DNA of 16,445 nt from a bacterium (GTDB lineage Bacteria > Acidobacteriota > Blastocatellia > HR10), in NCBI GenBank assembly GCA_041640655.1, contig JBEPZV010000051.1, positions 1-16,445 of the forward strand, written 5' to 3'. Positions within the stretch are counted from its first letter, which is position 1. Every line of letters starts with the position of its first letter. Below, piece after piece: positions 1 to 16,445 of the stretch. The notes below the pieces were generated by a model, which was given only the letters and a program-made list of their open reading frames with translations, had not been told where the DNA came from and ran no database searches. The position numbers and the translations under genes were made by a program.

Positions 1-548
1 TGTTCTCCCCCGGCGATGACCGGCCCCGGATGCTGCGTTCGCCAGAGTCGGATCGAGAGATAGACGATCGGCACATCCACGAAGGCGAAGATCCCGAAGG
101 CCGCCGCCCACACCCGCTGGCCCGGATGCTCAGCCGCGAACTGTCGCAGGAGCAGATAGCTCACATACAACAGCCACATCACGAGCGTCGAGGTCAGCCG
201 CGCATCCCACGTCCACCAGATCCCCCACACCGGCTTCGCCCAGATCGGTCCCGTGATGAGATTCACCGTGCCGAAGATCACGCCCACTTCTGCCGCGCTG
301 ACGGCCACCGCATCCCACTTCGGCCGCCGTGTCTTCACATACGCCAGACAGGCCAGGAAATTGATGAAGAACGCGACGAAGGCCGTCCAGGCCGAGCTGA
401 CGTGATAGTAGAAGATGCGCTGGACGGTTCCCATCGTCCGCTCCGTCGGCGCGAACCAGAGCGCGTGCAGCACGCCCAGGATCAGCGCGACGCCCGTGAC
501 GCCGACCAGACCGAACCACCATCGTGGGAGTCCCCCTTGAGCCTTCAT
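1..548 (-). CDS. ccmC: Heme chaperone-loading membrane protein CcmC (3' end outside window)
   Basis: Not in the ORF track because there is no stop in the window. Hand translation from ATG 548 gives MKAQGGLPRWWFGLVG...RIFYYHVSSAW...GPIWAKPVWGIWWTWDARLT...RLWRTQHP, with the WWD motif and flanking His. ATGA overlap with the ccmB stop. Confidence 0.95.
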   Translation of the reverse strand, partial: MKAQGGLPRWWFGLVGVTGVALILGVLHALWFAPTERTMGTVQRIFYYHVSSAWTAFVAFFINFLACLAYVKTRRPKWDAVAVSAAEVGVIFGTVNLITGPIWAKPVWGIWWTWDARLTSTLVMWLLYVSYLLLRQFAAEHPGQRVWAAAFGIFAFVDVPIVYLSIRLWRTQHPGPVIAGGE

Positions 549-1219
549 GTCCCCTCCAGTACCGTCTCGAAGAGAAGCAGCGCGAGCGTCGTGTAGATGA
601 GATCGAAGGCGATGAGCACCTGAATCCACACGCGCAGCGCCCCTTCGCCCGAGAGCGAAGCGGCCGTCGCTTCGACGACGGCGATCAAAGCCGGCACCGA
701 GATCGGCAGCAGCAGCAGCGGCAGCAGCAGCTCGCGACTCCGCAGGTTCGTCGTCATCGCCGCGAAGAACGTCCCGTTCACGACGAGCGCCCACGTCCCC
801 AGTACGAGCACCAGGAGCCAAATGCCTACATCCCCGCGAAACGAGAGGTCAAAGAAGACGAGGAAGAGCGGGACCAGGATGGCTTCCGCCAACAGGAGGA
901 AAAGAGCGTTCGCCAAACACTTGCCCAGGAAGAGCGCGCTGGCCGAAGCGGGCGTCAGCCGCAGCGCCTCCAGGCACTCGTTCATCCGCTCGCGCCAGAA
1001 CGAGCGGTCGAGCATGCTCACGCCCGCGAAGAGGAAGGCGATCCACAGGATGCCCGACGCCAGACGCCGCTCCTCGTCCGTGGCCGGTTGGAAGGAGAAG
1101 CTGAAGAGCACAAGCACCAGGAGCGCGAAAAAGAGCATGGCGTTAGTCATCTCGCGCGTCCGCGCTTCGCTCCGCAGATCCTTCACCACGATGTGCCTGG
1201 TCGCCGTCCAGTAGCTCAT
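545..1219 (-). CDS. ccmB: Heme exporter permease CcmB
   Basis: Start MSYWTATRHIVVKDLRSEARTRE (ATG 1219 overlaps the ccmA stop). Hydrophobic, with GILWIAFLFAG and RELLLPLLLLPISVPALI motifs. Lies between ccmA and ccmC. Confidence 0.93.
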   Translation of the reverse strand: MSYWTATRHIVVKDLRSEARTREMTNAMLFFALLVLVLFSFSFQPATDEERRLASGILWIAFLFAGVSMLDRSFWRERMNECLEALRLTPASASALFLGKCLANALFLLLAEAILVPLFLVFFDLSFRGDVGIWLLVLVLGTWALVVNGTFFAAMTTNLRSRELLLPLLLLPISVPALIAVVEATAASLSGEGALRVWIQVLIAFDLIYTTLALLLFETVLEGT

Positions 1220-1938
1220 CCGTCCGCGGTGGGAGAGGGAGCGAGCGTCGCGATCTCCGTCGAGGGAGCGTGTGCCCATCGGCGCCAGGCAGCGACGCGC
1301 CCTCGATCCAGGACGATCTCGCCATCGGCGATCCCCTCTAGGAACTCCGCCTGATGCGTCGTCACCAGCAGCGCCTTCCCGCGCTCCCGCCACTGCCGCA
1401 TCAGCGCGCGCACGCGCTCGATGCTCTCCCGATCCAGACCGGAGAACGGTTCATCGAGCAGAAGCAGATCCGGGTCCGCCAGCAACGCGCGCGCCAGCGA
1501 GGCCTTCTTCCGCATCCCGTGCGAGAGCGCGCGCACCGGACGATGGCGGAACTCTTCCGCGCCGACGTCCCCGAGCACGCGCGCGACGCGTTCCTCAGCC
1601 TCTCGACCCAGGGCATAGAGAGCGGCGTAGAACCTCAGATTCTCCTCGACCGAGAGGTCCTCATAGAGGAATGAGGCATGCCCCAGCAGGCCAATGCGCC
1701 GTCTCACCGCCGGCGTCGGGCGCACCTGTTCGAAGGCCGAGACCGTTCCCGAGCTGGGCTTGAGCAGGAAGGCGGCCACGCGCAGCAACGTGGATTTCCC
1801 CGACCCATTGCCGCCTGTGACGGCCACCAGCTCCCCTCGATGGAGCGTGAAACTCACCTGCCAGAGCGCGACCGTCTCGCCAAACAGCTTACAGACGCGC
1901 TCGAACGCGAGCACCCTGGGTTCGGACGTCCCGTTCAT
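1216..1938 (-). CDS. ccmA: Heme exporter ABC ATPase CcmA
   Basis: Walker A GGNGSGKST, signature LSHGMRKK, Walker B LLLLDEPFSGLD, H-loop TTHQ; adjacent to ccmB. Confidence 0.92.
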   Translation of the reverse strand: MNGTSEPRVLAFERVCKLFGETVALWQVSFTLHRGELVAVTGGNGSGKSTLLRVAAFLLKPSSGTVSAFEQVRPTPAVRRRIGLLGHASFLYEDLSVEENLRFYAALYALGREAEERVARVLGDVGAEEFRHRPVRALSHGMRKKASLARALLADPDLLLLDEPFSGLDRESIERVRALMRQWRERGKALLVTTHQAEFLEGIADGEIVLDRGRVAAWRRWAHAPSTEIATLAPSPTADG

Positions 1939-1974
1939 GCGAGCCCGTACAGGCAGAGCGGCCGCTTCTCGCGA

Positions 1975-2397
1975 TCACGTCCCCGGAGAAGCAGAGGAGC
2001 TCCCCCCCTCTGCCGGTTCGTATTTGGACGCGCACTTGGCCTGGAGCTTCTGCGCGTGAAAGACGCCGTCCTCCCCCCATCGCCCTTCCACGAGGGCTTC
2101 CGCATGATCCACGAAGGTATCCGGCACGGGATCTCGCCCCACGTACACGACAGGCAGGGTCTCGTTGTTTTGCTCCAACAGGAACCGCACGCGCCGTCCC
2201 TCGCGTTGGATGCTGCCCGCCACGACGCGTCCACCGACGCGGAGTCGCTTCTGGCGAACGCTCTCACCCATCTGCTTCAGTTCGGCGACTGTGAGGTAAT
2301 AGGTCTTGCTCTCCTGCATGCCGATCACGGCGAGCCAAGCCAAGGCGCCCAGCAGGATCCCAATCGCGACGGCGAATTTCACTTTCGGATTGCTCAT
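1975..2397 (-). CDS. ccmE: Heme chaperone CcmE, CxxxY variant
   Basis: N-terminal TM, YYLTVAEL, RLRVGGRV, PDTF..ALVEG and C-terminal LQAKCASKYE; SD GGAGGTGAAGG upstream. Confidence 0.95.
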   Translation of the reverse strand: MSNPKVKFAVAIGILLGALAWLAVIGMQESKTYYLTVAELKQMGESVRQKRLRVGGRVVAGSIQREGRRVRFLLEQNNETLPVVYVGRDPVPDTFVDHAEALVEGRWGEDGVFHAQKLQAKCASKYEPAEGGSSSASPGT

Positions 2398-2490
2398 CGT
2401 CCTTCACCTCCGAAAGACCCTCCGCGTGCGCGTCTCGCGCGCTCGGCCCCAGGATCCCTTGTCCCCCGATCGCGCGCGCCGCGCGGCCTC

Positions 2491-3696
2491 TCATGAGGGA
2501 GCTTCAGCGTCGGAGCGCAACGCCGCTTCCAGCGAGTGTTGCAGCGCGCGCCGCTTCGCTTCATAATCGGCTTCGGAGATCTCCCCGCGCTGCCGTCGCA
2601 CTTCGAGCGCGAAGAGCTCGTCTTTCAATGCCGTCAGGTCACGGGTCGGCGTGCCCGAGGCAGGACGCGACGCCTCCGCTCCCTCGCTCACCGTGCGCCT
2701 GAGCGCGTGATTTCGACGCACGGCCATCACGCTGCTCACAGCGAAGGCCAGAGCGAGGGCCGCCAGAATGATCCATTGCCACTTGGCGATCGGACCGGCG
2801 ACGGCTCGAACGGCTCCTCGCGCTTCCTCTGAAGGACCCTCCGCGAGGATATTCGGAGCCCGTCCGCTCACGCTCCAGGAGAGCTCCATCCCCGCGCGCG
2901 CATCGTCGAGCACATAGACCGAGAGCCCTTGCTCGGACCCCAGCGGTCGGAATCCGGCCGCTTCGACGCTCATGGGTTCGGGCACAAGAAGCCGCACGCG
3001 CCCGACATTCCACGGCAGCACCTCGCGAATGTGCGCGCGCTCCTCTGAATAGGGAAGTTGCGAGACGACGAAGAACTGCGTCGTCCCCGGTCGCAGCGGG
3101 TGTTCAATGCGCCAGGTGCCATCCCCGACCTCACGCGCGGCGATGGCGAGCGGCATGCCGCTGGCTCCCACCACGGAGACGCGCTCGGGGCGCACGCCCT
3201 CCGGCAAAGCGAAGGTGAAGATGCCCTCCGGGCGAAAGAGCGTCACCGGAGGCGTCGTCGCATTCCGAACGCTGTACTCCCGCCCGATGAGCAATCGGCC
3301 CTCCATCGGTTGCACGAGATACGTGAGCCGTTCGACCTCATATCGTCCCGCCGCGCGCGCTTCGTAGACGCGCAGCGTGAGGGACGAGCTGCCCGGGGAG
3401 ACCATCTCATGGTAGTTGACGCCTTGATATGTCGCCCGTACCATCATGGGCTTCGTCGTCGCGGCCGAGAATGCGAACCGTCCCTGCGCGTCCGTGCGCG
3501 TCTTCTCAGCGACCTGCATCCCTTCGTCGAGGACGACCAAGTGCACTTCGACGCCGGCCGCCGGTCTCCCCGTCGTGCCGTTGATCACCGTGCCGCGCAC
3601 GTCCGCGCGCACGAGCATGGGCACGCCAAGCAGGAGTACGAGCCCTCCCCACCGTCGAAGAGCCCGCGAGAGCATCTGTCGTGTCGAATGCTTCAT
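2491..3696 (-). CDS. Exported protein with N-terminal carboxypeptidase-regulatory-like beta-sandwich, C-terminal TM and SHOCT/CcmI-like tail (ccm accessory)
   Basis: Likely start ATG 3696 (MKHSTRQ; GGGAGGGAG upstream), signal peptide, then VRGTVINGTTGRPAAG...RTDAQGRFAF, TM WQWIILAALALAFAVSSVMAV and tail LKDELFALEVRRQRGEISEADYE. Confidence 0.8.
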   Translation of the reverse strand: MKHSTRQMLSRALRRWGGLVLLLGVPMLVRADVRGTVINGTTGRPAAGVEVHLVVLDEGMQVAEKTRTDAQGRFAFSAATTKPMMVRATYQGVNYHEMVSPGSSSLTLRVYEARAAGRYEVERLTYLVQPMEGRLLIGREYSVRNATTPPVTLFRPEGIFTFALPEGVRPERVSVVGASGMPLAIAAREVGDGTWRIEHPLRPGTTQFFVVSQLPYSEERAHIREVLPWNVGRVRLLVPEPMSVEAAGFRPLGSEQGLSVYVLDDARAGMELSWSVSGRAPNILAEGPSEEARGAVRAVAGPIAKWQWIILAALALAFAVSSVMAVRRNHALRRTVSEGAEASRPASGTPTRDLTALKDELFALEVRRQRGEISEADYEAKRRALQHSLEAALRSDAEAPS

Positions 3697-3736
3697 GAAC
3701 CGTCTCTCCCTCCCACGGCGCGAGCGATCGCCCTCC

Positions 3737-4021
3737 TCATGCGCGACGCTCGGCGGGCGACAGTCTCTCCAGCTCCGCCAGCACGACCGCGATCTCGGCC
3801 TCCAACGTCGCGCGCGCGCGTTCGTAGTCGGCCTCCGAGAGCTTACCCGCGCGATACTCGAAGCGCAGGTCACGAAGATTGTCGAGCAGTTGCTCCTTCT
3901 TCTCCGTCAAGACGGCGAGCCGATCCCTCACCCGCCCGACGTCCTGCGCCTCTTCGAAGAAGATGTACATGAGCGTCGCGAGCACCAGAACGCCACACAG
4001 GATCACAAGGAGGGCGGTCAC
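3737..4021 (-). CDS. Small membrane protein resembling the CcmI/CycH N-terminal segment
   Basis: GTG start overlapping the ccmH stop; N-terminal TM followed by amphipathic helices LLDNLRDLRFEYRAGKLSEADYERARATLE. Confidence 0.8.
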   Translation of the reverse strand: MTALLVILCGVLVLATLMYIFFEEAQDVGRVRDRLAVLTEKKEQLLDNLRDLRFEYRAGKLSEADYERARATLEAEIAVVLAELERLSPAERRA

Positions 4022-4608
4022 GGGAGACCTCCCAGTTCACGTTCGATCTCCTGGCGCACGCGCTCGCGCCAGGCCGGGTCGTCCGGGATCGGCGCGCCCA
4101 TCGTTGGAGTCGCAACCGACCGCCGAGACCATCGCCGCAGCACCAGGGCGATCACCACCAGCCCACCGGCCGCTGCCGCAAACGGCGCGATCCAGGCCGC
4201 CAGATTGAACCCCTGCGCCGGAGGAGCAGCCAGAACCGCCGTCCCGTACTGTTGGATCATCGCTTGGATGGCCAGATCATCGCTCTCGTAGCGTTGCACC
4301 GCCTGCCGCAACGTCGCTATCGCTGGCCCGGAGAACGGGCAGTTGCGATGATTGCATTCGACCAAGATTTGATTGCATCCGCAGAGACAGAGCAGTTTCT
4401 TCCCGATGCGCTTGACGCGCTCTTCGAGGGTCGCTTCGGACGCCTCCGCGCTCGAGGATGGCGCGCGCATCATATACGGAGCGGCGAGGAGAATCCCAAG
4501 AGCGAGGAGCAAGATCCATCGCCCCCTTCGGTCGAAGGGCTCGCGCGCATTCCCGGTGGTCATCCGCGCGCTCCCCCGAATGCCCCGATCCTCAATCCCC
4601 TTTGGCAT
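4018..4608 (-). CDS. ccmH: Cytochrome c biogenesis protein CcmH-like (Cys-rich variant); start may be 4563
   Basis: Signal/TM, KKLLCLCGCNQILVECNHRNC, QQYGTAVLAAPPAQGFNLAAWIAPF and a C-terminal TM; directly downstream of ccmF. Confidence 0.85.
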   Translation of the reverse strand: MPKGIEDRGIRGSARMTTGNAREPFDRRGRWILLLALGILLAAPYMMRAPSSSAEASEATLEERVKRIGKKLLCLCGCNQILVECNHRNCPFSGPAIATLRQAVQRYESDDLAIQAMIQQYGTAVLAAPPAQGFNLAAWIAPFAAAAGGLVVIALVLRRWSRRSVATPTMGAPIPDDPAWRERVRQEIERELGGLP

Positions 4609-6622
4609 ACGCGACCTCTCGCTCCCGAGCGGCAGCGCGTTCGCTCACAGCGACCTTCATCGGCCGGCGTCCCGGATACAGGGCGATGAGCGTCCCCAGG
4701 ATCACGATCCCGCCGCCGATCCACAGCCACCGCACAAGCGGATTCAGATAGGCGTGGATGATGGGGACTCCCGTCTCCGTCACGCCCGCGAAATAAATGT
4801 AGAGGTCCTCGCGCCATCCCGAATGGATCATCACTTTCGTGAGCGGCTGTTCGCTCGCCTTATACAGCCGCCGCTCCGGCATGAGCGTGGTGAGGACCTC
4901 GTCGCCCCGACGCACTTCGAGCGTGAGGCGATCGTAGATGTAATTCGGCGTCTCTCCCTGAGCCCGATCCTTCAAGGTCACGGCATAGCGGCCCAACTCC
5001 AGCGTCGCGCCCATGGGCATCTCCATCTCGCGCTCCTTATTGAAGGCCGCTCCGGCGATCCCCACGAAGACGACCACGATCCCGAAGTGCACGATGTATC
5101 CCCCATACCGCCGCGTGTTCCGAAGCACGAGCTGCGCGAGGGCTTGCCCCCAGGTCCGCCCCGTCTGTGAGCGGATGACCCGCGCTCCGCGCCAGAACTC
5201 GCTCACGATCGTGACGGTCACAAACGCTGCGAGCATGAAGGCGATCAGCGCATAAGGCTCCCTCACCCCGAAGGCGAGCAGGAGCACGCCCGTCGCCCCC
5301 CCGATGAGCGTCGGAGTGGTGAAGTTCCGCTTCAGGCTCTCCCACGACGTCCGCCGCCACGCCAGCAGCGGCCCCACGCCCGTCAAGAAAAGCAGAAAGA
5401 GGAAGATCGGGATGTTCACCCGATTGAAGAACGGCGGGCCAACGCTCACCTTATTCCCCGTGATCGCCTCCGAGATCACCGGAAAGAGCGTCCCCCACAG
5501 GACGGCGAAGCAAGCCGCCAGCAGCACCAGATTGTTGAAGAGAAAGGAAGCCTCGCGCGAGAGCACGGCCTCCAGCCGATGCTCACTCCGCAAATAGTCT
5601 CGACGGCGAGTGAAGAAGAAGAGGCAGACGGCGAACACCACCAGCAGGAACCCGGCGAACCAATGTCCGATCGGCGATTGCGCGAAGGCGTGCACCGAAC
5701 TCACCACGCCCGAGCGCGTCAGGAACGTGCCGAAGACGCAGAGCAGAAAGGTGATGAAGACCAACCACACGTTCCACACCTTGAGCATGCCACGGCGTTC
5801 CTGCATCATCACCGAGTGGAGGAACGCCGTGCCCGTCAGCCACGGCATGAACGACGCGTTCTCCACCGGGTCCCACGCCCAATACCCCCCCCAGCCGAGA
5901 ACGGCATACGCCCAATGCGCGCCCATCAGGATCCCCAGACTCAAAAAGCCCCAGGCGATCATCGTCCATCGGCGCGTGACATGAATCCATCGTTCCCCAG
6001 GCGAGCGCGTGATCAAGGCCGCGAGCGCAAAGGCGAAGGGGACGGAGAAGCCGACATAGCCGAGATAGAGCGTCGGAGGATGCAGGGCCATCTCCGGATA
6101 CTGCAGCAGCGGATTCAATCCCCGCCCATCCGGTGGCGCGAACGGACGCATCGTCCCATCGGCGGCCACTTCCGCCAGAGGCCGAAACGGGCTCACGATG
6201 AAGGCGTTCAGGATGAGGAAGAAGAGCTGAACGCCCGCCAGGATCGCGCCGGCCAGCGGCCGCAGCTCTCCCTCTTCCCGATGCCTCACCAGCACGACGA
6301 ACATGTAGCCGGAGAGGATCCAGCTCCAGAAGAGAAGTGATCCCTCCTGTCCCGCCCACAGCGCCGTGAGCTTATACAGAAGAGGGAGATCGCGATTGCT
6401 GTGATTCGCCACGTAAGCGATCGAGAACTCATTGGTGAGAAAGAGTCCCCACAGACAGGCGATCGCCACGCTCAGCGTGGGGAAGATCGTGACGCCCGCG
6501 CGCCGCGCCGTCTCCCGGAGAACAGGATGACCCGTCCGATGCGCCACGATCCCGGCGATGAAGGCATACGCACAGGCCGTCACAGCGAGCAGAACGGCGA
6601 AGGAGCCCAATGAGTCCATCAT
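4592..6622 (-). CDS. ccmF: Cytochrome c heme lyase subunit CcmF
   Basis: Motifs LWAGQEGSLLFW, GLNPLLQ, HPPTLYLGY, WGGYWAWDPVENASFMPW, SVHAF and YGGYIVHFG; start at MMDSLG (6622 or 6619) after GGGAG. Confidence 0.97.
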   Translation of the reverse strand: MMDSLGSFAVLLAVTACAYAFIAGIVAHRTGHPVLRETARRAGVTIFPTLSVAIACLWGLFLTNEFSIAYVANHSNRDLPLLYKLTALWAGQEGSLLFWSWILSGYMFVVLVRHREEGELRPLAGAILAGVQLFFLILNAFIVSPFRPLAEVAADGTMRPFAPPDGRGLNPLLQYPEMALHPPTLYLGYVGFSVPFAFALAALITRSPGERWIHVTRRWTMIAWGFLSLGILMGAHWAYAVLGWGGYWAWDPVENASFMPWLTGTAFLHSVMMQERRGMLKVWNVWLVFITFLLCVFGTFLTRSGVVSSVHAFAQSPIGHWFAGFLLVVFAVCLFFFTRRRDYLRSEHRLEAVLSREASFLFNNLVLLAACFAVLWGTLFPVISEAITGNKVSVGPPFFNRVNIPIFLFLLFLTGVGPLLAWRRTSWESLKRNFTTPTLIGGATGVLLLAFGVREPYALIAFMLAAFVTVTIVSEFWRGARVIRSQTGRTWGQALAQLVLRNTRRYGGYIVHFGIVVVFVGIAGAAFNKEREMEMPMGATLELGRYAVTLKDRAQGETPNYIYDRLTLEVRRGDEVLTTLMPERRLYKASEQPLTKVMIHSGWREDLYIYFAGVTETGVPIIHAYLNPLVRWLWIGGGIVILGTLIALYPGRRPMKVAVSERAAAREREVAYAKGD

Positions 6623-6654
6623 CCGCGCCCGTCTCCCAGAGAAGTCGAAGAGAA

Positions 6655-6684
6655 ATGGTACTCGCGCCCCTCCGGGAGCGTCAA
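6655..6684 (-). promoter_or_regulatory. Putative sigma70 promoter of the ccm operon
   Basis: Minus strand TTGACG (6684-6679), N18, TACCAT (6660-6655), about 30 nt upstream of the ccmF start. Confidence 0.6.
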
Positions 6685-6938
6685 GCGGCCGGAAGATCGC
6701 TCCTTGGGAGGCCCCCACCACGAATCACACCCCGCGAGATCACGACCGACGCGGGTGAGGGGCTTGCGCGCTCAAAAGCCCACGCCCGCCTATGCCGAGA
6801 GCGTCGCCTTCCAGGTGGTCAATGGTCGGCCAGAGGCCGACGCTTCCAGGCCTCGCGCTCCCACTGTCCCACCCGGCGACGATGCGCTCTCGAACCGCGA
6901 GCCTCCGCACGCCGTATCGTTCTCTCATCCTCCGTCAG

Positions 6939-6968
6939 TTGACGGTGCGGAGGGCCCCCGGCGATACT
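6939..6968 (+). promoter_or_regulatory. Putative sigma70 promoter of the serine hydrolase gene
   Basis: TTGACG (6939-6944), N18, GATACT (6963-6968); SD GGAGG at 7001-7005. Confidence 0.5.
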
Positions 6969-7012
6969 CCTTCCGCATGTTCGTCGGAATCCCATGTCGA
7001 GGAGGGATGAGG

Positions 7013-8371
7013 ATGAGAAAGCTCGGCTTCAGAGTGGGCTCGCTCGTCGCGTGCGTCCTTTTCGCCACCGCGCGCGGCAGTGCTCAGGACATCGCGTCCA
7101 AGATCGAGGCCTACATGAACGCTCACGTCCGCGTGAATCACTTCAGCGGAGCGATCCTCGTCGCTCGCGAAGGGCGGGTGATCCTGAGCAAAGGATACGG
7201 CTGGGCGAATATCGAGCACGAAGTGCCGAATACCCCGCAGACGAAGTTCCGCCTCGGCTCCATCACCAAGCAATTCACCGCGATGGCGATCCTGTTGCTC
7301 GAGGAACGCGGCCGGTTGAGCGTGCACGACCCGATTTGTACGTATGTGCCGAATTGCCCCGAGGCGTGGCGAGAGGTCACGATCCATCACTTGGTCACGC
7401 ATACGTCGGGAATTCCGAATTTCACCAGCTTCCCCGATTACGTCAGGACGCAGTGTCTGGAAGAGCCGTCGCCGCCAGCGAGCACGCTCGAGCGATTCCG
7501 GAATAAGCCCCTTGATTTCCGGCCGGGGGAGCGGATGAGTTACAGCAACTCGGGCTATATCGTGCTCGGCTACATCATCGAGAAAGTGGCGGGCGAGTCC
7601 TATGAGGCGTTCCTTCGGAAGAACATCTTTGAGCCGTTGAAGATGGCGAACACGGGCTACGAAAGCCGCGGCGCGATCCTGAAACACCGCGCCGCGGGCT
7701 ACAGTTGGCAGGGCGATCAGCTCATCAACGCGGCGTACATTGACATGACGATCCCTCACGCCGCCGGCGGATTGTACTCAACGGTGGAGGACCTCTTTCT
7801 CTGGGACCAAGCTCTCTACGCGGAACGGCTCGTCTCGAAGGCCTCGCTGGAGAGGATGTTCACGCCGTTCAAGGACAACTACGCATACGGCTGGATGGTG
7901 ACGACCCACCTCAAGCGCAAGATGATCGGACATGGAGGGCGCATCAACGGCTTCAGCACGTTCATCGCGCGATACCCGGACGACAAGGTGCTGGTCGTCG
8001 TGCTCAGCAATATCGAGAGCGCGCCATCGGGTCGGATCGCGCGCGATCTCGCCGCCATCGTCTTCGGCGAGCCGTACGAGCTCCCCAGAGAGCGCGTGGC
8101 CGTTAAGCTCGATCCGAAGATCCTCGACGCGTATGTCGGGCAATACGAGCTGGCCCCGAATCTGCTTCTCACCATCATCCGAGAAGGCGATCGGTTGCTG
8201 GTGCGGGTGGGAGGGCAGCCGCCGATCGAATTGTTCCCTGAATCGGAGACGAGATTCTTCCTCCGCGTCGTGGACGCCGAGATCACGTTCGTGAAGAACG
8301 AGCGGGGAGAAATCACCCACCTCGTGCTTCACCAGGGGGGACAAGATCACTTGGCGAGGAGGATTCGATAA
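7013..8371 (+). CDS. Secreted beta-lactamase-family (class C / D-aminopeptidase-like) serine hydrolase with C-terminal DUF3471-like domain
   Basis: Signal peptide MRKLGFRVGSLVACVLFATARGSA; SxxK (FRLGSITKQF), YxN (YSNSGY), HTSGIP and GHGG motifs; C-terminal LDAYVGQYEL...LFPESETRFF. SD supports a start at 7013 rather than 6704. Confidence 0.92.
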   Translation: MRKLGFRVGSLVACVLFATARGSAQDIASKIEAYMNAHVRVNHFSGAILVAREGRVILSKGYGWANIEHEVPNTPQTKFRLGSITKQFTAMAILLLEERGRLSVHDPICTYVPNCPEAWREVTIHHLVTHTSGIPNFTSFPDYVRTQCLEEPSPPASTLERFRNKPLDFRPGERMSYSNSGYIVLGYIIEKVAGESYEAFLRKNIFEPLKMANTGYESRGAILKHRAAGYSWQGDQLINAAYIDMTIPHAAGGLYSTVEDLFLWDQALYAERLVSKASLERMFTPFKDNYAYGWMVTTHLKRKMIGHGGRINGFSTFIARYPDDKVLVVVLSNIESAPSGRIARDLAAIVFGEPYELPRERVAVKLDPKILDAYVGQYELAPNLLLTIIREGDRLLVRVGGQPPIELFPESETRFFLRVVDAEITFVKNERGEITHLVLHQGGQDHLARRIR

Positions 8372-8518
8372 GCGCGCTCCCCTTTGGCTCAGGCCGACGC
8401 GGCAAGAGCATCATCTCCGGCGAATGGGGAGCGCGTCGGGAGACGGCGCCCTGGATCGCTCGCGACGTCTCCTGCCTTCGCGGCGAGGGGCTGACGCGCT
8501 GAACCGGCGCACGGTCCC

Positions 8519-10438
8519 TCACCCGCCCGTTTTCCTCACGTCTTCCACGAGCGCGCGCGCCAAGAGCAGGAGAAAGCGGGAACGCAACAGTGGGGATCGA
8601 ATGCGCCAGGACACAAGCCGCACCATGTAGGGATCTTCTCGTGCCAGAAGGAGGAGTTCGGCGGGGAGTTCGATCTCCTCGATCTCAGGCCGGTAGGTGA
8701 GCGACAGCTTTCCCGGCGTGAAGAGGACGCCTCCGAAGACCTCATCGCGCACATGAACTTTCTCCTCCGGCCCCGCTTCGTTCGCCGCCTGGATCGCCTC
8801 CATCAGGATGTGAAAGGCGCGCGTCGCATCCAGAGGAGCCAGCAGACCGGCGACGTCGAAGAAGCACTCGGCGCGACGGGGCGTCCGGGCCGCGCGCATC
8901 GCTTCCTGAACGGCCCTCTCCAGGAGCGCCCGCCCCGGTTCTATCTGCCGATCGCTCAAAAGCGCTCGAGCGATCTCGATGAAGGCCCGGGCGCGCCGTC
9001 CGGCATCGCCGAGCGTCGCAGCCACCTGCTGCGCCTCCTCAAACTGCCGCCGCGCTGTTTGCTCCATCGTCTGCCGAATCTTCACTTCCTCCAAAGTCAC
9101 TTCGCGCATCCGGATATCGGAGATTTTCTCCGCCGCTTTCCGAGCTTGCTCTGGGGGAACTCGCAGCGCCAGCTCTCGCAAGCGCTGATCCCGCACGCGA
9201 GCGCGAGGCTCCCGCTCGATGGCTTGCAGCTCTTCCTCAAGCGTCCCGCCAGCGACGCCCGGTGGGGAAACAGATCGCTGCTCATCCGGGAGCGCACCGA
9301 GAAGCGTCTGCGCGTAAACGGTCAGTTGCGCCGTCTGCACCGGATCGCCGAATTTCTGAAACAGCGGGAGGTAATCGTGGGTGAGCGACACGATGAACCT
9401 CCGCGTCTCTCGCGATCCGCTGAAAGCTCGACCGGCGCGCGCCTGTTGCCAGAGCATCTCCGCCCGTGCCAAGACATGCGCGAAAATCGCCTCCGCTTCT
9501 CGCTCCAAAGGCGCGAGCGAGTCGGCCGTGCGAAAGCGACGACTCAAATAGGCGCCGAGGACGGCCAGCGCCGAATCTTGGGAGAGCATCGGAAGCCGAG
9601 AGAAGACCACTCGAAACAGAGCGTCGCCCGCTTCGGGAGAACTCGCCGCCGACGTCAGCAGCACGCTCACGAGGGGAGGAATCTCACCGCTTGGTGAGAG
9701 CACGCGCCCGAGGACATCGGTGAGAAGCGAGACCTCTCGCGAGACATCCCCCGCCGACGCATCCCATAGCGCCGCCAGCATCTCTTGGTACAACGCCGCG
9801 CGCGTGAGCCCGCCGGTCGCGCGTTCGGCCTCTTCATCCGTGAGCCGCTCGATGAGGCGCGCGGCGAGTCTCGAATCCCGGCGAATCACCACGTGGAGAA
9901 GCTCTCGAAAGAGCACCCGCCGAAGTCCGACGTTCGCCGGCCGTTCCCTTCCTCCGCGTTCCTCCTTCACTTCCATGCGGACGATCTCATCCATCAGGTC
10001 CTCGCACAGCGAGCGTCCGGCCGGCTCATCGAGCGTCCACAGCAGGTCGGCCGCCTGAAGGCGAATGCGCCATCGCTGTGCGGGATCGGAGATCCGCTTG
10101 GCCTCTTCCAGAACCTCCTGCACGAGGAGGAAAGCGTCCCGCCGCTTCTCCGCAACCTCCTGCTCTTGCCCTCCAGGCTCCTGTCGGCCCTCGACTGCCG
10201 ACACCGCCTGAGCGCGTTCGGACGGCCCATCGAGCTTTTCAAGCTGACGGGATCCCCACGTGATCTGGAAGTCAGGCGGGGTGCTCACGAGAAGGATTCC
10301 GCCGACGACCAGCGCTCCCCGGATTCTCCCTCGCGTTCCTCGGCAAGGCCATCGCCGAGTCCGCAGGTCCGGAAAGCGCTCCCCTTGATCTCGAAGCTCG
10401 CGGATCGTCTGCCGAACCAAGACATGGAACCTCTGCAT
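8519..10438 (-). CDS. Hypothetical all-alpha helical-repeat (TPR-like) protein, possibly exported
   Basis: 639-aa ORF with SD GAAGGAGG; short hydrophobic stretch ALVVGGILLVS; repeated amphipathic helix pairs such as RARAFIEIARALL...GRALLERAVQEA and RAECFFDVAGLLAPLDATRAFHILMEAIQAAN. Confidence 0.75.
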   Translation of the reverse strand: MQRFHVLVRQTIRELRDQGERFPDLRTRRWPCRGTRGRIRGALVVGGILLVSTPPDFQITWGSRQLEKLDGPSERAQAVSAVEGRQEPGGQEQEVAEKRRDAFLLVQEVLEEAKRISDPAQRWRIRLQAADLLWTLDEPAGRSLCEDLMDEIVRMEVKEERGGRERPANVGLRRVLFRELLHVVIRRDSRLAARLIERLTDEEAERATGGLTRAALYQEMLAALWDASAGDVSREVSLLTDVLGRVLSPSGEIPPLVSVLLTSAASSPEAGDALFRVVFSRLPMLSQDSALAVLGAYLSRRFRTADSLAPLEREAEAIFAHVLARAEMLWQQARAGRAFSGSRETRRFIVSLTHDYLPLFQKFGDPVQTAQLTVYAQTLLGALPDEQRSVSPPGVAGGTLEEELQAIEREPRARVRDQRLRELALRVPPEQARKAAEKISDIRMREVTLEEVKIRQTMEQTARRQFEEAQQVAATLGDAGRRARAFIEIARALLSDRQIEPGRALLERAVQEAMRAARTPRRAECFFDVAGLLAPLDATRAFHILMEAIQAANEAGPEEKVHVRDEVFGGVLFTPGKLSLTYRPEIEEIELPAELLLLAREDPYMVRLVSWRIRSPLLRSRFLLLLARALVEDVRKTGG

Positions 10439-10459
10439 CTTCCCCTCCTTCGGGGCACA

Positions 10460-10487
10460 AGGATACTCGCGGTCCGAAGCCAGTCAA
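10460..10487 (-). promoter_or_regulatory. Putative sigma70 promoter of the 639-aa gene
   Basis: Minus strand TTGACT (10487-10482), N16, TATCCT (10465-10460), just upstream of SD and ATG 10438. Confidence 0.5.
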
Positions 10488-10519
10488 GAGCCTTCGCCCG
10501 AGCGTTCGCCGACCGATCT

Positions 10520-11080
10520 TCAAGGGGATGACGACTCCACGCGCCGGAGGATCTCAGTGAGCATCTCCTGTTCGGATTCGGGCTTCACTGGCATTCCCGT
10601 CCACACGGCTCGACACACCCCACGCCCGTCGAGCACGTAGTGCACAATTCCGCCCCCGATCTTCAAGCGCTCCTCTACGTCTTCGCAGGTGCTGAAGAAC
10701 AGATCCCCTTCCAACTTCGTCCGTTGCGCGAACGCCTGGAGCTCGTCAATCGAGCGCGCACAACCAATGATAACGTACCGCGCTCGGTCTGGGGGAAGGG
10801 CTTGTCTGATGCGATTCCAAAAAGGGACGCTCTCGACAGAGAAAGGACACGCCATGGAGAAGGCCGTCACGAAAAGGAGCTTTCCCTCGGCCTGTGGAAA
10901 TGGCCCGCCTCGAATAGGCTGAAGCTTTGGAAGGACCACGCGCTCGCCCACACGGATCGTATCCTTCTCCTTCTCCGGGACTTCCAACGACCGACGTTGG
11001 ATCGTCGTCCAGATCAAAGTTACCACCACATATGCGATGAGAAAGGCCACCAAAGCCAGAGTTACCCGCTTCGTTTTCAC
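10520..11080 (-). CDS. Membrane-anchored thioredoxin-fold (TlpA/AhpC-like) protein with CxxS site
   Basis: Likely start GTG 11080 (MKTKRVTLALVAFLIAYVVVTLIW; GAGG 8 nt upstream; avoids overlap with the peptide gene). Motifs IRVGERV, GKLLFVTAFSMACPFSVESVPFW and YVLDGRGVCRAVWTG fit a redoxin fold. Confidence 0.8.
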   Translation of the reverse strand: MKTKRVTLALVAFLIAYVVVTLIWTTIQRRSLEVPEKEKDTIRVGERVVLPKLQPIRGGPFPQAEGKLLFVTAFSMACPFSVESVPFWNRIRQALPPDRARYVIIGCARSIDELQAFAQRTKLEGDLFFSTCEDVEERLKIGGGIVHYVLDGRGVCRAVWTGMPVKPESEQEMLTEILRRVESSSP

Positions 11081-11090
11081 GGCAGTGGCC

Positions 11091-11375
11091 TCATGGGAGG
11101 ATCGGTCCCGGACCTGAGCATCCCGCTCCGATACAAGCTGTGCAGCACTCGCAGTTTGAGTACCGGCACTCTCCGTTGACACAATCTACCATGGTGCACT
11201 CGCAGCCTCCGAATCCCCACCAGCAACTGTTCGTGCATGCTCCTCCGCTCACAGGGCACGGGCCGGAAGCTGTGGCAGGAGCATAAAAAGCGGTTGCGCC
11301 CCCGAAGAGCGCGAAGAAGAGAACCGTCGTGAGTTCTTTTCGGACCCTCTGGAGGATCTCCGTTGAAATTTGCAT
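11091..11375 (-). CDS. Small secreted cysteine-rich peptide precursor (94 aa, 12 Cys)
   Basis: Strong SD AAAGGAGGAGG before ATG 11375. Leader MQISTEILQRVRKELTTVLFFALFGGATAFYAPATA ends in AxA; mature region SGPCPVSGGACTNSCWWGFGGCECTMVDCVNGECRYSNCECCTACIGAGCSGPGPILP. Confidence 0.8.
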   Translation of the reverse strand: MQISTEILQRVRKELTTVLFFALFGGATAFYAPATASGPCPVSGGACTNSCWWGFGGCECTMVDCVNGECRYSNCECCTACIGAGCSGPGPILP

Positions 11376-11412
11376 AACCCTCCTCCTTTGGAGCAGTGTT
11401 TCATGCGCCATG

Positions 11413-11437
11413 AGTATACTGTCTGTCTGTCTGTCAA
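11413..11437 (-). promoter_or_regulatory. Consensus-like -35/-10 pair with a tetranucleotide-repeat spacer upstream of the peptide gene
   Basis: Minus strand TTGACA (11437-11432), GACAGACAGACAG (13 nt), TATACT (11418-11413); 37 nt upstream of ATG 11375. Confidence 0.55.
11419..11434. repeat. (CTGT)4 simple sequence repeat
   Basis: ctgt ctgt ctgt ctgt, read directly at 11419-11434. Confidence 0.95.
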
Positions 11438-11628
11438 GCCCGAATTTGCAGAAGCACGGGGAGCAGGCTGGAGAAGGAGACACCTCACTGAAGGCCACGT
11501 TGCCAGCACGTCATTCTGTCGAGACACGGCAGCGCCCCGCGTTCAGGCGTATCGGCTTCGTGAGCCGAGCAGACGCACGAACAGGGCTCGAGAGCCGGCG
11601 CAAACGGCGGGCGAATCGCGGGATGCTC

Positions 11629-11658
11629 TTGACGGGGTGGCTGGGAGGCCGTTAGAGT
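11629..11658 (+). promoter_or_regulatory. Putative sigma70 promoter of the DUF4153-like gene
   Basis: TTGACG (11629-11634), N18, TAGAGT (11653-11658); ATG at 11666. Confidence 0.45.
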
Positions 11659-11665
11659 GTCGGCC

Positions 11666-13141
11666 ATGACGGCGATGCGCTCGGCCCGGTGGCTCGCGTC
11701 GGTGGCGCTGGCCCTTGGACTCTTGGGCGATTACTTGCTTCGCGCTCCGACGTGGGGGATCAACGTCGCCTTGGGATTGACCGCGATGGCCATGGCAGCC
11801 CTCGTGGCTTCGATGCTCTCGGTTTCGGATCGAAGCGAACGCCAGCAGACGGTGCGATGGCCGTGGTTCGCGGCCGCATTTTTCGCCGCCATGTGGGCTG
11901 TGCGCGATGCGGAGCTGTTGCTCGCGGTCGATCTGCTGGCCGCTTTGAGCCTCGCCTGCCTGCCGTTGATCCCAGGCGGCACTGCTGGCTTGCGAAGAGT
12001 CAGCGTGCTCGATGTGGTGGCCGCTACGATCGGTACGGCTTGGCGTACGGCGACAGGTGCCGCCGACCTGGTGCGTCACCTTCGACCGCACGCGACGTCG
12101 GGGCCGATCCTCTGGCGACGTGTCGCGACAATGGGGATCGGCTTGTTGCTCGCGATCCCTACTGTTCTGATCTTCGGTGCGCTGTTCGCTTCCGCCGATC
12201 CGGTGTTCGACAAGATGGTGGATTCGCTGATCGGCGTCGCCCTGAAATCCCTCGCCTCGCACGTGATCCTCACGATGGGGCTGGCGTGGGCGGCAGCGGG
12301 GTACCTGTGGACGCATGCAGCGGCCCGTCGGGTGACGCCGCCGGCACTGTCGCCGGTGACGTTAGGCTACACCCCGATGGTGACGGTCCTCGGCGCGACG
12401 GCACTGGTCTTCGCGCTCTTCATCCTCGTGCAAGCGCAGAGCCTCTTCGGGGGTGAGGCCTTCGTTCAAGCTCAAACGGGCCTCACGTATGCGGAGTATG
12501 CGCGGCGTGGATTCTTCCAGATGGTGTTCGCGGCGGCACTGGCGCTGCCGCTTGTGTACGTCGCCTGGTTCGCGGCTGGCTCGCCCGCGGATGCGCGGGG
12601 TGCCGCAGGGCTTCGCCTCATCATGGCGCTGCAGCTCGGCCTCACGACGCTGGTGCTCGTCTCGGCGCTTTGGAGGCTTGGCCTCTACATGCGCGCATAT
12701 GGGCTCACCGAGGATCGCCTCTATGGGGTGGCCGTGCTGCTGTGGATCGCTACGGTGATCGCCCTCTTTGTGCCGACCGTGCTGCGCGGTCGGCCGACGG
12801 GTGTCGTCCACGGGACGATCGTCGCGGCCGTAGTCATATTGGCTGCGCTCAACCTCGCCGATCCGGCGGCTCTGGTCGCGCGCTACAACCTCGCTCATCA
12901 AGAGCGCCGGACAGTGGACGTGAACTACTTGGCGCGGCTCAGCGCCGGTGCTGTGCCGGTGATCGTGGCTCGACTACGGGATGTGCCCTCGGCGGATCAG
13001 TGTGCGTTGGTCAACGCGCTCATGCGTCGGCATGGGGCGTCGCCTCCCGATTGGCGCGGATGGAACCTGGCGCGCGCTCGAGCGAAGCGCGCGCTCGCGG
13101 AGCTGGAGCTGCCGGCCTGCGCGCCTCATCGCGCGCGGTGA
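11666..13141 (+). CDS. DUF4153/DUF4173-like polytopic membrane protein (alternative start GTG 11657)
   Basis: Many TM segments; motifs LFASADPVF, YAEYARRGFFQMV, YMRAYGLTEDRLYG, VDVNYLARLS and DWRGWNL. Confidence 0.85.
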   Translation: MTAMRSARWLASVALALGLLGDYLLRAPTWGINVALGLTAMAMAALVASMLSVSDRSERQQTVRWPWFAAAFFAAMWAVRDAELLLAVDLLAALSLACLPLIPGGTAGLRRVSVLDVVAATIGTAWRTATGAADLVRHLRPHATSGPILWRRVATMGIGLLLAIPTVLIFGALFASADPVFDKMVDSLIGVALKSLASHVILTMGLAWAAAGYLWTHAAARRVTPPALSPVTLGYTPMVTVLGATALVFALFILVQAQSLFGGEAFVQAQTGLTYAEYARRGFFQMVFAAALALPLVYVAWFAAGSPADARGAAGLRLIMALQLGLTTLVLVSALWRLGLYMRAYGLTEDRLYGVAVLLWIATVIALFVPTVLRGRPTGVVHGTIVAAVVILAALNLADPAALVARYNLAHQERRTVDVNYLARLSAGAVPVIVARLRDVPSADQCALVNALMRRHGASPPDWRGWNLARARAKRALAELELPACAPHRAR

Positions 13142-13206
13142 TCTTCGCCTATTGCTCATTTGCCGTCTGCAGGACAGTGTTCTGTCGAGCCCGAGGTGGG
13201 CGATCT

Positions 13207-14526
13207 TCAGTCGTAATACTCCAGGCCGAGGTGGGTGATCAGCTCCTCGCCGCGCAGATACCGGAGCGTGTTCTTGAGCTTCATGAGCTGAATGAAGAGA
13301 TCGTGCTCCGGGTAGAGGCCGGGGGCTGTCATCGGGCTCTTGAAGTAGAAGCTCAGCCACTCTTGGATTCCACGCATGCCGCACCGCTGCGCCAGATCCA
13401 GAAAGAGTACGAGATCCAACACCAGCGGTGCCGCCAGGATCGAATCCCGACAGAGGAAATTGATCTTGATCTGCATCGGGTAGCCGAGCCAGCCGAAGAT
13501 GTCAATGTTGTCCCATCCCTCTTTGTTGTCGCCGCGCGGAGGATAGTAGTTGATGCGCACCAGATGAACGAAATCCCCGTAGAGATCCGGGTACAGCTCC
13601 GGCTGGAGGATGTAGTCGAGGACGGAGCGTTTGGATTCCTCCTTCGTGCGAAAGCTCTCGGGATCGTCAAGCACTTCCCCATCGCGATTACCGAGGATGT
13701 TCGTCGAATACCAGCCGCTCAACCCGAGCAGGCGCGCTTTGAGGCCCGGCGCGATGATCGTCTTCAGGAGCGTCTGCCCGGTCTTCAGGTCTTTCCCGGC
13801 GATCGGCACGTGGTTTCGTTGAGCCAATTCGATAAGCGCTGGGATGTCCACGGTGAGGTTGGGCGCGGCGTTGGCGAAGGGGACGCGACAGCGCAGCGCC
13901 GCGTAGGCGTAGATCATCGAGGGCGCGATATACGGGGAGTTCTCCATGAGCCCGCGCTCGAAGGCGTCCAGCGACCCATGCACCTCCGGTCTCGGCTCCA
14001 TGTAAATTTCGGTCGAGCCGCACCAGATCATGACCAGCCGCGCGCACCGATGCCGCGCGCGAAACGCCTCGATGTCCTCGATGAGCTGCTCGGCCAATTC
14101 GTACTTGGTCCGTCCGGTCTTCACGTTCGTCCCATTCAGCCGCTTCACGTAGGCGCGATCGAAGACGGCCCTCATGGGCTTGATCTCGCGCAGCTCCGGT
14201 TCGAGCACGGCGAGCAGCTCTTTCTCCAGGACTCCGGCGTGCAGAGCCGCTTCATACGCATCGTCCTCGAAGATGTCCCAGGCGCCGAAGACGAGGTCTT
14301 CCAATCGAGCCAGTGGCACGAAGTCCTTGATCTTCGGCACGCGTCCTTCGGTGCGTTTCCCCAACCGAATCGTCCCCATCTGCGTCAGACTGCCGATGGG
14401 CTTGCCGATGCCGCGGCGAATGGCTTGAACGCCCGCGATGAACGTCGTGCTCACAGCCCCTAAGCCGACCAGCAGGACGCCCAGCGTCCCCGTCGGCTCT
14501 GCGATCCTCACGCCCTTTTCGATCAT
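13207..14526 (-). CDS. ino1: myo-Inositol-1(3)-phosphate synthase
   Basis: GLGAVSTT (NAD binding), GKDLKTGQT, NILGNRDG, YYPPRGDNKEGWD, CRDSILAAPLVLDL and FYFKSP motifs; SD GAAGGAG. Confidence 0.95.
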   Translation of the reverse strand: MIEKGVRIAEPTGTLGVLLVGLGAVSTTFIAGVQAIRRGIGKPIGSLTQMGTIRLGKRTEGRVPKIKDFVPLARLEDLVFGAWDIFEDDAYEAALHAGVLEKELLAVLEPELREIKPMRAVFDRAYVKRLNGTNVKTGRTKYELAEQLIEDIEAFRARHRCARLVMIWCGSTEIYMEPRPEVHGSLDAFERGLMENSPYIAPSMIYAYAALRCRVPFANAAPNLTVDIPALIELAQRNHVPIAGKDLKTGQTLLKTIIAPGLKARLLGLSGWYSTNILGNRDGEVLDDPESFRTKEESKRSVLDYILQPELYPDLYGDFVHLVRINYYPPRGDNKEGWDNIDIFGWLGYPMQIKINFLCRDSILAAPLVLDLVLFLDLAQRCGMRGIQEWLSFYFKSPMTAPGLYPEHDLFIQLMKLKNTLRYLRGEELITHLGLEYYD

Positions 14527-14827
14527 CGCTTGCTCCTTCTCGAAGAGTTCTGTCCCCGGCCATCCCGAGGATCACGCCGGGGACGTTCGCCGAAGATTCA
14601 GTGTACGAGGCCGAGGCGTTCACGTCTCGCGCTCACTTGCTCGGATTTCGCGCTCAATTGCGCTCTCGCCGCCATGTGCGCACTCCGGGCGGAATGTGAG
14701 CTGCTCGCGTGAGGGGGATCCGTGCCCGCACGATCTGACTCAGGTTCGGAGGCCCGCGAAACAAACTGTCCGGTGACGTGGAGGACTCGCGAAGACGTGC
14801 CGCTCCCAGGTGTCCTTGAGGGGGCGA

Positions 14828-15796
14828 TCAAGAGAGTCGGCCGCGCAACTGGCTGTAGTATTCGATCTCCTCGGGATCCTCGATCTTGTACTTCTCCCAG
14901 ATCGTCGCGTGGCCGCGAACGGCGCGCAGGATGTCCGCGACGGACGCGATGTCATGAGGGAAGATCAGGTTGAAATTCACCCCCGGAGCTCCATCGCTGA
15001 GGAGGCGTTCCACGATCTCGATGGTGACCTCCAGACCGATCCGCGCGGCTTCCTCTTTGCTCCGCGCCTGCTCCAGGCGCTCCACAATCTCGCGCGGGAC
15101 GGGGATATGAAGGCTCGTGTGCAAAAACAGGCACCGGCGCACGCTCGTGAGCGGGATCACGGAGGGGAGGATCGGGACGGTGATCCCGTGAGCGAGCGCC
15201 GCTTCCGCGTAGCGCGCATAGTTGGTCGGATCCGTGATGATGTTGGCGATGATGCCTTGCGCGCCAGCTTCGATCTTCCGCCGTTGATAGGCCATGTGTT
15301 TGGCGAGCGCGTGCGATGGGTATTCCGGATGCCCGGCGACGAAGATGTCAATCGCGTAGCCCTGTGCGTCGCGGTATTCTCGAAGGAGCTGAACCAGCTC
15401 GACCGTCGAGAATTTGAAGGCGTCCACCTCGCGCGAGCGATGGGGCGTCGGATCCCCGCGCAGGACGAGGACGTCGGAGACAGCTCTTCGATTCATCTCA
15501 TCGGCGCGACTGTAGACGCTACGCACCGATCCCTCGTCGCGCGCCGTCAGGTGAATGACGATCGGCGTCTCCGGTCGCCAGGCCCGGATCGTCTCGACGA
15601 CCGCGAGCGGGTTCATGCGAAAGCTGCCGCCGGTGCTGTTGGTCACGGCGATGCCCGCGATGTCGAAATCCTTCAACGCCTGCACCATCTCGCCCGTCTT
15701 CACCATGGTCGTGTAGTTGACGGGCGGACTGATCTCGACGGTGAAGGTCCGCTCACCGGCCTCCGCTTTCGCGCGCAGTGTGCCGAGTAGCGCCAT
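14828..15796 (-). CDS. metF: Methylenetetrahydrofolate reductase-family (MetF-like) flavoprotein, divergent
   Basis: TVEISPP, IHLTARD, VLVLRGD, AGHPE, RKIEAGA and VPILPSVIP motifs. Start MALLG at 15796 after GAGGAG and a promoter. Confidence 0.8.
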   Translation of the reverse strand: MALLGTLRAKAEAGERTFTVEISPPVNYTTMVKTGEMVQALKDFDIAGIAVTNSTGGSFRMNPLAVVETIRAWRPETPIVIHLTARDEGSVRSVYSRADEMNRRAVSDVLVLRGDPTPHRSREVDAFKFSTVELVQLLREYRDAQGYAIDIFVAGHPEYPSHALAKHMAYQRRKIEAGAQGIIANIITDPTNYARYAEAALAHGITVPILPSVIPLTSVRRCLFLHTSLHIPVPREIVERLEQARSKEEAARIGLEVTIEIVERLLSDGAPGVNFNLIFPHDIASVADILRAVRGHATIWEKYKIEDPEEIEYYSQLRGRLS

Positions 15797-15823
15797 CGTT
15801 CTCTCCTCGCCGGCCGTGTGTTG

Positions 15824-15853
15824 GTTATAACAGAAGTCGCGCGGAGGGCTCAA
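15824..15853 (-). promoter_or_regulatory. Putative sigma70 extended -10 promoter of the metF-like gene
   Basis: Minus strand TTGAGC (15853-15848), N18, TATAAC (15829-15824), preceded by TGn (TGT-TATAAC). Confidence 0.65.
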
Positions 15854-15873
15854 GGGCGCAGAGTCAGCATCGC

Positions 15874-16353
15874 TCATGCGCTCGATGCTCGCGCCGGGGG
15901 AGGAACGTCGCGACGAATCGTCACCTGTCGCGTCGTCTCATCCATCCATAGGATCTCGACACGGTAGACGAGCAGAATCGCGCGGGCATCGAGCGACTCG
16001 GCGGGAATCTTCTCCCCCCATTCGATGGCCACGACGGCCGGAGCGGCGAGGATCTCCCGGAGGCCGAGATGTTCGAAGATGGCGCGCGGATCGTCGAGGC
16101 GATATAGGTCAATGTGGTAGAACGGCCATCGTCCGTAGTGGATGTTGATGAGCGTGAATGAAGGGCTGGTGACTTCGTCGGGATCAATGCCCAGGCCCGC
16201 GGCCAGGCCTTTCGCGAAGACGGTCTTTCCGGTGCCCAGTTCTCCGATGAGCAAGAAGAGCGCCGGGGCGTCGAGATCACAAGTGAGGCGTTCGGCGAGC
16301 GCGCGCGTCTCCTCAGGCGAGCGCGTGAGGAACGTTCCCTGAACGTCGCTCAT
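15874..16353 (-). CDS. tsaE: tRNA threonylcarbamoyladenosine biosynthesis ATPase TsaE
   Basis: GELGTGKT, SPSFTL, HIDLYRL and IEWGE motifs; SD GGAGGAG. Confidence 0.96.
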   Translation of the reverse strand: MSDVQGTFLTRSPEETRALAERLTCDLDAPALFLLIGELGTGKTVFAKGLAAGLGIDPDEVTSPSFTLINIHYGRWPFYHIDLYRLDDPRAIFEHLGLREILAAPAVVAIEWGEKIPAESLDARAILLVYRVEILWMDETTRQVTIRRDVPPPARASSA

Positions 16354-16445
16354 CTTCTCCTCCGATCGAGGCGATGGCGTCGCCCAAATGGGCCGTCACG
16401 TCCGAAGCGAGCATGACGCGCGCACCCAGGCGACGCGCGGCCAGA
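16313..16445 (-). CDS. nnr: C-terminus of NAD(P)HX dehydratase (NnrD/YjeF), partial
   Basis: Hand translation LAARRLGARVMLASDVTAHLGDAIASIGGE...* resembles the YjeF C-terminal helix; yjeF-tsaE adjacency is a well-known conserved gene order. Confidence 0.7.
   Translation of the reverse strand, partial: LAARRLGARVMLASDVTAHLGDAIASIGGEDERRSGNVPHALA

Follow-up and report, generated by a model that had tools for sequence, protein, structure and literature searches.

In a hot-spring acidobacterium, a gene for an exported 12-Cys peptide, a gene for a membrane thioredoxin-like protein and a third gene follow each other on the minus strand of a 16.4-kb stretch of DNA (the window, analysed at its full length). 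We propose that the three genes form an operon behind a (GACA)n promoter and that the thioredoxin-fold protein is the dedicated partner of the 12-Cys peptide, an explanation that, taken in full, we give about an even chance of being right. The cassette includes the third gene and the variable (GACA)n promoter, both of which lie beyond the first-pass annotation of the peptide and its neighbour. The locus is one among several analogous cassettes with a common repeat-containing promoter and not a lone system. The metagenome runs that contain it are hot-spring and sediment runs.

Organization of the cassette

The peptide gene (11091..11375, minus strand; ATG start) encodes a 94-aa precursor plus stop that has no family match. 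It is preceded by the Shine-Dalgarno sequence AAGGAGGAGGG (11378..11388, minus strand), which ends 2 nt 5' of the ATG, and the 94-aa ORF with a strong Shine-Dalgarno sequence was thus found as first described. Exactly 10 nt, GGCCACTGCC, lie between its TGA stop codon (11091-11093) and the GTG start, at 11080, of the second gene (10520..11080, minus strand), which encodes a membrane-anchored, TlpA/ResA/CcmG-like thioredoxin-fold protein of 186 aa (hereafter the partner). The position of this ORF 10 nt downstream on the same strand, its hydrophobic N-terminal helix and its CPFS motif, all claimed earlier, are in the sequence. A GAGG upstream of the thioredoxin-like gene overlaps the peptide stop codon, and this overlap and the 10-nt stop-to-start gap suggest that translation of the two genes is coupled. 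The product of gene 3 (8519..10438, minus strand), 639 aa long, belongs to no named family; it consists of alpha-helical repeats (TPR-like) and has a hydrophobic segment near its N-terminus. Gene 3 lies downstream of the thioredoxin-like gene wherever the locus extends far enough, persists where the peptide/partner pair is missing and is widespread without it.

Among the ORFs of the window there is no radical SAM enzyme, YcaO, lanthionine synthetase or peptidase-transporter, in agreement with the first-pass annotation. An Rfam search of the window returned zero families, and PADLOC gave zero matches for the three cassette proteins or the C25 NHL-like protein. Titles and abstract openings of the top-ranked papers on cysteine-rich secreted peptides with a thioredoxin-like partner in Acidobacteria revealed no such system.

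The 12-Cys peptide

Residues 1-36 of the precursor (11268..11375, minus strand) display the n-, h- and c-regions of a Sec-type signal peptide, with charges at R10, R12 and K13, an uncharged stretch L15-F31, and A-T-A at 34-36, the predicted cut falling between ATA and SG. The A-x-A followed by SGPCPV is kept in the peptide paralogs, and AxA-type sites are also found in four distant secreted peptides (P0013-P0016, 84-91 aa) and in the peptide of a cassette from another family (G021, see below). The Sec-like leader ending in ATA that had been claimed is therefore present in the sequence, and its AxA is kept in paralogs and distant relatives. A lipoprotein was rejected, because the Pro at -1 of the first Cys leaves no lipobox in the sequence.

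For the mature part (S37-P94; 11094..11267, minus strand) the earlier count was exact: it is a Cys/Gly-rich domain of 58 aa with 12 Cys (21%) and 11 Gly, including two CxC, one CC and two CxxC motifs and no CxxCH. Its Cys spacing, C-6-C-3-C-6-C-1-C-4-C-4-C-4-C-1-CC-2-C-4-C, fits no Pfam family. All 12 Cys are invariant in four full-length family members (59-60% identity between paralogs), and P0013-P0016 also keep the 12 Cys, a fixed framework at 36-41% identity; the family has conserved aromatic/aliphatic core positions (W, Y, V-D-C-V). Between the paralogs, for which dN is 0.22-0.24 and dS is saturated, the codons of three of these Cys vary synonymously (TGC/TGT); two close peptide copies of the paralog lineage give a dN/dS of 0.17. 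The invariant Cys, the synonymous Cys-codon differences and this dN/dS value argue for real coding genes under purifying selection and against a pair that arose by chance.

The peptide family is small, with 7 clusters among 5.8 billion proteins. The peptide matches at E ≤ 1 in 36 genomes include three real places (one in G000 and two in G002), the others having E ≥ 0.006. The class-level matches G636, G546, G563 and G607 (E 0.002-0.009) were set aside as chance, G636 (L048) being on inspection an unrelated low-GC locus, and P0012, a 1,613-aa Cys-free repeat protein from a profile search of 1.84 billion representatives, is spurious and not a relative of the peptide. Pfam gave zero match for the peptide itself (P0001) and meaningful matches in none of the 6 family members, NCBIfam, with its many RiPP precursor models, gave zero match, and a PDB profile search returned chance matches only (E ≥ 1.7), so that by these three resources the peptide belongs to no characterised family, as had been supposed. 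Knottins, defensins, granulins, metallothioneins and MauA provided no sequence-model or solved-structure match. In the ESM Atlas the nearest clusters (0.77-0.80), made up of unnamed Acidobacteriota proteins 66-71 aa long, do not exceed the level of chance. AlphaFold2 did not yield the knottin/defensin-like fold that had been suggested; its model of the mature peptide (4-row alignment, pLDDT 47.7) is unusable for fold or disulfide map.

A monothiol thioredoxin-fold partner

The N-terminal transmembrane helix of the partner (approximately residues 6-27; 11000..11065, minus strand) is encoded by the hydrophobic stretch VTLALVAFLIAYVVVTLIWTTI and corresponds to a helix at residues 2-33 of the AlphaFold2 model (overall pLDDT 85.7). 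The top Foldseek matches in the PDB are DsbE (3gl3), CcmG (2b1k) and ResA (1st9), with E values of 1.8e-8 to 5e-8 and TM of about 0.75-0.8 on target; 4txo and 4txv are also among the fold matches. The model thus predicts a TlpA/ResA/CcmG-type thioredoxin fold with TlpA-type insertions behind a membrane helix. Pfam gave only a chance Vpu match (E 0.14) and no redoxin match at E ≤ 1, and NCBIfam gave nothing; the redoxin identity proposed at first consequently stands by fold (AlphaFold2, Foldseek) but not by family models (Pfam, NCBIfam). Neither the 13 Pfam Redoxin matches in the genome nor the 8 other places matched by the dsbE model (TIGR00385) include the partner gene. The partner family is small as well, with 6 proteins among 5.8 billion. 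Two of the proteins retrieved, P0005 and P0011, probably lie on one contig, as their longest contigs are equal in length (27,244).

The active-site motif C78-P-F-S81 (codons at 10838..10849, minus strand) is monothiol. All 6 aligned partner sequences have CPFS, CPFA or CPLA, with one active-site Cys and no CxxC. A weak PDB profile match aligns the CPFS with the CPPC of the TlpA-like 3or5, and the motif aligns with CEYC and CRAC of two distant homologs (G021 and C59, respectively). The cis-Pro is absent, the partner having G-G-G-I (Ile145) where C59 has A-I-P-Q and G021 has F-T-P-M; the same stretch is gapped in the alignment to 3or5. A protein with neither the resolving Cys nor the cis-Pro, both normally needed for turnover, may be catalytically dead. 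That the peptide has its own folding catalyst, as the first-pass annotation put it, is thus upheld in so far as linkage and the complex model (see below) favour a dedicated partner, but the second active-site Cys and the cis-Pro are missing, and for this reason the folding catalyst is one of two live readings, the other being a non-catalytic binder or immunity protein. For a 220-aa protein of C25 with an 'STTCPGA' motif, a thioredoxin-like nature found no support (hhalign probability 0.4% and 1.4%, no Pfam/PDB match).

Linkage, loss and distant cassettes

The 12-Cys gene is directly upstream of a full-length close homolog of the partner in all seven loci with visible context (the window, L028, L029, L030, L034, L031 and L035). 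This set includes a paralogous cassette of ~60% identity in a different genomic context, and one member, L034, has a 7-nt deletion just after the ATG. Conversely, the three loci in which the partner is cut to a C-terminal remnant (G001/L019, L032 and L033) have no 12-Cys gene, with gene 3 intact in all three. Against this evidence stands that one deletion may also remove neighbouring genes together for trivial reasons.

Cassettes of similar composition occur at greater distance. That of G021 has an 86-aa, 10-Cys secreted peptide followed by a 205-aa membrane thioredoxin-like protein and a gene-3 homolog, as well as a second, stop-interrupted peptide copy. Its thioredoxin-like protein has CEYC and a cis-Pro, is just under the cut-off of Pfam Redoxin (E 1.2e-5) and aligns with the partner with an hhalign probability of 87.7% (E 3.4e-6), which is the only tie of the partner to the Redoxin family. 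The cassette of G000:C59 comprises, in this order, a 4-Cys secreted peptide, a gene-3 homolog and a membrane thioredoxin-like protein with CRAC and cis-Pro. The expectation that redoxin homologs sit beside Cys-rich small ORFs is therefore borne out in 7 of 7 close loci and, with a 10-Cys ORF, in G021, while the 4-Cys ORF of G000:C59 is one gene away. The CxxC and cis-Pro of the distant cassettes point to an ancestral catalytic role.

Predicted peptide-partner complex

The model of the peptide-partner complex scores 0.62, compared to 0.00 for the best control; 116 of 157 solved complexes attain this mark, as do 2 of 215 mismatched pairs. The runs agree in at least 89% of contacts, with a partner pLDDT of about 48-51, and the peptide's own fold in the model is uncertain. 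The conserved hairpin of the peptide is docked in the active-site groove of the partner; the predicted interface comprises partner residues 75, 77-80, 142-145 and 161-166 and mature peptide residues 24-32 and 36-38, and C78 of the partner touches Cys29 of the mature peptide (Cys65 of the precursor). The good score may stem from mixed-disulfide complexes of thioredoxins with substrates that the predictor has memorised from solved structures; 4txo and 4txv are among the fold matches. As a prediction, the model speaks for binding and is silent on catalysis.

A shared (GACA)n promoter

Upstream of the peptide gene lies a promoter-like module, TTGACA(GACA)3-G-TATACT (11413..11437, minus strand), with four GACA units including the one inside TTGACA. 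Since the four units are counted with TTGACA's own, 13 nt separate the hexamers; with a spacer outside 16-18 nt, the (GACA)n module was missed by a generic sigma-70 scan. The number of units is 4, 4, 4, 4 and 3 upstream of orthologs, 5 and 7 in the paralog lineage, and 3, 4, 6 and 7 in another orthologous set. Close relatives thus differ in the copy number of a tandem repeat placed between a -35-like and a -10-like hexamer, which is one feature of repeat-controlled (phase-variable) promoters. Contigs of 3 DNA runs all have 4 units at the locus, although contigs hide minority variants. The genome has 10 TTGACA(GACA)nGTATACT modules, with other small Cys-rich secreted ORFs behind the same promoter, and elsewhere in the genus conserved promoter-plus-leader modules are joined to unrelated Cys-rich cargo.

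According to the excerpted text of PMC3899988, N. meningitidis porA has a poly-G tract and H. influenzae hif has TA repeats between -35 and -10, and hypermutable-repeat regulation is documented mainly in host-adapted pathogens. Like the porA and hif promoters, the module has a short tandem repeat of variable copy number between a -35-like and a -10-like hexamer. It differs from them in that the repeat is a tetranucleotide, changing the spacer in steps of 4 nt (9, 13, 17, 21, 25, 29, 33), in that its host is a free-living hot-spring acidobacterium, and in that about ten loci share the module. Titles and abstracts on tetranucleotide-repeat promoter phase variation included none on Acidobacteria or on a GACA promoter repeat.

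A 1,622-nt contig of a metatranscriptomic run (9753..11379, no strand assigned) covers the peptide gene, the thioredoxin-like gene and the 5' third of gene 3. It ends 4 nt upstream of the peptide ATG, leaves 11380-11501 uncovered and does not reach the repeat. As regards expression, the contig covers the genes, but it attests presence in the library and not transcription or a single transcript, as DNA can occur in such libraries.

Proposed mechanism

Starting from what is shown above (genes, fold, motif, conserved linkage and predicted interface), we infer the export, the disulfides, the mixed-disulfide chemistry and the final role of the peptide as follows. The three-gene operon would be transcribed from the (GACA)n-containing promoter. 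The product of gene 1 would be exported by Sec and probably cut by signal peptidase I after A-T-A, releasing the 58-residue, 12-Cys mini-protein, which in an envelope kept oxidising by a VKOR-type oxidase (the genome has a VKOR homolog at 80.7 bits, above cut-off) most likely gains up to six disulfides. Gene 2, translationally coupled, would supply the membrane-tethered TlpA-like thioredoxin-fold protein, in which the C78-P-F-S motif, the G142-G-G-I loop and the T161-G-M-P-V loop would form a groove that binds the invariant central hairpin of the peptide, C-E-C-T-x-V-D-C-V-x-G. Keeping the nucleophilic Cys only, the partner alone could not donate or remove a disulfide; C78 would attack a wrong disulfide, and the resulting mixed disulfide would be resolved by the peptide's own thiols. 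The partner would therefore act as a dedicated monothiol isomerase or holdase for a single difficult substrate. Gene 3 would contribute a TPR-like envelope protein as the constant companion of such cassettes. For the peptide itself, an antagonistic or protective exoprotein is our guess.

Alternative explanations

The other live reading, which we hold to be unlikely, makes gene 2 a redox-dead, membrane-tethered binder (for immunity or retention) that captures the peptide non-covalently or by a long-lived C78 mixed disulfide, i.e. a Sec-dependent bacteriocin with its immunity gene. It draws on the CxxS/CxxA motifs and the lack of cis-Pro in a protein whose groove residues are yet invariant, on a complex model that backs binding without speaking to catalysis, on the promoter-plus-leader modules with unrelated Cys-rich cargo in the genus, which are expected of antagonistic or diversifying proteins, and on the gene order, since a small secreted peptide gene followed by a small membrane protein gene is the classic bacteriocin-immunity layout. 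However, the distant cassettes retain the full CxxC and cis-Pro, since the peptide has 12 Cys, an even number, one of its thiols would stay unpaired in a permanent mixed disulfide, the peptide is not known to kill, and the thiol oxidoreductase of the bacteroidetocin cluster gave no protection, as stated in the excerpt of PMC6671954. It is improbable that the adjacency means nothing for the peptide, in which case the partner would serve gene 3 or envelope redox, e.g. as a stand-in CcmG, and the peptide would be an independent exoprotein. CcmG, ResA and DsbE are the top fold matches, the window contains ccmC, B, A, E, H and F but no ccmG, and gene 3 persists without the peptide and has homologs with thioredoxin-like neighbours in other loci; yet the partner lacks CxxC and cis-Pro, the dsbE model misses it while matching 8 other places, 13 Redoxin matches lie elsewhere, the paralogous cassette is away from ccm genes, three relatives have a remnant of the gene only, the 10-nt gap and the GAGG over the stop suggest coupled translation, and the complex model docks the peptide with 0.00 for unrelated proteins. 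As a CcmG/DsbE proper the partner was rejected, with no dsbE model match, no CxxC and a position apart from the ccm genes, from which gene 3 and an opposite-strand beta-lactamase-like gene separate it.

The composition of the peptide (21% Cys, CxC, CC and CxxC motifs, many Gly) and its occurrence in hot-spring and sediment metagenomes would suit a protein that binds metals through thiolates, taking up Cu, As or Hg of the hot-spring water in the periplasm in the manner of a metallothionein, with a partner that keeps or loads its thiols. We find this quite improbable: the conserved core positions and a Cys framework that stays fixed at 36-41% identity resemble a folded scaffold held by disulfides, a VKOR oxidase is present in the envelope, a monothiol partner cannot serve as a reductase, and the cassette contains no metal transporter or chaperone. 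Hardly credible is a RiPP precursor with Cys modified (thioethers, thiazoles etc.) by enzymes encoded elsewhere, for although a small Cys-rich ORF with an N-terminal extension is what such a precursor would look like, the extension is not a RiPP leader but a Sec signal of the usual type, AxA site included, the 16.4-kb window has no radical SAM, YcaO, LanB/C/M, peptidase or ABC exporter, no such enzymes are among the ORFs listed around the paralogous cassette, and NCBIfam has no matching precursor. The Sec signal and the lack of a class-defining modifying enzyme in the window led us to reject it. The dedicated partner of a disulfide-rich peptide remains our preferred explanation.

Relation to known systems

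A membrane thioredoxin-like protein is known beside a small 12-Cys, six-disulfide subunit in methylamine dehydrogenase (MauD/MauA), but the peptide has no Pfam match and the window no other mau genes. Monothiol CxxS members of the PDI family, ERp44 (CRFS) and yeast Eug1p (CLHS/CIHS), are eukaryotic ER proteins; a single nucleophilic Cys in a thioredoxin fold can form mixed disulfides with clients, making isomerisation or thiol-mediated retention possible but not oxidation. Their likeness to the partner is this single nucleophilic Cys in a thioredoxin fold, and no homology is claimed beyond the fold.

With TlpA, ResA and CcmG (3gl3, 2b1k, 1st9, 4txo, 4txv; Pfam Redoxin PF08534 / Thioredoxin_8) the partner shares the N-terminal anchor, the TlpA-type fold, the Cys at the N-terminus of helix 1 and a predicted substrate groove made of the same three loops. 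Unlike these proteins, which have CxxC and cis-Pro, the partner has CPF[SA]/CPLA and an Ile at the cis-Pro position, adjoins a Cys-rich peptide gene instead of a cytochrome or Cu-protein maturation gene and is matched by neither the Pfam Redoxin nor the dsbE model.

To our knowledge, no antibacterial activity of the 12-Cys peptide has been described, in contrast to sublancin and the bacteroidetocins, which nevertheless resemble the cassette in having a small exported Cys peptide beside a dedicated thioredoxin-superfamily gene. In the excerpts of the respective papers, the sublancin cluster, sunA-sunT-bdbA-sunS-bdbB, combines a bacteriocin with its own thiol-disulfide oxidoreductase (PMC6391423), bacteroidetocin clusters also encode a thiol oxidoreductase beside the peptide (PMC6671954), and this oxidoreductase is required for the disulfides of the respective peptide or assumed to form them. 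The bacteriocins carry 4-5 Cys behind a double-glycine or dedicated leader and come with an ABC transporter/peptidase, whereas here there are 12 Cys, a Sec signal and no transporter; in addition, the partner is monothiol (CxxS/A) without cis-Pro, and the cassette contains a large TPR-like gene.

The known dedicated oxidoreductases for exported peptides serve 2-disulfide bacteriocins. A 12-Cys, probably six-disulfide mini-protein with a monothiol partner would be a new compact model of Cys-dense folding or holding in a hot bacterial envelope, built from three protein families that are all unnamed, and the peptide would also offer hyperstable scaffolds. That several loci share the (GACA)n promoter suggests control of an entire set of small secreted proteins by a hypermutable repeat in a free-living hot-spring acidobacterium. 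A speculative and rather doubtful extension is that these are genus-wide contingency loci, in which about ten promoters per genome, with a hypermutable (GACA)3-9 tract between the -35-like and -10-like boxes, drive conserved 5'UTR-plus-signal-peptide modules on fast-diverging disulfide-rich secreted mini-proteins, with membrane thioredoxin-like partners that fold or covalently trap them and the TPR-like protein as common handler. If true, such a set would correspond, in bacteria, to the repertoires of venom peptides and would be the first switchable exo-peptide arsenal in a free-living thermophile.

A predicted secreted 12-Cys peptide and its thioredoxin-like partner

Gene 1 (11091-11375, minus strand) runs from an ATG, preceded by AAGGAGGAGGG, to a TGA and encodes a precursor of 94 aa. 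As read from its sequence, the precursor begins with an n-region charged through R10, R12 and K13; an h-region free of charges extends over L15-F31, A-T-A at positions 34-36 forms the c-region, and a tail of 58 aa with 12 Cys and 11 Gly follows. The Cys are spaced C-6-C-3-C-6-C-1-C-4-C-4-C-4-C-1-CC-2-C-4-C, giving two CxC, one CC and two CxxC motifs and no CxxCH. Every item that the first-pass annotation had listed for this ORF (its 94 aa, Shine-Dalgarno sequence, leader ending in ATA, 12 Cys and 11 Gly, and a CPFS-bearing neighbour 10 nt away) proved correct. The peptide has no match at E ≤ 1 in Pfam or NCBIfam, and nothing meaningful came from profile searches of PDB sequences or from scanning six members of its family against Pfam.

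Among 5.8 billion proteins, a single-sequence query retrieved three clusters of relatives and a profile query seven. Run exhaustively with HMMER against 1.84 billion representatives, the profile of the mature domain found six matches at E ≤ 0.001: two members of the family itself, P0012, a Cys-free repeat protein rejected as spurious, and three peptides of 84-89 aa (P0013-P0015; E 1e-4 to 3e-4). These three share the 12-Cys framework, as does the 91-aa P0016, and all four begin with a signal peptide that has an AxA-type site. All 12 Cys, A-S-G-P-C-P-V and the central C-E-C-T-x-V-D-C-V-x-G are kept in the four full-length close-family sequences; in the fifth aligned row (P0011), which looks frame-shifted or truncated, similarity ends after C-V-S-G. 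Between paralogs of gene 1 dN is 0.22-0.24, dS is saturated and synonymous differences are seen in 3 of the 12 Cys codons, and dN/dS is 0.17 between two close paralog-lineage copies. Judged by its substitutions, gene 1 codes for protein and evolves under purifying selection. Its products form a new small family.

The partner (gene 2, 10520-11080, minus strand; 186 aa) starts with a GTG (11080) 10 nt past the TGA of gene 1 on the same strand, and its sequence contains a hydrophobic helix at the N-terminus and the motif C78-P-F-S. It has six relatives among 5.8 billion proteins; Pfam returned a chance match to Vpu alone (E 0.14) and NCBIfam nothing. Its AlphaFold2 model, built from a 6-row alignment (pLDDT 85.7), consists of a long N-terminal helix (residues 2-33) and a beta-alpha-beta/beta-beta-alpha domain, whose top Foldseek matches in the PDB (E 1.8e-8 to 5e-8) are DsbE (3gl3), a Bacillus thiol-disulfide oxidoreductase (4nmu), CcmG (2b1k) and ResA (1st9); the TlpA mixed-disulfide complexes 4txo and 4txv rank lower. 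A profile search of PDB sequences gave four weak matches (E 0.22-1.6), three of them thioredoxin-like, and in the best one, 3or5, CPPC aligns with CPFS. The earlier description of gene 2 as a redoxin thus holds for the thioredoxin fold, confirmed by AlphaFold2 and Foldseek, and does not hold for the second active-site Cys and the cis-Pro, both of which are missing. The former is replaced by Ser or Ala in all six family sequences (CPFS, CPFA, CPLA), and the position of the latter is Ile145 after G-G-G, gapped against 3or5. The partner has its fold in common with TlpA, ResA and CcmG but lacks three features that define them: the CxxC, the cis-Pro and a match to the sequence model. Four Cys (78, 107, 132 and 156) are invariant in its family. 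Strains are set apart by a 6-nt indel in the 10962 region, by which one E-K is lost from the E-K-E-K linker behind the membrane helix; it is present in contigs of sequencing runs X20, X9 and X19 and in the database protein P0003.

Conservation, possible duplication and loss of the gene pair

In all seven loci where a close homolog of gene 2 is full-length, the 12-Cys ORF stands immediately upstream of it; these are the window, L028 (99% identical to the window and possibly the same strain), L029, L030, L034 (contig C20 of genome G002), L031 and L035 (G002:C12). L031 and L035 represent a paralogous cassette, each protein showing about 60% identity, and have a different neighbourhood; the pair has therefore been copied, or kept, as one unit. 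Three other loci (L019 on G001:C21, L032 and L033) retain of gene 2 only a C-terminal remnant, about 70-110 codons long, and none of the three has the 12-Cys gene. In L034 (also inspected as L004), a 7-nt deletion right after the peptide ATG puts the start out of frame in a gene that is otherwise 98% identical, which points to a pseudogene or, alternatively, to a fault in the assembly.

Gene 3 (8519-10438, minus strand), encoding a helical-repeat protein of 639 aa, lies downstream of the partner in the six of six loci that reach far enough, and is intact (630 aa) beside all three partner remnants. It belongs to a multi-copy unnamed family with a conserved A-D-L-L-W-x-x-D-E motif. Of 41 genomes sampled from the class, 34 encode homologs, often in several copies (up to 12 matches per genome); Atlas ties it to large unnamed Acidobacteriota clusters at 0.94. 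A neighbourhood survey of 30 gene 3 loci with a crude script flagged an adjoining membrane C-x-x-[CSTA] protein in three (L092, L093, L098) and a signal-bearing small ORF with at least six Cys in five. Two of these five ORFs (L092, L093) are of the query's own family, those in L107 and L116 look genuine and that in L110 spurious. The association of gene 3 loci with a Cys-rich peptide and a thioredoxin-like protein is recurrent, not universal.

The expectation that distant redoxin homologs would sit beside variable Cys-rich small ORFs found support in G021 and, with a 4-Cys peptide, on contig C59 of the window's own genome, G000. G021, from another family of the class (50% G+C), has four same-strand genes in a row: a stop-interrupted Cys-rich ORF, an intact 86-aa 10-Cys secreted peptide, a 205-aa thioredoxin-like protein and a 551-aa gene 3 homolog. 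The 205-aa protein is membrane-anchored, carries CEYC and F-T-P and reaches E 1.2e-5 with Pfam Redoxin, marginally short of the cut-off. By sequence comparison it is homologous to the window partner, which it matches at E 1.7e-4 in the genome search and with a probability of 87.7% (E 3.4e-6) in hhalign, CEYC being paired with CPFS and YPYWNE with VPFWNR. The first of the two tandem 10-Cys genes of this locus (L122, G021:C34, 4679-5026, minus strand) has an in-frame stop inside its apparent signal peptide and is probably a decayed duplicate. The G000:C59 cassette comprises a 73-aa 4-Cys secreted peptide, a 630-aa gene 3 homolog and a 211-aa membrane thioredoxin-like protein (CRAC, I-P-Q). On G000:C25 (L036, G000:C25:20500-28500, 610-4595, plus strand), four genes follow a (GACA)4 promoter, encoding a 96-aa 8-Cys secreted peptide, a 593-aa gene 3 homolog (BLASTP E 5e-11 over 492 aa against the window gene 3), a 220-aa membrane protein with S-T-T-C-P-G-A, for which thioredoxin homology was not demonstrable, and a 383-aa NHL-like lipoprotein.

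Genomic setting and proposed function

The G000 assembly (3.1 Mb, 89.8% complete, 63.7% G+C) encodes a VKOR homolog (80.7 bits, above the cut-off), and exported Cys are therefore expected to be oxidised. Elsewhere in this genome there are 13 Redoxin-family matches and eight matches to the dsbE model, none of which is the window partner. Most of the runs carrying the locus are metagenomes from hot springs and sediments. In the metatranscriptomic run X20, one contig of 1,622 nt (depth 12.9) covers 9753-11379, takes in genes 1 and 2 together with the first third of gene 3, and ends 4 nt upstream of the peptide ATG; there is no coverage at 11380-11501, and the divergent gene upstream is at depth 2.6. 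DNA may contaminate RNA libraries and one contig is not proof of one transcript; the contig gives a weak indication that would fit an operon beginning at the predicted promoter.

The window also contains ccmC, B, A, E, H and F. Its CcmH homolog (4018-4608, minus strand) reads L-C-L-C-G-C-N-Q; CcmH proteins carry R-C-x-x-C-Q, and the motif spacing looks unusual. Between ccmE and ccmH, a 460-aa ORF (2491-3873, minus strand) with a CarboxypepD_reg-like domain and a weakly CcmI-like C-terminus (TIGR03142, E 0.007) may encode an unusual CcmI.

The soluble part of the partner (residues 40-186, alignment A1) was modelled together with the mature peptide (alignment A3). The complex scored 0.62, 0.64 and 0.62 in three runs and 0.00 in all three controls; 116 of 157 solved complexes and 2 of 215 mismatched pairs attain the scoring mark. 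Contacts agree by at least 89% between runs, and the pLDDT of the partner chain is 49-51. The confident interface comprises residues 75, 77-80 (the C-P-F motif), 142-145 (G-G-G-I, the cis-Pro-loop position), 161-166 (the invariant T-G-M-P-V), 168-169 and 172 of the partner and mature residues 24-32 (C-T-M-V-D-C-V-N-G) and 36-38 of the peptide, with C78 touching mature Cys29. The three interface loops are invariant patches in the alignment of the partner family, and the corresponding loops of thioredoxins form the substrate groove. The pass may partly be memory of a binding mode, because TlpA mixed-disulfide complexes have already been solved; the model supports, and does not show, peptide-partner binding. 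Both families are too small for covariation analysis.

We propose that the gene 1 product would be exported by Sec, cleaved after ATA and oxidised to up to six disulfides in the VKOR-equipped envelope. Its invariant hairpin would bind, as modelled, in the groove of the partner, where C78, a lone nucleophile by its CxxS motif, may shuffle wrong disulfides or hold the peptide via a mixed disulfide; CxxS members of the PDI family behave in this way. Ancestral cassettes would have carried a full CxxC enzyme, and the monothiol form would be a specialisation of the 12-Cys lineage. For this mechanism as a whole we see about an even chance.

The main rival, to which we give a clearly smaller share, is that the partner has turned into a non-catalytic binder or an immunity protein; the second active-site Cys and the cis-Pro are gone, and C78 is invariant and lies in the modelled interface. 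Incidental adjacency or a CcmG-like role is improbable. The partner is a poor candidate for CcmG since it has no CxxC and no cis-Pro, its paralogous cassette lies away from ccm genes, three relatives carry it in degraded form, and gene 3 together with an opposite-strand beta-lactamase-like gene stands between it and ccmF. A metal-binding peptide, in an envelope where exported Cys are expected to be oxidised, we hold to be more improbable still, and a RiPP precursor barely credible. The sublancin (PMC6391423) and bacteroidetocin (PMC6671954) clusters have a dedicated oxidoreductase and a working similar to that proposed for the present locus, which is however not a member of either, being without a double-glycine leader and without a transporter. 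The peptide family, the thioredoxin-like subfamily and the gene 3 family are all unnamed, and no description of such a system was found in the literature, judged by titles and abstracts.

A promoter-like (GACA)n module shared by genes for predicted secreted, often Cys-rich proteins

A promoter-like TTGACA(GACA)3-G-TATACT lies at 11413-11437 (minus strand), 38 nt upstream of the gene 1 ATG. The module stands upstream of every gene 1 ortholog and paralog with a varying number of units, the GACA inside TTGACA included: four in the window, L028, L029 and L030, three in L034, five in L031 and seven in L035. GACA is the commonest tetranucleotide repeat of at least three units in the G000 genome, where ten such runs (n = 3-8) occur, in the window and on contigs C2, C19, C25, C32, C36, C54, C59, C66 and C91. 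All ten share the context [GA]-[CT]-T-[TG]-(GACA)n-[GC]-T-A-[TCG]-A-[CA]-T, usually with an A-rich tract before and nnn-GGC after. By script, eight of the ten are followed, 30-53 nt downstream, by a start codon with a strong Shine-Dalgarno sequence; the ORF listing has a GGAGG-preceded ORF at the C91 site, and the C59 site runs off the contig end. The ORFs behind these sites are mostly small, secreted and often Cys-rich.

Across 12 genomes of the order, the 15-mer TTGACAGACAGACAG occurs 9 times in G000, 12 in G002, 7 in G005, 3 in G006, once each in G001, G003 and G007, and not at all in G004 or in the four genomes of the order's other two families; its reversed control pattern is absent from all 12. 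Over 30 fetched loci the unit number is three in 18, four in 3, six in 4, seven in 3, eight in 1 and nine in 1. The script found a Shine-Dalgarno-preceded ORF behind 28 of the 30; 18 of these 28 ORFs contain four or more Cys, and a hydrophobic segment is present at the N-terminus in most. Unit numbers differ between orthologs of related genomes: a gene family with F-[LP]-C-x-[FYS]-D-C, for instance, has 7, 6, 4 and 3 units in G006, G005, G001 and G002, respectively.

The promoter-plus-leader MMSLRPRHSTPGGGK is identical in G000:C54 (L079) and G002:C16 (L080), ahead of unrelated Cys-rich mature parts, and the leader M-R-L-T-R-E-F-L-R-R-G with its promoter precedes unrelated Cys-rich mature regions on G000:C66/C59, G002:C12 and G005:C54. 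Read from sequence, both sets follow a conserved-leader, variable-cargo pattern. The 12-Cys leader likewise seems common to unrelated cargos: a 435-aa NHL/SGL-like beta-propeller protein of G001 with a Cys-rich C-terminus (L019, 2014-3321, minus strand) begins with it (L-R-K-E-V-A-T-I-L-F-F-A-L; LRKEVATILFFAL) and, upstream of the partner remnant, occupies the place expected for the peptide gene.

The hexamer spacing of the module is 4n-3 (9, 13, 17, 21 ...), the canonical 17 nt being reached at n = 5 only. No within-population variation in unit number was seen in the contigs of three DNA runs, which all have four units, and contigs hide minorities. On one of two readings (GACA)n would act through spacing, as a switch or a rheostat, by analogy with porA or hif (PMC3899988); on the other it would be the binding site of a regulator. 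This promoter set, reaching from the 12-Cys peptide to other small, secreted and often Cys-rich products of the same genome, is the most unexpected element of the locus.
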